Shown here: positions 1 through 64,000 of the stretch, one piece after another
Layout: each line of letters begins with the position of its first letter
How positions within the stretch are numbered: the stretch's first letter is position 1
NCBI GenBank assembly: GCA_041613315.1
Contig: JBFJHJ010000012.1
Coordinates: forward strand, 1 to 64,000
Reading direction: 5' to 3'
DNA length: 64,000 bases
Source: Gemmatimonadales bacterium
GTDB taxonomy: Bacteria > Gemmatimonadota > Gemmatimonadetes > Gemmatimonadales > GWC2-71-9
Translations under genes and position numbers: made by a program
The notes under the pieces: generated by a model
The model's input: the letters and a program-made list of their open reading frames with translations, nothing else
Database searches by the model: none
Told to the model about the DNA's origin: nothing

Positions 1-111
1 GCGAGAGCGCTCCTTGCGCGCGGGATGAGCCGGCGCGACGTCGCCGATCACCTGGCAGGCGAGTTCGCCGTGTCGCGGAGGGAGGCGTATCGCATGGTGA
101 CCCGTCTGTGA
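1..111 (+). CDS. 3' end of a gene, probably 16S rRNA C1402 2'-O-methyltransferase RsmI (C-terminal helical domain), partial
   Basis: Frame 1 reads ARALLARGMSRRDVADHLAGEFAVSRREAYRMVTRL*, resembling RsmI C-termini; stop overlaps the next GTG start (GTGA). Confidence 0.55.
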   Translation, partial: ARALLARGMSRRDVADHLAGEFAVSRREAYRMVTRL

Positions 112-770
112 AGCTCCCCGCGTTCCTCCTGGCCCTGCTCGCCGGCGTCGGACCGGCGGCCGCCGCGCAGGCGCCGCTCGTCGTCGGGCGACTGCACTAC
201 GACGGCGGGGGCGACTGGTACGCCAACCCTTCGAGCCTGCCGAACCTGAGCGCGGCGATTCGGCAGCGGACGGCGCTCCGAGTGACCCCTCGCGAGCGCG
301 TCGTGCGGCTCACCGATCCCGACCTGTGGGAGGTCCCGTACCTTCACATGACCGGTCACGGGAATGTGCGGTTTTCCGAGGAAGAGGCCCGCGCGCTGCG
401 CCGCTACCTGGAGCAGGGAGGGTTCCTGCACGCCGACGACAACTATGGCATGGATGAGTCGTTCCGCCGCGAAGTGGCGAGGATCTTCCCCGAGCGGCCG
501 CTCGTGGAGGTGCCGCTCGACCATCCTATCTACCACGTGGTCTACGGCTTTCCGGAGGGGCTGCCCAAGATCCACGAGCATGACGGCCGACCTGCGCAAG
601 GATTCGGCCTGTTCTTCGGAGACCGTCTGGCCCTATTCTACTCGTATGAATCGGACTTGGGAGACGGCTGGGAGGATCCCGGCGTGCACGACGACGCCCC
701 CGAAGTTCGGGAGCGGGCGCTGCGCATGGGGGTCAACCTGTTCGTCTACGCCGTGACGGCGAGTCCATGA
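108..770 (+). CDS. DUF4159 domain protein, exported
   Basis: Signal peptide; YDGGGDWY, PYLHMTGHG, GGFLHADDNYG, SDLGDGWE, ALRMGVN motifs typical of DUF4159. Confidence 0.85.
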   Translation: MKLPAFLLALLAGVGPAAAAQAPLVVGRLHYDGGGDWYANPSSLPNLSAAIRQRTALRVTPRERVVRLTDPDLWEVPYLHMTGHGNVRFSEEEARALRRYLEQGGFLHADDNYGMDESFRREVARIFPERPLVEVPLDHPIYHVVYGFPEGLPKIHEHDGRPAQGFGLFFGDRLALFYSYESDLGDGWEDPGVHDDAPEVRERALRMGVNLFVYAVTASP

Positions 771-3700
771 CGGCGACCTGGCAGTGGCTCGACGCGCGCC
801 GTCGCGAGCTGGCGCGGCGCTACGCGGGGGCCGGGGTGCTCGGCACGGCGGGACTCGTCCTCGCGGCGTTCGCCGCCGGGGTTGTGCTGGCACGCGTCGG
901 CGCATACCGCACGGTGCCGTTGCTCGTGGTGGTAGGGTGGGGGATGGCGGCGGCCGCCCTCACCGCGGGGGTGTGGCGGATGCGCCGGGCGTTGCGTGGC
1001 ATCGCCGTGCCCGCGCTTGCGCGCGCGGCGGAAGCGGGCGGGCATCGTCGGCGCGGCTCGATTGCCGGCGTCGCGGCCCTCGAGGGCGCCGCCGCGCACG
1101 CCGGGCTCGCCCGGGCCGCCGATCGGGCGACCGCCCGGTGGCTCGCCAGTGCCGGCGCCGGCGCCCTCGGCGGCGTCCGGGTGGGCGCACAGCGGGCCGT
1201 GCGCCGGAGCGCGGTCGTGTTCGCCGCGGGGGCGCTGGGGTTCGCCGTCTCGGGCCCGCTCAGCGGCGCCGGGCGCGCGTTCTGGCAGCCGGCGGCGGTG
1301 CTCCTCACCGGCCGCGGGCCGATCCTGCTCGACGCGGACCGGACCGAGGTCCGCCGCGGTGAGACGGTGCGCGTGCGGATCACGGCGGCCGGCCGCAACG
1401 AGGTCACGTTCTGGTCTCGCGCTCCCGGCGAACCGTGGAGCAGCCGGCCGCTGGGGCTCGATTCGGCGGGTCGCGCCGTGGTCGTGCTCGGACCGATCGA
1501 GAGCGATCGCTTCGTGCGGGCGTCCGACGGACGGCGCACCTCGGCGACGCTGCGCGTGCGCGTCGCGCTGCCGGCGCTCCTCGCCGATCTGCAGCTCGTG
1601 GCTCGCTTCCCCCAATACCTCACGCGCGGCGACGAGCCGCTGGCCCCTGGAGCGGACGCCGTGGCGCTGCCTGTGGGGACGCGGATCATCACCTCGGGTC
1701 GCGCGACGGTGCCCCTCCGGGCGGTCGCGTGGCGCAGCGACAGCGCTACCGTGCCGCTCGAGACCGACGGACAGGCGTTCCGCGGCGTGCTCGTCGTGCG
1801 GGTCGGTGCCACGTGGCAGCTGGACGCGAGCCCCACGACCGGCGGGATGGACGAAGCGCCACCCGTGCTGCGGGTGATTGCCGTGCCGGACAGCGCCCCG
1901 GTGGTGACGGTCCCCGTGCCGGGCGCAGATACGCTCGCGCCGGTCTCGCTGCGGCTGGGGATCGTCGTCGATGCGCGCGACGACTTCGGGTTGGGCGGTG
2001 TCGAGCTCGTGAGCTGGCGCGTGAGCCGCCTCGGGGTGCGCGCCGCGCCGGTGGTGGAGGCGCTCCCCATGCCGGAAGGGGAGGCCGACCGCGTCGTGCT
2101 CCACGCGATCCTCGATCTCAACGGTCGGGGCTTCTTGCCGGGGGATACCGCCTACTACCTGGCACAGGCTCGCGACCGGGCGCCCACGCCCCAGATCGGC
2201 GCGAGCCGCACGTTCGCCTTGCGGCTCCCGTCCATGAGCGAGGTGCGCCGCGCCGTGCGCGAGGCGGGCGAGCAGCTCGCCGCCGGTGCCGATTCCGTCG
2301 CCGCCGCCCAGGGGGCTCTCGCGCGGGAGCTCGGCGAGCTCGCGACGGAGCGCGAGCGGGGCGCGGCCGCGCGAGAGGGCGGCGCCCTCGGCGAGCGTGG
2401 GCCCGACCAGCTGCCCTTCAACTCCGTCCAGCGGGCGCGCGAGTTGTCGGACCGCGAGCAGAGCATCGTGGAACGGGCCCGCGGCCTCAAGGACGAGTTA
2501 CGCGAGCTGTCGGAGACCGCCTGGCAAGCGGGCCTCACCGATCCCGAGTTCCACCGCCAGCTTCGCGACCTGGAGCGGCTGCTCGACCGCGCGGTCACCG
2601 ACGAGCTGTCGCAGCGGCTGACGGCGCTGCGGGAGGCGCTGGAGCGTCTCGACGCCGCCGCCGCGCGAGACGCGCTGCAGCAGCTGGCGGAAACCGCGGA
2701 GCAACTGCGGGAGGAGCTCGAGCGCAGCCGGGAGCTGTTCGAGCGGGCGGCCCTTGAGGGCGATCTCACCGCACTCGCCGCGGAGGCGGAGGAACTGGCG
2801 GCGCGGCAGCGCGAGTGGAACCACGCGGCGGCGCAGGGGGTGGACAGTGCGCTCGCGGCACGAGAGTCGGAGCTCGCCTCGCGGACCGACTCGCTCGCCG
2901 CGCAGCTCGGCGAGGTGCCGTCGGGCCGCGACGCCGCGGATGCGACAGGCCAGGCGCTGCGTGACGCCGCGCGGCGCTCGGATGAGGCGGGCGCCCACAT
3001 GCGTCAGGCGGCCCGGGACGCGGCGCGCGGGTCGCAGCAGCCGGCGCAGGCGGCCGGGACCAGAGCGAGCGAGGCGCTGGAGCCCGTGAGCCAGGAGATC
3101 CGTGACGAGCGGGAACGCCTGCGTGAGGAATGGCGGCAGGACGTGCTGGCGCAGCTCGACCGTGCGCTGGTGGAGACCGCCGAGCTGGCGCAGCGGCAGG
3201 AAGAGGTCGCGGCGCGCATGGGCGGCGGCGACGCCGGTGCCGACGTGCGTGGCGCGCAGGCCGCCGTCCGCGAGGGCGTCGATCGCGTGCGGGAGCGGCT
3301 GCAGAACGCCGCGGGCAAGAACGCGCTCGTCTCGCCGCAACTGGGCTCGGCGCTCGGGTTCGCGCGGCTGCGCATGAACGAGACGTTGGAGCAGCTGCAG
3401 CGGCCCACGCCCAATGCCCGGGCCGCCGGCCAACCGGCCGGCGAGGCGCTCGACGCCCTCAACGCCCTCGTGCACGCGCTGCTGCAGAGCCGCTCGGCGG
3501 TCGCGGGCGCCCAGTCGGGCTCGGGACTCGCGGAGGCCATCGAGCAGATGGCTCAGCTCGCCGAGCAGCAGGGGGCGCTCACCGGCCAAACCGGCGGGCT
3601 GATCCCGCTGCTGCCGGGTGGCGGCGAGCAGCTCTTGCAGCAGTTGCGGGCGCTCGCTCAGCGGCAGCAGGCGCTGGCCGACGAACTGGATCGGCTGCGC

Positions 3701-4054
3701 GCCCGGGGCGAAACGCCCGGCGCGGACGAACTCGCGCACGAGGCCCGGGACATTGCGCGCCAGCTGGACGCGGGCCGGCTCGACCGCGACGTCGTCGAGC
3801 GGCAGGAGCGGCTGTTCCGCCGGCTCTTGGACGCGGGCCGCACGCTCCGCAACGAGGAAGAGGACACGCGCGAAGAGCGCGTGAGTCGCGCCGCCGATCC
3901 GTCGCTCCGGGCGCTCCCGCCCGCCACCGGGACGGCGCCGCCGGGCGGCCCCCGGTTCCGCTATCCCACATGGGACGAGCTGCGCTCCTTGTCTGCGGCC
4001 GAGCGCCGCCTCATCCTCGACTACTTCCGCCGGCTCAACGATGGCCGTCCGTAG
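767..4054 (+). CDS. DUF4175-like membrane-anchored long coiled-coil protein
   Basis: N-terminal TM helices, beta-rich middle (DARDDFGL, AQARD), long Q/E/A/L/R coiled coil, C-terminal RLLDA...DYFRRL; ATGA coupling to upstream gene. Confidence 0.75.
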   Translation: MTATWQWLDARRRELARRYAGAGVLGTAGLVLAAFAAGVVLARVGAYRTVPLLVVVGWGMAAAALTAGVWRMRRALRGIAVPALARAAEAGGHRRRGSIAGVAALEGAAAHAGLARAADRATARWLASAGAGALGGVRVGAQRAVRRSAVVFAAGALGFAVSGPLSGAGRAFWQPAAVLLTGRGPILLDADRTEVRRGETVRVRITAAGRNEVTFWSRAPGEPWSSRPLGLDSAGRAVVVLGPIESDRFVRASDGRRTSATLRVRVALPALLADLQLVARFPQYLTRGDEPLAPGADAVALPVGTRIITSGRATVPLRAVAWRSDSATVPLETDGQAFRGVLVVRVGATWQLDASPTTGGMDEAPPVLRVIAVPDSAPVVTVPVPGADTLAPVSLRLGIVVDARDDFGLGGVELVSWRVSRLGVRAAPVVEALPMPEGEADRVVLHAILDLNGRGFLPGDTAYYLAQARDRAPTPQIGASRTFALRLPSMSEVRRAVREAGEQLAAGADSVAAAQGALARELGELATERERGAAAREGGALGERGPDQLPFNSVQRARELSDREQSIVERARGLKDELRELSETAWQAGLTDPEFHRQLRDLERLLDRAVTDELSQRLTALREALERLDAAAARDALQQLAETAEQLREELERSRELFERAALEGDLTALAAEAEELAARQREWNHAAAQGVDSALAARESELASRTDSLAAQLGEVPSGRDAADATGQALRDAARRSDEAGAHMRQAARDAARGSQQPAQAAGTRASEALEPVSQEIRDERERLREEWRQDVLAQLDRALVETAELAQRQEEVAARMGGGDAGADVRGAQAAVREGVDRVRERLQNAAGKNALVSPQLGSALGFARLRMNETLEQLQRPTPNARAAGQPAGEALDALNALVHALLQSRSAVAGAQSGSGLAEAIEQMAQLAEQQGALTGQTGGLIPLLPGGGEQLLQQLRALAQRQQALADELDRLRARGETPGADELAHEARDIARQLDAGRLDRDVVERQERLFRRLLDAGRTLRNEEEDTREERVSRAADPSLRALPPATGTAPPGGPRFRYPTWDELRSLSAAERRLILDYFRRLNDGRP

Positions 4055-5771
4055 CGCCCTCGCGGTGCTCCTGCTGGCTGCCGGGGCGCTTCCCGCACCG
4101 GCACAAACGAATCCGGCGACGGCGCTGGAGCTCGAGCGGCAGGGGCGCTACGAAGACGCGGGCCGCATCTATCGCACCGTGTTACAGGCGGAGCCCCTGA
4201 ACGTCGTCGCCCTCTTCGGGCTGGAGCGGGTGTACGCCGAGCTCGAACGCCTGGACGCGGTCATGCCGTACGTCCGGCGGGCCCTCGCCCAGCAGCCCGC
4301 CCATGGGCTCGTGCGCGAGGTTCAGTTCCGGGTCTGGACCGCGGTGGGCGGCGCCGATAGCGCGGCGGCGGCGGCGCGGGGGTGGATCGCCGCCCTTCCC
4401 GAGAGCGCGCTGCCGTACCGCGAGTGGGCGCTCTGGCTTGCGCGCCGGGGCGACGGGGCGGCGGCCCGTCGCGTGATGGACCTGGGGCGCTCGCGGCTGG
4501 GAGTCGCCGCCATCGCGCCGCACGCCGCCGGGCTCCACGTGGCATCGGGTGAGTGGGCGCTCGCGGCGGGCGAGTGGCGCCTGGCCGTGCAGGCGGACGA
4601 GAGCCAGTTGCGACCGGCGTCGGCCGATCTGGCGCGCACGCCGCCCCCGTGGCGCGATGCGGTGCTGCGGATCGTCCTGGGCCGCGGCCTCGACCCCGAC
4701 GAGCGACGATTCGCCTCGGAGCTGCTCCTCGAGTGGGCTCGGCCGGAGGAGGCCTGGACGCTGCTGGAGGCTTCGTTGCCGCGCGATCCCGCGCGGGCCG
4801 CGGGGCTGGTGCGCCGCTTCGCGGAACAAGCCCGGCGGCAGGCGACGCCGGAAGCCGCGCGCGCGCGCGGCTTCGCCCTGGAGCGCCTCGCCGGCCTCAC
4901 CGACGGGGCCGAGGCAGCGCGCGCCCGGCTGGAGGCGGCGCGAGCGTTCGCCGATGCGGGGGAGCTTCGGGCCGCCGAGCGGCTGCTCGATCGCCTCCCG
5001 GCCTGGCCCTCGGACCGCCCGGGCGACGGCCCGGCGGCGATGGCCACGTTCATACGGGTGCTCGCGGATGCCGGACGCGTCGCGGAAGCCGAGGAGCGCT
5101 ACCGAGAGTGGGAAGCGCGGCTCTCGCCCAACGATGCGGCGGCGCTGCGCGAGACTCTGGCGTGGGCGTGGGTGCTCCACGGTGAGTTGGATCGCGGCGA
5201 GCGGGCGCTTGGGCGCGACTCCACGGTCGGGGCGGCGGCGATCTTCGGGTGGATCGCCCTGTATCGTGGTGAGCTCGAAGAGGCGCGGGAGCGCTTCCGG
5301 ACGGCCGGCCCCTACGCACGCTCGCGCGAAGAGGCGACGCGCCGTTCCCGGATCCTCGCGTTGATCGAGCGCGTCGCCGCGCCTCGCGCGCCCGAGTTAG
5401 GCCGGGGCCTTCTGGTGCTCGCCCGCGGCGATACGGCCGACGCCGTCACCACGCTCGCCGTGGCCGCGCGCCGGCTGCCGGCCACAGGTGGGCGCGCCGA
5501 CGTGCTCGCCTTCGCCGGCGAGGCCGCCACGCACGCCGGCGCCTACGCGCTCGCGATCCCGTTGCTCCAAGAAGCACTCGGCGCCGACAGCGCTGGGCCC
5601 GCCGCGCCCGGCGCCGTGTACACGCTGGCCGCCATCGCCGCGGCCCGCGGAGAGCATCTGGAGGCGGTGGCGCGGCTGGAACAGCTCATCCTGTCCTATC
5701 CGGAGAGCGCCCTGGTGCCGCAGGCGCGGCGTCTGCTCGACCAGGTGCGCGGAACGATCCCGAGCTCATGA
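4041..5771 (+). CDS. Exported tetratricopeptide-repeat protein
   Basis: Signal peptide; helical repeats; C-terminal LEQLILSYPESALVPQARRLL (BamD/YbgF-like TPR end). Confidence 0.75.
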   Translation: MAVRSALAVLLLAAGALPAPAQTNPATALELERQGRYEDAGRIYRTVLQAEPLNVVALFGLERVYAELERLDAVMPYVRRALAQQPAHGLVREVQFRVWTAVGGADSAAAAARGWIAALPESALPYREWALWLARRGDGAAARRVMDLGRSRLGVAAIAPHAAGLHVASGEWALAAGEWRLAVQADESQLRPASADLARTPPPWRDAVLRIVLGRGLDPDERRFASELLLEWARPEEAWTLLEASLPRDPARAAGLVRRFAEQARRQATPEAARARGFALERLAGLTDGAEAARARLEAARAFADAGELRAAERLLDRLPAWPSDRPGDGPAAMATFIRVLADAGRVAEAEERYREWEARLSPNDAAALRETLAWAWVLHGELDRGERALGRDSTVGAAAIFGWIALYRGELEEARERFRTAGPYARSREEATRRSRILALIERVAAPRAPELGRGLLVLARGDTADAVTTLAVAARRLPATGGRADVLAFAGEAATHAGAYALAIPLLQEALGADSAGPAAPGAVYTLAAIAAARGEHLEAVARLEQLILSYPESALVPQARRLLDQVRGTIPSS

Positions 5772-7078
5772 AGCGGCGGAGCTTCCTCGCCGCGCTGGCG
5801 GCGTCGCTCGCCTGGCCCCGGCGGTCGGGGGGTCAGGCGGTGGCGCGGTCGGTCTGGGACCATGATCGTCCGACCGCCCAGTCGCTTCTCGTGCCGATGG
5901 ACGACCGCCAGTCCGACCACCTCAAGGCGTACGGCATCACGTACCGCGCACTCACCCGCGGGGGGACCGCGGAGTGGTTGCTCAACCATCGCGGTGGGAG
6001 CTTCCTGCTGCCCGACGACGCCGCGACGCGCCGCGAGGCGGCCCTCGCGGGGGTCTCGGTGGAAACCGCGTCGGCCGTGCGGGTCGTGGATCTGCGCGGC
6101 ACGATCCAGGCGGGTAACATGGACGCGGTCCTGCTCGAGAAGGCGCCGAAGGTCGCGGTGTACGCGCCGCCCAATGCGGCACCATGGGACGACGCGGTCA
6201 CCATGGCGCTGCAATACGCCGGCATCGAGTTCGCGAAGGTGTGGGATCCGGAAGTCGTCGCGGGCCGGCTCACGGACTACGAGTGGCTGCACCTCCACCA
6301 TGAGGACTTCACCGGCCAGTTCTCCAAGTTCTTCCTGACCTACAGCGGGTCGCCCTGGCTCACGGAAATGGTGCGGCTCAACACGACCACGGCCCGGGCC
6401 CTGGGCCTCGCCTCGGTGGCGGACCTGAAGAAGGCCGTGGCACGCGGGATTCGGACCTACGTGGAGCAGGGTGGGTTTCTGTTCGCCATGTGCACCGCCA
6501 CCGAGACGATCGACATCGCCCTGGCGGCGGAAGGCGTAGATGTGGCCGCGCAGTACAGTGACGGGACGCCGATGGACCCGGACGCGACGCGGCGGATGCG
6601 CTGGGACCGCTCGCTCGCCTTTCAGGGTGCGCGCCTCGAGACCTCCCCCGCGATCGCCAGCTTCTCCGACATTGACGGCCACCAGGTCAACAACCCCCCG
6701 CGGCGCCAGCCGCTCGGCGCGTTTCAGCTGTTCAACTTCAGCGCCAAGATCGATCCGGTTCCGACGATGCTGGTGCAGAGCCACCGCCGGGTGATCCCCG
6801 ACTTCTACGGCCTCACCACGTCCTTCATGCGGGAGCGTCTCAAGCCCGGCGTCACCGTGTTGGCCGACGAGCAGGGGGCGCCCTGGGTCAAGTACGTGCA
6901 CGGCGAGCACGGCAAGGGGACGTGGACGTTCCTCGGCGGGCACGACCCCGAGGACCCGCAGCATCAGATCGGCGATCCGCCGACCGACCTGTCGCTGCAT
7001 CCCAACTCGCCCGGGTATCGGCTGATCCTCAACAACGTGCTGTTCCCCGCCGCGAAGAAGCGCGAGCTCAAGACGTGA
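5768..7078 (+). CDS. Conserved exported protein, class I glutamine amidotransferase-like (family often auto-labelled 'asparagine synthetase B')
   Basis: Twin-arginine start MKRRSFL; HLKAYG, WLHLHHEDFTGQ, GGFLFAMC, GGHDPED, NSPGYRLILNNVLFPAA motifs. Confidence 0.7.
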   Translation: MKRRSFLAALAASLAWPRRSGGQAVARSVWDHDRPTAQSLLVPMDDRQSDHLKAYGITYRALTRGGTAEWLLNHRGGSFLLPDDAATRREAALAGVSVETASAVRVVDLRGTIQAGNMDAVLLEKAPKVAVYAPPNAAPWDDAVTMALQYAGIEFAKVWDPEVVAGRLTDYEWLHLHHEDFTGQFSKFFLTYSGSPWLTEMVRLNTTTARALGLASVADLKKAVARGIRTYVEQGGFLFAMCTATETIDIALAAEGVDVAAQYSDGTPMDPDATRRMRWDRSLAFQGARLETSPAIASFSDIDGHQVNNPPRRQPLGAFQLFNFSAKIDPVPTMLVQSHRRVIPDFYGLTTSFMRERLKPGVTVLADEQGAPWVKYVHGEHGKGTWTFLGGHDPEDPQHQIGDPPTDLSLHPNSPGYRLILNNVLFPAAKKRELKT

Positions 7079-9588
7079 CGCGCATCCCCCCGGAGCTCCA
7101 GGCTCGGCTGGCCGCGGACATCGCCCGCGCCGGCGGCCGCGAGGTGTCGTTCGTGGCTCGGATGGACACCGACGAGGCGTTCACGGACGTCCGGCCGGTC
7201 GCGCGCGGGACGGTCGACGCGGTGCTCGCCCTGCCGGGCGTCGCCCAGCGTGGGGAGATGGTGCTGCACAACCACCCGTCCGGCGTCCTGGAGCCGTCCG
7301 CTGCGGACCTCGCGGTGGCCGCGCGGCTGCACGACGGCGGGGTGGGATTCGGGATCATCACCAACGATGCGCGCGAGCTGTATGTCGTGGTTGAGGTACC
7401 GCGGGCGCGCCGGCTCGAGCCGCTCGACGCCGTCGCCACGGCGGAGACCCTGGGTCATGGCGGCCCTGTGGCGCGTGCGCTGGGAGCGTTCGAAGACCGG
7501 CCGAGTCAGCGCGACATGGTGGCCTATGTGGCCGACACCTTCAATGACGGAGGCATCGCGCTGCTCGAAGCCGGCACCGGCGTCGGTAAGTCGTTCGCCT
7601 ACCTCGTGCCTGCATTGCTCTGGGCCCGGGCCAACGGCGAGCGCACCGTGATCTCGACCAATACGATCAACCTGCAGGAACAGCTGGTCGGCAAAGATCT
7701 CCCTGTCCTGGCGCGGGCGTTCGACGACGGCGCGCGGCGGCCGACGTATGCCCTGCTCAAGGGGTGGAACAACTATCTGTGCCTGGCGCGGCTCCAGCTC
7801 GCCCGGGGCGGTCAGGGCTCGCTGCTCGAACCCGAGCGCCATCGGGAGCTGGACGCGATCGCGGAGTGGGCGGAGCATACCGCCGACGGCTCGCTGGCCG
7901 ATCTTTCCGACCCACCGACGGCGGACGTGTGGGACGAAGTGCGCGCCGAGCCCGACCTGTGCACGCGCCTCGAGTGCCCGTGGTTCGACCGCTGCTTTCT
8001 GTTCGCGGCGCGGCGCCGGGCCGCGGATGCGGATGTCGTCGTCGTGAATCATCATTTGCTCACGGCCGATCTCGCCGTGCGACGCGCCCAGGAGAACTGG
8101 CAGGACGCCGCGGTCCTCCCCCCCTACCGACGGCTCGTGATCGACGAGGCGCATCACCTGGAGGACGTCGCCGCTCAGCACCTGGGGTCGCAGGTTTCAT
8201 CCATCGGCGTGGGCCGTCTCCTGGGCCGTCTCGAGCGCAACGGCCGGGGACTCATCCCGACCCTCATCGCCGACCTGCGCGTGCGAGACGATCTCTTGAG
8301 CGAGGCGTCCGTCCAGTTGCTGCGCACCGCTCTCCTGCCGGCAGTGGCGGACGCGCGGGCGCACGCCGATCGTGTCTTCGGGCTCCTCGCGGATGAGCTC
8401 GTCGCCGACGGCGCCTCGGTACTCCGGCTCGACGACGGGTTCGCCCACCACGCCGTGTGGAACCGCGGCCTCGGCGTCGCGCTCGACAACCTCGTGGGCA
8501 CCCTCGGCCGGCTCAAGGACGGTGTCGAGACGGTGATGGATCGCCTGGAGCTGGACGAGGAAGCCGACCGCCGCTCGCAACTGGTGCAGGAGTTGCGCGG
8601 CGTCGTGCGCCGGCTCGAAGCGGCGGTGGACGGGCTCCAGCTCGCGCTCCGGCCGCAGCCGGGCCTCGCCCTCGTCCGCTGGCTCGAACGGCGGGGGAGC
8701 CGCGCGGCCGGCGCGCTCCCGTTCCCGATCGCCCTCGCGGCGGTGCCCCTGGATCTCGCCCCCCAACTGCGGGACGCGCTGTTCGATCGGCTGGAGACCG
8801 TGGTGCTCACCAGCGCCACGCTCGCGGCAGGCGGCGACTTCGCGTTCCTCAAGGAGCGGGTGGGCCTCGCCCAGCCGCCCGAGCTCACCCGGTTCGAAGA
8901 GATCCTGCCCTCGCCGTTCGACTACCCCGAGCAATGCCTGTTCGGCGTCCCGACCGACCTGCCGGACCCGCGTGCCGACGAAGCGGGGCACGACCGCGCC
9001 GTCGGGCGGGTCGTCGTCGAGTTGGCGCACGCCTCGGACGGCGGCATGTTCGTGCTCTTCACCAGCCACGCCCAGCTCCGTCGGGTCGCGGCGCTCGTCC
9101 GCGACGCGGTCGGGAGTCGCTGGCCCCTGCTGGTGCAGGGCGAGGGGCAGCGCGACCATCTGCTCCGGCGCTTTCGCGAGGCGGGTTCCGCCATCCTCTT
9201 CGGTACCGACTCCTTTTGGGAGGGCGTGGACGTGCCGGGCCGGTCGCTGCGCGTCCTGCTGCTGGCCAAGCTGCCTTTCCGGGTGCCGACCGAGCCGCTC
9301 ACGGCCGCGCGGCTGGAGGCGCTGGCGGCGCGTGGCGTGGACGGGTTCCGCCATTATCTCCTTCCCCTGGCGGCGCTCAAGCTCAAGCAGGGCTTCGGGC
9401 GCCTCATCCGCACTCGGGCCGACGCGGGCGTCGTGATGCTGATGGACCACCGGATCGCACGTCGCAGCTACGGTGAGGTGCTGCTGGCCTCGCTCCCGCC
9501 GGCGGCCCGCGTCGTCGGGACGTGGGAGACCGTACGTGGGGAGGCGGAAGAGTTCTTCGCCCGCCACGGGATCGGCGCGGTCCTGTGA
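7075..9588 (+). CDS. DinG/YoaA-family Fe-S helicase with N-terminal JAB/MPN (RadC-like) domain
   Basis: GTG start overlapping upstream TGA; HNHPSG..PS.AD JAB motif; EAGTGVGKS Walker A; DEAH; SAT; FWEGVD; QGFGRLIR; Cys set NYLC...CTRLEC...RC. Confidence 0.9.
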   Translation: MTRIPPELQARLAADIARAGGREVSFVARMDTDEAFTDVRPVARGTVDAVLALPGVAQRGEMVLHNHPSGVLEPSAADLAVAARLHDGGVGFGIITNDARELYVVVEVPRARRLEPLDAVATAETLGHGGPVARALGAFEDRPSQRDMVAYVADTFNDGGIALLEAGTGVGKSFAYLVPALLWARANGERTVISTNTINLQEQLVGKDLPVLARAFDDGARRPTYALLKGWNNYLCLARLQLARGGQGSLLEPERHRELDAIAEWAEHTADGSLADLSDPPTADVWDEVRAEPDLCTRLECPWFDRCFLFAARRRAADADVVVVNHHLLTADLAVRRAQENWQDAAVLPPYRRLVIDEAHHLEDVAAQHLGSQVSSIGVGRLLGRLERNGRGLIPTLIADLRVRDDLLSEASVQLLRTALLPAVADARAHADRVFGLLADELVADGASVLRLDDGFAHHAVWNRGLGVALDNLVGTLGRLKDGVETVMDRLELDEEADRRSQLVQELRGVVRRLEAAVDGLQLALRPQPGLALVRWLERRGSRAAGALPFPIALAAVPLDLAPQLRDALFDRLETVVLTSATLAAGGDFAFLKERVGLAQPPELTRFEEILPSPFDYPEQCLFGVPTDLPDPRADEAGHDRAVGRVVVELAHASDGGMFVLFTSHAQLRRVAALVRDAVGSRWPLLVQGEGQRDHLLRRFREAGSAILFGTDSFWEGVDVPGRSLRVLLLAKLPFRVPTEPLTAARLEALAARGVDGFRHYLLPLAALKLKQGFGRLIRTRADAGVVMLMDHRIARRSYGEVLLASLPPAARVVGTWETVRGEAEEFFARHGIGAVL

Positions 9589-10775
9589 GCCGAGACAGCC
9601 GACGCCTGGGGCGCCTCCCGGCCTATGCGGTGGCGGAGCTCGCCGAGGCGAAGCGGCGCCTCGTGGCCCAGGGCATCGATGTGATCGATCTCGGCGCCGG
9701 AGATGCCGACGTTCCACCGCCCGAGGTCGCGGTGCGGGCCCTCGCCGAGGCAGCCGCGGATCCCGCCATGAGCCGGTATGCCTTTCAGGTGGGCCTTCCG
9801 GCGTTTCGTGAGGCGGCGGCCGGCTACATGCGTCGCCGCTTTGGCGTGACGCTCGATCCAACGGCCGAGATCCTGCCGCTCCTTGGCTCCAAGGAAGGCC
9901 TCGCCCATCTGCCGGCCGCCGTGGTGAACCCCGGCGAGGTGTGCGTGCTGCCCGATCCCGGGTACCCGGCCTACGTCGGGGGGGCCGTGCTGGCGGACGC
10001 GGAGATCGCGCGATATCCGCTCACCGCGGCGGGGGGGTTCTTGGTCGAGCTCGACCAGCTTCCCGCCGAGCGGCTCGACCGGGTGCGGTTGGTGTATGTG
10101 AATTATCCGAACAACCCCACGGCGGCGGTGGCGCCGCGGGAGTACTTGGAGCGTTTGGTGCAGTTGTGCCGCGATCGGGGGATCGTGATCGCCTACGACA
10201 ACCCGTACTGTGAGATCACGTTCGACGGTTATCGTGCGCCGAGCATTCTGGAGATCCCCGGCGCTCGCGACGTGGCGGTCGAGTTCCATTCGCTGTCGAA
10301 GAGCTTCTGCATGACGGGCTGGCGCCTCGCGTGGGCCGCTGGGAACGCCGAGCTCGTCGCAGCGCTGACCCGGGTCAAGACGTACGTGGACACGGGAGCG
10401 TTCTTGGCCATCCAGTACGCCGGGGCCCACGTGCTGGAGCGAGCGGCGGAGCTGGTGGAGCCGATCCGCCGGCGGTTTGCCGAGCGCCGCGATGCGGCGG
10501 TGGCGGCGCTGCGGGACACGGGGCTCGACTTCGCTGCGCCGCTGGCTACGATGTATCTCTGGATTCCGGTGCCGGAGGGGGTCTCCGCCCGGAGCGTCGC
10601 AGAAGACGTCCTCGAGCGCGAGGGCGTCATGGTGCTGCCGGGCCCGGCGTTCGGTCCCGGTGGCGAAGGTTATGTCCGCCTTGCACTCACCGTCGATTCC
10701 GGCCGCCTCGCCGAAGCCGCTCGGCGGATCGGGAACACGCTCCGGCGGCTCGCGGCCGCCGGCGCACGTTCCTAG
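9585..10775 (+). CDS. Class I/II PLP aminotransferase, LL-diaminopimelate aminotransferase-like
   Basis: GSKEG, DPGYP, NYPNNPT, SLSKSFCMTGWR PLP-lysine motif; GTGA coupling. Confidence 0.85.
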   Translation: MSRDSRRLGRLPAYAVAELAEAKRRLVAQGIDVIDLGAGDADVPPPEVAVRALAEAAADPAMSRYAFQVGLPAFREAAAGYMRRRFGVTLDPTAEILPLLGSKEGLAHLPAAVVNPGEVCVLPDPGYPAYVGGAVLADAEIARYPLTAAGGFLVELDQLPAERLDRVRLVYVNYPNNPTAAVAPREYLERLVQLCRDRGIVIAYDNPYCEITFDGYRAPSILEIPGARDVAVEFHSLSKSFCMTGWRLAWAAGNAELVAALTRVKTYVDTGAFLAIQYAGAHVLERAAELVEPIRRRFAERRDAAVAALRDTGLDFAAPLATMYLWIPVPEGVSARSVAEDVLEREGVMVLPGPAFGPGGEGYVRLALTVDSGRLAEAARRIGNTLRRLAAAGARS

Positions 10776-10794
10776 GTTCCGCCTCCCGCCTCCG

Positions 10795-11658
10795 GTGCGC
10801 GAGCGCGGCCGCCCACTGTGGGTGGCCGCGAGCGTCCTCGTCCACCTCGTCGCGGTCCTCGCGTTGGCGCGCATGGCCGGCCGCACCTTCGCCGTCTCGG
10901 AGACCACGCCATTTATCTTGCTCGAGCTAGGCCCGTCCGGCCGAGAGGTGGCGATGCCGGCCTACGCGTCGCCCGGCCAACGCGGCGCGAGCCAGGGCGG
11001 TCAGGGCCTGCGGGCGGACGAGCTGGTGGGCGAGCGCCTCGTCCCGGTCGCACCCACCACGCCGCGCGATTCGGTGATCCCGCTCCGGACCGACGAGATC
11101 GTGATGGTCGTGACCCGCGGGCCGGTGCGCTCCGACAGCGGGCCCGCCGGCGCGGAGGGCCCGCTCAGGACCGACCGGATCCTGGGCCCGGCGTACGGCG
11201 ATGGCCGGCTCTGGGTGCGGCCGTTCTTCGCGGCACTCGGCGTCGTGGGCCCCTCGCCCGACGCGGCCACGCACACGGCTCGCGTCGAGGCGGCGGTCCT
11301 GGAGCGGATGAAGGCGTTCATCGACACCATGCCGCGGGACAGCTTTGCCCTACCGCCGCCGCCGCGGTGGACCACGGACCTCGGCGGCAACACCTGGGGG
11401 ATCGACCGGAACTGGATCTACCTCGGCGACATTAAGCTTCCGACGGCACTACTGGCCCTGCTGCCGCTTCCGCAAGGGAACTACGACCAGGCGAAGGCGG
11501 CGCAGGAGCTCCAGCGGATGCGGGAAGACATCATCCAGGCCGCCCGACGCGCCGAGACCGCGGAGGAGTTCCGGAAGTACGTGGAGGAGCTCCGCAAACG
11601 GAAAGATGCCGAGCGCGAAGCAGCCCGAGCCGCGCAGCGGGACTCGGTGGTTCCGTAG
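10795..11658 (+). CDS. Hypothetical membrane-anchored protein (start uncertain)
   Basis: Single N-terminal TM helix LWVAASVLVHLVAVLAL; charged C-terminal helix; coding-like codon use. Confidence 0.6.
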   Translation: MRERGRPLWVAASVLVHLVAVLALARMAGRTFAVSETTPFILLELGPSGREVAMPAYASPGQRGASQGGQGLRADELVGERLVPVAPTTPRDSVIPLRTDEIVMVVTRGPVRSDSGPAGAEGPLRTDRILGPAYGDGRLWVRPFFAALGVVGPSPDAATHTARVEAAVLERMKAFIDTMPRDSFALPPPPRWTTDLGGNTWGIDRNWIYLGDIKLPTALLALLPLPQGNYDQAKAAQELQRMREDIIQAARRAETAEEFRKYVEELRKRKDAEREAARAAQRDSVVP

Positions 11659-11816
11659 GCGCCCCACGGGTAGACGGGGAAGTGTTCCGGTGGCAAGTTG
11701 CCGGCGTCCAGGGCCACCGAATGGAGAAGAGCCGCACGTGTCTGAGGGAACTTGACCCCGGTGGCGCGTGTTAGATGGAACGATGGTCACGCCGCTCGAT
11801 ACCTGAAGAACCGCTC

Positions 11817-12329
11817 ATGGCCACGCTGTTCGCCTACGGCACCCTCATGTGGGACAACGCCCTCGCCTCGTATCGCGGGCAGCACGCCCGGGCGGAGGGC
11901 ATGCGTCGGGCCTTCATCGGCCAATCCGAGCGCCGCTGGGGATCTCCCCGACATCCGTGTCCTCAGATCGGGCTGGTCGAGGGCGAGGGATGTGGCGGCG
12001 TGCTCTTCGACGTTCCTTCCGCCGACCGCCGCTACCTGTTTCGCAACCTCAAGCAGCGCGAGGGCGTGCCCCTGCGCTCGGTCCGTCTGCGGGACCACCG
12101 CGGAACGGTCATGCGGGCGCGGTGTTTTCTGCCCGACGCCGGCAGCCGCCGCTGGGAGGACGCCGAGGAGCTGCTCGAGGCGCTGCGGGCCGCGCGGGGC
12201 CTGGTGGGCACCGGGGCGGAGTACGTCCGCGCGATCGTACATGCGATGGAGCTGTGGCAGATCGACGATCCGGTGGTGACGCACATCTGGGAACGCATCC
12301 GGCACTGGGCCCCCAACCCGGTGACGTGA
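11817..12329 (+). CDS. ChaC-like gamma-glutamylcyclotransferase
   Basis: LFAYGTLMW GGCT motif; WGSPRHP; LKQRE putative catalytic Glu; G..GTGAEY. Confidence 0.8.
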   Translation: MATLFAYGTLMWDNALASYRGQHARAEGMRRAFIGQSERRWGSPRHPCPQIGLVEGEGCGGVLFDVPSADRRYLFRNLKQREGVPLRSVRLRDHRGTVMRARCFLPDAGSRRWEDAEELLEALRAARGLVGTGAEYVRAIVHAMELWQIDDPVVTHIWERIRHWAPNPVT

Positions 12330-12356
12330 AACGACGACACGGAACACGGACTACGG

Positions 12357-13556
12357 ATGACGGACACGATCTCTGGCACGTTGGAGCAGCGCCGCGACGC
12401 CGCTTCCTTCCCGTTCGGCGTCCGACCGGAGGCGGCGGCGCCCGATCGGGACGGTCGAGGGCCGGACACCATGAACCGGCTCCTGCTCCACGCGGCGCGC
12501 TACCATGCCCGGGACGCGGTCTCGCTGCGGTGGGAGGAGGGGCGCACGGAGTGGGGATGGCAGCCGATGCCGGATTGGCGCGCGGACCGGTACACGGTAC
12601 GGGCGGCGCTGGTCCTCCGTCAGCGGCTCGAGGTCGCCGACGGCGAGACGGTGGCGCTGTGGCTGCCGCTGAGCACGGAATGGCCGATCGTCGAGCGGGC
12701 GGTGTGGTCCATCGGCGCCGTGAGTGTGCCGGTCTGGCCCGAGTGGGATCTCGAGCGCGTCGCGCAGGTCATGGCCGATGCGCAGCCGGCGGTGCTGGTT
12801 GCCCCGGATTGGGAAGCGGTGCGGCAGCTCCGCGTGATCGGCGGGCTCCCCGAATCCGTGCGAGGCATCGTGCTGTGGCGGGGGGCGCCGGACGACGCGC
12901 AGGACGCCCTACCGTTCGCCCAATTCCTGGACTATGGGGGCGTGCTGGACACCGCGGAGCGGGCAGCCATGTGGCGCACCCTCACGCGGGGTCTCTCGCC
13001 GGACACGGCCGTGAGCCGTGAATACACCTCGAGCGGCCCGCTCCAGTGGGGCAAGCTGGATCACCGGATGCTCGTGGCTGCCGTGGAGCGGATGCTGCGG
13101 CGCTTTCCGGCTCATGCCGGGCGGGTCCAGGTGCTCACCACCGAGCGCCCGCACCCCACGCTGCGCGCGCTGATCTTCGCCGGCTGGGTGGACGGCCTCA
13201 CCCGGACGATCTTCGCCGCGACGTCCGAGGCCCAGGAACATCTCGAGGCGTTCGTCCCGGATCTCGTCGTGGGTCCGGCGGAATCGCTCGGCAGCGTATT
13301 GCGTACGGTGCAAGCTGCTGCGGCGGCCCCGGAGCCGCCGGCGCCGCGCCGCGGACTGCTCGCCCGGCTGCTTGGGGTGCGGAGCGGTGACGACACCGCT
13401 CCGCGGCGTCGGCCACGGGCGCCGACGGTGCGGGTGCTTCTGACCGACGGCGCGCCGCCCGCCCTGGACGACGCGACCGTCACTATGCAGTTTGTGGAAG
13501 AGTCGGAGATCGACGTGTTCCCGATTGGCCCCGGCATGGCCGGCCAGGGTCAGTGA
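12357..13556 (+). CDS. Degenerate AMP-binding (long-chain acyl-CoA ligase-like) protein, N-terminal domain only
   Basis: GETVALWLPLSTEW..VERAVWSIGAVSVPVW matches FadD N-terminal pattern; P-loop degenerate (YTSSGPLQWG); no GYG.TE or TGD motifs. Confidence 0.6.
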   Translation: MTDTISGTLEQRRDAASFPFGVRPEAAAPDRDGRGPDTMNRLLLHAARYHARDAVSLRWEEGRTEWGWQPMPDWRADRYTVRAALVLRQRLEVADGETVALWLPLSTEWPIVERAVWSIGAVSVPVWPEWDLERVAQVMADAQPAVLVAPDWEAVRQLRVIGGLPESVRGIVLWRGAPDDAQDALPFAQFLDYGGVLDTAERAAMWRTLTRGLSPDTAVSREYTSSGPLQWGKLDHRMLVAAVERMLRRFPAHAGRVQVLTTERPHPTLRALIFAGWVDGLTRTIFAATSEAQEHLEAFVPDLVVGPAESLGSVLRTVQAAAAAPEPPAPRRGLLARLLGVRSGDDTAPRRRPRAPTVRVLLTDGAPPALDDATVTMQFVEESEIDVFPIGPGMAGQGQ

Positions 13557-13613
13557 GGCAACGACGTTGGGCCCGACTGGCTCGTCAGGCCCGAACACCA
13601 GAGGGAGGTTTTC

Positions 13614-15488
13614 ATGAGTGACTTGCTCGCCACGGCCACGAAAACCGCCGCGAGTCTCGCGTGGCGCACCTTCCAGAGCGTCAACACCCGCATCCCCGAC
13701 AGCCCCTCCATCCAGCCCACGTGGGCGCCGGGGCCGCTCCCGAAGAGCTACGAGCGCACCAAGCCGCCCCTTGGATGGCCGCGAGAGACCGATTCGCTGT
13801 GCCCTCGGTGCGTCATCGAGGTGCGTGACGCGATCATCGCGGGTGAACGGGACATCTCCGAGTTCGTGGAACGGCGGGCAGGCGAGGTCCGCGCGCGCAT
13901 CAACGAGGAGCACGGCAAGCTGATCATCCGCAAGACGTGCCCGACGCATGGGGACTTCTGGGACACGCTCTCGATCGATCCGCAGTTCAGCGCGCTCCTC
14001 GAGCGGCGATTCTTTGGTCGCGACTACCGGACGGCGGCGGACGCGCACGTCCACCGGCATGGCACCTCCACGATCCGCTACGGTCGCGGGGCGGTGCTGA
14101 CGATCGACCTGACGAACCGCTGCAACATGATGTGCAACCCGTGCTTCATGGATGCGAACCAGGTCGGGTACGTGCACGAGCTGACGCTGGACGACATCAA
14201 GCAGATCCTCGATGACTCGATCTCCTTCAAGCCCCGGCGCCAGATGTCGGTGCAGTTCTCGGGCGGCGAGCCCACGATGTCGCCGCACTTCCTCGAGGCG
14301 TGCCGCTACGCGAAGGAAGTCGGGTATTACACCGTGCAGGCGGCGACCAACGGGTTGCGCTTCGCGCTCGAGCCGGAGTTCGCCTATCAGGCGAAAGAAG
14401 CCGGCCTCAACATGGCCTACTTCCAGTTCGACGGGGTGACCAACGAGGCGAACGCGCACCGGCAGATCAGCAACCTGTTCGATGCCAAGTGGCTCGCCGT
14501 CGAGCGGATGCACGATGCCGGGATCGACATCTCACCGGTCACGACCGTGGTGAACACGATCAACGACCAACAGGTGGGCCCGATCCTCGACTTCGTGATC
14601 GAGCACTCGGACAAGATGGGCGCCGTGTCGTTCCAGCCGGTGTCGTTCACCGGCCGCGACGAGGAGATCAGCGACGCCGACCGGCACGCCCAGCGCTACA
14701 CGATCTCCCACCTGGCGCACGCGTTCGCGGAGTACTTCGACGGGAAGATCGATCCGTACCGTGACTGGTACCCGCTCGGGGCCATGGGGGCGTTCACCTG
14801 GCTGGCCGATCACCTCCGCGGGCCCGACATCGACTTCGGCGGCGTGTCCTGTTCGTGTCACCCGAACTGCGGTGCCAGCGTGGTGTTGGCGCTCAATTCG
14901 AAGACCAAGGCGTGGGGGCCCCTGACGGAGTTCTTCAACGTCGAGCAGTTCGTGAAGGACATCAACGTCATCACGGATACGTCGCGGGGCCAGGGCTTGA
15001 GCAAGGCGCAGGCGGGGCTGGCGCTGCTCCGCAACCTCGACCAGCGCAAGATGCCCTCGGGCCTCACGGTCAAGAAGTTCCTCCAGCTTGCCAACCGGAA
15101 GATGGGTGGCGCGCTGGACGAGAAGGCCGACCGCGACACGAAGGAGTGGAACCTGATGTGGATTGGCGGGATGTGGTTCCAGGATCTCTGGACCTATGAC
15201 TTCCGCCGCACCGAGATGTGCGTGATTCCCTACGCCACCCAGGAGGGGGAGATCTCCTTCTGCGCGTACAACACGGGCGCCGGGTGGCGGAAGATCGTGG
15301 AGAACATGCACATGGTCGCGAAGACGAGCGACTGGTTCAAGGACAAGGGCCGGCACCAGATCTATGCCGGGAACCGGCCGATGGACCTGAAGCCGGGGAC
15401 GCGCGCGCTGCCGGTCGTCGAGAAGCGCCAGCTCGCCGTGCCGCACGCGGGGACCGTCCAGTTGGGCTCGGGCTGCGGCTGCCACTGA
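13614..15488 (+). CDS. Radical SAM enzyme of the tetraether synthase (Tes / GDGT-MAS / MJ0619) family, bacterial clade
   Basis: SLCPRC...KTCPTHG N-terminal metal site; DLTNRCNMMCNPCF rSAM motif; SGGEPT; QFDG; FQPVSFTGR; CSCHPNCG; C-terminal CVIPY...ISFCAYN; RBS GGGAGG. Confidence 0.85.
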   Translation: MSDLLATATKTAASLAWRTFQSVNTRIPDSPSIQPTWAPGPLPKSYERTKPPLGWPRETDSLCPRCVIEVRDAIIAGERDISEFVERRAGEVRARINEEHGKLIIRKTCPTHGDFWDTLSIDPQFSALLERRFFGRDYRTAADAHVHRHGTSTIRYGRGAVLTIDLTNRCNMMCNPCFMDANQVGYVHELTLDDIKQILDDSISFKPRRQMSVQFSGGEPTMSPHFLEACRYAKEVGYYTVQAATNGLRFALEPEFAYQAKEAGLNMAYFQFDGVTNEANAHRQISNLFDAKWLAVERMHDAGIDISPVTTVVNTINDQQVGPILDFVIEHSDKMGAVSFQPVSFTGRDEEISDADRHAQRYTISHLAHAFAEYFDGKIDPYRDWYPLGAMGAFTWLADHLRGPDIDFGGVSCSCHPNCGASVVLALNSKTKAWGPLTEFFNVEQFVKDINVITDTSRGQGLSKAQAGLALLRNLDQRKMPSGLTVKKFLQLANRKMGGALDEKADRDTKEWNLMWIGGMWFQDLWTYDFRRTEMCVIPYATQEGEISFCAYNTGAGWRKIVENMHMVAKTSDWFKDKGRHQIYAGNRPMDLKPGTRALPVVEKRQLAVPHAGTVQLGSGCGCH

Positions 15489-15514
15489 CCGAGTCCCGAT
15501 GGCGTGAAAGCGAC

Positions 15515-15538
15515 ACGGGCGGCTGCAAGGCCGCCCGT
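15515..15538 (+). terminator. Hairpin after the Tes-like gene (between convergent genes)
   Basis: ACGGGCGGC-tgcaag-GCCGCCCGT stem. Confidence 0.5.
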
Positions 15539-15633
15539 TCTCGTTCGCCTGTCTGTGGGGAGTGATATGTGAAGGGTGATACCTGAGGCACGACTTCCCA
15601 CCGCTCACGTTTCACTCGTACCTCGTTCACCTC

Positions 15634-16968
15634 TCAATGGTCGCTCTGCAGATCGGCCGGCGCCCACTCCCGAGCCGCCTCCATCCGCGCCAGGCTCTCC
15701 CCGCGCCCCACGATCTCCAGCAGCACGTTAACGGGCTCCGAGACCGTCGTCCCGGTGAGCGCGATCCGGATCGGTTGGAAGATCTTGCCGGCGCCGACGT
15801 CCAGGGAGTCGGCGAGCTCGCGCAGCTCGGTCTCGAGCCGCGCCTGCTCCCACTCGCCATCGTCGAGCCCCCGGAGGCGCGCATGCACCGCCTGGAGCGC
15901 GTTCAGAAACCCCACGGGGTCCTTCGCGATCTGCTCCTCCGCCTTCTCGTCCCGCTTGACGTGCGCGGCGTCCAACCGGACGCTCATCTGCCACGCGGCG
16001 TGCAGCGTCGTGCGCGCCCGCTCCCGCACCACTTCCATCACCCGGCGGAGCCGTGCAGGCGCGTAGCGCCCGGAGTCCACGCCCGCCTGGGCGAGCAGCG
16101 GCTCCACGAGCGGGAGGAGCTCGTCCGGCGGCGTCCGGCTCATGTGTTGTCCGTTCATCCACTCCAGCTTTGCCGGATCGAAGATCGCGCTCTTCTTCTG
16201 GATCCCGTTGATCGAAAAGGCCGCCACCAGCTCGTCCGGCGCGAAGAACAACTCCCGGTCGTCGCCCGGATTCCACCCGAGGAGCGCGAGGAAGTTGCGG
16301 AGTGCCGGCGCCAGGATCCCCAGCTTGCGGTAATCACCGACCGCCGTCGCCCCGTGGCGCTTGGAGAGCCTCTTCCCGTCGGGCCCATGGATCATGGGGA
16401 CGTGCGCGAAGACCGGGGGCTCGTGGCCCAGCGCGCGATATACGGCGATCTGCTTGGGGGTGTTCGAGATGTGATCGTCGCCCCGCATCACCTGCGTGAT
16501 CCGCATGTCGATGTCGTCGACCACCACCGTGAGGTTGTAGGTGGGCGTGCGGTCCGAGCGCAGGATCACCCAGTCCTTGACGTCCTCGCCTCGAAACCGC
16601 ACGCGCTCGTATACGGCGTCGTCCCACGCGATCTCGCCCGTGGGCATCCGAAAGCGGATCGCGCCTTCGTGCTCGTACGCGTGGCCCTCGGCCAGGAGCC
16701 GGTCCGCGAGCTCCTGATGCCGCGCGATCCGCGCGCCCTGGAAGACGGGCTCCTCGTCCCAGTCGAGGCCGAGCCACGCGAGGCCGTCCAGGATCACGCG
16801 CGTGTGCTCCTCGGAGGAGCGCGCGCGGTCGGTGTCCTCGATGCGCAGGAGAAACGCGCCGCCCGCCTGGCGCGCGACGAGCCAGTTGAACAGCGCGGTG
16901 CGGGCCCCGCCCACGTGCAGATAGCCCGTCGGCGAGGGCGCGAACCGGACGCGGAGCGAGGGGTCCAT
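15634..16968 (-). CDS. gltX: Glutamate--tRNA ligase
   Basis: RFAPSPTGYLHVGG, LRIEDTD, RGDDH, GKRLSKRHG; C-terminal anticodon-binding domain; start at MDPSLRVRF. Confidence 0.95.
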   Translation of the reverse strand: MDPSLRVRFAPSPTGYLHVGGARTALFNWLVARQAGGAFLLRIEDTDRARSSEEHTRVILDGLAWLGLDWDEEPVFQGARIARHQELADRLLAEGHAYEHEGAIRFRMPTGEIAWDDAVYERVRFRGEDVKDWVILRSDRTPTYNLTVVVDDIDMRITQVMRGDDHISNTPKQIAVYRALGHEPPVFAHVPMIHGPDGKRLSKRHGATAVGDYRKLGILAPALRNFLALLGWNPGDDRELFFAPDELVAAFSINGIQKKSAIFDPAKLEWMNGQHMSRTPPDELLPLVEPLLAQAGVDSGRYAPARLRRVMEVVRERARTTLHAAWQMSVRLDAAHVKRDEKAEEQIAKDPVGFLNALQAVHARLRGLDDGEWEQARLETELRELADSLDVGAGKIFQPIRIALTGTTVSEPVNVLLEIVGRGESLARMEAAREWAPADLQSDH

Positions 16969-17166
16969 GGTCCTCCATGGTGCCGGTACCACAGGATCGC
17001 GCGGGTCGTCGCCCGCTACGCGACCAGTCCCGGCGCGGCCGACCGGACGTCGGGCGCGACGTGATCGCCCAAAGGTAAACCGGGCACCGCCATTTGGGCA
17101 CACGCTCCGCCCTTGCGCGGAGGCGCTTACGACCGCACGTTGTGGGGATCCATATCGACAGGTGTA

Positions 17167-18744
17167 ATGCCAGTGAGCCGACTTCGCATCGGTATCCTCG
17201 ACCTCGTCACCAAGGGTCCGACCAAGGCGTTTTACGCCCGGGTGATGCATGCCAATCTCGCGAGCATCATGCCTCAGGCCGTCGCCGTCTGGTGCGAGGA
17301 AGCCGGCCACGACGTCACCTTCGTGTGCTTCACCGGATTCGAAGACCTGCTGGAAGAGCTCCCCGATGACATGGATGTCCTGTTCATCGGGGCGTTCACG
17401 CAGGCGGCCCAGCTCTCCTACGCGCTGAGCAACATCTTCCGCCGACGTGGGGCGGTGACGGTGTTGGGTGGGCCGCACGCCCGCTGCTATCCGGATGATG
17501 CTCGGAAGTACTTCGACTATGTGGTGGGATTCACCGACAAGACGGTGATCCAGGACATTCTCCAGGACTGCAGCGCGCATCGCCCGTACGGCGTCCACCT
17601 GAGCGCGGATCGGCAACCGCAGCACCTGCCCGGGGTCCGGGAGCGATGGAAGTTCATCGCCCCGACCATCGCCAAGGCGCCGACCAAGCTCAAAGGCGTG
17701 CCGATGATCGGCAGCCTCGGCTGTCCCTACACCTGCGAGTTCTGCATCGACTCGGTGGTGGACTACCAGCCGATGAGCTACGACCAGATCCGGGAAGATC
17801 TGCGGTTCCTCAACCAGCGGATGTCGCACGCGTGGGTCGGCTGGCACGACCCCAACTTCGGCGTGCGGTTCAACGACTACATGACGGCCATCGAGGACGC
17901 GATCCGTCCCGGCTCGATCACCTTCGCGGCCGAGAGCAGCCTCTCGCTCCTCTCGGAGTCCAACGTGAAGCGGATGCGGGCCGCGGGCTTCAAGGTCCTC
18001 CTGCCCGGGGTCGAGTCCTGGTTCTCCCTAGGGAACAAGTCGAAGACCGGCCGCAAACAGGGGCTCGACAAGGTGGCCCAAGTCTCGGACCACGTGAACA
18101 TGCTGCTGGAGCACGTGTCGTACGTACAGGCGAACTTCGTGGTCGGCCTGGACGTGGATGAGGGCGACGAGCCGTTCGAGCTCACCAAACGCTTCATCGA
18201 CCGAACGCCCGGAGCGTTCCCCGGCTATTCCTTGCTCTCGGCCTTCGGCGAAGCGGCGCCCCTCAACCTCGAGTTCCAACGCGACGGCCGGGTGCTGCCG
18301 TTCCCGTTCCACTTCCTGAACAACAACCAGGCGATGAACGTCCGGCCCAAGCATTACGCGTGGCCGGATTTCTACGACCGCGTCATCGATCTCACGAAGT
18401 ACTCGTTCTCGTGGCGGGCGATCTACCGTCGAGCCCGGGCGACGCAACGCGGGTTCGCCACCTGGATGAATGTCATCCGCGCGGTCTCGTCGGAGGGCTT
18501 CGGGCGCATCAAGTACTTCCGGAAGGTGCGGCGCCTGCTCGACGAGGATCGCCAGTTCCGGGCATTCTTCGAGGGCGAGGCGACCGAGATCCCGGCCTTC
18601 TTCGTCGACCGGGTGAAGCGGGACCTGGGGCACCTGTGGCCTCACCTGCCGCCGGGCGCGCTACACCACGATCCCCTGGCGTACCTGAAGAAGACCCGCG
18701 CTCAGGCGCAGCTCGGGACCACCCCGGCGGCGTCGCTGGCGTAG
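17167..18744 (+). CDS. Cobalamin-binding-domain radical SAM protein
   Basis: N-terminal Rossmann-like region with VLGGPHA; SLGCPYTCEFC; GVES; NFVVGLD. Confidence 0.8.
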   Translation: MPVSRLRIGILDLVTKGPTKAFYARVMHANLASIMPQAVAVWCEEAGHDVTFVCFTGFEDLLEELPDDMDVLFIGAFTQAAQLSYALSNIFRRRGAVTVLGGPHARCYPDDARKYFDYVVGFTDKTVIQDILQDCSAHRPYGVHLSADRQPQHLPGVRERWKFIAPTIAKAPTKLKGVPMIGSLGCPYTCEFCIDSVVDYQPMSYDQIREDLRFLNQRMSHAWVGWHDPNFGVRFNDYMTAIEDAIRPGSITFAAESSLSLLSESNVKRMRAAGFKVLLPGVESWFSLGNKSKTGRKQGLDKVAQVSDHVNMLLEHVSYVQANFVVGLDVDEGDEPFELTKRFIDRTPGAFPGYSLLSAFGEAAPLNLEFQRDGRVLPFPFHFLNNNQAMNVRPKHYAWPDFYDRVIDLTKYSFSWRAIYRRARATQRGFATWMNVIRAVSSEGFGRIKYFRKVRRLLDEDRQFRAFFEGEATEIPAFFVDRVKRDLGHLWPHLPPGALHHDPLAYLKKTRAQAQLGTTPAASLA

Positions 18745-18878
18745 CGTCCGCACCCTCCCGCGCCACCGGTTAGAAGGGGAAGCGCGAGCCGCACACGACG
18801 AGAGGTGTCGGATATGGCAACCCGGCGCCTCTGCCGCTTCCGCCCGTTCCCCCCCCGGTCCGGGAGCGCGGGGCGGGA

Positions 18879-19469
18879 TTATTGGATCATTTCGGACAGT
18901 GCCGCCTGCAGACTCGCCAGCATGAGCCGCACTTGTCCGGGCAGCCGGACCCGCCACCCCTCGCCCGTCCGCATCACCGTCACCACCTCCACGTCGCTGA
19001 AGGGGTTGCCGTCCACGTTGGTAGTGATGCGCGCGAGGACGTGTACGAGGGCGGCCCCCTCCGGCACTTCCCCCACGATCCGGAACGAGGCGTCGGCCAG
19101 CACTTCGAGCGGATTCCCGCCCTGCTCGGTACTGAATTCCAGGAACCGCGCGAACACCCGGGCCGGGTCGAGCTGGTTCAGCTCGGCCGGGCTCGCCACC
19201 TCGAACAGGCCGAGGATTTCGCCGCCCGCCTCGGTGCCCGCAAACGCGACGAACGTGCTCCTGAACGCCGCCAGGCCCTCCGGCTCCAGGAGTCGGGCCG
19301 CGGCCACCATGCTGTCGGTGGCGAGCGCCGCGTAGTAGTCGTACGCCACCGCGGCGGCCGTGCCGGAAGCGGGCCGGGCGGCGGTCGAGTCGGGGACTTG
19401 GGCCGCGAGGGGCGTTGTCAGGAGCCACGCGGCGATCACGGCCGCGGTCCGGATGGGGCGCGAGGGCAT
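18879..19469 (-). CDS. Hypothetical exported protein
   Basis: Signal peptide ending PLAAQ; alpha+beta pattern ending in GEGWRV. Confidence 0.6.
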   Translation of the reverse strand: MPSRPIRTAAVIAAWLLTTPLAAQVPDSTAARPASGTAAAVAYDYYAALATDSMVAAARLLEPEGLAAFRSTFVAFAGTEAGGEILGLFEVASPAELNQLDPARVFARFLEFSTEQGGNPLEVLADASFRIVGEVPEGAALVHVLARITTNVDGNPFSDVEVVTVMRTGEGWRVRLPGQVRLMLASLQAALSEMIQ

Positions 19470-19588
19470 GTGGGTCTCCAGGTCGGTGTGGCACGGGCCC
19501 GTCGCGGCCGGTTCTCACCCACGCCTCGGGGGGCGGAAGACAGAGCGAGGCCGCATCCGGCGGGCGGAGCGGCCCCGGTGAGACGGGA

Positions 19589-19678
19589 CGGAGAGGGGGG
19601 GATTCGAACCCCCGATAGGGTTTTTGACCCTATAACGGTTTAGCAAACCGCCGCCTTCAGCCGCTCGGCCACCTCTCC
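19589..19678 (-). tRNA. tRNA-Ser(GCT)
   Basis: Reverse complement GGAGAGG...GCGGT-TTGCTAA-ACCGT, long variable arm, GGTTCGAATCC, CCTCTCC-G; CCA not encoded. Confidence 0.95.
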
Positions 19679-19680
19679 AA

Positions 19681-19699
19681 CGACAGGCGGTAGGGCGGA
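19681..19699. repeat. Left copy of a 19-bp inverted repeat flanking glnS
   Basis: CGACAGGCGGTAGGGCGGA; its reverse complement matches 21645-21663 at 18 of 19 positions. Confidence 0.7.
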
Positions 19700-19888
19700 A
19701 CGTCGCGCCGCCGCGCCTCGGTGCTCAGGTGAGCCCTCACGCCCCTTGGGCCCGCGAAACCTACGCCGCCCGGACAGTGGAAGCAACGCGCGCGCCGGCG
19801 GTTCCTGCCGCGGCGGATCGGGACCTTCTATCTTTCGCGCGGGCTGCGGACTGCAGGATCCCTTCTCGGTTACGAAAGAAGCCGTGTC

Positions 19889-21595
19889 ATGAGCGGGACG
19901 CCAAAGAAGCAGGACTTCATCCGTGCGATGGTCGCCCGCGACGTCGAGGCGGAGAAGTACGATCGTCACGTCATGACGCGCTTCCCGCCCGAGCCCAACG
20001 GCTACCTCCATATCGGTCACGCCAAGTCGGTGTGCCTCAACTTCGGCATCGCCGAGGAGTTCGCCGGCGCGTGCAACCTGCGCTTCGACGACACGAATCC
20101 GACGACCGAGGACCTGAGCTACGTCGAGGCGATCCAGCAGGATGTGCGCTGGCTGGGCTTCGACTGGGAGGATCGGCTCTACTTCGCGTCGGACTACTTC
20201 GAGCAGCTGTACGGGTTCGCCGTGCGGCTGATCGAACGGGGGAAGGCGTTCGTGGACAGCGCGAGCGAGGCCGAGATCCGCGAGGCCCGCGGCACGGTGA
20301 ACGCACCGGGCCGGGAGAGCCCGTTCCGGACGCGCTCGGTGGCGGAGAACCTCGACTTGTTCCGGCGGATGCGCGCGGGGGAGTTCCCCGACGGAGCCCA
20401 CGTGCTGCGTGCGAAGATCGACATGACCCATCCCAACATGCTGATGCGCGATCCGCTGCTGTATCGCATCCGGCACGCGCACCACTACCGGACCGGCGAT
20501 GCGTGGTGCCTCTACCCGCTCTACGACTTCGCCCACTGCCTGTCGGACGCGATCGAAGGGATCACGCACTCGCTGTGCACCCTCGAGTTCAAGGACAACC
20601 GGGAGTTGTACGACTGGATCCTCCGGGAGGTCGGGTTCGAGCGGCCGCCCGAGCAGACCGAGTTCGCGCGGCTCAACCTCGAGCACACGGTCTTGAGCAA
20701 ACGTCGTCTCGTGCAGCTCGTGAAGCAGGGACACGTGAGCGGGTGGGACGACCCACGGATGCCTACCATCGCGGGGCTCCGGCGCCGAGGGGTGACCCCG
20801 GCGGCGCTCCGCAGCTTCTGTGACATGATCGGCGTCGCGCGGGTGGACAGCCGGGTGGACATCGGGAAGCTCGAGTATGCCATCCGGGACGACTTGAACC
20901 CCAACGTGCCGCGGGTGATGGCCGTCCTCCGCCCGCTCAAGCTCGTGATCGTGAACTACTCTGAAGGCCGGGTCGAGCAGCTGGACGCGCCGCTCTACCC
21001 GCGCGACGTCCCCAAGGAAGGTACGCGGCCGGTCCCCTTCTCGCGTGCGCTCTACATCGAGCGGGACGACTTCCTGGAGGACCCGCCCAAGGGATTCTTC
21101 CGGCTCGCGCCGGGACGGGAGGTGCGGCTCCGCTACGCCTACTTCGTGACCTGCGTGGACGTGGTCAAGGACGCGGCCGGTGAGATCACCGAGGTGCACT
21201 GCACGTACGACCCCGCGACGAAAGGCGGCGATGCGCCGGACGGCCGCAAGGTGAAGGGGACGCTGCACTGGGTCTCGGCGGCGCACGCGCTCCGGGCCCA
21301 GGTGCGGCTGTACGACCGGCTGTTCGTGAAGCCCGATCCGGACGATGTCGGCGAGGGGGAGGCGTTCACCGACTCGCTCAACCCCGAGTCGCTGGTCGTG
21401 TTGCCGGAGGCCCGGGTCGAGCCCAGCGTGGCAGACGATCCGCCGGGGACGCGGTATCAGTTCGAGCGGCAGGGCTACTTCGTGAGCGATCCGGTGGAGT
21501 CGCGTTCCGGCGCGCTGGTCTTCAACCGGACCGTGACGCTGCGGGATACCTGGGCGAAGATTCAGGCGAAGACGGCGGCGGCGACGGGCAGCTAG
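19889..21595 (+). CDS. glnS: Glutamine--tRNA ligase (no YqeY extension)
   Basis: TRFPPEPNGYLHIGHAKS, LRFDDTNP, HSLCTLEF, GWDDPRMPT, KGTLHWVS, FERQGYF, FNRTVTLRD. Confidence 0.95.
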   Translation: MSGTPKKQDFIRAMVARDVEAEKYDRHVMTRFPPEPNGYLHIGHAKSVCLNFGIAEEFAGACNLRFDDTNPTTEDLSYVEAIQQDVRWLGFDWEDRLYFASDYFEQLYGFAVRLIERGKAFVDSASEAEIREARGTVNAPGRESPFRTRSVAENLDLFRRMRAGEFPDGAHVLRAKIDMTHPNMLMRDPLLYRIRHAHHYRTGDAWCLYPLYDFAHCLSDAIEGITHSLCTLEFKDNRELYDWILREVGFERPPEQTEFARLNLEHTVLSKRRLVQLVKQGHVSGWDDPRMPTIAGLRRRGVTPAALRSFCDMIGVARVDSRVDIGKLEYAIRDDLNPNVPRVMAVLRPLKLVIVNYSEGRVEQLDAPLYPRDVPKEGTRPVPFSRALYIERDDFLEDPPKGFFRLAPGREVRLRYAYFVTCVDVVKDAAGEITEVHCTYDPATKGGDAPDGRKVKGTLHWVSAAHALRAQVRLYDRLFVKPDPDDVGEGEAFTDSLNPESLVVLPEARVEPSVADDPPGTRYQFERQGYFVSDPVESRSGALVFNRTVTLRDTWAKIQAKTAAATGS

Positions 21596-21630
21596 CCGCG
21601 AGTCCCCAGGCGTCGGCCTGTGCGCCCGAT

Positions 21631-21663
21631 CGCCCGACCGCCTGTCCGCCCGACCGCCTGTCG
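21631..21663. repeat. Tandem 16-bp repeat containing the right copy of the glnS-flanking inverted repeat
   Basis: CGCCCGACCGCCTGTC x2 (21631-21646, 21647-21662). Confidence 0.7.
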
Positions 21664-21666
21664 CTA

Positions 21667-21750
21667 CGGAGGGCGAGGGATTCGAACCCCCAAGGGCTTG
21701 CGCCCGGCGGTTTTCAAGACCGCTGCCTTACCAGTTAGGTCTAGCCCTCC
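21667..21750 (-). tRNA. tRNA-Ser(TGA)
   Basis: Reverse complement GGAGGGC...GCGGT-CTTGAAA-ACCGC, variable arm GGGCGCAAGCCC, GGTTCGAATCC, GCCCTCC-G. Confidence 0.92.
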
Positions 21751-22328
21751 CGTGCCGCCGGTAAGGTAGGGAGCGGGAGCCGGTGGGGTCAACGGAACCG
21801 GCGGCGGTGGCCGCCGGCCCGCGGGCGGTCGCGGGCGGCGCCCTGCGAGGGCGTCGCATAGCGAGGAAACGTTCACCCTTTCTTCACGGTCACCCTCCTT
21901 GACGCCGTCGATGGGGGTCCTCTAGCTTTCGCACGCTCGTTTTAGGAGTCAAAGCGGCGTACGGCGCCTGTCTGGTCCGGATCAGAGTGGTCTGGCGGCA
22001 GAGCAAGTCCGTAGCCGCGACGCGGAGCGGCACCCTTTCTGCCTGCTATGCGTTGTCGCGCAGGGCCCGGGTCGTTGGGTACCGTGGCACATTCGCCACG
22101 GTTCGAGTCTCGAATGGCTCAGGTATGGCTCGTAATTTCCCCGGTACGACTGTCCGGTGCCGCGGTCTCGCGGTGCACCACTCCGGCTATTCCCCTCATT
22201 ATGGCGTGGCAAGCCGCGTCCTCATCGATCACCGCGGACGACCGGGGCGGTCGTCGGCGCGAGCGCAGATTCCCTCACGCGTTCGCGCCATTTTCTGCAT
22301 TCCTTATCAACAAACAGGAGGTCTCGTG

Positions 22329-25300
22329 ATGAAGCATCACGTCGTTGAACGCTGGGCGACCGCGCGGCCGCGCCTGGGCATGCTCGCCACCGTTGTGGCC
22401 GGCGTCGCCCTCTGGCTCTTCGGCGGCGCCGGTATCGTCCACGCGCAAGCCACGCTGCGCGGCACCGTGAGTGGTGCCGACGGTCAGCCGATCGAAGGGG
22501 CGGAGGTGCAGATCCTCACCCTTCAGGTCTCCACCACGACCGGGGCGGACGGCACCTATTCGCTCCTCGTGCCCGCGGCGCGCCTCGCGGGTCCCGTGGC
22601 GGTGCAAGTCGTCGCTCGGCGCATCGGCCTCAGGGCCCAGCGGGTGAACGTGACCGTGAGCCCCGGGGCTACGCTGCAGCAGAACTTCCGGTTGGAGGCC
22701 GACCCGTTCATGCTCGACGCGGTCGTCGTGACGGGGCAGGGGCTTACCGAAACCCGCCAAAAGCTGGGTGTGACGATCAACTCCGTGGACGCCCAGGACA
22801 TCGTGGACAGCCGGGAGACGAACGTCGTCGCCGCGCTGGCGGGCAAGGCACCCAACGTCGAGGTGACCAAGTCGGCGGGCGACCCGGGGGCGGGGACGTA
22901 CATCCGTATCCGTGGCTCGAAATCCGTCTCCGGCGGCACCCAGCCGCTCATCGTCGTGGACGGTCAGCCCATCAACAACACGAGCCATACCATTGAGACC
23001 ACGGTCGCCGGCACGGTCTACCAGAACCGGGCGGCGGACCTCAACCCGAGCGACATCGCGAGCATCGAGATCCTGAAGGGCCCGGCGGCCGGCGCCATCT
23101 ACGGCTCGCGCGCGTCCAGCGGTGTCGTGCTGATCACGACCAAGTCGGGGCAGCGCAACACCTCCCGGATGTCCCTCAGCTCGACCTATTCCTGGGACAA
23201 GGTCAACAAGTCGGTCCCCCTGCAGCGGCAGTTCCGGCTCGGGACCGACCAGGCGGCCGTGGGCGGCACCGGCAACAACCCGGCGGGCGTCCGCGCGTGG
23301 GGCACGCCGCTCGCGTCCGATGAGCCGAGTTACGATCACTTTGGCGAGCTGTTCCGGAACGGGCACCAGTTCGACAACACGCTCACGCTGTCGGGCGGCA
23401 CGGACCTGACGACGTACTACCTATCGCTCGGGTATCTGAATCACGACGGCGTGATCGCGGGCAACTCGGCGTACGACCGGTTCACGGCGCGCCTCAAGGG
23501 GTCCCACGACTTCGCGTCGAATCTCAACGTGGGCGCCAACATCTCGTACACGTCGAGCACCGGTGACCTCGTGCAGACGGGTTCGAACATCAGCGGGCTG
23601 CTACTCGGCGGGCTGCGGACGCCGCCCGAGTTCAACAACCTGCCGTACCTCGATGCACAGACCGGGCTGCACCGGTCGTACCGGACCCCGAATCCGACGA
23701 CTGTGAGCCAGAGCCGCGGCTTCGACAACCCGTTCTGGATCGCGAACGAGATCCTGAACACGACGGAAGTCGATCGCGTGTTCGGGAACGTCACGATCGA
23801 CTACCAGCCGTTCCCGTGGCTCAACCTGAGCTACATGCTGGGAGCGGACTTCGCCAACGATCAGCGCCTGACGCTCTTCCCCAAAGGGTCGTCGGACTTC
23901 CCCGACGGGCGGATCATCCGTGCCGAGCTGGTGGACAAGAGCTGGGACCATTCGCTGCTCGCAACGGTCTCACGCGAAGAGAGTGCGGATCTGTCGTGGA
24001 GCGTGACCGTCGGTCAGAACCTCAACCAGGTCGAGTTCCGCCGGTACCAGGTCAACGGATTCAATCTGATTTTCGGCACGCAGCTCCTCGATTTCACGGT
24101 GGACCGCACGCCGAACGAGTTCGTCTCGAAGATCCGCACCGACGGGTACTTCGCGCAGGGCAACGTCGATCTCTATGGGCAGCTCTACCTCTCCGGGGTG
24201 CTGCGGCTGGACGGCTCCAACACGTTCGGCGGCGAGATCGATACGGTAACGGGCCAGGCGGAGTCCAGCCGGTTCCTGTATCCCAAGGGGAGCGTCGCCT
24301 GGCAGTTCCACCGCTACGTGCCGTTCTTCGACTTTGCCAAGCTGCGGTTTGCCTACGGCCAGGCCGGAAAGCAGCCGCCGATCTTCTCGAACGTCAGCGC
24401 GTTTACGACCGGGACTTTCACGGACGGGTGGCTGTCGCCGAACGGCCTCAACTCGATCTACGCCGGTATCGACGGCGTGTTCTCACAGAACACGTTGGGC
24501 AATGCGGCGATCGAGCCTGAGAAGACGACGGAGGTCGAGGTCGGAACCGACCTCACGTTCCTGGACTCCCGGGTCTCCCTCGCCGTCACGTACTACCGTG
24601 ACAAGACCGATGGCGCGATTCTGAGTCTCCCCATCGCCCCGACGACGGGCTATGGCGCCGTTCAGGCCAACGGGGCGGCGTGGCGGAACTGGGGATGGGA
24701 GAGCACGCTCGACGTCCTGCCGGTGCAGGCGTCGAATTTCGCCTGGAAGATCGGGCTCCAGTGGGCGACGAACAAAAGCATGGTGGATACGCTCCTGGGC
24801 GCGGAAGAGATCGGCCTCTCGGGCTTCACCGGCGGGACGGCGTCCATCGTCCAGGGTCAGCCGTTCCCGGTCTTCTTCGGCCGGGACTTCGTCCGCTTCG
24901 GTCGGAGCCTGCTGGTCAGTGGTGTGGACATCGACCAGACCTATGCCGGGCAGTGGAGCGCGGGTGACCTCTATATCGCCGCGGACGGGTTCCCGCGCCT
25001 GGATCCGCAGGAGCGGGTCCTCGCCGACCTGAGCCCCAAGTGGACTGGCAGCGTGCGCAACACCTTCACGCTGTTCGGGAAGGTGCGCGTGTCGTCGCTG
25101 TTCGACGTCAAGCACGGCGGCTTCACGTGGAACGGTACGAAGGGCGCGCTGGTCAGCTACGGCACCGCCGCGGTCACCATCCCGTGGCATGGCGCCGGAG
25201 CGGACACGGTGTTCCCCGGCGCCGGACCGGGGGCAGGCCAGACCGTGAAGCTGAACTGGTCCACGTGGGGCCAGAACGGTCTCGGCAGCGGGTTCAACGG

Positions 25301-25568
25301 GCCGCGGTCGCTGTACGTCGAGCCGTCGGGGTTCGTGAAGCTCCGGGATATCTCGGTGGCCTTCACGCTGGACGGCCGGTGGCTGCGCCAGATCGGTTTC
25401 CAGACGCTCGATGTGACGCTGAGCGGACGGAACCTGGCGACGTGGACCGACTACACGGGCATCGATCCTGAATCGAACCTGAACGGCCAGACGACGGGGC
25501 GCGGGCTGGAGTACTTCAACCACCCGCAGACCCGGTCCTTCGTCGTCGGCTTCACCCTTCACCGATAG
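22329..25568 (+). CDS. SusC/RagA-family TonB-dependent outer membrane transporter (SusC-1)
   Basis: RBS AGGAGG; carboxypeptidase-regulatory-like N-domain; VVVTG; DLNPSDIASIEILKGPAAGAIYGSRASSGVVLITTK plug; YTGIDPE. Confidence 0.93.
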   Translation: MKHHVVERWATARPRLGMLATVVAGVALWLFGGAGIVHAQATLRGTVSGADGQPIEGAEVQILTLQVSTTTGADGTYSLLVPAARLAGPVAVQVVARRIGLRAQRVNVTVSPGATLQQNFRLEADPFMLDAVVVTGQGLTETRQKLGVTINSVDAQDIVDSRETNVVAALAGKAPNVEVTKSAGDPGAGTYIRIRGSKSVSGGTQPLIVVDGQPINNTSHTIETTVAGTVYQNRAADLNPSDIASIEILKGPAAGAIYGSRASSGVVLITTKSGQRNTSRMSLSSTYSWDKVNKSVPLQRQFRLGTDQAAVGGTGNNPAGVRAWGTPLASDEPSYDHFGELFRNGHQFDNTLTLSGGTDLTTYYLSLGYLNHDGVIAGNSAYDRFTARLKGSHDFASNLNVGANISYTSSTGDLVQTGSNISGLLLGGLRTPPEFNNLPYLDAQTGLHRSYRTPNPTTVSQSRGFDNPFWIANEILNTTEVDRVFGNVTIDYQPFPWLNLSYMLGADFANDQRLTLFPKGSSDFPDGRIIRAELVDKSWDHSLLATVSREESADLSWSVTVGQNLNQVEFRRYQVNGFNLIFGTQLLDFTVDRTPNEFVSKIRTDGYFAQGNVDLYGQLYLSGVLRLDGSNTFGGEIDTVTGQAESSRFLYPKGSVAWQFHRYVPFFDFAKLRFAYGQAGKQPPIFSNVSAFTTGTFTDGWLSPNGLNSIYAGIDGVFSQNTLGNAAIEPEKTTEVEVGTDLTFLDSRVSLAVTYYRDKTDGAILSLPIAPTTGYGAVQANGAAWRNWGWESTLDVLPVQASNFAWKIGLQWATNKSMVDTLLGAEEIGLSGFTGGTASIVQGQPFPVFFGRDFVRFGRSLLVSGVDIDQTYAGQWSAGDLYIAADGFPRLDPQERVLADLSPKWTGSVRNTFTLFGKVRVSSLFDVKHGGFTWNGTKGALVSYGTAAVTIPWHGAGADTVFPGAGPGAGQTVKLNWSTWGQNGLGSGFNGPRSLYVEPSGFVKLRDISVAFTLDGRWLRQIGFQTLDVTLSGRNLATWTDYTGIDPESNLNGQTTGRGLEYFNHPQTRSFVVGFTLHR

Positions 25569-25599
25569 GCCGCGGGGCGCGGAAAGAAAGGAACACGAC

Positions 25600-26997
25600 A
25601 TGGCTCCGAAATATTCGTGGAGCCGCGCTCTCGGCGCGGCCCTGATCGCCGGGTCGCTGGTGGCATGTGATTTCATTCAACCCGTCACCAGCGATCCCAA
25701 CGCGGTGCCCGATGCCGGCCTCGACCAGTTGTTCGTCGGGGTGCAGGTGAACGGGTATCTGCTCGAAGAGGGCCAGGCCGCGCGCCTGGCCTCGGTCTGG
25801 CTCCAGCAAATGGCGGGCACGGACCGGCAGTTCGCCACGTTCGACACCTACGTCATCGGGGAATCCGACGTGAGCGGACAGTATGTGGACGTGTATACGG
25901 GTGGTGGCCTCGTGGATATCCGCAACGGCATTCGGATCGCCGAAGCGAACGGCCGGCGGGTGTACGCCGGGATCCTCAAGCTCTACGAGGCGTACTTCAT
26001 CGGCATGGCCGCCAGCATCTTTGGTCAAGTCGCCTACTCGGAGGCCGTACGGCCCGATGTCACCGAGCCCAAGCTCGATGCGCAGGCGGACGTATATGCC
26101 GCCGTGCAGGCGAAGCTCGACGAGGCGATTGCGGACCTCGGGAGCGCCACCGGGTCGCCGCCCGGCGTCGCGGACTTGGGCTTCGGCGGTGACGCGGCCA
26201 AGTGGATCGCCGTCGCGCGCACGCTGAAGGCCCGGTTCCATATGCACTGGGCCGAGGTGGACGCCGGCCGCTATGCGCTGGCGCTCGCTCAGGCGCAGCA
26301 GGGGATCGCCGCCTCCAGCGGGGATCTCGTGGCGAAACACAGTGCCGCCGCGACGGAGAACAATCTGTGGTTCCAGTTCATGCGGGATCGCGAGGGGTAT
26401 GTCTCGGCCGGAGAGTTCCACGTCGAGCTGCTGAAGGCGCGGAGCGACCCCCGCCTCCAGTTCTACTACAGCCAGGGACGCGGCACGTTCGCCGGGCAGT
26501 ACGTCGGCTCGCCTGTCGGGGAGCCGGCCGGCGACCCGGGCACCAACTCGTCACGGCTGAACGATGTGAGCGGGGCGGGCGCGCCGGCCTACCGGCAGCC
26601 GTTCGTCACGTGCGCCGAAACGCAGTTCATCATCGCCGAGGCGTTGTATCGGACGGGCGGCACCGATGCGCAGGTGCGGGCCGCCCTCGACGCCGGCATT
26701 GCGTGCGACGCGGCGCGTAAGGGACTCAGCCTCGCCGGCGCGCTCGCCGCCAATGACGCCCTCACGGGGCAGGCGCTGTTCGACGAGCTGATGACGCAGA
26801 AGTACATCGCCTTGTTCCTGAATCGGGAGATCTGGAACGACTATAAGCGGACGTGCCGGCCCGCCATCACGACGTACCAGGGCCAACAGATTCCCGGCCG
26901 CCTGTTTTACGACAATGCGGAGCGCCAGACGAATCGTAACATTCCCGAGGCGACGAGCCAGCCCGCTCGGAATGCGAACGATCCGAACCCTTGCTAG
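25600..26997 (+). CDS. SusD/RagB-family lipoprotein (SusD-1)
   Basis: Lipobox SLVAC; directly after SusC; DPR, AE..FIIAEA, QKYIALF, IPGRLFY motifs. Confidence 0.9.
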   Translation: MAPKYSWSRALGAALIAGSLVACDFIQPVTSDPNAVPDAGLDQLFVGVQVNGYLLEEGQAARLASVWLQQMAGTDRQFATFDTYVIGESDVSGQYVDVYTGGGLVDIRNGIRIAEANGRRVYAGILKLYEAYFIGMAASIFGQVAYSEAVRPDVTEPKLDAQADVYAAVQAKLDEAIADLGSATGSPPGVADLGFGGDAAKWIAVARTLKARFHMHWAEVDAGRYALALAQAQQGIAASSGDLVAKHSAAATENNLWFQFMRDREGYVSAGEFHVELLKARSDPRLQFYYSQGRGTFAGQYVGSPVGEPAGDPGTNSSRLNDVSGAGAPAYRQPFVTCAETQFIIAEALYRTGGTDAQVRAALDAGIACDAARKGLSLAGALAANDALTGQALFDELMTQKYIALFLNREIWNDYKRTCRPAITTYQGQQIPGRLFYDNAERQTNRNIPEATSQPARNANDPNPC

Positions 26998-27005
26998 GCT
27001 TCGCA

Positions 27006-27389
27006 GTGCGGCGCGGTCATCGCCGTAGCGGTCTCCTGCCGGCTGCCATCCTGCTGCTCGTCGCGGGATGCGCAGCCGGCAGGTCCGCCGCGGACCCGGT
27101 GGTCCCCGAGGACGCCGTTGAGGTGCGTGTCCGCAACAACCTCACCCCGCGGACCCTCGTCACGGTGCGGATCTTCTCCCGCTCGGGCGCCCGGACCTTC
27201 CTGGGCGCCGTGGCCCCGGGCGACACGAAGTCCCTCACCTTTCGTGAGGCGATGTTCGAAAGCCGTTACCAATTGGTGGCGACGGGAGAAGACGGTCAGG
27301 AGATCCGCTCGCGCGATTTCGACATGTATCTCGGGGCGCGCGTCGTGTGGACCCTCAAGACCAACGTGCTCGACATCGGGCCACGCTGA
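27006..27389 (+). CDS. Hypothetical lipoprotein
   Basis: Lipobox LVAGC; small beta-rich domain (VRVRNN...FLGAVAPG); start uncertain. Confidence 0.65.
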   Translation: MRRGHRRSGLLPAAILLLVAGCAAGRSAADPVVPEDAVEVRVRNNLTPRTLVTVRIFSRSGARTFLGAVAPGDTKSLTFREAMFESRYQLVATGEDGQEIRSRDFDMYLGARVVWTLKTNVLDIGPR

Positions 27390-27398
27390 GGCTTCGTG

Positions 27399-27902
27399 AT
27401 GACCCAACGTGGTGAGCCACCGCCGCGGGGCGGTCGGCGTCTCGCGCGACGGCCCATGCCAGGAGGGCCGGTGACCTGGCTGGCCGTCGCGGTGCTGTGC
27501 GGCGGTTGCGTCGCGTACGTGCCGGTGCGCGAGGGGGCTCCCCCGTTGCAGCGCGGCGCGGTGGTGCGGGCCACCCTCTCGAGTCCTGCCGAAGTGCCGC
27601 TTACGAACATCACCGCGCGCGGCGTCCAGGTGGTGGAGGGCGAGGTCGTCGAGTCGAACGGCGAGGAGCTCGTGCTGTCGGCCTTGTGGCTCCGCTCGAC
27701 GAACGGTGCGGAGCATAGGGGGATCGGCGAGACCGTCAACGTCGCGTGGCAGGGGATCGCCCAGGTCGAGGTCCGGCGCCTCTCGGCCGTGCGGACCGGG
27801 CTGCTGGCGGGCGTTCTCGCGCTCTTCGCCGTCCTGGCCAACGCCGCCCTCATCGGCGGCGGGGGCGAAGAACCACCGCCGCCGCCGCCGCCGCCCCTGT
27901 GA
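27399..27902 (+). CDS. Hypothetical lipoprotein with C-terminal TM helix (paralog of 44215-44667)
   Basis: Lipobox-like LCGGC; VEGEVV...LVLSA...RRLSAVRTGLLAG; Gly/Pro tail. Confidence 0.65.
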   Translation: MTQRGEPPPRGGRRLARRPMPGGPVTWLAVAVLCGGCVAYVPVREGAPPLQRGAVVRATLSSPAEVPLTNITARGVQVVEGEVVESNGEELVLSALWLRSTNGAEHRGIGETVNVAWQGIAQVEVRRLSAVRTGLLAGVLALFAVLANAALIGGGGEEPPPPPPPPL

Positions 27903-27940
27903 GTCCGGTGCGGACCGCCGATCGCGTACCGCCGTTGACG

Positions 27941-29080
27941 ATGTCCCGACGTCGGATCGCCATGGTCGTCGGCATGGTGCTCGTCCCGCTCGTGAGCACG
28001 TGCGGCTCGGAGCCCGTCGGCCCCGGCACGACGGCGTTCACCTCGCTCTCCGCCGGTGGCCTCCATACCTGTGCCCTCACCGCGACGGGACAGGCGTTCT
28101 GCTGGGGGTTCAACGACGAGGGCCAACTCGGCGACGGGTCGACCACGGCCCGTGCGGCCCCCGCCGCCGTCTCCGGCGGAACCGCGTTCGCCGCGCTGGA
28201 AGCGGGAACTCCGCACACCTGCGCGGTGACCACAAGCGGGGCGGCCTTCTGCTGGGGGCAGAACTTTCGCGGTCAGCTCGGGGACGGGACGGACGTTGCG
28301 CGGTCGTCCCCGGTCGCCGTGAGCGGCGGCCTCGGCTTCGCCACCGTCCATCCTGGAGGCACGCACACCTGCGGCGTGACGGTCGCGGGGGTGGCCTACT
28401 GCTGGGGCGACAACGAGCGCGGTCAGCTGGGAGACGGGACCGGGACCACGCAGCTCGCGCCGAGCGCCGCGACCGGCGGTCTCGTATTTCAGCACATCGC
28501 CACCGGTGCCGCGCACTCCTGCGGCCTCACGACCGGTGGCGAAGCCTACTGTTGGGGCGGCGGCGCCGCCGGGCAGTTGGGGACGGGGTTTCCCAACGAT
28601 CAGGCGGAGCCCGCGATGGTGGTCACCGATCTCCGCTTCAGCGCCATCGTGACGGGCGGCTCCCACAGCTGCGCGCTCGAGGTGGGGGGCGAGCTCCATT
28701 GCTGGGGCGACAACGACTTCGGCCAGCTCGGGCTCGGGAACCAGGTGCGGCGCGGCACGCCGGTGCGCGTCGGCGACTTATTCTTCGCGCGCGTGAGTGC
28801 GGGCCTCGACCACACCTGTGCGGTGACCGCGGCGGGCGTCGCCTACTGTTGGGGCCGCAACGATCGCGGCCAGCTCGGTGACGGGTCCCGCGACGACCGG
28901 AGAGCGCCGGTGCAGGTGCGCGGCGGGTTCGCGTTCCGAGCGATCACGGCCGGGGGATTGCACACGTGCGGCGTGACGACCGCCGGGGAGGCCTACTGCT
29001 GGGGGTGGAACGACAACGGCCAACTCGGGATGACGGCCGGCTCCGACCAGTTGCAGCCGGTGCCGGTCCCGAGTCCGTAG
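27941..29080 (+). CDS. RCC1-repeat beta-propeller lipoprotein (RCC1-A)
   Basis: Seven repeats of G..H[TS]C.....G.A.CWG.N..GQLG; signal peptide with Cys (LVSTC). Confidence 0.9.
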   Translation: MSRRRIAMVVGMVLVPLVSTCGSEPVGPGTTAFTSLSAGGLHTCALTATGQAFCWGFNDEGQLGDGSTTARAAPAAVSGGTAFAALEAGTPHTCAVTTSGAAFCWGQNFRGQLGDGTDVARSSPVAVSGGLGFATVHPGGTHTCGVTVAGVAYCWGDNERGQLGDGTGTTQLAPSAATGGLVFQHIATGAAHSCGLTTGGEAYCWGGGAAGQLGTGFPNDQAEPAMVVTDLRFSAIVTGGSHSCALEVGGELHCWGDNDFGQLGLGNQVRRGTPVRVGDLFFARVSAGLDHTCAVTAAGVAYCWGRNDRGQLGDGSRDDRRAPVQVRGGFAFRAITAGGLHTCGVTTAGEAYCWGWNDNGQLGMTAGSDQLQPVPVPSP

Positions 29081-29158
29081 CGGCACGCACGGACGGACGC
29101 CACCGGCGGCGGCGCAACGTCCGTCTCGATCAGGCGGCCGGCGGCGGTCTTGACTGGC

Positions 29159-29929
29159 CTATCGGAACGGCCGCGACTTCGTCCACATCACGATGACGCC
29201 GCAGGCGGCGTTCGAACCGGTGAACTCGCCGGGGATCTCTCCGGGGCCGCGGTAGATCTCGATCCCGTAGATGTCGCGGATCGGGGTATTCTCGTGGAAC
29301 GAGCGGACCTCTACGCCGTCAATCCACCAGGTCGGCTGGCATTGGGGGGCGCGGGCCATGACCGCGAAGCACTCGAATGTCTGCTGGTTGCATTGGATGC
29401 GGACCCCACGGACGGTCCGGAGGGCATCCCCCGCCGAGCTGTACCCCCGCTCGATCAGCTCGTCCCATCGGAGGTAGGCGCCCAGCCCGCGCTTCCGTCG
29501 CCGTTCGAAGTCCAAGTAGCGCGGCATGAGCTGGTCGGCGCGGGCCTGCACGACCAGCTCCGGCAGCCGGTGTCCCGTGAAGGTGAGAGCGAAGACCCAG
29601 TCCAGCTCGCCCGAAAGGGGAAGGCGAACGGTAGAGACACCGGTGGCGTACCCCAGCACGTGAATCGTGACCTCCACATCTCCCGCGTGGAGTTCCGGGG
29701 CCTCGAACCGACCAAGAGTGTCCGTGGTGAGGGAAGGGTGGCCGGGCCGGATCTGGACGACGGCCCCCGGGAGTGGGTGGCCTGTTTCGCTGTCGATGAC
29801 GCGTCCCCGAAGTGTCGCCTGGGCGGTGCCGGTTTCCGGACCGATCGCGACCCCGAGTAGGGCTGCCAGCAGGGCTCCGGCCAGGATGCCGGCTCCGGCG
29901 GTGCGGCTCGGCGGTGCTCTAGGGATCAC
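29159..29929 (-). CDS. Carboxypeptidase-regulatory-like domain plus TonB plug domain protein, no beta-barrel
   Basis: LRGRVIDSETGHPLPGA N-domain; WIDG...IYGIEIYRG...CGVIVMWTK plug end followed by stop. Confidence 0.8.
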   Translation of the reverse strand: MIPRAPPSRTAGAGILAGALLAALLGVAIGPETGTAQATLRGRVIDSETGHPLPGAVVQIRPGHPSLTTDTLGRFEAPELHAGDVEVTIHVLGYATGVSTVRLPLSGELDWVFALTFTGHRLPELVVQARADQLMPRYLDFERRRKRGLGAYLRWDELIERGYSSAGDALRTVRGVRIQCNQQTFECFAVMARAPQCQPTWWIDGVEVRSFHENTPIRDIYGIEIYRGPGEIPGEFTGSNAACGVIVMWTKSRPFR

Positions 29930-30163
29930 GAGACTGCTCCATTGGCCCCTATTGCGCAATCATGTACCAGGTGTAAGATAGCCCCTATCTCAGTGCTCTA
30001 CCAACAGGCCCAAGAGTTGCCCAACGTACGGCCGATTCCACGCTCACGCGAAGCGTCGGCATTGCCCCGCGATGCTCGGCCCTTTGCGTCAGTGCGGCTC
30101 GGCCGAGGCCCGCGGGGATTCCGCAGTCGCAGGTCGTTCTCCGCTTAATCAGCAAGGAGGCCG

Positions 30164-33100
30164 ATGATGCGCGTTTCACGTCGTGGTCCGCTGGCGGTCG
30201 GCAGTGCCGCTGCGGCATTCGTGGCCCTCATCGCCAGTCCGCTCGTGGCGCAGGACGCGGTCATTACTGGCCGCGTTGTCTCGGAGCGTGGCGATCCGGT
30301 GGGTGGTGCCACCGTGACGGTGGCCAGCACCAACTTCGCGGCAGGCACGGCGGAGAACGGGACCTATACGATCACCATCGCCGCACCAGCCGTGCGCGGC
30401 CAGCAAGTGGTGCTGATGGCGCGATTCATCGGCTATCGACCCGCCAGCCGCACCATCACCCTCGGGCCGGGCACCCAGCAACAGAACTTCGAATTGGAGG
30501 CCGACCCCCTTCGCCTCGAGGAGGTCATCGTCACCGGCGTGGCGGAAGCCATGTCCGCGAAGAAGCTGACCTTTACGGTGGGGAAGGTGTCGGCGGAGCA
30601 ATTGCAGGAGGTCCCTGGGTCGAGCGCGCTTGTGGCTCTTCAGGGTAAGGTGGCTGGCGCCCGCCTGGTTCCGACCTCGAGCCAGCCTGGCGGCGAGGTG
30701 TCGATCCGGCTCCGCGGCGCTACCAGCATCGGAGGTACGCAGGATCCGCTGTTCGTCGTGGACGGGTTGATCACCCGGTTCGGTCTCGCGGACATCGCGC
30801 CCGAGGACGTGGAGCGGGTGGAAGTGATCAAGGGAGCCGCCGCGTCCTCGCTGTACGGCTCGAACGCGGCAAACGGGGTGGTGCAGGTCTTCACGAAGCG
30901 AGGGCGGTCGCTGGCTGAGGGCACGCTTCGGGTGACCACGCGCTTTGAGGCCGGCGTCAACAACATGCCAAAGCGGATGGAGTTCTCCCAGTCGCACGCG
31001 TGGGTAGCCTGCGGCACGACGCCCGGCGCACCCTGCGACCCGGCCGGTGTTTACGAGGTCACCCCAACCGGCGGCCGGATCACGGAGCCGGACCAGATCG
31101 CCGACAATCCGTTCTCGGTCCAATACGACCACTGGGACGCCCTGGTGAATCCTGGCGCGTTCTGGACAGGGTACATCTCGGTTGGGCAGCGGCGCGGAAC
31201 CACAAACTTCAACGCCTCGTTCCAGAACACCAACAACGAGGGCGTGATCTTCGGGCTCGGCGGGTACAACCGCCAGAACTTCCGGCTCAACCTCGACCAG
31301 CGTCTGCGCACCAATGTCGACGCGTCCTTTAGCACGTTCTACGGAACATCGACCAACGGGCGAGCAGAGGAGGGTCAGGGAGGACCGTTCTTCGGTCTCA
31401 TGTTCCTCCAGCCGGACGTGGACATCACTGCCACGTGTGGCGGAGTAGAGTTCTGCCCCATCGTGCCCCTGAGCGGCGACGTGGCCAACGACTTCAACCC
31501 CATGTACGAGCTGGCCAATCGGAAGATCAACCAGGACCGCACTCGGTTCATGGGGTCGGGCAGGGTACGGTGGTGGATGCGCGACTGGCTGACGGCGGAA
31601 GCCAGCTTCGCCTACGACCAAGAGTCGGAGGCCTTCAAGGACGTGACACCGTTCGGCTTCCAGACCTCCTCAGGCACCGAGCTTGCGGGGTCCCTCGTCA
31701 AGCTGATGAGAAACAACAGCCAGTACAACGCCGGCGCGACGCTCAGCAGCACCCGGACCTTTGGTGACATCACGAACACGACGAAGCTGGGCGTGACCTA
31801 CGAGAAGGAGCAGAACAGGCTGCTCGGAGACACGGCTAACACGCTGCTCGTGGCCCGCGTACCGGAGTACGCTGGCGCCGACCAGAGCACCATTCGGGTG
31901 GCCTCGCGCGAAGAGGATCTCCGGACCCAGAACTACTATGGCATCACCACGTTCGACATCAAGGACCGGTACATCGTGGATGCCTTGGTGCGGCGCGACG
32001 GGTCGTCACTGTTCGGGCCGGAGAGCCGGTGGGCCACCTACTTCCGCGTCTCGGGGGCGTGGCGGGTCACTGAGGACCTGCGGATCCCGGGCCTCGACGA
32101 GTTGCGGCTCCGGGCCTCCTACGGCACGGCGGGTCTGCGGCCCCAGTTCGACGACCAGTATGAAATCCTGACCGTGACCCCCGGTGGGTTCACCAAGGAG
32201 ATCCTGGGCAATCCGCTCCTCAAGCCGGCCCGCTCGGCGGAGCTGGAAGTGGGCACCAACATCGAGTTCGGGGGCGGCCGGTATAACTTCGAGTACACCT
32301 ACGCTGAGAAGAAAACCACCGACCAGATCCTCTTGGCCGATCTGCCCGCGGTGGCCGGCTTCAAGCAGCAATGGCAGAATACCGGCTCGCTCCGGTCGAG
32401 GACCCATGAGGCGACACTCGCGGCCCGCCTGATCAACAGCCGCACCACCACCTTCACCCTGAACATCGTGGGCGACCGGACCCGCCAGGTGATCACGGAG
32501 TGGGACCTGCCGGAGCGGCTGTACAGCTTCCAGCAGATGCCCGCTGCGTTCTTCCTGGGCCAGGGCTCGGATCTGGGGGTCATGTACGGCAACCGCTGGG
32601 TTCGCAACATCAACGACCTGTACGACGACCCGGCCAAGGCGGCCCAGTCCGGGCCCGGCCAGACGTGGGATCCCAACAATGTCATGGTCAACGAGGACGG
32701 CTTCGTCGTCCGGAGGGACGCCTACGGCACGATCAACGAACGGGCCATCAAATACACGTTCTGCAAGCGCGAGGACGCGAGCGGCACCTGCTTGGAGACG
32801 TCGCAGATCGTGGAGATCGGCAACGCCAACCCCGACTTCAACATGAGCTTCGGCACCACGTTCACTCACAAGCGACTCGTGGTGAATGCGTTGCTCGACT
32901 GGTCGAAGGGCGGCGACCTGTACAACGGGACCAGACAGTGGGCCTTCCAGGCGACCCGCGACCGAGTGCAGGATCAGGCCGGCAAGGGCCAAAACGACCC
33001 GACGTGTGGCACGGTATCTGACCCCATGCCAGCTTGCCCCAAGAAGGCGTTATCGTACTACGCGGTCGCGATCTACAACGGCCTCGATCCGAGCGACTTC

Positions 33101-33367
33101 TTCGTCGAGGACGGGTCGTACGCCAAACTCAAAGAGCTGTCGGTCCACTACACCTTCGTGGGCGACCAGCTCAGGGCAATCGGGTTGGGACGACTCCACC
33201 AGTTACGGCTCGGGTTCATCGCCCGCAACCTGTTCACGATCACCAACTATTCCGGGCTCGATCCGGAAGTGTCAGGCCTGTTCGGCGACCCGTTCCAGGT
33301 TCGGATGGATTGGTTCCAGTATCCGCAATTCCGGACCTTCTCGGCCGTCGTCGAGATCTCGTACTGA
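30164..33367 (+). CDS. SusC/RagA-family TonB-dependent transporter (SusC-2)
   Basis: RBS AAGGAGG; EEVIVTG; DIAPEDVERVEVIKGAAASSLYGSNAANGVVQVFTK; YSGLDPE; terminal aromatic residue. Confidence 0.93.
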   Translation: MMRVSRRGPLAVGSAAAAFVALIASPLVAQDAVITGRVVSERGDPVGGATVTVASTNFAAGTAENGTYTITIAAPAVRGQQVVLMARFIGYRPASRTITLGPGTQQQNFELEADPLRLEEVIVTGVAEAMSAKKLTFTVGKVSAEQLQEVPGSSALVALQGKVAGARLVPTSSQPGGEVSIRLRGATSIGGTQDPLFVVDGLITRFGLADIAPEDVERVEVIKGAAASSLYGSNAANGVVQVFTKRGRSLAEGTLRVTTRFEAGVNNMPKRMEFSQSHAWVACGTTPGAPCDPAGVYEVTPTGGRITEPDQIADNPFSVQYDHWDALVNPGAFWTGYISVGQRRGTTNFNASFQNTNNEGVIFGLGGYNRQNFRLNLDQRLRTNVDASFSTFYGTSTNGRAEEGQGGPFFGLMFLQPDVDITATCGGVEFCPIVPLSGDVANDFNPMYELANRKINQDRTRFMGSGRVRWWMRDWLTAEASFAYDQESEAFKDVTPFGFQTSSGTELAGSLVKLMRNNSQYNAGATLSSTRTFGDITNTTKLGVTYEKEQNRLLGDTANTLLVARVPEYAGADQSTIRVASREEDLRTQNYYGITTFDIKDRYIVDALVRRDGSSLFGPESRWATYFRVSGAWRVTEDLRIPGLDELRLRASYGTAGLRPQFDDQYEILTVTPGGFTKEILGNPLLKPARSAELEVGTNIEFGGGRYNFEYTYAEKKTTDQILLADLPAVAGFKQQWQNTGSLRSRTHEATLAARLINSRTTTFTLNIVGDRTRQVITEWDLPERLYSFQQMPAAFFLGQGSDLGVMYGNRWVRNINDLYDDPAKAAQSGPGQTWDPNNVMVNEDGFVVRRDAYGTINERAIKYTFCKREDASGTCLETSQIVEIGNANPDFNMSFGTTFTHKRLVVNALLDWSKGGDLYNGTRQWAFQATRDRVQDQAGKGQNDPTCGTVSDPMPACPKKALSYYAVAIYNGLDPSDFFVEDGSYAKLKELSVHYTFVGDQLRAIGLGRLHQLRLGFIARNLFTITNYSGLDPEVSGLFGDPFQVRMDWFQYPQFRTFSAVVEISY

Positions 33368-33380
33368 GGAGACGCCCGTC

Positions 33381-35102
33381 ATGAACCCACATAGAGCGAT
33401 TCCCAAGCTGCGGTTGTCGTCCCTGGCCACCGCCATGGCGGCGTTCGTCCTGGTAGCCGGCGCCTGCGACCTGGACATCGAGAACCCGAACGCCCCAGAC
33501 GCGCCGCGGGCCTTCGAGGATCCCGCCGGCCTCTCGGCGTTGCTGGGTGGCTCGATCAGAACCTGGGTCGCAACCCGTGGCGACTACTTGATTCAGGCCC
33601 CGAACATGATGGCCGACAACTACACCGCCTCGTGGAACAACGCGGCCATCCGGTTCTACAGCTCCGTCGGTTCCGACTGCCCGTCGCGGTGCGGCTGGAA
33701 CAACAGCGCCACGGCGCCCGAGGCTGCCGGCGGCCCAACCGTCGAAACCTCGTGGTACGGGTACAACTCGGTGCTCTCGTCGGCCAACGACGTGCTCGCG
33801 GCGATTGAGGGCGGCCTCTGCTTTGACTCCGACTGTGCCGCCGACAATACGCTGACGTCGCGCAACAAGGCGATCGCCAAGATGATGCAGGGAATGGCCT
33901 TCGCCGGCATCGCGCTGATGTACGATCAGGGCTTCGTGCTCGACGAGACCGCCGACCTGACCAACATTTCCGACATCGACTTCAACACCAGGGAAGAGGT
34001 GCGTGACGCCGCCCTGCAGAAATTCAACGAGGCGTGGACGGAGGCCGGGGCGAAGTCCTGGTCGACACCCGCCGCGTGGATGGGGGTCGGCGCCGGAAAA
34101 TCCTACACCAACGAACAGATCCGTCAGGTCATCCGAACCATGCAGGCCGAGCTGGTCGCCATGTTTCCGCGCAACGCCGCGGAGAATGCCCAGGCCGATT
34201 GGGCCAGCGTGGCGACGTTCGCCTCGCAGGGGATCAGCGTCGGCGCGTTCGACTGGGAGTTCTACGTCGATGCGACCGGCCGCGAATGCGGTGACCTCGA
34301 TTGCGTGAAGGTCTGGGGGAACTCCATCGGCACCGCGCGGGTGGACACGCGGGTGGCCAGCATGCTCGCGACCAACCACGCGCATCCATGGCCGGAACCC
34401 GGGGGTAATCCCTGCCCGACGGTATCGGCCGACCGGCGGGTGGGGGATGGCTCGTGGGGGCCGGAGGACGACTTCAACGGCTACTCGACCATTGCGGCGA
34501 CCGCCAACGCCGGCACCGACTTTGCCTGCTCGGGCGTGGTGATTTTCCCACCGGCGCGCGGCCAATACCACCAGAGCAACCTCGTGCACATCCGGTACGA
34601 GCGGCTGGCCTACCGGGGCGAGAACCTGCCAAGCTCCGACGGCACGGGGCAGGACCCGTTCTACACAGTTCAGATGAACGACCTGCTGTGGGCCGAGGGG
34701 CTGATCCGGAGTGGCGGCAACAAGGGGCAGGCGGCGCAGCTCATCAATAACAGCCGCGTGGGGCGGGGCGGGTTGCCCGCCTTGACCGGTGGCGAATCCG
34801 ACGCCGCGCTGCTCGCCGCGCTGCAGTACGAGCAGGAGATCGAGTTCATGGGTCAGGGCTCCACGCCGTTCTTCAATCGGCGCCGGGTCGACGGGCTGAT
34901 CGCCGACACGCCGAGGCACATGCCGGTCCCGGCGAAGGAGCTGGACGTGCTCTTGCGCGAGATCTACACGTTTGGCGGGCCGGGCAAGCCCGACATGTCG
35001 GTCGTCGGCGCCGGCGGAGGCGAGAGCAGCCGCACCAGGGTCCGGTCGGTCCGGGAGATCTGGGCGCACTACCTGGCTATGCGGCCCTCCAGGAGGTTCT
35101 GA
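33381..35102 (+). CDS. SusD/RagB-family lipoprotein (SusD-2)
   Basis: RBS GAGGAG; lipobox LVAGAC-DLDIENPN; LLWAE, IN.SR..RGGL, YEQEIE, MPVPAKE. Confidence 0.85.
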   Translation: MNPHRAIPKLRLSSLATAMAAFVLVAGACDLDIENPNAPDAPRAFEDPAGLSALLGGSIRTWVATRGDYLIQAPNMMADNYTASWNNAAIRFYSSVGSDCPSRCGWNNSATAPEAAGGPTVETSWYGYNSVLSSANDVLAAIEGGLCFDSDCAADNTLTSRNKAIAKMMQGMAFAGIALMYDQGFVLDETADLTNISDIDFNTREEVRDAALQKFNEAWTEAGAKSWSTPAAWMGVGAGKSYTNEQIRQVIRTMQAELVAMFPRNAAENAQADWASVATFASQGISVGAFDWEFYVDATGRECGDLDCVKVWGNSIGTARVDTRVASMLATNHAHPWPEPGGNPCPTVSADRRVGDGSWGPEDDFNGYSTIAATANAGTDFACSGVVIFPPARGQYHQSNLVHIRYERLAYRGENLPSSDGTGQDPFYTVQMNDLLWAEGLIRSGGNKGQAAQLINNSRVGRGGLPALTGGESDAALLAALQYEQEIEFMGQGSTPFFNRRRVDGLIADTPRHMPVPAKELDVLLREIYTFGGPGKPDMSVVGAGGGESSRTRVRSVREIWAHYLAMRPSRRF

Positions 35103-35129
35103 CGTCGGAATGCCGCAGGAGTGGCCAAC

Positions 35130-35163
35130 AAGAAGGGGCGGGATCACGATCCCGCCCCTTCTT
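35130..35163. terminator. Bidirectional intrinsic terminator
   Basis: AAGAAGGGGCGGGATC-AC-GATCCCGCCCCTTCTT perfect inverted repeat between convergent genes. Confidence 0.8.
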
Positions 35164-35194
35164 CATTATTGGATGAACGCGAGGGATTCCCTCC

Positions 35195-38100
35195 TCAGGG
35201 CACCCGCACCGTGACCTCCACTTGGCCCGGCGCCAGCGGGACCACGTGTTCGCGTCCGCCGGGCCACCGGACCGACAGCGCCGTCGGCTCACCGGCACGC
35301 CCCAGGACCTGCACCGCGCCGTTCTGCGACCAGTACCCCGAGCCCGCCTGCACCTCCCTGACCGGCCCGGCCCGGTCACCGTAGCGCAGCCGCATTTGCG
35401 CGCCGACGGTCGTCGGGTTGCCCGGCGGGCCGACCAGCCGAACGCGGAGTCCGGGGACGGCACCGGCGTTTCGGAACAGGCGCGTGGAGGCCCCGTTCTG
35501 GCTGACGGCGAGGTCGAGCCGCCCGTCACCGTCGAAGTCCGCGTACGCCGCTCCCCGCTGGTCGCCGTAGACGATCAGGCCGGAGCGCTGCCCAGGGACG
35601 GGCTCGAGTCCCCCGGCGCCGTCACCTCGGAGCAGGAGACTCCGGCCCGCATCATGCCGCGGCGTGGCGACCTCCGTGGCGAAGAAGTTCTGACTCAGGA
35701 ACAGGTCCTCGTTTCCGTCGCCGTCGAAGTCCGCGACGCCGGCGTAGAAGGCCGGCGTGAATTGCGCCTCGAGGGGCAGCGGCCGGGCCTCAAACCGATC
35801 CCCCCGGTTGAGGAACACCAGGTGGTCCATGGTCGTGGCGCCGAGCCGGATCGCTGCTGAGGCGAGCGGGCCCAGGACCTGATCCACGGTGGCATCGGCG
35901 TAAGCACCGAACGTGCGGAGCCGTCGGGCGGCATTGGGAAGCGCCAGGGTGACGCGTTCGAAGGCGAGAAGCGGCGCGACGCCCCCGATGCGGGGGTCCT
36001 CCTGCGCCAGCACCCCGGTGGGACGGGCACTCTCGAAGAAACCGGAGTACAGGAACAACGGCCGGGTCTGGCTCACCTGGTAGTCGGTGTTGCGGCCCCA
36101 ACTGGTGGCAACGATGTCGAGCCGCCCGTCGCCGTCCAGGTCGCCGGTGGCAAGCCCGTTCCACCGGCTGTAGATCCCCGACAGGCCCGGCATCTCCGGC
36201 GCGGGCCGGAACCGGCCGCTCTCGTTCAGCCAGATGCGGATGGTTCCCCACTCGATGGCCGCGATCAGGTCCAGCCACCCATCGCCGTCGATGTCGGTGA
36301 ACAGGGCCGCCGAGACCATGCCTATGCCGGCGAACCGAGCGTTATTCGCGGTATCGGGTACCAGACGCCCCCCCTCGTTCCGGTACAGCCGCGAGGACGG
36401 GGAGAGCGGGTAGCCACCTGGGAAGATCCTCCCGCCGGCGAACAGGTCGAGGTCGCCGTCCCCGTCGTAATCCGCGACGGCCAACGGGCCCACGCTCGCG
36501 CTGTCACCGGGGACCAGGGGCGTCATCGCCCCGGTCACCGGAGAATAAGTGACCACGCTGGGCGCGGCCAGGGCATCCTTGGTCGTTCCCATTTCGTAGC
36601 TCGAGACGCCGGCGATCACCGTCCGCCCTCCCCGGCCATTGGGCCAGCCCAAGACGGTGGTGAGGTCTACCTGCGCCGGAGGGACGCGTACCGCGGCTGG
36701 CCTCAGTCGGCCGCCTTCGTTCCGGAACCAGGCAAGCGTGCCGGTGCGGCCGGCGCCGACGATCAAGTCTTCGAGGCCGTCGCCGTCCGCATCGAACCAA
36801 GCGATGCCCGGCCCCAGCTGGCTGAACGCGTTGGGGAGCAGGACTTGGCGGGCGTAGTCGTCGAAGTAGGGTTCGACGTGCCGGTGGCCGCCGAGCTGGT
36901 CGGAGACATCCTGGAACAGCGCCGGCGCGGGGTCCGGCGCCGGGTCCGATGTGGGCAGCGCGGCGACCTGGTCGATCTCGTAGAGCCGGTTGGGGCGCGC
37001 GCCCTCGATCACCGTCCGGCGGCCGTCGCGCCAGTCCACTTCGATCGTCACCACCTCCGCCTTTCCCGTCGCGAAGGCGAGAAGGGCCTCCGAGCCCGAG
37101 AGATACAGGCCGCCGGCGATGACTTCTCGCTGCTGCCTCGGCACCGCACCACCGAGCACCCGCACCCGGCTGCCGATGCCCCTGGTGTTCGGCGGCTCGC
37201 CGCGGAGCCGGATCGCGACCCGCGGCGCGGTGGCATCGCTGCGCAGGACGGCGACCGGCGTGCCAAGCCGGTTGATGACGACGTCCAGATCGCCGTCCCC
37301 GTCCAGATCGGCCAGCGCCATCCCGTGCGAAATGTCCTCTCCCACGTCGAACCGCCAGGCGCGGCTCGCATCCTCGAAGGTCAGGTCACCGCGGTTCCGG
37401 AACGTCACGTTCGGCAGCGCAAGAGGCGGGAACTCGAACAGCATGCGCCGCCAGTCGATCTCGTCGAGCCGGCTGCGCAGGCTGTACTGGGTATCTCCGT
37501 CCATGACGTCCCATGGGTGGCCGGTCCCGATCAGGATGTCCTCCCAGCCATCGAGGTCCACGTCGAGGAACAGGGTGGACCAGGACCACCCTGAAGCTCC
37601 CACGCCGGCGAGTCGCGCGATCTCCGCGAAGGTGCCATCGCCACGGTTCAGGTGCAGGGTATTCCGCTGCATCTGGGGGCGGCCTTCTCCCTGCCCGGGC
37701 TTCTTGGGCACCGCGGTGTGCGTCGCGATCTGCGTCTTGAGCCGGCGCGTGTCCTGGCTCAGCATGTCCACCTGGAAGAGGTCCGGCCGTCCGTCGCGGT
37801 CCACGTCCCCCACGTCCACGGCCATGGTCGAGTTGCTGGTGGAGCGCAGGGCGTACCACGGCGCCAGCCGGAAATTCCCCCGGCCGTCGTTGAGCCAAAA
37901 CTGGTCGGGGTCCTCGAAGTCGTTGGCCACGTACAGGTCGGGCGCGCCGTCGCCGTTCAGATCCGCGAACATCGCGGCGAGACCGAAGTCCTCCGGCTCT
38001 TCCGCGAGCACGCGGCCGTGCTCGTCCACGAACCGGGGGTTGCCCGCGATCGGCTCGCGGACGAATCGGCCGGCCCCGTCGTTCCGGTAGAAGAAATCGG

Positions 38101-38866
38101 GGTCCGCGCGCTGCACCAGGCTGATCCCGCCCAGGTCCTCACGGTCGACCAGCTTGTACTCCGCGCGGTATCGCTCCCGAACCTCAGACTGCCGGAAACC
38201 CAGCGGCCGCACGACCTGATCGAAGGCCCGCTCCTGCGGCGACATCCGGTCGAGGGTGGTGTAGGCTTTGTAGTTGACGACGTACAGGTCGAGGTCGCCG
38301 TCGCCATCCACGTCGGCCACGGCGATCGTGGTGCTCCCGGCCGACGAGGTCAGGCCGGCGCCCTCGCCTTGCTCGGTGAAACGCCCAGTGCCGTCGTTTA
38401 GGAAGAGCGCATTCGGCCCGCCGAGGGCGAGGAGGATCAGATCGAGATGTCCGTTGCCGTCGACGTCCGCGAACACGCAGCCCGTGGAGTAGCGGTCGGG
38501 CGCCGCGACGCCCGTACGCTCGGCGATGTCCTCGAAGCGCCACCCGCCGAGGTTGCGATAGAGCGCGTTGGGCCCCTCCGTGCGGGCAAGGAACATGTCC
38601 ACCATCCCGTCGCCGTCCACGTCCCCGAAGCACACGCCGCCCCCCTCAGCCAGGATGCGGTTCCTGACGACCAGCGACTCGCTCACGGTATTACGGAAGG
38701 TGACGCCGGTTCGGCGGGAATGAAGCAGCGTGAAGCCGGGCGTGCCTCTCCGCGGGACGTCCAGCGCCCGCCAGCGGTACCCCTCGCTGTCGTGCCACGC
38801 CGTGTCGGCGGGTTGGCCGCAGCTCGCGACGAGCAAGGCGAGAACCAGGAACCGGTGCCCGCTCAT
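35195..38866 (-). CDS. FG-GAP/VCBS-repeat lipoprotein with ASPIC/UnbV domains (CRTAC1-like)
   Basis: Lipobox LVASC; many D.DGDG..D repeats; two G..YLS/GSGYWSQ ASPIC-type segments. Confidence 0.9.
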   Translation of the reverse strand: MSGHRFLVLALLVASCGQPADTAWHDSEGYRWRALDVPRRGTPGFTLLHSRRTGVTFRNTVSESLVVRNRILAEGGGVCFGDVDGDGMVDMFLARTEGPNALYRNLGGWRFEDIAERTGVAAPDRYSTGCVFADVDGNGHLDLILLALGGPNALFLNDGTGRFTEQGEGAGLTSSAGSTTIAVADVDGDGDLDLYVVNYKAYTTLDRMSPQERAFDQVVRPLGFRQSEVRERYRAEYKLVDREDLGGISLVQRADPDFFYRNDGAGRFVREPIAGNPRFVDEHGRVLAEEPEDFGLAAMFADLNGDGAPDLYVANDFEDPDQFWLNDGRGNFRLAPWYALRSTSNSTMAVDVGDVDRDGRPDLFQVDMLSQDTRRLKTQIATHTAVPKKPGQGEGRPQMQRNTLHLNRGDGTFAEIARLAGVGASGWSWSTLFLDVDLDGWEDILIGTGHPWDVMDGDTQYSLRSRLDEIDWRRMLFEFPPLALPNVTFRNRGDLTFEDASRAWRFDVGEDISHGMALADLDGDGDLDVVINRLGTPVAVLRSDATAPRVAIRLRGEPPNTRGIGSRVRVLGGAVPRQQREVIAGGLYLSGSEALLAFATGKAEVVTIEVDWRDGRRTVIEGARPNRLYEIDQVAALPTSDPAPDPAPALFQDVSDQLGGHRHVEPYFDDYARQVLLPNAFSQLGPGIAWFDADGDGLEDLIVGAGRTGTLAWFRNEGGRLRPAAVRVPPAQVDLTTVLGWPNGRGGRTVIAGVSSYEMGTTKDALAAPSVVTYSPVTGAMTPLVPGDSASVGPLAVADYDGDGDLDLFAGGRIFPGGYPLSPSSRLYRNEGGRLVPDTANNARFAGIGMVSAALFTDIDGDGWLDLIAAIEWGTIRIWLNESGRFRPAPEMPGLSGIYSRWNGLATGDLDGDGRLDIVATSWGRNTDYQVSQTRPLFLYSGFFESARPTGVLAQEDPRIGGVAPLLAFERVTLALPNAARRLRTFGAYADATVDQVLGPLASAAIRLGATTMDHLVFLNRGDRFEARPLPLEAQFTPAFYAGVADFDGDGNEDLFLSQNFFATEVATPRHDAGRSLLLRGDGAGGLEPVPGQRSGLIVYGDQRGAAYADFDGDGRLDLAVSQNGASTRLFRNAGAVPGLRVRLVGPPGNPTTVGAQMRLRYGDRAGPVREVQAGSGYWSQNGAVQVLGRAGEPTALSVRWPGGREHVVPLAPGQVEVTVRVP

Positions 38867-38965
38867 CGTGCGAGCCCCGCCCGTGCGCCGAGCCGCTCCA
38901 GTACCACGGCCGCCTCGTGGAACGACGCGTACCGGCGGACGGGATGGCCGAGCGCCAGGTCGGCT
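38863..38965 (-). pseudogene. Possible remnant of a vanadium-dependent haloperoxidase/PAP2 gene C-terminus
   Basis: ADLALGHPVRRYASFHEAA-VVLERLGARAGLAR*, stop overlapping the ASPIC start (ATGA); the SR..GGIH catalytic segment is missing. Confidence 0.35.
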
Positions 38966-39088
38966 GAGGGAATGGATCGCGGAGTACACGGTGTCCATCC
39001 GCTACGGCTGTAGCCTGCGCTTCGAGTTGTCACGCGCACGGCGAAACAGAGGAGGAGCTCGTTGATCGGCGGTGGCACGGCCAGCTCG

Positions 39089-40630
39089 CTAGTTCACCCG
39101 CACGGCGGCGGCTGCCGCCAGGATCTTCATCCCCCGAAACAGATTCCCCAGCCGCACGTTCTCGTTCGCCGCGTGCTGGTTGTTGTCATGGTTCACGATC
39201 GGCACCACGACGAACGGCGCTCCGAGAACGTCGGTGAACACGTAGGCCGGCCCGCTGCCGCCCATCGTGGGGCTCACGACGGGGTTGCCCAACCCCGCTC
39301 GCCGGAGCGCCTCGACGAGTCCCACCGCTGCCGGATGATCCAACGGCGTCCGGCCCGCCGGGTACCCCTCACCCGCCGTCACCTGCACCAATCGCGGCGT
39401 GGTGACCCGCGTGGCCGAATCGGGCGCGGAGCCCACGACGGTATAGCCCTGGTCCTCGATGTGGCGCACCAGCTTCGCGACCTGCGCGGCGGGGTCGTTG
39501 CCTGCCACGAGCCTGAGATCCAGCTCGGCGATCGCGACGTCCGGGATCAATGTGCGGGCCTGGGCGCCGGTGAAGAGACTGCGAAGGCCACGCACGTTGA
39601 GCGACGGCTGCGCGATCAACTCGAGCCGCGTCCGCCCGTCGCCGTCCATCGACCCCAGCTGGAGCTGGCGCCGGCGCGCCTCGTCGTCGTGCGGGTACGC
39701 GTCGAGCGCCGCCCGCTCGGCGGGCCCTAGCGGGACCATGTCGTCCGCCCACCCCCGCACGAGCACCGCGCCGTCGGGTCCCTTCATGCTGGCCAGGAGC
39801 TGGGCGAGACGCATGGCGGGGTTGGGCGCCCAGTTGCCGTAATGCCCCGAATGGAGCGGACGCACCGGGCCGTACAGGGTGAGCGTCACTGCCGCGAGCC
39901 CGCGTAGCCCGAAGTCGGCGGTCGGCCGCCCCGACGGATGGATCGGGCCGTCCGCCATCACCACGAGGTCGGCGGCGAGCAGGTCGCGATGCTCCCGCGC
40001 GACCTCGGCGAGGTGCTGCGAGCCGGCCTCCTCGTCCCCCTCGAACAGGAAGGTGAGCCGGTTCGGGAGGGAGACGCCCGCCGCACGCCAGGCGTCGAGC
40101 ACATGCAGGAGGGCGACGATTGGCGCCTTGTCGTCGCTCGCGGATCGAGCGTACAGCCGCCAGTCGTCGGGGTAGGGCTCACGCCCCGACGGCCAGCTAG
40201 TGACGGGCGCGCCGCCCGCCTCGATCGCCGCCGTTCGGAGCACCGGCCGCCAGGGGTCGTCCTGCGCCCAGTCGGATGCATCGGCGGGTTGGCCGTCGTA
40301 ATGACAGTAGAACAGGATGGTGGGGAGCGACTGATCGCCGATCTCGCCGAAGACGAGGGGCTGGGCCCCCGTCTCGAGCAGCCTGGCCCGGACGCCACGC
40401 CGCTCCAGCATCGCCACCAGCGTCTCCGCGTTGCGCCGGATGTTGACGAGGTCCGCGGCCACGTTCGGGATCGCGAGCAGGTCGCTGAGCTCGGTTACCA
40501 CGGCGGCCTGGTGGCGCTCGAGATAGCGGTCCACCGCCCGAAGCGGATCCTGGGCGGCGGCTGGAGGAGCCGCCGCGAGGAGTCCCAACGGGACGACCAA
40601 TGACGCGGCGCGGGGTATGATGGTAGTCAC
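39089..40630 (-). CDS. Exported M20-family metallopeptidase/deacylase
   Basis: Signal peptide (PPAAAQ); HYDGQP, RSASDDK, EGDEE, ADG, HSGHYGN, QHAANEN. Confidence 0.9.
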   Translation of the reverse strand: MTTIIPRAASLVVPLGLLAAAPPAAAQDPLRAVDRYLERHQAAVVTELSDLLAIPNVAADLVNIRRNAETLVAMLERRGVRARLLETGAQPLVFGEIGDQSLPTILFYCHYDGQPADASDWAQDDPWRPVLRTAAIEAGGAPVTSWPSGREPYPDDWRLYARSASDDKAPIVALLHVLDAWRAAGVSLPNRLTFLFEGDEEAGSQHLAEVAREHRDLLAADLVVMADGPIHPSGRPTADFGLRGLAAVTLTLYGPVRPLHSGHYGNWAPNPAMRLAQLLASMKGPDGAVLVRGWADDMVPLGPAERAALDAYPHDDEARRRQLQLGSMDGDGRTRLELIAQPSLNVRGLRSLFTGAQARTLIPDVAIAELDLRLVAGNDPAAQVAKLVRHIEDQGYTVVGSAPDSATRVTTPRLVQVTAGEGYPAGRTPLDHPAAVGLVEALRRAGLGNPVVSPTMGGSGPAYVFTDVLGAPFVVVPIVNHDNNQHAANENVRLGNLFRGMKILAAAAAVRVN

Positions 40631-40730
40631 GAGCCTGCCTGTCTCGAGTAGCGTGGTGTGGTTACACTCCGCTGCGGGGACGAGCGGCCACGCAGGGCCG
40701 TCGGCGATGCTTGAGGACGAAGATACCTCC

Positions 40731-42893
40731 ATGGGACGTCAACGCCATTTCGATCGTTGGCAGCGCGTAGGCGCTTCGGCGCGCCGGTGGCGCCGTTCCG
40801 CGGCGACGGTGGCGGGTGTGGCCACCGTCGTGGGTGCCGTCGCGGCAGTCCACGGTCCGGGTCCGACACCGATCGTGTCCCCCGCGGCGCGGGACACGCT
40901 GACGTTCGCTCGCGACGTCGCGCCGATCCTCTACAGGAGCTGCGCGGGATGCCACCGGCCCGAGGGGCCGGCGCCCTTCAGCCTGCTGACGTATCGGGAC
41001 GCGAAGCAGCGCGCCGAGCTGATCGTGGCCGTGACCGCGACACGGCGAATGCCGCCGTGGTTGCCCGCCGCCGGTCGCGGACGCTTTGCGGACGAGCGGC
41101 GGCTGGGCGACAGGGAGATTGCGACGTTGCAGCAGTGGGTGGCGCAGGGCGCGGTGGAAGGTGATCCCGCGGACCTGCCGGCCCGGCCATCATGGGCGGA
41201 CGGGTGGCTGCTCGGCGAGCCCGATCTCGTGGTGCGGATGCCGGAGGCGTACACCCTCCATGCGAGCGGGCCCGAAGTCTTCCGCAACGTGGTGATCCCG
41301 GCCCGCGTGTCCGCAACGCGTTACGTCGCCGCAGTCGAGCTCCATCCCGGGAACCCGCGGGCGGTGCATCACGCCATGGTCATGGTGGATCGCACACCCG
41401 CTTCCCGCCAGCTGGATCTGCGGGATCCCGAACCCGGCTTCGACGGCATGCACGTGGGCAACGCCCGGATGCCGGAGGGGTTCTTCCTGGGCTGGACGCC
41501 GGGCCGTCTCCCGTTTCGGGAGCCCGAGGGCTTTGCCTGGCCCCTCGAGCCCGGGACCGACATCGTGTTACAGCTCCACCTCCGGCCTACGGGGCGCCCG
41601 GAGAGGATCGCCGCGACCGTCGGGCTCTACTTCGCCGACCGGCCGCCCACGCGCCTTCCCACGACCCTGCGACTCGGATCGGAGACGATCGACATCACGG
41701 CGGGCGTCCCGGACTACGTCATCGAGGACCGCTACGTTCTCCCCGTCGATGTCCAGGTGCTGGGTGTGTACCCCCACGCCCATTACCTCGGCAAGGACCT
41801 CCGCGCGTTCGCGGAGTTGCCCGACGGCTCGGAGCGGTGGTTGCTGCACATACCCGACTGGGACTTCAACTGGCAGGACGCCTACCGCTACGCCGAGCCC
41901 GTAGATCTGCCCCAAGGGACGACCGTGGTGATGCGGTACACGTACGACAACTCGGCGGCGAATCCGCGCAACCCCAACGACCCGCCACGGCGCGTCGTCT
42001 TCGGGCCGCACTCCGTGGACGAGATGGGCGACCTGTGGATCCGGGTCCTGCCGCGGGATGCCGAGAACCTCACGATCCTGCAACGGGATGTCACGCGCAA
42101 GAACCTGGCGACCCGTCTGGCCGGCCTCCAGCAAATGGTCGCGCTCCGCCCCGACGACGCGACCGCGCAAGCGGACCTGGCGGGTCTCCTGTTCGCGCTC
42201 GGGAGATACGACGAGGCGATCGTCCGCTACGGCCAAGCGCTCCGGATCGTGCCCGGGGACGGCAACCTGCACTACAACCTCGGGCTCGCCCTCCAGTCCC
42301 GCGGACGCCTCGACGAGGCGATCGCCCACTTCCGGCTCGCGATCCGCGCCATCCCCGCCCACGTGGATGCGTACAACAACCTGGGGAACGCGCTCATGGG
42401 TCGGGGCGACGTGGAGTGGGCCATTGCGGCATATGGCCGCGCCCTGGCGCTCGACTCGCTCCGCGCCGACGTGCATCACAACCTGGGGCTGGCGCTGACG
42501 GCGACGGGACGGGTCGCCGACGGCCTGGCGCATGCGCGGCAGGCGGCGCGCATCGCCCCGGCGTGGCCGGCGCCGCTCCTCGCGACGGCGTGGACCCTCG
42601 CGACAACGGCAGACGATCGCGCGTGGGATCCGGCGGAGGCCGTCCGGCTGGCGGAGCGGGCGGTGACGTTGACGCGCCGACACGATCCGGGCGCGCTTCA
42701 TACGCTCGGCGTCGCCTACGCCGCGGCCGGCGAGTATTTGCGCGCGATCGTGACCGCCGAGGAGGCGCTCGCGCTCGCCCGCCGCCGAGGTGACGAGCCG
42801 CTCGCCCGCGAGATCGAGGCCCTCGTGTCCCTGTACGTGCAGCAGAAGCCCTACCGGCAACCGACCGGCCGTCAGGAGGACGTGCCGCAGTAG
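40731..42893 (+). CDS. Heme c (CxxCH) - copper type II (PHM/DBH-like) monooxygenase - TPR fusion
   Basis: CAGCH; VHHA, LQLH, PHAH, DEM copper-ligand pattern; WDFNWQ; C-terminal TPRs (HYNLG, YNNLG). Confidence 0.8.
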   Translation: MGRQRHFDRWQRVGASARRWRRSAATVAGVATVVGAVAAVHGPGPTPIVSPAARDTLTFARDVAPILYRSCAGCHRPEGPAPFSLLTYRDAKQRAELIVAVTATRRMPPWLPAAGRGRFADERRLGDREIATLQQWVAQGAVEGDPADLPARPSWADGWLLGEPDLVVRMPEAYTLHASGPEVFRNVVIPARVSATRYVAAVELHPGNPRAVHHAMVMVDRTPASRQLDLRDPEPGFDGMHVGNARMPEGFFLGWTPGRLPFREPEGFAWPLEPGTDIVLQLHLRPTGRPERIAATVGLYFADRPPTRLPTTLRLGSETIDITAGVPDYVIEDRYVLPVDVQVLGVYPHAHYLGKDLRAFAELPDGSERWLLHIPDWDFNWQDAYRYAEPVDLPQGTTVVMRYTYDNSAANPRNPNDPPRRVVFGPHSVDEMGDLWIRVLPRDAENLTILQRDVTRKNLATRLAGLQQMVALRPDDATAQADLAGLLFALGRYDEAIVRYGQALRIVPGDGNLHYNLGLALQSRGRLDEAIAHFRLAIRAIPAHVDAYNNLGNALMGRGDVEWAIAAYGRALALDSLRADVHHNLGLALTATGRVADGLAHARQAARIAPAWPAPLLATAWTLATTADDRAWDPAEAVRLAERAVTLTRRHDPGALHTLGVAYAAAGEYLRAIVTAEEALALARRRGDEPLAREIEALVSLYVQQKPYRQPTGRQEDVPQ

Positions 42894-43008
42894 CGGATGG
42901 CGCGCGGTGGTGGGCAGAGCCACGCGCCCGGCCGATCCCGCCGCGCTGGCATGCGTTCGGGGCCCGCCCTATTCTTCTGCGATTGCCCAATGACCCGAAG
43001 GGGACTCT

Positions 43009-44208
43009 ATGACGACTGCAACGTACGATCGGATGTTGGGGTTGCTCCTGGTGACGGTGTTGGCCGCCGGCTGCGGGGACAGCACCGGGCCGATAATCGG
43101 GTCGCCGTTCGTGTCGGTGACCACCGGCTCGCTCCACAGCTGCGGCGTCACCGAGGCCGGCTCCGTCTACTGCTGGGGGTGGAACCGCGACGGCCAACTC
43201 GGCGACGGGTCCACCTCGGACCGGAGTCGTCCGGTGCGGGCGCAGGCGGGCGGCGTCGCGTTCACGGCGGTGACGGCGGGAGGTGGGCACACCTGTGCGC
43301 TCGCGGGCGACGGCCGCGCGTTCTGCTGGGGCTTCAACCTCAACGGCCAGGTGGGCGACGGGACGCTCAACAACAGCCGGACCGCCCCGACCCAGGTGGC
43401 CGGGGGGCTGCTCTTCACCCAGTTGAGTGCCGGCGGCTCTTACACCTGCGGGATCACCACGGGCCAGGAAGCCTACTGCTGGGGCTGGAACGGCAACGGT
43501 CAGCTCGGGGACGGCACGAAGCAGGACCGTTCCCAACCGACGCTCGTGAGCGGCGGGGTCGGGTTCCGGGTCATCAGCTCCGGCGCGTTCCATACGTGCG
43601 CGCTCTCGAGCGCGGACGAGCCGTACTGCTGGGGCTCCAACTCGCTCGGGCAACTCGGAACGGGCAGCGGCGACGAGGCCACGTCGCCGGCCGCGGTGTC
43701 GGGGGGACAGACGTATCCGTCCATCAACGCCGGCTTCGAGCACAGCTGCGCCGTGACGTCCGCCGGCGAGGGGTTTTGTTGGGGGAACGCGGTGTTCGGC
43801 CAGTTGGGCACCGGCAGCCGGCTGAATGAAAACGTCCCCGCCAGCGTGGTGGGCGGGATCGTATTCAACCGCATCTCGGCGGGCGGGTTTTTCAGCTGTG
43901 GCGTTTCGACCGCTGACGAGGCCTACTGCTGGGGGCTGAACGGCAACGGCCAGCTGGGCCTCAGGGCGCCTGGCCTGTGCGCCGACCCCGGTACCGGGGT
44001 CGACTTCCCGTGCGCCCTCGAGCCGGAACCCGTATCGGGCGGACTCCGGTTCAGCTCGGTCGCGGTGGGCAACCAGCACAGCTGCGGGCTTACCACCGAC
44101 CGGATCGTCTACTGCTGGGGCCTCGCCAGCAACGGACAACTGGGCAACGGCGTGTCCGGCGGCAGCGACTTTAGCGTCGATCCGGTGCGCGTCGGGGGCC
44201 AGCAGTAA
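43009..44208 (+). CDS. RCC1-repeat beta-propeller lipoprotein (RCC1-B)
   Basis: Lipobox LAAGC; seven C...CWG.N..GQLG repeats. Confidence 0.9.
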   Translation: MTTATYDRMLGLLLVTVLAAGCGDSTGPIIGSPFVSVTTGSLHSCGVTEAGSVYCWGWNRDGQLGDGSTSDRSRPVRAQAGGVAFTAVTAGGGHTCALAGDGRAFCWGFNLNGQVGDGTLNNSRTAPTQVAGGLLFTQLSAGGSYTCGITTGQEAYCWGWNGNGQLGDGTKQDRSQPTLVSGGVGFRVISSGAFHTCALSSADEPYCWGSNSLGQLGTGSGDEATSPAAVSGGQTYPSINAGFEHSCAVTSAGEGFCWGNAVFGQLGTGSRLNENVPASVVGGIVFNRISAGGFFSCGVSTADEAYCWGLNGNGQLGLRAPGLCADPGTGVDFPCALEPEPVSGGLRFSSVAVGNQHSCGLTTDRIVYCWGLASNGQLGNGVSGGSDFSVDPVRVGGQQ

Positions 44209-44214
44209 GGACGG

Positions 44215-44667
44215 TCATTGCTGCTGCGGCGGCTTGCCTCCACCGGGCGGCGACCCGCTGGTCGCCGCCTGGACCGTAAAGATCGCCGCGGCAAGCGCGG
44301 CACCGCCGATCACGAACAGCAGTCCGCTGCGCCACCCGGACAGCCGCTTGGCCTGCAGCGCGTGGGCGTTGTCCCGGGCGATCGCGACCCGGGCGCCAAG
44401 CGCGTCGTGCCGCACGCCGCTCCGAGACCACAGGTTCTGAGCGGCGAGGACCAGTGAGTCGGTCGTCGCCGTGAGCAGTGTGCCTTCGACCTCCATGATG
44501 TTCTGCAACCGCGCTTCCACGACCTGAAACTCGATCGGCTCCGAGAGCTGGGCGATCAGCACTTGGCCGGGCAGGGGCTCCGTGTGCCCCAATGGCCGGA
44601 TGGTGTTGCACGCGCCGACGAGCACGAGGGTGAGCGACAAGGCGACCACGGACAACGGATGACGCAT
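44215..44667 (-). CDS. Hypothetical lipoprotein with C-terminal TM helix (paralog of 27399-27902)
   Basis: Lipobox LVGAC; VEGTLL...DSLVLAA...KRLSGWRSGLL; Gly/Pro tail. Confidence 0.65.
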   Translation of the reverse strand: MRHPLSVVALSLTLVLVGACNTIRPLGHTEPLPGQVLIAQLSEPIEFQVVEARLQNIMEVEGTLLTATTDSLVLAAQNLWSRSGVRHDALGARVAIARDNAHALQAKRLSGWRSGLLFVIGGAALAAAIFTVQAATSGSPPGGGKPPQQQ

Positions 44668-44818
44668 GGGCGGCTCCAACGGATGAACCCTTCCGAAACA
44701 CTACTCGCTCTCCGGGAACGGACGCAAGCGCTCGTCAACCGGCGCGGCCGTCCCTGGGGCGGGAACCCCTCGCCGCCGTGGGCGGTTAGCGAGGGGCTGC
44801 CACCGGAGTCGTGACCCC

Positions 44819-45901
44819 ATGCGTCTGGCGATCCTGCTCACCCCGCTCCTCGCCGCGGCGTCCCTCGCGGCCTGCTCCGACTCGGGCGGTCCCGCAGATC
44901 TGCTCGTCGACTGCGATCTGTTCTCGCCGTTCGTGTTTGACGGCGGCGTGGGACGTGGCGGGATTCCGGCCCTGAGTGATCCCCACGTGGCCAGCGCCGC
45001 GGCCGCGACCTTTCTCACGCCGGAGGACCGGATCCTCGGGGTGGTCCGGAACGGCATGGCCCGTGCCTATCCCTTGATCGTGATGTGGTGGCATGAGGTG
45101 GTGAACGACACTCTGGGGGGCGAGCCGCTGCTGGTGTCCTACTGCCCGCTCACGGGGTCGGGCCTTGCGCACGATCCGTGGGTGAACGGCACCCTCCACA
45201 CCTTCCTCGTGTCCGGGCTCATCTTCGAGAACAACCTCATGATGGTGGACGCCGAGACCGAGAGCGTGTGGCCGCAGCTTCTGGCGTCGGCCCGGTGTGG
45301 CCCGCGCAAGGGCGCGGCGCTCCAGTCGGTGGCTATCGCGGAAACCACGTGGGAGCGCTGGCTCGAGCTGCATCCGGCCACGACGGTCGTGACCACACAC
45401 ACCGGCTTCAGCCGCGAGTACGGGCGCTACCCCTACAACGACTACGCCGTGCCGGCGAACGATGAGCTGCTCTTTCCGTCATCCCCGTTCAACATCACCC
45501 GGAACCCGAAGGAGCCGGTCCTCGGCGTATTCGAAGGCGACGCCGAGGTCGTGTATCCCTACTTCGCGATGCGCGATGTCACGTTGGCGGCAGGCGTGGA
45601 CGCCCTGGCCCTCAACGATACGCTCGCCAGCCGGCCGATCGTGGTGCTGTGGGACACGCCCAGCCAGACTGCGATCGCGTACGATCGTCGCGCGAACGGT
45701 GAGACGCTGACGTTCCGCGCCAGTGCGGAACACGCCGGGCAGTACGAAGACGAGGAGACGGGGTCACGGTGGTCCCAGTCCGGCGTGGCGCTCGCCGGGC
45801 CGCTCACGGGCGTGGCGCTTACGCCGATCGCACGCTCCTACACGGCGTTCTGGTTCGCGTGGTCCATCTTTCATCGCTTCGCCCGCCGCGGGATCGAGTG
45901 A
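44819..45901 (+). CDS. DUF3179-family lipoprotein
   Basis: Lipobox SLAAC; GIPAL..P, ARAYP, HEVVND, SYCPLTGS, SGL..NNL...D.ETES.W.Q, FWFAW. Confidence 0.85.
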   Translation: MRLAILLTPLLAAASLAACSDSGGPADLLVDCDLFSPFVFDGGVGRGGIPALSDPHVASAAAATFLTPEDRILGVVRNGMARAYPLIVMWWHEVVNDTLGGEPLLVSYCPLTGSGLAHDPWVNGTLHTFLVSGLIFENNLMMVDAETESVWPQLLASARCGPRKGAALQSVAIAETTWERWLELHPATTVVTTHTGFSREYGRYPYNDYAVPANDELLFPSSPFNITRNPKEPVLGVFEGDAEVVYPYFAMRDVTLAAGVDALALNDTLASRPIVVLWDTPSQTAIAYDRRANGETLTFRASAEHAGQYEDEETGSRWSQSGVALAGPLTGVALTPIARSYTAFWFAWSIFHRFARRGIE

Positions 45902-46103
45902 GTGACGTATACATAAGTTGTTGCTGTACATGCTGTTACGCTCGATCGCAGCCTTCTGCCGCGCCCGATTATGAAGACCCCTTGACGTTACTCCTGACTG
46001 GAATCATTGTTGAAGGATACCGGGTATCCTCGACTTCCCTCGCAGTCCCAGTCGCGGAAACCCTCTTTGTCTTAGCCCCACAACCCCTAGGCCGGGAGGT
46101 CTC

Positions 46104-49100
46104 ATGTCTCCTACTGGTTGGTTTAGAGGGGCTCTTGTGGCGGTCGTCGCCGTCATGCTGTCCGTCGGGATGGCGGCATCGGCGTTCGCCCAAGGGATCG
46201 GCACCGTGCGGGGCCGCGTGGCCGACGAGGTCAGCCGGCGGCCGCTCAACGCGGTGCAGGTGTACGTGCCGGGCACCGACCTGGGCACGCTCACCGACGA
46301 GGATGGGCAGTTCCAGCTCAATCTGGCGGCCGGCAACTATACGATCCGCGTGCGCCGGGTGGGCTACAGCACGACGAGCCAGTCGGTCACGATTGGCGCC
46401 GGCCAGGTGGCCGAGCTCAACTTCGCGATGGCGCAGAACGTGATCGTCCTCGACGAGGTCGTGGTGACCGGCGCCGGAGCCGCGACCGAGAAGAAGCGGC
46501 TCGGCAACACCATCGCCTCGATCAAGACGAGCGAGCTCGAGAACGCGCCGACGCTCAACTTCTCCGAGCTGATCTCGGCGCGTGAGCCCGGCGTCGTGGT
46601 CAGCCCGTCGGGCGGGCTCGCGGGCGAGGGCGCGCGGATCCGCATCCGCGGGGTCGCGAGCCTGTCGCAGAACAACGAGCCCATCGTCTACGTGGACGGC
46701 ATCCGCGTGGACCGGGGCGGCGGCTTCGGCAGCCCGTTGATGTTCGTGGGCGGCGGCGGCGCGCCGTCGCGGCTGGACGACATCAACCCCGAATCGATCG
46801 ACCGCGTGGAGGTGCTGAAAGGCGCCGCGGCGGCCACGCTGTACGGCACCGAGGCTTCCAACGGCGTCATCCAGATCTTCACGAAGAAAGGCGCGCGCGG
46901 CGCCCCGCAATTCGACTTCACGGTCGAGCAGGGGCTCGCTTCGGTGAACCAGGGCCGCTACAAGACGAACACCGGCTTCGCGCGTGACGACGCCACACAG
47001 ACCACGGCCAACTTCCTGACGGCGAGCGAGCTGAGCCAGTTCTGGGGATTTCAGATCCAGCCGTTCCAGATCTTTGAGGTCGACTATTTCGATCCGGTGC
47101 TCGAGACCGGCTGGGTGCAGTCGTATTCGAGCTCCGTGAGCGGCGGCACGAGCGGGCTCACCTACTTCGTCTCGGGCCGGTTCGCCCGCGAGAACGGACC
47201 GATCACCGGGAAAGAGGTCGGCGGAATCGCGGACGACATCAACAAGAAGGTGCAAGGCACGGCCAATCTCGAGGTGGTGCCGTCGGACAAGTTGAAGATC
47301 CGCTTCACCACCCAGTTCTCCGACTTGCAGCACCAGACGCCGGAGAACAACAACAACATCTACGGGTTCATGCCGTCCGTGATGGACGCCAAGCCGGAGC
47401 GGGCCACCTGCAAGACGTCTTTTGGTCAGGGTACGCCCAATGGTGACGGCACGTGCAGTCCCGTGGGGAATCCGGAGGGTGCGACCTTCGCCACGACCAG
47501 GGAGACGGCGCAGGTCCTCGTGAGCCAGAGCGCCCGGCATTACCTGGCGAGCTTGCAGACCCAGTACAGCCCCGTGTCGGAGCTGATCCTCGACGCCACT
47601 ATCGGCGTTGACGTGACCAGCGTGAAGGACGCCGAGTTCTTCCCGTTCGCCTGGAACGTGGACCTGTTGTCGGGCGCGCGTGTGGCCGGCCGGCGTGACA
47701 TCGCCGACCGCCGCCGCCGTGAGATCACGCTGGAGACGAAGCTCCAGTGGGACCGCCGCTTCGGCGACAAGATCTCCTCTACGTTCGTCGCTGGCGGCCA
47801 GGGCTTCATTTCCAAGAACGAGACGGACTACGGCCGCGGCGAGAGCTTCCCCGGGCCCGGTCTCGAGGTCGTGGGAGCGGGCGCGCAGCAAATCGCCGGC
47901 GAGAACATCCTCGAGGTCGTGAACGCCGGCGCGTTCGCGCAGGAACAGATCGGCTACAACAACGTGGTCTTCCTGACCGTGGGCGGGCGGTACGACCGCA
48001 ACAGTGCCTTCGGTGAGTCCACCTCCGGCACGTTCTACCCGAAGGTCAGCGTTTCCATTGTGCCCAGCGACCTGTCCACCTGGAACTCGCGCACGTTCTC
48101 GACGATGCGGGTGCGTGGCGCCTTGGGGCAGTCGGGCTTGCAGCCGGGCGCGTTTGACAAGTTCACGACGTTTTCCGCGGCCGCGTCGTCCCTCGGACCG
48201 GGGCTCGTAGCGGACAACCTGGGGAACCAGGACCTGAAGCCCGAGAAGTCGACGGAGTGGGAAGTGGGTGCCGAATTCGGGCTGTTCGATGACCGGCTCG
48301 GGATCGACTTCACCTACTGGGACCGTGCGACGCGCGACGCGCTGTACGCGCGCCAGTTCGCGACGTCGGGCGGGTTCGTGAACCCGCAGGTGGTGAACAT
48401 CGGGCGCCTCGACGCCAACGGGCTCGAGGTCGCGGCGAACGCGCTGGTCTATAACCAGCCGAACGTAACGATCCGGATGTTCGCCAACGCGTCGTACCTC
48501 AAGGAGACCGTGACGGATCTGGGTGGCGCCCCACCGATCAAGGTGGGCGGCTCCTACATCCGGTACCGGAACTGGATCCGTGAGGGCTACGCCCCCGGCG
48601 CGTTCTTCGGCGCGAAGCTGGCGCCGTTCGCCCAGGGCTTCACGCCGTTCGACGTCACCGGCCCCGGCGGCATACCCGACGGCCAGCCGGACAGCGAGGC
48701 GGAGCTGCTCGCGTTCTTCGCGGTGCCGCGCTCCCTCGATGCGATCAGCGGTTCGTCGGCTATCCTGCTGGAGGACGGGCTGGAGAGCCATCTCGGGAAG
48801 CCCACGCCGGACTGGCAGGGCTCGTTCGGGACGAACATCTCGCTCATGGGCAACCTCGAGATCGCGTCCACGTTCGAGTACAAGGCCGGCGACTTCTGGG
48901 TACACAACTTGACGGACGCGTTCCGCAGCACCCACCCGAACATCGGGCGGAACTTCCGGAAGGCCACGGAGGTCGAGTTGGCCCTCGTGAACCCGGCGTC
49001 CACGCCGGAACAGCGGCTGGCGGCGGCGATGACGTTCGCGACGGAGCTCAAGCATCTCTCGCCGCGGAGCGGGCTCAACGCCATCGAGAAGGGGGACTAC

Positions 49101-49379
49101 CTCAGGTGGCGCGAGCTGAGCCTGACGTACCGGCTCCCGCGGGCGTGGGTCCAGCGGAAGCTCGGTGTGCGCTATGTGACGCTGAACGCGGCCGTCCGTA
49201 ACCTCGCGTTGTGGACGGGCTACAGCGGGATCGACCCCGAGACCAACCTGATCAGTCGCGGCGGCGACCCGGGCAGCGCGGGTGAGACCACGCTGGACCA
49301 GAACTTCGCCGACGGCATCGACGCGTGGGGCGTGCCGCTCCCGCGCCGGTTCACGTTCAGCCTACGCTTCGGCTTCTAG
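46104..49379 (+). CDS. SusC/RagA-family TonB-dependent transporter (SusC-3)
   Basis: RBS GGAGG; DEVVVTG; DDINPESIDRVEVLKGAAAATLYGTEASNGVIQIFTK; YSGIDPE; terminal F. Confidence 0.93.
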   Translation: MSPTGWFRGALVAVVAVMLSVGMAASAFAQGIGTVRGRVADEVSRRPLNAVQVYVPGTDLGTLTDEDGQFQLNLAAGNYTIRVRRVGYSTTSQSVTIGAGQVAELNFAMAQNVIVLDEVVVTGAGAATEKKRLGNTIASIKTSELENAPTLNFSELISAREPGVVVSPSGGLAGEGARIRIRGVASLSQNNEPIVYVDGIRVDRGGGFGSPLMFVGGGGAPSRLDDINPESIDRVEVLKGAAAATLYGTEASNGVIQIFTKKGARGAPQFDFTVEQGLASVNQGRYKTNTGFARDDATQTTANFLTASELSQFWGFQIQPFQIFEVDYFDPVLETGWVQSYSSSVSGGTSGLTYFVSGRFARENGPITGKEVGGIADDINKKVQGTANLEVVPSDKLKIRFTTQFSDLQHQTPENNNNIYGFMPSVMDAKPERATCKTSFGQGTPNGDGTCSPVGNPEGATFATTRETAQVLVSQSARHYLASLQTQYSPVSELILDATIGVDVTSVKDAEFFPFAWNVDLLSGARVAGRRDIADRRRREITLETKLQWDRRFGDKISSTFVAGGQGFISKNETDYGRGESFPGPGLEVVGAGAQQIAGENILEVVNAGAFAQEQIGYNNVVFLTVGGRYDRNSAFGESTSGTFYPKVSVSIVPSDLSTWNSRTFSTMRVRGALGQSGLQPGAFDKFTTFSAAASSLGPGLVADNLGNQDLKPEKSTEWEVGAEFGLFDDRLGIDFTYWDRATRDALYARQFATSGGFVNPQVVNIGRLDANGLEVAANALVYNQPNVTIRMFANASYLKETVTDLGGAPPIKVGGSYIRYRNWIREGYAPGAFFGAKLAPFAQGFTPFDVTGPGGIPDGQPDSEAELLAFFAVPRSLDAISGSSAILLEDGLESHLGKPTPDWQGSFGTNISLMGNLEIASTFEYKAGDFWVHNLTDAFRSTHPNIGRNFRKATEVELALVNPASTPEQRLAAAMTFATELKHLSPRSGLNAIEKGDYLRWRELSLTYRLPRAWVQRKLGVRYVTLNAAVRNLALWTGYSGIDPETNLISRGGDPGSAGETTLDQNFADGIDAWGVPLPRRFTFSLRFGF

Positions 49380-49415
49380 AGAAGCCGGGCCATCGAGATA
49401 AGGAGATTGATCGAC

Positions 49416-50804
49416 ATGAGGACACAATCGACTTCGCTCAGTGGCGCCGGCTGGCGGGCCCGGGTCGCTCCCGTGCTCGCCCTCTGGTTCGCCGCGAGCT
49501 TCGCGGGTTGCGACGCGCTGATTGACGTGTCGAACCCGAACAACGTGAAGGACGAAGACCTGAGTAACCCCACCGCCGCCCCGGCGCTGGTGAGCGGTGT
49601 GCTCAACGAGGTCACGGACGCGTGGGCCACCTCGCTCACGCCGTACGCGACGGCGACCGACGAGCTGCACTGGATTGGCTCCCGGGACGACTGGAAGAAC
49701 CTGAACAACGGCACCCTGTCCGTCACCACCAATGAGTTCACCGACGCCGCGTTCCCGGATGTCGCGGAGGCCCGCTGGCTGGCGGACAACGCGATCAAGC
49801 TGATCAAGGGCTTCGACGACGCTGGCACCCTCAGCAGCCGGCTCAATCTGGCCCGCGCGTACCTGTATGGCGCGATCATCTACATGCTGATCGGCGACCA
49901 GTGGGAGGACTTCGTCGTCTCGTCTGACCGGGAGACACCGGGACCGCCGGTGGGCCCCGCCAACATGGCATCCATGTACGATAAGGCGATCCAGTACTTG
50001 ACCGACGGGATCGCGATTGCGCAGGCCGTCGGCGGCACCACCGGCACCGGCCTGGTCACCGACATGCGGGCGCTACGGGCCAGCGCCACGCACCGCAAAG
50101 CCATCTGGCAGAGCATCCGCCCGACCTTCCCGGCGGCGCTGCCGGTGTACGCGGGCGTGGACGCCCAGGCCGTGGCCGACGCCCAGGCTTTGATCGCCGC
50201 CCGCGGCGGCACGGATTGGGCGTTCAAGTTCACCTACGCGGTCGCCACGACCACGAGCTCGATCGGCGGCTGGGTCAACGAGCGCCTGGAGCACCGCATT
50301 GACACGTCGTATGCGGTGGCGGACGCGTCGAACAAGACCATTACCGGCGTCGCCCTGCGCGATCCGATTGACAACGTAGCCGACGGCGGCGTCGCCAGGA
50401 TCATCGCCGACTTCTGCAACATCAGTGGCACCAAGTGCCTCAACACGAATGTCGGCCCGCTCTGGGTCACGTCGGAGCGCGAGATGTACCTGATCCTGGC
50501 CGAGCACGCGTGGGTGAACAGCGATCCCGTGACGGCGGAGACCAATATCAACGCGTTGCGGGCGCTGGACGGGCGGACGGCGTACAACCGCCTGAACCCC
50601 GCGCACCCCACGGTGGGAGCGATGATCCAGTACCACCGCAAGGCGAACACGTTCTACCAGGGCCGGCGGCTGTCGGACATGTACCGGTTCGGGATTCGGG
50701 ACCCGCGGTGGACGCCGGAGGCGGAGACCATCAACCGTCCGGGCACCTTCCTGCCCATCACGACGATCGAGTGCCGCTCGAATCCGAACCTCAATTGCAC
50801 CTGA
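49416..50804 (+). CDS. SusD/RagB-family lipoprotein (SusD-3)
   Basis: RBS AAGGAG; lipobox SFAGC...SNPN; EMYLILAE, IN.LR, QGRRLSDMYRFG, LPI...E. Confidence 0.88.
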   Translation: MRTQSTSLSGAGWRARVAPVLALWFAASFAGCDALIDVSNPNNVKDEDLSNPTAAPALVSGVLNEVTDAWATSLTPYATATDELHWIGSRDDWKNLNNGTLSVTTNEFTDAAFPDVAEARWLADNAIKLIKGFDDAGTLSSRLNLARAYLYGAIIYMLIGDQWEDFVVSSDRETPGPPVGPANMASMYDKAIQYLTDGIAIAQAVGGTTGTGLVTDMRALRASATHRKAIWQSIRPTFPAALPVYAGVDAQAVADAQALIAARGGTDWAFKFTYAVATTTSSIGGWVNERLEHRIDTSYAVADASNKTITGVALRDPIDNVADGGVARIIADFCNISGTKCLNTNVGPLWVTSEREMYLILAEHAWVNSDPVTAETNINALRALDGRTAYNRLNPAHPTVGAMIQYHRKANTFYQGRRLSDMYRFGIRDPRWTPEAETINRPGTFLPITTIECRSNPNLNCT

Positions 50805-50846
50805 GGTCTCGAAGGACGGCGCGCCTCGCGGCGTGACGGAAACACG

Positions 50847-50880
50847 GAGAGGCGGCCAGCACTGGCCGCCTCTCTCGTTT
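50847..50880. terminator. Intrinsic terminator between convergent genes
   Basis: GAGAGGCGGCCAG-CA-CTGGCCGCCTCTC stem followed by TCGTTT. Confidence 0.75.
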
Positions 50881-50915
50881 CAGGTCGCGGCGTCGCGCCG
50901 CGCCTCGGCCCGCCC

Positions 50916-51356
50916 CTAGCCTCCTTTGGTGTCGATGAAGATCACGCCCTGCGTCGCGTTCGTGCCGTAGAACGTGGTCCCGTCGATCCCGCTCACGACC
51001 CTGATACGGACGATGTGCTGGGCGGGGATCGTCGAGAGGAATGACAGGTCGGTGATCCTGATCCCATCCAACACGACGATCGGCTGGGTGGCGGTGATCA
51101 TGCTGCCCTTGCCTCGCCGCGAGATCCGCCCCGGGGTCCCGGAACGCGTCTCCGTCAGCGAGATGAACGGCACCACGCGCCGCAGCGCCTCCCATGCGGT
51201 GGTCGCCCGGGACCGCGCGATCTCGTCGGCCGTGATGACCTGGCTGGAGAGCGCCGTCTGTTGCTGCGCCGCCACAGGGGTCGAGGCGGCGCCGGCGACG
51301 ACGAGCGGTGCGAGGAGCAGGACCCAGCGAGCGGCGGTCCGGCTGGCCTGCAGCAT
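50916..51356 (-). CDS. Stand-alone exported TonB plug-domain protein
   Basis: RBS GGGGAGG; signal peptide; ITADEI, PIVVLDG, IRVVSG...YGTNATQGVIFIDTK then stop. Confidence 0.8.
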   Translation of the reverse strand: MLQASRTAARWVLLLAPLVVAGAASTPVAAQQQTALSSQVITADEIARSRATTAWEALRRVVPFISLTETRSGTPGRISRRGKGSMITATQPIVVLDGIRITDLSFLSTIPAQHIVRIRVVSGIDGTTFYGTNATQGVIFIDTKGG

Positions 51357-51435
51357 GTGCGCCTCCCCGAGGTCGGGAGGGCGTGAGCGGTCGGGCTCGC
51401 GCCTCTCTTCAATCCACGCCGCGGGCCGACGATTG

Positions 51436-53361
51436 TCAAGGCTCGCCGGCGTCGCGCGCACCACCGGCCCTCTGCACGATGCGCTGACGCTGCCCCGCCG
51501 TCAGCATGTCGCGCGCGACGATGTCCCGAACGATCTTGGCGACGAACCCATACCCCCGAGGCTCCGCCACGAGCCAGCGTTGCCACTCGAGCTCGTCCAG
51601 CGCGGCGTGGAGCGCCGTGCCCGTGAGCTCCGCTCCCCGGCCGAGGCGCTCCTCGGGCACCCGGTCCCCCAGCACCGCGGCCGCCACGAGCACGTGCTGG
51701 GCGCCTTTGCTGAGTCGCCCGAAGCCCACGCGGATCGCCGCCACCGCGGCGTCGGGGAGCTCCCCCGGCAAGGTCTGATCGAGCGTCTTCAGGGGCTGGG
51801 GCCACGCGCCGGTGATCGCTCCGAGATCCATGCCCAACGCGACGGCGTGCAGCAACTCCACCACGAGCAAGGGTAGTCCGGCGGCATCGGCGGCCACGCG
51901 ACGCGCCAGCCGGTTCAGGTCGTCCTCCCCGTAGTTCGGCGCGGCCCACGCCGCGAGCCGCCGGACGGCCGCCGCGTCGAGCGGCGCGAGGGCGAGCCCG
52001 ACGCCCGGCACGTCGCGGCCGATCCGGGCGCGGAGTTCGTCCAGGTCGGACCGCGGCGGCTGGCGCGGGACGGCGAGCGCCAAGAGGAACGGAGCGGCCC
52101 GCACGTCCCGCAGCGCCGCCGTCAGCGCGCCCGCCGACTCCGGATCCAGCCACTGCGCGTCGTCCACGAACGCGACGACCGGCTGCTCGAGCGTCGCCGC
52201 CCGAAGGACGTCGCTCAGGGCCGCCCCGGGGGGAAGGGGCGAACGGTGCGGGACGGTGCGGCCGAATCGATCGGCCCACTCGGGGATCTCCTCGGCGAAC
52301 GTGCGGAGCGCTTGGGGCGCGGCCGCGGCGAGGCCGGCGGCGTCGAGCAAGCCGCCCCGGCCGAGCCCGAAGAGGCCGCTCCAGGTGGTCGCATGATCGG
52401 CCTCCACCGCGCGCACCGCCGTCACCGCAGCGCCGCCCAGGCGCGCACGCGCCAAGAGCTCCTCCATCAGCCGGGTCTTGCCGAGCCCGGGATCTCCCTC
52501 GACGACGACAGCGGCGGCCTGTCGCTCGCGGACACAGGCATGCCAGACCGTCAGCAGACGCTCCAACTCCCGCTCCCGTCCCACCAGAGGCGCCCGGCGT
52601 GTAACGGCCCCGCCCGCCGACCCCGCCAGCAGCTCAGGTGCGAAGCGCCAGGTACGCTCGCCCCGGATCCGATCGGCGAGCTCGAGGGTTTCGGCAGCCG
52701 GCTCGCCCCCCGCCACGCCCAGCGCCCCCCTGAACCGCGCGAAGTGAGCCAGGGCGGCCGACCGGTCGCCGTCCAGCGCGAGCGCCGTCATCGTGACGCG
52801 GACCGCGCGGTCCGCGAGCGGCGCGAGCGCCAGCGCCCGGGCTCCCGCCGCTCGCGCGTCCCGCAACTGTCCGCGGGCCGTCAGTTGCTGTGCCCACGCC
52901 ACGAGTGCGGCGGCGGCGCGGTCCCGCCATTGCGTCCGCTCGGCCGCGACCCAGTCCTCGAACGCCGAGGCGTCCGGCACGCCGAACCCCTCGAGGAAAT
53001 CGCCGGCCACGAGTCGCCCCGCCGCTTCCCAATCCATTTCGCGCTCGGCCCGCTCAAACGTGTCCGTGTCCAGCCGCACGGCGTCTTGGGCCAGACGCAC
53101 CTGGTCGTGCGCGGCCGTCAGCCCCTCCTCGCCGATCGTCCGGCGCACCACCCGCAGCGCTTCCCGCAGGGAGTGCCGGGCGGAGGCCTCTGACTTGTCT
53201 CCCCAAAGGAGCGCCGTCAGGTGATTGCGGGTGCGCGCCCGCTTGGGCGAGCGGGCGAGGTAGATGAGGAGCGCGAGATGCTTCCGCCACATCAGCTCGG
53301 AGGGCGGGGCGGCGCCATCAACCCACACCCCGACGGGACCGAGCACCCGGCACTCGATCAC
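51436..53361 (-). CDS. SARP-type (OmpR-HTH plus BTAD) transcriptional regulator with AAA/STAND ATPase
   Basis: CRVLGP, LLIYLA, LWG, SLR, GDFLEG...FEDW; LVGRERE, GDPGLGKT Walker A, VDDAQWLD Walker B, GLPL; GTGA coupling to the kinase. Confidence 0.85.
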   Translation of the reverse strand: MIECRVLGPVGVWVDGAAPPSELMWRKHLALLIYLARSPKRARTRNHLTALLWGDKSEASARHSLREALRVVRRTIGEEGLTAAHDQVRLAQDAVRLDTDTFERAEREMDWEAAGRLVAGDFLEGFGVPDASAFEDWVAAERTQWRDRAAAALVAWAQQLTARGQLRDARAAGARALALAPLADRAVRVTMTALALDGDRSAALAHFARFRGALGVAGGEPAAETLELADRIRGERTWRFAPELLAGSAGGAVTRRAPLVGRERELERLLTVWHACVRERQAAAVVVEGDPGLGKTRLMEELLARARLGGAAVTAVRAVEADHATTWSGLFGLGRGGLLDAAGLAAAAPQALRTFAEEIPEWADRFGRTVPHRSPLPPGAALSDVLRAATLEQPVVAFVDDAQWLDPESAGALTAALRDVRAAPFLLALAVPRQPPRSDLDELRARIGRDVPGVGLALAPLDAAAVRRLAAWAAPNYGEDDLNRLARRVAADAAGLPLLVVELLHAVALGMDLGAITGAWPQPLKTLDQTLPGELPDAAVAAIRVGFGRLSKGAQHVLVAAAVLGDRVPEERLGRGAELTGTALHAALDELEWQRWLVAEPRGYGFVAKIVRDIVARDMLTAGQRQRIVQRAGGARDAGEP

Positions 53362-56198
53362 CGGCACGAGCGGCGCACCTCCTCCCGGGCGCGAGTGATT
53401 TGGGGCGCGAATGCCGGGTCGGCATCGGTCCACAGCTCGAGCACGCGGCTGAAGTGGCGGCAGGCGTCGGGTCGCCGGCCGCGGCGGGCCGCCTGGTCGC
53501 CGCGGACCCACATGACGTGTGGGCCAATGGCCCAGTCGATCTCCGCGGCCTGGGCGGGGCCGACGGGGATGCGGACGAATTCGAAGTGCTCGTACCAGAG
53601 GCGCGTCGAGTCGGCGGCTTCCGGCCGGCCGAGGCTGTCCAGCCAGGCGGCGCGCTGCACGTGCAGCAGGGCCCGGGCGAAGGGGTCGCCGCCCCGGGCC
53701 GCAGAGTCGAACGGCAGGAGGGCGGCCGACCGGGCGAGCGCGTCGCGGAACGCCCCGCGCGCCCCCAGGCCTGCCGCGTCGAGCTGGGCGCCGAGGCGCA
53801 CGGCGGCGGGGTCCAGCGCCAGCCCGCCCAGCACCTCCGCCCACCGTGCCGCCGCGGCGCCGTCACCGGCGGCGACCGCCAGCATGCCCAACGCCCAGGC
53901 CGCCCGCGGACGCAGCTCGGGCCTGCGGCGCGCCAGGGCCTCCAACTCGGCGCGGCCGGCCGCGACGGCGTCCGAGGTGAGGCCGGGGATCCCCAAGACT
54001 CTCCCGAGGACGCGCCATTCGGCCGGCTCGAGCCGCGCGGCGGGTGACCCCCGCAGGGCGGCCGCCGAGTCGAGGTGCGCGAGCCCACGCGGTATCTGGC
54101 CGAGCGCGATCCGCCCAAGGCCCTGACCCTCGTATGCGTCAGCTCGGGCCGCCGCGCTCGTCACGGGCGCGGCGGCCAGGGCCGCGCCCACCTCGGCCAG
54201 CGTTCGATACAGTCCCAGCATCGCCGTCAGACGGAAAGCCTCGGCGAGCGCGGCGGCGTCGTCAGGTTGGCTCAGGATCTCGCCCCGTGTGGCCGCCGCC
54301 CGCTCCGGGTGAAAACGCTCGGCGATCGCGAAGGCCATCAGCGGCGGCTGATAGAACTGCACCTCGTCTCGAGGAGCCGACACGGCCGTGAACCGCGGCA
54401 GCAGCCGCTCTGCCCGCTCCCGGTTGCCCTGTCGGATGTAGGCCCAGAGGAGATGATAGAGTGTCGGGGCGAAGCTGCTGTCGGTGCGGAGGGCGGTCTC
54501 GAGTCGCTCTGTGCTGGCGTCGAGTCCAATGCCGACGTGCGGTCCCCGACTCTGGCTCTCTTCGCCGTACAGGAAGGCGGCGTAGCCGTTGCGCGGGTAG
54601 CGCTCGGTGGCGAGGCGGTACGCGGCTAGCCGTGCCGCCTCCCCCGGTGCCAGTTGCGCCTCGATGAGCAGACTGTCGAGCTCGGGGAGGTCGCTGCCCC
54701 GTGTAGCGAGCAGCACGCGGAGGTCGACCGGGCCGTGCGGCTCCCCCGTCACGTTCCAGCGCCACGCGTTGGAGAGCCACCACGCGGCCAGCGGGAAGTC
54801 GGGATCGGCCCGTAACGCGTCCTCGAAGTGCGAGACCGCTGTTCGGAACGAGTTCCGCTTGAAGGCGCGAAGGCCGTCCAGAAAGCTGATCAGTGCCGGG
54901 TCACGCCGGGAGAGGGCGGTCGAGCCGGGATAGTCGGACTCGTGTTCAGGCGCCACGACACGCGCGATCAGGTGCCCCAGCCGGTGCCCCGCCGTCGAGA
55001 GCTCCGTGACGGCAAGCCTTCCGGCGTCCCTGCGGGTGCCGTCGCGGGCGATCAGATCGAGATCTACGGACAGGGGTCCGGTCGTGCGCGTCAGCGATCC
55101 GGACACCAGGTACCGCGCCCGGGCTTCGTGGATGCATTTCGAGGTGAGTTGATCCGGCGGACTGCCGCAGGTCTTCCGCCACGCCTCGACGTCGCCGGCG
55201 CTCGCGAGCCTGAGTTGAGCGCGCCGCATGAACGGCTCGAGATTGTACCGGGTGAGCGTGGTGAGGTCCTCCGCGATCGTCGAATCGCCGGGGCCGCCGC
55301 TGAACGGGAGTACGGCGACATCCGATGTGGTCGTCGGCGGCCACAAGAGACTGATGGCGGCGAGTGCCCCGGCCACGACCCCGCCGAGCGTCAGCAGCAA
55401 CGTCCGGCGGCGGTATTTCCGCGTGCGGGTCCGCCAGATGGCGCGACGGAAGGTGCGGGCGTCGGGCCATCGGTCGGGAGGACTCCACGCGAGGGCCTTT
55501 CGCAGGAGCGGTATCATGCGGCGCGGCACGCCCGACCAATCGGGCTTTTCTTCCGGCAGCATCGCGGTCCAGCGGCGGCCGGTGAACGCTTCGTAGACCA
55601 CCATCGCCGCCGCGTAGAGATCGGTCCGGACGCTGATGTTCCAGCCGAAGGCATGCTCGGGCGGCATGTAGCCGGGCGTCCCGGAGATGCCGTCGCCCGT
55701 CGTGGCGCCACTGTGGAGATCCCGGGCGATCCCGAAGTCACAAAGGAGTGCGCGGTCGGCGAGGAGAAAGATGTTCGTGGGCTTGATGTCGCGGTGGATC
55801 ACGCCCAGCCCGTGCACCGCCTCGAGGGCGTCCAGCAGGTCACGGCCGAGCTTGAGCGCTTCGGGCGGCGAGAGCGGCCCCGACGCGAGCCGGTCGGCGA
55901 GGGTCTCGCCCTCGATGTAGTCCATGACGTAATACGGGAGCCCGTCCGCCTCGCCGGCCCGATGCACGGGAACGACGTTGGGGTGGGTGAGGCTCGCGAG
56001 CACCCGCGCCTCCCGGAGGAAGCGCTCGACCGCGCGCGCCGTGGCCAGCTCGGGACGGAGGATCTTGACGGCGACCGGGCGCTGGAGTACGGCGTCCCGG
56101 GCGAGGAAGACCGTCCCCATGCCGCCACGCACTAGCAGACGCTCGACCTCGTACTCGGGCGCGAGGGCGGTCCGCAGGCGTTCCAGGATGGTGACCAT
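53358..56198 (-). CDS. Hanks-type Ser/Thr protein kinase with hydrophobic segment, TolB-N-like region and TPRs
   Basis: GGMGTVFLA, VAVK, HRDIKPTN, DFG, GTPGYMPPE; VAVLPF; C-terminal W..ADP TPR end. Confidence 0.9.
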   Translation of the reverse strand: MVTILERLRTALAPEYEVERLLVRGGMGTVFLARDAVLQRPVAVKILRPELATARAVERFLREARVLASLTHPNVVPVHRAGEADGLPYYVMDYIEGETLADRLASGPLSPPEALKLGRDLLDALEAVHGLGVIHRDIKPTNIFLLADRALLCDFGIARDLHSGATTGDGISGTPGYMPPEHAFGWNISVRTDLYAAAMVVYEAFTGRRWTAMLPEEKPDWSGVPRRMIPLLRKALAWSPPDRWPDARTFRRAIWRTRTRKYRRRTLLLTLGGVVAGALAAISLLWPPTTTSDVAVLPFSGGPGDSTIAEDLTTLTRYNLEPFMRRAQLRLASAGDVEAWRKTCGSPPDQLTSKCIHEARARYLVSGSLTRTTGPLSVDLDLIARDGTRRDAGRLAVTELSTAGHRLGHLIARVVAPEHESDYPGSTALSRRDPALISFLDGLRAFKRNSFRTAVSHFEDALRADPDFPLAAWWLSNAWRWNVTGEPHGPVDLRVLLATRGSDLPELDSLLIEAQLAPGEAARLAAYRLATERYPRNGYAAFLYGEESQSRGPHVGIGLDASTERLETALRTDSSFAPTLYHLLWAYIRQGNRERAERLLPRFTAVSAPRDEVQFYQPPLMAFAIAERFHPERAAATRGEILSQPDDAAALAEAFRLTAMLGLYRTLAEVGAALAAAPVTSAAARADAYEGQGLGRIALGQIPRGLAHLDSAAALRGSPAARLEPAEWRVLGRVLGIPGLTSDAVAAGRAELEALARRRPELRPRAAWALGMLAVAAGDGAAAARWAEVLGGLALDPAAVRLGAQLDAAGLGARGAFRDALARSAALLPFDSAARGGDPFARALLHVQRAAWLDSLGRPEAADSTRLWYEHFEFVRIPVGPAQAAEIDWAIGPHVMWVRGDQAARRGRRPDACRHFSRVLELWTDADPAFAPQITRAREEVRRSCR

Positions 56199-56329
56199 GG
56201 CTCCCCGTACCGGACCGGGCGGGTGGCCCGGCGGCAGGGGATAGCGTAGAGAGCGGGAGGGACCGGGTCAAGCGCACAGACGCCCCGGGCGGGGCGCCCG
56301 GGGCTCCGTGCATCCGACCGGTGGAGATG

Positions 56330-56833
56330 TTACGGGATCAGTACCGTGTCGATCACGTGGATCACGCCGTTGGACGCTCTGATGTCGGTCGCGGTGACCT
56401 TGGCCTTGTCCACCATCACCGTACCACCATGCACCATGATCGAGATGCTCTTGCCCTGCACGGTCTTCGCCGACGAAAGCTTCACGACGTCACCCGCCAT
56501 GACGACACCGGGGACGACGTGGTAGGTGAGGACCGCCGTCAGCTTGGCCTTATCCGCCAGCAGCGCGTCCAGCGTCCCCGCGGGGAGTTTCTGGAACGCC
56601 TCGTCGGTCGGCGCGAAGACGGTGAACGGACCGGGGCCCGTGAGCACGTCCACCAGCCCAGCGGCCTTGAGGGCCGTCGCCAGCGTCGTGAACGAACCGG
56701 CGGCCACCGCCGTCTGCACGATGTCTTTCTCGGCCCGGGTGGCCTTCTTCTCCTTGTACTGCGCCGCGAGCGGGCCCGCCAAGAGGGGGCTCAGCGCCAG
56801 CGCGGCGATCGCGATCAGCATCGTCCTCTTCAT
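56330..56833 (-). CDS. Exported fasciclin (FAS1) domain protein
   Basis: [30 protein letters not shown]. Confidence 0.95.
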
Positions 56834-56906
56834 TATGGATCTCCTTTACTAGTCGAGTGCGAGCTCCCGGCCGGCGGCCGGGAGCCGGTGACGAGGTGGT
56901 GCCCGT

Positions 56907-57128
56907 TTAGGCCCGGGCAGGCGCCAGGTGCCAGCGGCGCTGAATGGCCTTCCAGCCGAGGCCCTGGTAAATGGCGGCGAGGCCCACCAGCGCGTACACG
57001 GTGCGGCTCAGCGCGCTCATGTCGCCGAGCAGGGTGGCGACCAGGTCGAAGTCCAGCACACCCACGAGGCCCCAGTTGAGACCGCCCACGACGAGCAGGA
57101 TCGCGACGGTGATGTCGAGCGCTTTCAC
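56907..57128 (-). CDS. DUF378-family small membrane protein
   Basis: LLVVGGLNWGLVG..FDLVA..G....RTVY.LVGLAA; RBS GGAGG. Confidence 0.9.
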   Translation of the reverse strand: MKALDITVAILLVVGGLNWGLVGVLDFDLVATLLGDMSALSRTVYALVGLAAIYQGLGWKAIQRRWHLAPARA

Positions 57129-57157
57129 TTGTCCCTCCGTTGCAGAGTGGCATAGTC

Positions 57158-57227
57158 TGTCTATTGATTGTCTAGGACGATACTAGGGCGGTTGCTTTTT
57201 GTCAAGTCTGTGTCTAGTTTCTGTCTA
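57158..57227. promoter_or_regulatory. CarH/LitR-type operator (11-bp-spaced direct repeats) overlapping a sigma70 promoter for DUF378-fasciclin
   Basis: TGTCTA/TGTCAA at 57158, 57169, 57200, 57211, 57222; minus-strand TTGACA (57205-57200)-17 nt-TATCGT (57182-57177). Confidence 0.75.
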
Positions 57228-57294
57228 AGTATCGACGCTACGCGGGTTTATTGGGGGGCTTGCAAGGGGGACTCGCCGAGGACGGAGAGGCGAC

Positions 57295-58227
57295 GTGAGC
57301 GACCAGCGACATCCGATCCAGGTCGTGGCTCGGCGGACGGGCCTCTCGGCGGACGTGCTGCGGGCCTGGGAGAAGCGCTACGACGCCGTCACGCCGGAGC
57401 GGACGGCCACGGGGCGGCGGGTGTATTCCGATGCCGATATCGACCGGCTGCGCCTCCTGAAGCGGCTCACGGTGGGCGGCCGCAGTATCGGGCAGATCGC
57501 AGCGCTCCCGAGTGCGGACCTGGTGGCGCTGGTGCGCGAGGACGCTTCCGAGGCCGCCCGGGCGGCCCCCGCTCCCGGGAGCGCCCCCTCACTGGGCCTC
57601 GCAGCGCCGACCGTCGCCCGCGCGCTGGCGGCGGTGAAGGCGCTGGATGGTGAGGCACTCGATTCGGTGCTCGCGCGCGCCGTGGTTGCCCTTCGGGCGC
57701 CTGAGATGATCGACCAGGTGGCAGTGCCGCTCCTCGAGCAGGTGGGGGCGGAATGGCAGGCGGGCCGCCTTGGCGTTGCGGAGGAGCACCTCGCCTCCGG
57801 GGTGCTCCGTCGGGTGCTCGGCCAACTCCTGAGCTCCAGCGCACCGGCAAGTGCCCCCCGGCTGGTCGCGGCGACGCTCCAGGGCGAGCGTCATGAGTTC
57901 GGCGCCCTGCTCGCCGCCGCGAGCGCGGTCGCCACCGGCTGGCCGGTTACCTACCTCGGCGCGGACCTCCCCGCCAACGACATCGCTGCGGCCGCGCGGC
58001 ACCAGGACGCCCGCGCGGTGGCGCTGAGCATCGTTTGTCCCACGACCGGCGCCGATATCGCACGGGAGGTGGCGGCGCTCACGGACGCCCTTCCGAAGGA
58101 AATGACGCTCGTCGTGGGCGGCCGAGCCGCGGCGCGCTACCATGCCGCCCTCGCGGACGCCGGCGCGGTCCACCTCGCGGACTTCGCCGCGCTGCGCGCG
58201 TATCTGGCGTCGGTGGAGCCGCTCTAG
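57295..58227 (+). CDS. carH: CarH/LitR-family MerR regulator, adenosylcobalamin-binding photoreceptor
   Basis: MerR HTH with RAWEKRY; W-x9-EH (WQAGRLGVAEEH); ExHxxG (ERHEFG); YLGADLP. Confidence 0.85.
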   Translation: MSDQRHPIQVVARRTGLSADVLRAWEKRYDAVTPERTATGRRVYSDADIDRLRLLKRLTVGGRSIGQIAALPSADLVALVREDASEAARAAPAPGSAPSLGLAAPTVARALAAVKALDGEALDSVLARAVVALRAPEMIDQVAVPLLEQVGAEWQAGRLGVAEEHLASGVLRRVLGQLLSSSAPASAPRLVAATLQGERHEFGALLAAASAVATGWPVTYLGADLPANDIAAAARHQDARAVALSIVCPTTGADIAREVAALTDALPKEMTLVVGGRAAARYHAALADAGAVHLADFAALRAYLASVEPL

Positions 58228-58387
58228 GGGACGCGCCGTTTGCGGTCCGCAATCCGTGTGGTCCCGTCAGCCCATCTCAGGGGCGGGGATCGACGACGTT
58301 GGCGCGGGGCTGCGTTCGACGCCCCGCCGCTCCGGATCGCGGACTGCCGATGGCCGTGAGCGCGCTTGGCCTCACAGCAAACAGACG

Positions 58388-60544
58388 TCACTCCCGGAAC
58401 GGGCTGGTCTCGAAGAAGCTCGTCTGCCGAAACATCTCGTTCGCCAGCTCCCCGGCGCGCCTCGCGCGCGCGAGGCGCGCCGAGTCCGGGGGTGCCGCCG
58501 CGTCGGCCTGCTGCTGGACGGCGAACTCGGCGAACCCGTTGTACACGAGCGCGTACAGCGAGAGGATCCCTTCCGAGGGCTCGTCGATCCAGCCGCGGGG
58601 CCGGTCGCGCGCGGCGCTCTCCGGGTGATATACGTCGAACAGCAGGCTCTCCGTGCGCACCATGTCGGTCCACCCCAGGCCGGAGAGGCGCACCACGGTG
58701 TCGGAGCCGCGCACCGAATCGGGCAGCAGCTTGCGGGCGAGGCCATGACCCACGACATAGGGGCGGAACCCCAGGGCGTCCGGATACCCGCCCGTAGTGC
58801 GCGAGAAATACACCGGCCGGCGACCCAGGTTGTCGCGGATGAGCTGCAGCGTCACGATGTCCGCGCGGGCGAGGTACGCGGCGCCCAGCAGGGCTTGAAG
58901 CTCCCCGACGCGGAACATGTTGCGATCTCCGACGGGATAGACCTCGGGCAGGGCGTCGATTTGGGCGTACGACCAGCTGATCGCCGGCTCGGTCGGTCGC
59001 GGCCACGACCGGCCGGCGTACGGGGGGATCGCGCGGCTCGAGTCGAACGCCTCGATCGGTCGCCGTTTGAGTTGACGGATGTGCCAGAAGGTGTTCATCA
59101 GGGAGAGATTCGCCACCAGCACGTCGCGCCGCACCCCCTCGACCTCCTGCGCGTACCAGAGCGGGAACGTGTCGTTGTCCCCCGACGTGATCAGAATCCC
59201 GTAGGGCTCGACGGACTGGAGCAGGTCCCACGCGAAGTCGCGAGGCATCGTCTCGCCGGCCCGGGACGCCGTGAGGTGGTTGCCCCACAAGGGAAGGAGG
59301 GCGAGCAGCAAGACGGGCGTCGCCGGTGCCACGCCTACGGCGTGCGGGAGGCGCTTCCCCACCCACGCCAGGATGGTGCCGAAGCCGAGCGCCGCCCAGA
59401 CCCCCCAGAGCTGGAATGAGGCGATGAAGAAGTAGTCGCGCTCGCGAACTTCGCGGTCGATGTTCTCGCCGGGCCGGATGGAGTAGCCGTAGCGGAAGTT
59501 CAGGTAGAACACGAGGACGACCGTGACGGTCACCATGAGCGCCGTCATGGCCACGGCGCCCCGGCGGTCGCGCTGCCAATGTTCCACCGCGCCCACCAGC
59601 CCGAGCGCGCCGAAGAGCGCCGCCAAGCCGCCGCGGAGCGCCGTCCCCCAATCGTGGGCGAACTGCCAGGTGAAGTACTGCACGTAGTTGGCGTACTGCC
59701 ACAGCAGGTCGGCTTGGCGCTGGAACAGCGACCCCTTCTGGTACTGATCCCGGTTGAGCACTGCGAGCAGCGCGTCCCAGGTCGTGGGCTCGCCCTCGTT
59801 GATTGCCGGAAAGTGCTTGGCGCGGAACCACAAGAAGGCGAAGACCGTGAGGCCGGCTCCGAACGCCAGGGCGCCGGCCGCCCACATGCGCCACCGGACG
59901 AGCACCGTGGGGTCGGTGTAGAGCACGTACACCAGAATCGCCGGCGCGACCAGCAGGCCCATCAGGTGGTTCGTCGCGCTCAGCCCTATGAGGTAGGCGA
60001 TCACGATCAGCCAGTGATCGCGCCGCTCGCCGGCGGGTTGGTCGCCCCAGTGTACCACGAGCCACAGCACCAGGGCGATCGAGAACAGGCTCAGCGTGTA
60101 GACCTTCTCGTTCACGACCGATTGGTTCCAGACCGTGAAGCTGGTGGCCCCCACCAAGACCCCAGCCAACGCCGCTCCGAGCCGTGCCCAGCGCGGGCCC
60201 GGTAGGACCGTCTGGAGGAACCGCTCGGCGACCAGAAAGAGGAAACCCGACGCCAGGGCGCTCGCCAGTGCCGAGAGGAGGTTGATCACGAGGGCGTAGT
60301 TGCCGACGAAGCCGAGCAGGTCGCCCCATACGTGTGCCAGGATGACGAACAGCGGGTTGCCGGGCGGATGCGGGATGCCCAGCACCTTGGCCGCGGCGAT
60401 GTACTCGGACGTATCCCAGAACTGGGTCGTCGGGGCGATCGTCAGGAGGTAGATCGCGAAGACGATCAGCGCGACGAGCACCGCGGGCCCGTAGGGCGGG
60501 CGAGTTTCGGGCTGCGTGGCTGGCGTGGTCGCCGTTGTGGTCAT
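58388..60544 (-). CDS. DUF2723 multi-pass membrane protein (TMEM260-like putative GT-C glycosyltransferase)
   Basis: WDTSEY, GIPHPPGNP, EKVY, RERDYF, GDNDTFPLWYAQEVEGVRRDV. Confidence 0.85.
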   Translation of the reverse strand: MTTTATTPATQPETRPPYGPAVLVALIVFAIYLLTIAPTTQFWDTSEYIAAAKVLGIPHPPGNPLFVILAHVWGDLLGFVGNYALVINLLSALASALASGFLFLVAERFLQTVLPGPRWARLGAALAGVLVGATSFTVWNQSVVNEKVYTLSLFSIALVLWLVVHWGDQPAGERRDHWLIVIAYLIGLSATNHLMGLLVAPAILVYVLYTDPTVLVRWRMWAAGALAFGAGLTVFAFLWFRAKHFPAINEGEPTTWDALLAVLNRDQYQKGSLFQRQADLLWQYANYVQYFTWQFAHDWGTALRGGLAALFGALGLVGAVEHWQRDRRGAVAMTALMVTVTVVLVFYLNFRYGYSIRPGENIDREVRERDYFFIASFQLWGVWAALGFGTILAWVGKRLPHAVGVAPATPVLLLALLPLWGNHLTASRAGETMPRDFAWDLLQSVEPYGILITSGDNDTFPLWYAQEVEGVRRDVLVANLSLMNTFWHIRQLKRRPIEAFDSSRAIPPYAGRSWPRPTEPAISWSYAQIDALPEVYPVGDRNMFRVGELQALLGAAYLARADIVTLQLIRDNLGRRPVYFSRTTGGYPDALGFRPYVVGHGLARKLLPDSVRGSDTVVRLSGLGWTDMVRTESLLFDVYHPESAARDRPRGWIDEPSEGILSLYALVYNGFAEFAVQQQADAAAPPDSARLARARRAGELANEMFRQTSFFETSPFRE

Positions 60545-60616
60545 CAGCAGCTCATGTGTCGAAGAGAGGACGGGGCCCCGGACACCGTATCAGGGACAAC
60601 GGGGAACGGCATCCGC

Positions 60617-62149
60617 TCAATGTCTGAACTGCCGCCGGCCCGTGAGGACCATGGCGATCCCGTGCGCGTCGGCCGCCGCTGTAACATCGTCGTCCCGGAC
60701 CGAGCCGCCGGGCTGGATGATCGCGCTGATCCCGGCCCCGGCCGCTTGCTCGATGCCGTCCGCAAACGGAAAGAAGGCATCCGACGCGAGCACCGCCCCC
60801 GCGGGGTCATGGCCCGCCTCGCGCGCCTTGTGGACGGCCAGGAAGGCGGCGTCGACGCGGCTCATCTGGCCGGCTCCGATGCCGACGGCCGCCTCGCGCC
60901 TGGCCAGGAGGATGGCGTTCGACTTGACGCCGGCCACTGCGGCCCAGGCGAACCGGAGGTCGCGCCATTCGGCGTCGTTCGGGCCGCGCTGCGTGCAGAC
61001 GCTCCAGCCGGTCTCACGCGGTTCGAACACGAACCGGTCCTGCACGAGGAACCCGCCGCGCACGCGCTTGAAGTCCAAGGCTGGACGCGTATCGGCGATC
61101 GGCAACTCGACGACGCGCAGATTCTTCTTTCGCTGGAAGACCGGAAGCGCGTCATCGTGGAACCGGGGAGCGACGACGACCTCCACGAACAGCTCGCGCA
61201 TCGCCTCCGCGGTCTCGGCGTCCACCACGGTGTTGAAGGCCACCACTGATCCGAACGCCGAGGTGGGGTCCGTGGCAAGCGCTGCGCGGAACGCCTCCGC
61301 CGGCGTTCCGCCCAACGCGATGCCACACGGCGTCGTGTGCTTGATGACGGCGCAGGCGGTGCGGTCGGGCCACGGCGCGAGGGCCACCGTGGCGCCCTCG
61401 ATGTCGAGCAGGTTGTTGAACGACAGCTCCTTGCCGTGGAGCTGCGACAGCGCGTCCACGCCCCGGCCCTCGCCGCTCGCATACAGCCCCGCTCGCTGAA
61501 ACGGGTTCTCGCCGTAGCGGAGCGGTTGCAGGCGGTCGAGCACGAGGCTCAGCGCGGGCGGCAGGCCCTCGCCCGCCGGCGCGAGGTAGCGGGCGATCGC
61601 GGCATCGTACGCCGCGGTGTGGCTGAACACGCGGGTGGCCAGCTCGCGCCGGAAGTCGTCGGGGACCGCCCCGTCCCGAAGCGCGGCCAGCACTCGATCG
61701 TAGTCGGACGGGTCGGTCACGACGAGCACCCAGCGGTGGTTCTTCGCCGCGGAACGAAGCATCCAGGGGCCGCCGATGTCGATCTGCTCGATGGCGTCCT
61801 CCGGACGCGTGGCCGGGTTCGCGACGGTTTGGCGAAACGGGTAGAGATTCACCGCCACGAGGTCGATGGCGGTGAAGTCATGCGTCTCCAGCGCCTCGAG
61901 ATGCGCGGGCGTGTCGCGGCGGGCGAGGAGCGCGGCGTGCACCGCGGGGTGCAGCGTCTTGACGCGGCCGTCCATGATTTCGGGAAACCCGGTGACGTGC
62001 TCGATCCCGATGACGGGGAGCCCGGCGTCGCGCAGCGCCCGCGCGGTCCCCCCGGTGGAAATGATCTCCCAGCCGAGGGCGACGAGGCCGCGGGTGAACG
62101 CCACGACGCCGGTCTTGTCCGATACCGAGATGAGGGCTCGTCGCGTCAT
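60617..62149 (-). CDS. purH: Bifunctional AICAR transformylase / IMP cyclohydrolase
   Basis: RALISVSDK, STGGT, GRVKTLHP, DIGGP, LRYGENP, GAGQMSRVD, SDAFFPF, GRRQFRH. Confidence 0.97.
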   Translation of the reverse strand: MTRRALISVSDKTGVVAFTRGLVALGWEIISTGGTARALRDAGLPVIGIEHVTGFPEIMDGRVKTLHPAVHAALLARRDTPAHLEALETHDFTAIDLVAVNLYPFRQTVANPATRPEDAIEQIDIGGPWMLRSAAKNHRWVLVVTDPSDYDRVLAALRDGAVPDDFRRELATRVFSHTAAYDAAIARYLAPAGEGLPPALSLVLDRLQPLRYGENPFQRAGLYASGEGRGVDALSQLHGKELSFNNLLDIEGATVALAPWPDRTACAVIKHTTPCGIALGGTPAEAFRAALATDPTSAFGSVVAFNTVVDAETAEAMRELFVEVVVAPRFHDDALPVFQRKKNLRVVELPIADTRPALDFKRVRGGFLVQDRFVFEPRETGWSVCTQRGPNDAEWRDLRFAWAAVAGVKSNAILLARREAAVGIGAGQMSRVDAAFLAVHKAREAGHDPAGAVLASDAFFPFADGIEQAAGAGISAIIQPGGSVRDDDVTAAADAHGIAMVLTGRRQFRH

Positions 62150-62871
62150 CCGTCGTCGGTCGTCCGTTCCCCTTGGGGTCGGTGGATCCGTCCCGCGGCC
62201 GCCGTCGCCCGCCCCTCGCCGTCGTCCGCGGGCATCAGGCGGTCCGCGATCGTTCGTGGATCGGCGCGCACGTCGAAGGCGCCGCCCCGGGGTACGAGCC
62301 GCACCACGCGCCCTGCGCGCGCGGCGGCCCGTACGACGGCCGGGAGTAACCGGTGCTCGACGGCCAGCACCCGGGCGGCCAGCGTCTCCGGCGTGTCGCC
62401 CGGGGCGACCGGCACCGGCCACTGCGCGACGATCGGGCCGCGGTCGTATTCCGCCGTCACGAGGTGCACGGAGACACCCGAGATCGCGGCACCGGAGGCC
62501 AGCACTGCCTCGTGCACCCTCCGCCCGTACATGCCGGCGCCGCCGAAGGCGGGCAGCAGCGCCGGATGGATGTTCACCATGCGGGCTCGGAACGCGGCGA
62601 CCACGGGTTCCGGCACCAGTTTCAGGTAGCCCGCGAGAATCACGAGATCGACCCGGTGCGCCCTGAGCAGCGCGACGATGGCCGCGCCGTCGGCGGGATC
62701 CGCGATCAGCGCCGTCGCCACGCCGGCCGCACGTGCCCGCTCCAGCGCTCCCGCGTCCCGGCGATTGCTCGCCACGAGCGCCACGCGCGCGAGCGCATCG
62801 TCCCGAAGGTCGTCCAGGAGCGCCTGCAGATTGGTCCCGCTCCCCGACGCCAGCACCGCGACCCGCATCAT
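62146..62871 (-). CDS. purN: Phosphoribosylglycinamide formyltransferase
   Basis: VLASGSGTNLQA, LAGY, NIHPALLP, YDRGPI, EH. Confidence 0.95.
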   Translation of the reverse strand: MMRVAVLASGSGTNLQALLDDLRDDALARVALVASNRRDAGALERARAAGVATALIADPADGAAIVALLRAHRVDLVILAGYLKLVPEPVVAAFRARMVNIHPALLPAFGGAGMYGRRVHEAVLASGAAISGVSVHLVTAEYDRGPIVAQWPVPVAPGDTPETLAARVLAVEHRLLPAVVRAAARAGRVVRLVPRGGAFDVRADPRTIADRLMPADDGEGRATAAAGRIHRPQGERTTDDG

Positions 62872-62923
62872 GCGCGGGGCAATCTCGTCATCGGGCCGCC
62901 GATCCACAATGCTCGCGAGGTCA

Positions 62924-64000
62924 TCAGCCGCTCACCGGCACCGAGGTCGCCAGGCCCGTCACCGCCTCGACCACGATCGCAAACTCGTCATCGGCAATCG
63001 TGCGGACGTCGAACACGAGCCGGTCGTCCTGAACTCGCGCGATGACCGGTGGATCGTGGGCGCGGAGCGCGGCCAGCGCGGCGTCGCAGGAGGAGACGGC
63101 GAGCGTGACGAGCGTGGTCGGCAGGGCCGCCTCCGGGAAGGCGCCGCCGCCCACGGCGGACGAGCCCGGCTCGGTGCCGGCGCCGGGAAGGCGCCGCGCC
63201 AGGCGACGGGCGCGCCGCTTGAGTGCGGCGGGATCGGCGGTCAGCATCTGGAGCGTGGGAATCTCGGCCCGCGCCCGCTCGGGATCTCGGTAGAGCGCCA
63301 ACGTCGCTTCGAGGGCCGCCAGCGTCACCTTGTCCGGCCGTAGCGCCCGCGCCATCGGGTTCCGCGCGGCCTGCCCGACGTGGGACACCGGGCCGACGAT
63401 GATGCCCGCCTGCGGGCCGCCGAGCAGCTTGTCGCCCGAGAAAATGACCGTGGCCCCGGTCGCCACCGCGTCGCGCACGAGCGGCTCGCCCGAGAGGCCG
63501 TAGGCCTCCAGCGAGATCAAGAGCCCGCTCCCCACATCGAACACGGTGGGGAGTCCCCGGGGGCCGCCCAGGCCCACCAATTCCTCGATCGAGGCCTCGG
63601 TGACGAAGCCGCTGAGGCGGAAGTTCGAGCGGTGCACCTTGAGCAGCAGCCGGGTCGTGGGGGCGAGCGCCTGCTCGTAGTCGCGGAGCCGCGTGCGGTT
63701 GGTGGTGCCCACCTCGCGCAGCACGCTGCCGCTCCGCGCCAGGATCTCGGGGAGGCGAAATGCGCCGCCGATCTCCACGAGCTCGCCGCGGGAGACGATC
63801 GTCTCACCGCCGGCCGCCGTCGTGTTGAGGACGAGCATGAGCGCCGCCGCGGCGTTGTTCGCCACGAGCGCGGTCTCCGCGCCGGTCAGCTCCTGCAGGA
63901 GATCGCGCAGGTGGTCCTGGCGCGAGCCGCGCTCTCCCCCCTCGAGATCGTACTCGAGCGTGCAGTACCCGAGCGCGCCCTCCACCGCGCGTCGCGCGGC
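62924..64000 (-). CDS. selA: L-seryl-tRNA(Sec) selenium transferase, 5' end outside window
   Basis: LEYDL..GERGSR, NNAAA, SRGELVEIGG, EVGTTNRT, KVHRSNF, FSGDKLLGGPQAG. Confidence 0.95.
   Translation of the reverse strand, partial: AARRAVEGALGYCTLEYDLEGGERGSRQDHLRDLLQELTGAETALVANNAAAALMLVLNTTAAGGETIVSRGELVEIGGAFRLPEILARSGSVLREVGTTNRTRLRDYEQALAPTTRLLLKVHRSNFRLSGFVTEASIEELVGLGGPRGLPTVFDVGSGLLISLEAYGLSGEPLVRDAVATGATVIFSGDKLLGGPQAGIIVGPVSHVGQAARNPMARALRPDKVTLAALEATLALYRDPERARAEIPTLQMLTADPAALKRRARRLARRLPGAGTEPGSSAVGGGAFPEAALPTTLVTLAVSSCDAALAALRAHDPPVIARVQDDRLVFDVRTIADDEFAIVVEAVTGLATSVPVSG

What the first reader, a model, noticed from the sequence alone, without database searches (positions are those of the whole stretch)
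11817..15488. Bacterial tetraether-synthase (Tes/GDGT-MAS)-like radical SAM in a three-gene unit with a degenerate acyl-CoA ligase and a ChaC-like enzyme
Seen: the 624-aa rSAM has an N-terminal CxxC...CxxH site, the CxxxCxxC motif, CxCHPxCG and a C-terminal C...FC(AYN). It follows two same-strand genes at short spacing (27 and 57 nt). Established: this cysteine architecture is that of archaeal MJ0619/Tes, which joins lipid tails by C-C coupling to make membrane-spanning lipids; bacterial homologs (e.g. in Acidobacteria) are candidates for branched-GDGT or diabolic-acid-type lipids, and most brGDGT producers are unknown. Inference: this probable gemmatimonad may make tail-to-tail-linked lipids, with the neighbouring acyl-binding protein as an uncharacterised partner.
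Basis: partly seen in the sequence, partly recalled or inferred. Interest (0 to 1): 0.82.

Follow-up and report, generated by a model that had tools for sequence, protein, structure and literature searches.

The report
Tes-like lipid enzyme with dedicated partners
A marine bacterium carries a diverged relative of the archaeal enzyme that welds two lipid tails together, packaged with a catalytically dead fatty-acid-ligase domain and a glutamyl-cleaving enzyme, which gives a concrete but untested gene set for how some bacteria may make membrane-spanning lipids.

Summary
The three genes and spacings are real. The 624-aa radical SAM protein has the Tes/GDGT-MAS fold (Z 42, rmsd 2.1-2.2 A to 7TOL/7TOM). 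It keeps the rubredoxin site, the SAM cluster and the C-terminal-cluster residues, but it is not canonical Tes: it scores 304 against a 450-bit cut-off, lacks the N-terminal auxiliary-cluster cysteines and falls in a separate bacterial clade that is common in Acidobacteriota. The unit is conserved. The dead acyl-CoA-ligase domain flanks 38 of 45 members of one sub-branch and 0 of 35 outside it, was never found without the enzyme in the genomes sampled, and is fused to it in four protein clusters. The ChaC-like gene flanks 25 of 45; glutathione synthetase was not found in 5 of 5 other carriers. An HpnR-like B12 radical SAM gene adjoins the unit in all six other carriers sampled from the phylum. 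Best reading (0.55): tail-to-tail C-C coupling to ester-linked, diabolic-acid-type lipids. No Ger-type ether enzyme was found and nothing is tested biochemically. Bacterial Tes homologues are a published candidate (2022); I found the partner genes in no paper. This scan noted the same operon earlier on other DNA.

The parts
11817..12329 (+). ChaC-like gamma-glutamylcyclotransferase-fold protein, 170 aa; keeps Y7-G8-T9 loop, E82 and Y136; substrate loop changed (R40-W41 for His39-Arg40 of human ChaC2); invariant C48 and C59
   Evidence: PF04752 46.5 bits over cut-off 21; profile hits human ChaC2 at E 9e-8; conservation in 22 sequences; residue roles from PMC7022552 passages
12357..13556 (+). 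Truncated, catalytically dead derivative of a long-chain acyl-CoA synthetase (N-terminal ANL domain only), 399 aa; start codon uncertain
   Evidence: Partial PF00501; model pLDDT 89.5 matches about 290-420 columns of acyl-CoA synthetases; 0 of 48 homologues have the TSG(T/S)TG P-loop or G(Y/W)GxTE motif that the intact paralogue on C1 has
13603..13608 (+). Shine-Dalgarno-like GGGAGG 5 nt before the radical SAM start
   Evidence: read from the sequence
13614..15488 (+). Tes/GDGT-MAS-like radical SAM enzyme, 624 aa, bacterial clade B (sub-branch B3)
   Evidence: NF045702 303.6 bits, below 450; 7TOL E 1e-59; fold Z 42.5; trees
13614..13781 (+). Clade-B N-terminal extension (residues 1-56) with an amphipathic helix 2-24; the ligase-like domain joins here in the fusion proteins
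   Evidence: model; hydrophobic moment 0.38-0.44; fusions; structural match to 7TOL starts at residue 55
13800..13949 (+). Rubredoxin-like site C63, C66, C109, H112 (MJ0619 C9, C12, C33, H36)
   Evidence: ligands from PMC9433317
14040..14084 (+). Position of the missing N-terminal auxiliary [4Fe-4S] cluster, replaced by a His-rich HxHG stretch
   Evidence: alignment; CxxxCGxCxxH in 46 of 50 clade A and 0 of 116 clade B; HxHG in 67 of 72 B1-B4
14121..14144 (+). Radical SAM CxxxCxxC motif (C170, C174, C177)
14850..14870 (+). CxCHPxC loop: C419 aligns with MJ0619 C338; C413+C415 pair is typical of intact clade B
   Evidence: both Cys in 65 of 72 B1-B4, 3 of 50 clade A, 0 of 44 B5
15171..15263 (+). 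C-terminal cluster region: M520 (=M439), C536, Y540 (=Y459), C550
   Evidence: mapping; conservation; roles of M439 and Y459 from PMC9433317
15515..15538 (+). GC-rich hairpin after the last gene, facing the convergent gltX; possible terminator without a U-run
   Evidence: z -3.5 for 15489-15560; not called by the terminator scan

Best explanation
The radical SAM protein works like Tes on bacterial phospholipids. A 5'-deoxyadenosyl radical removes H from the end of one acyl tail, the radical is parked on a sulfur of the C-terminal [4Fe-4S] cluster, and a second SAM-derived radical couples a second tail to it. The product is an ester-linked membrane-spanning (iso-)diabolic-acid-type lipid. The surface N-terminal cluster is dispensable or replaced. 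The dead ligase domain is a dedicated non-catalytic subunit, most likely binding or presenting lipid or docking the enzyme at the membrane. The ChaC-like enzyme cleaves a gamma-glutamyl amide that is probably not home-made glutathione and is an optional helper. In relatives an HpnR-like B12 enzyme probably methylates the tails. Shown: fold, residues, clade, linkage, fusion. Inferred: substrate, product and every partner role.
For: Structure: 470-472 residues align to 7TOL/7TOM at Z 42, next fold Z 21; TM 0.88. All residues at the coupling centre are kept here and in 68-70 of 72 B1-B4 proteins. MJ0619 binds E. coli phospholipids, and the lost cluster is on the surface with no known role (PMC9433317). 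Amphipathic helices 443-456 and 486-496 are kept. Partners derive from lipid-handling families: a long-chain acyl-CoA synthetase and an HpnR-like enzyme whose genomes mostly lack a squalene-hopene cyclase (found in 1 of 5). Clade B is common in Acidobacteriota (153 of 251 genomes Tes-like, only 37 over the cut-off; 38 of 38 fetched sub-cut-off proteins intact clade B), a phylum that makes iso-diabolic acid with no Mss homologue (PMC13159169).
Against: No bacterial Tes homologue has been shown active in the papers read (PMC11868695; search 100). Identity to MJ0619 is only 28-31%, one metal site is lost, and H440 next to the labile Met is W521. I found no report of membrane-spanning lipids in Gemmatimonadota. 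The unit is in only 7 of 151 genomes of the phylum. 98 of 251 Acidobacteriota genomes have no Tes-like match. The one cultured clade-B protein I could name (Terriglobus roseus) belongs to a sub-branch that has lost all three C-terminal Cys (0 of 44), so it gives no support. A Thermoanaerobaculia MAG (L076) has clade B although the cultured member of that class makes no such lipid (Table S21). The lipid channel was not measured. A glutamyl-cleaving partner has no place in the Tes mechanism.
Confidence: 0.55

Rival explanations
1. Same radical start on a lipid tail but a different end: sulfur is left on the chain (thiol or thioether bridge), or the chain is cyclised or desaturated. The C-terminal cluster would be consumed and the ChaC-like enzyme would help resupply cysteine sulfur.
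For: Tes forms a C-S intermediate that is released as thiolated lipid (PMC9433317). Clade B has extra conserved C413/C415 beside the cluster and often a Cys-bearing tail (at least one Cys in 36 of 45). G000 has glutathione synthetase.
Against: ChaC is missing from 20 of 45 loci of the sub-branch. Glutathione synthetase was not found in 5 of 5 other carriers. Tail Cys also occur in 21 of 35 loci outside the sub-branch.
Confidence: 0.2
2. The unit makes or tailors a lipid-like small molecule, not a bulk membrane lipid: a gamma-glutamyl-protected intermediate is deprotected by the ChaC-like enzyme and held by the ligase-like domain for radical coupling and methylation.
For: Patchy distribution across phyla; altered ChaC substrate loop; two radical enzymes side by side in relatives.
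Against: No carrier protein, synthase, transporter or precursor peptide recurs in the 80 neighbourhoods. Most clade-B genes in Acidobacteriota stand without these partners.
Confidence: 0.12
3. A true branched-tetraether (brGDGT) synthase that joins iso-C15 diethers, as proposed for Solibacter.
For: Proposed for acidobacterial Tes homologues (PMC8941075; PMC10087280).
Against: The Ger/PlsA marker domain PF09989 was found in 0 of 6 carriers. The published Solibacter and Koribacter top hits (40-42% to archaeal Tes) look like clade A, by inference from identity. ElbD and Agps routes were not properly tested.
Confidence: 0.1
4. The neighbours are hitch-hikers of a transferred block and have nothing to do with the enzyme.
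For: Most of clade B lacks them; carriers are related through one sub-branch, so counts are not independent.
Against: Kept across three phyla at 20-50% identity, with invariant residues, overlapping or abutting stop/start codons, one fusion lineage, and no free-standing copy in 603 genomes sampled.
Confidence: 0.03

Closest known systems
Tetraether synthase Tes / GDGT-MAS (M. jannaschii MJ0619; PDB 7TOL, 7TOM; NF045702)
   Same: Overall fold, rubredoxin site, SAM cluster, C-terminal cluster Cys positions, labile Met, active-site Tyr.
   Different: No N-terminal auxiliary cluster motif; 55-residue N-terminal extension; C413/C415 pair; below the family cut-off; separate clade; dedicated partner genes.
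Bacterial Tes homologues listed by Zeng et al. 2022 (PMC8941075)
   Same: Same proposed role; the list includes Terriglobus, Koribacter, Chloracidobacterium and Minicystis loci, and Edaphobacter aggregans at 32% identity, which fits clade B by inference.
   Different: In the passages seen, no split into cluster-complete and cluster-short clades and no partner genes; 'Gemmat' gave 0 hits in the searched supplement.
Mss, membrane-spanning lipid synthase of Thermotoga and Thermoanaerobacter (PMC13159169)
   Same: Radical SAM tail-to-tail coupling of fatty acyl chains to diacids, the product predicted here.
   Different: Not a Tes homologue: Thermotoga maritima does not score with NF045702 at E 1e-30 in the control set.
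Long-chain acyl-CoA synthetases (ANL superfamily)
   Same: N-terminal domain fold and sequence, E 1e-32 to the intact paralogue.
   Different: No P-loop, no adenine motif, no C-terminal domain; cannot adenylate.
ChaC glutathione-specific gamma-glutamylcyclotransferase
   Same: Fold family, YG(S/T) loop, catalytic Glu position, Tyr144 equivalent.
   Different: His39-Arg40 replaced by Arg-Trp; two invariant Cys; most carriers tested lack glutathione synthetase.

Membership tests
Tes / GDGT-MAS (NF045702) | Score at or above the 450-bit cut-off | tested here: not met
   303.6 bits; the three archaeal control genomes pass
Tes / GDGT-MAS (NF045702) | Four-domain fold with radical SAM core | tested here: met
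   Z 42.5, rmsd 2.2 A, 470 aligned; model pLDDT 92.5
Tes / GDGT-MAS (NF045702) | Rubredoxin CxxC...CxxH site | tested here: met
   C63, C66, C109, H112
Tes / GDGT-MAS (NF045702) | N-terminal auxiliary [4Fe-4S] ligands C73, C77, C80 + His | tested here: not met
   No Cys between 110 and 169; 0 of 116 clade B
Tes / GDGT-MAS (NF045702) | C-terminal cluster (3 Cys + labile Met439) and Tyr459 | tested here: met
   C419, C536, C550, M520, Y540. The paper names only M439 and Y459; the three Cys are assigned from invariance in 50 of 50 clade A proteins
Tes / GDGT-MAS (NF045702) | Two hydrophobic lipid pockets | tested here: inconclusive
Tes / GDGT-MAS (NF045702) | Clusters with canonical Tes in a tree | tested here: not met
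   Clade B (117) versus clade A (50), support 1.0, midpoint root, MJ0619 itself not in the tree
Tes / GDGT-MAS (NF045702) | C(sp3)-C(sp3) coupling of lipid tails | not testable with these tools
   needs lipid analysis
TrsS radical SAM (seleno)protein (NF045646) | Score at or above 490 bits | tested here: not met
   196.8 bits
Active acyl-CoA synthetase (ANL) | P-loop, adenine motif, C-terminal domain | tested here: not met
   0 of 48 with P-loop or G(Y/W)GxTE; lengths 306-437 aa
ChaC | PF04752 over cut-off, YG(S/T) loop, catalytic Glu | tested here: met
ChaC | Glutathione as substrate | tested here: inconclusive
   loop residues differ; GshB in G000 but in 0 of 5 others; GshA 0 of 5; GCS2 family 3 of 5
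brGDGT pathway (Mss or Tes + Ger) | Ger/PlsA-type ether-forming enzyme in the genome | tested here: inconclusive
   PF09989 not found in G000 (83% complete) or 5 others (94-97%); ElbD and Agps not tested beyond

The most novel reading that the evidence does not exclude
This sub-branch is a self-contained, horizontally mobile cassette for methyl-branched membrane-spanning lipids: a three-metal-site Tes variant that needs a pseudo-ligase subunit, plus, in relatives, an HpnR-like B12 methylase that adds the extra mid-chain (C5/C6-type) methyl groups behind the brGDGT proxies. It would name both the coupling enzyme that Acidobacteriota lack on paper and the unknown methylase, and add Gemmatimonadota and Myxococcota to the producers.
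Probability: 0.2. Interest if true: 0.88.

Novelty: new variant of a known kind. Interest (0 to 1): 0.6.

Why it matters
Bacterial membrane-spanning lipids underlie widely used temperature and pH proxies, and their producers and enzymes are largely unknown: Acidobacteria make iso-diabolic acid without an Mss homologue (PMC13159169), and bacterial Tes homologues are untested. This finding splits those homologues into a canonical clade, an intact cluster-short clade and a degenerate one, and supplies a compact gene set (enzyme, accessory subunit, natural single-chain fusion, candidate methylase) that can be expressed and assayed directly. A dead ligase domain serving a radical SAM enzyme would also be a new kind of partnership.

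Tried and rejected
Terriglobus roseus P0127 as proof of an iso-diabolic-acid role: rejected, it has lost the C-terminal cluster Cys; that species has two listed homologues and I could not read the second. The window's own B12 radical SAM gene (17113-18744) as a fourth member: rejected, it occurs in 40 of 151 genomes and on other contigs in the other carriers; it is near the unit only here and in L012. A hopanoid role for the HpnR-like neighbour: weak, cyclase domain in 1 of 5 genomes and not in G000. A 1468-aa frame in L152 joining two radical SAM domains: single case with junk linker, read as a frameshift artefact, not counted as a fusion. Plasmid collection: only distant 24-27% hits. No sigma-70 promoter or T-tailed terminator at the ends. 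No RNA holder listed. Single-sequence search of the ChaC protein against PDB found nothing; the profile did. ESM Atlas returned only generic AMP-binding and ChaC clusters. Several recurrent 'clusters' were shadow frames; following them led to the HpnR-like gene. TrsS paper gave only a table row; PMC12042123 passages were not relevant.
Full report
OBSERVATION. The three ORFs, their 27- and 57-nt gaps and all named motifs are in the sequence. The window is contig C12 of an 83%-complete, 2.6-Mb genome. The nearest named relatives of the radical SAM protein are Gemmatimonadota MAG proteins at 81-84% identity, and the stretch is held by marine metagenome runs, four of one study. Contigs of three of those runs confirm the frames.

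THE ENZYME. Its best family is Tes (NF045702) at 303.6 bits, under the 450 cut-off. Its best solved relative is GDGT-MAS, E 1e-59. The model (pLDDT 92.5) aligns to 7TOL/7TOM over 470-472 residues at Z 42 and rmsd 2.1-2.2 A; the next fold scores Z 21. I mapped MJ0619 residues by eye on the alignment (chain offset 20, checked on C33, H36, C73, M439, Y459 named in PMC9433317). Kept: rubredoxin C63/C66/C109/H112, the SAM motif, C419, M520, C536, Y540, C550. Lost: the N-terminal auxiliary cluster, whose C73/C77/C80 align to H145/H149/S152. That cluster is on the surface and the paper says its role is unclear.

CLADES. From 612 profile hits I kept 483 near-full-length, 444 distinct, and 167 representatives at about 78% identity. 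The midpoint-rooted tree splits into clade A (50) and clade B (117, with one basal protein, P0132), support 1.0. The window protein was represented by L001 (82%) and added to the alignment afterwards; MJ0619 itself and an outgroup are not in the tree. Clade A holds the proteins over the Tes cut-off (17 of 32 scanned). CxxxCGxCxxH is in 46 of 50 A and 0 of 116 B. Sub-branches B1-B4 (72) keep the three C-terminal Cys in 68, Met in 70, Tyr in 70, and add a C413+C415 pair in 65 and HxHG in 67; B5 (44, enriched by my search with the Terriglobus roseus protein) has lost all three Cys. In a 251-genome sample of the phylum of an acidobacterial locus, 153 have a Tes-like match and 37 pass the cut-off. 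I fetched 38 of the higher-scoring sub-cut-off loci (35 genomes, not a random draw); all 38 are intact clade B and none has the ligase-like or ChaC gene in its flanks. Two further regions carry a clade A and a clade B gene 5-8 kb apart (L153, L154).

THE UNIT IS REAL. Of the best 80 GTDB loci (of 522 found), 36 have the ligase-like gene and 24 the ChaC gene by tblastn, in Gemmatimonadota, Acidobacteriota including Vicinamibacteria, and Myxococcota. On a tree of 79 of those loci plus the window (one partial locus dropped), one sub-branch of 45 (support 0.965) holds every case: ligase-like 38 of 45, ChaC 25 of 45, against 0 of 35 outside (two contig-edge fragments counted by hand; ChaC is inverted in L063; some loci have under 1.5 kb upstream). 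In 151 genomes of the window's phylum, 7 have the close enzyme (69% or more), the same 7 have the short ligase-like gene beside it (E 1e-93 or better; all other hits are 1e-34 or weaker, in frames of 600 aa or more), and 5 of the 7 have the ChaC gene, found nowhere else. In 201 genomes around a myxococcal locus, 12 have clade B and only the seed genome has the partner; in the 251 acidobacterial genomes none has it (8-13 candidates scored per genome). These samples overlap the 80 loci in part and kin are not independent. Four 90% clusters (895-922 aa, 76-82% identical to each other) fuse the ligase-like domain to the enzyme; they form one lineage next to loci whose two genes overlap or abut.

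THE PARTNERS. The 399-aa protein is the N-terminal domain of a long-chain acyl-CoA synthetase. None of 48 homologues has the P-loop or adenine motif, yet D198, T199, E201, A203, D279 and G280 are invariant, so it is a maintained pseudo-enzyme. The ChaC-like protein keeps the YG(S/T) loop, E82 at the place of human ChaC2 Glu74 and Y136, but has Arg-Trp for His39-Arg40. G000 has glutathione synthetase; five other carriers do not, nor GshA, so glutathione is a doubtful substrate. A fourth gene, absent from G000, is an HpnR-like B12 radical SAM protein (351 bits, cut-off 650). Close forms lie beside the unit in 14 of the 80 loci, all inside the sub-branch, and more distant BchE/HpnJ-like forms in 10 loci outside it. 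In the phylum sample the close form is in exactly the six other carriers, next to the unit (one copy has an internal stop). Only 1 of 5 of these genomes has a squalene-hopene cyclase domain.

MECHANISM. The coupling centre is intact and the neighbours come from lipid-handling families, so I favour Tes-type tail-to-tail coupling of acyl chains (0.55). No Ger/PlsA marker was found in 6 carriers, so an ester-linked diacid lipid is likelier than a tetraether. Rivals are sulfur insertion or other radical tailoring (0.2), a small-molecule pathway (0.12), a true brGDGT synthase (0.1) and chance linkage (0.03). All partner roles are inference; binding was not modelled. Against my reading: no bacterial homologue is proven, the unit is rare and patchy, 98 of 251 acidobacterial genomes have no homologue, and the only cultured clade-B protein I could name is degenerate.

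LITERATURE. PMC9433317: parts 1-4 of 9 of the text, passages, and supplement passages (one file unreadable). PMC8941075: passages and figure labels in a supplement (one file unreadable). PMC13159169: passages and part of Table S21, whose lipid columns I read from context. PMC13459092: passages and section 2.1. Passages only: bioRxiv 2022.04.07.487437, PMC11868695, PMC13274423, PMC10087280, PMC7022552, PMC11214058, PMC13188914, PMC12042123. Bacterial Tes homologues as candidates are in print since 2022. Searches found no paper on the cluster-short clade, the partner genes or Gemmatimonadota as producers; the library lacks most subscription journals and bioRxiv supplements. ANL motif names are recalled.

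VERDICT. It works like Tes by structure but is not a member by the family's own tests: a new variant of a known kind. Earlier notes of this scan reached a similar reading on other genomes, one for the same operon; my reading was formed before I saw them. Added here: the exclusive sub-branch linkage, the missing glutathione pathway, the degenerate B5 branch and the HpnR-like fourth gene. Interest 0.6.

Noticed in passing
L012:10067-11551 (+); L009:4505-6049 (-): HpnR-like B12 radical SAM family tied to the unit in relatives, mostly in genomes without a hopanoid cyclase; candidate lipid-tail methylase.
   Followed up: yes
P0127 and sub-branch B5: A large Tes-like sub-branch that keeps the SAM motif but has lost all C-terminal cluster Cys and the active-site Tyr (0 of 44); must do different chemistry or none.
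   Followed up: partly
window 17113-18744 (+): Conserved B12 radical SAM protein of no named family, in 40 of 151 genomes of the phylum; not part of the unit.
   Followed up: partly
L014:6501-7007, L012:5771-6064, L063:3486-3842: A small (about 100-130 aa) protein with no Pfam match lies just upstream of the unit in 9 of the 80 loci; not found in G000.
   Followed up: partly
L153 and L154: A canonical Tes gene and a clade-B gene lie 5-8 kb apart on the same strand; Koribacter's listed homologues Acid345_0793 and _0802 may be such a pair (unverified).
   Followed up: partly
L100 and L104: Two canonical-type Tes homologues have one in-frame TGA within the match; possible selenocysteine or broken genes.
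   Followed up: no
window 15474-15485: Disordered C-terminal tail ending CGCH; many relatives end in GCGTGCGCH-like tails.
   Followed up: partly
L003-L005, L013: A DedA/VTT membrane protein (PF09335) precedes the ligase-like gene in place of ChaC in four acidobacterial loci.
   Followed up: no
window 10711-11658 (+): ORF with no Pfam or NCBIfam match between the aminotransferase and ChaC; not found in any of the 80 loci; start uncertain.
   Followed up: no
window 19586-19679 and 21667-21750 (-): Two tRNA-Ser genes flank the glutaminyl-tRNA-synthetase-like gene.
   Followed up: no
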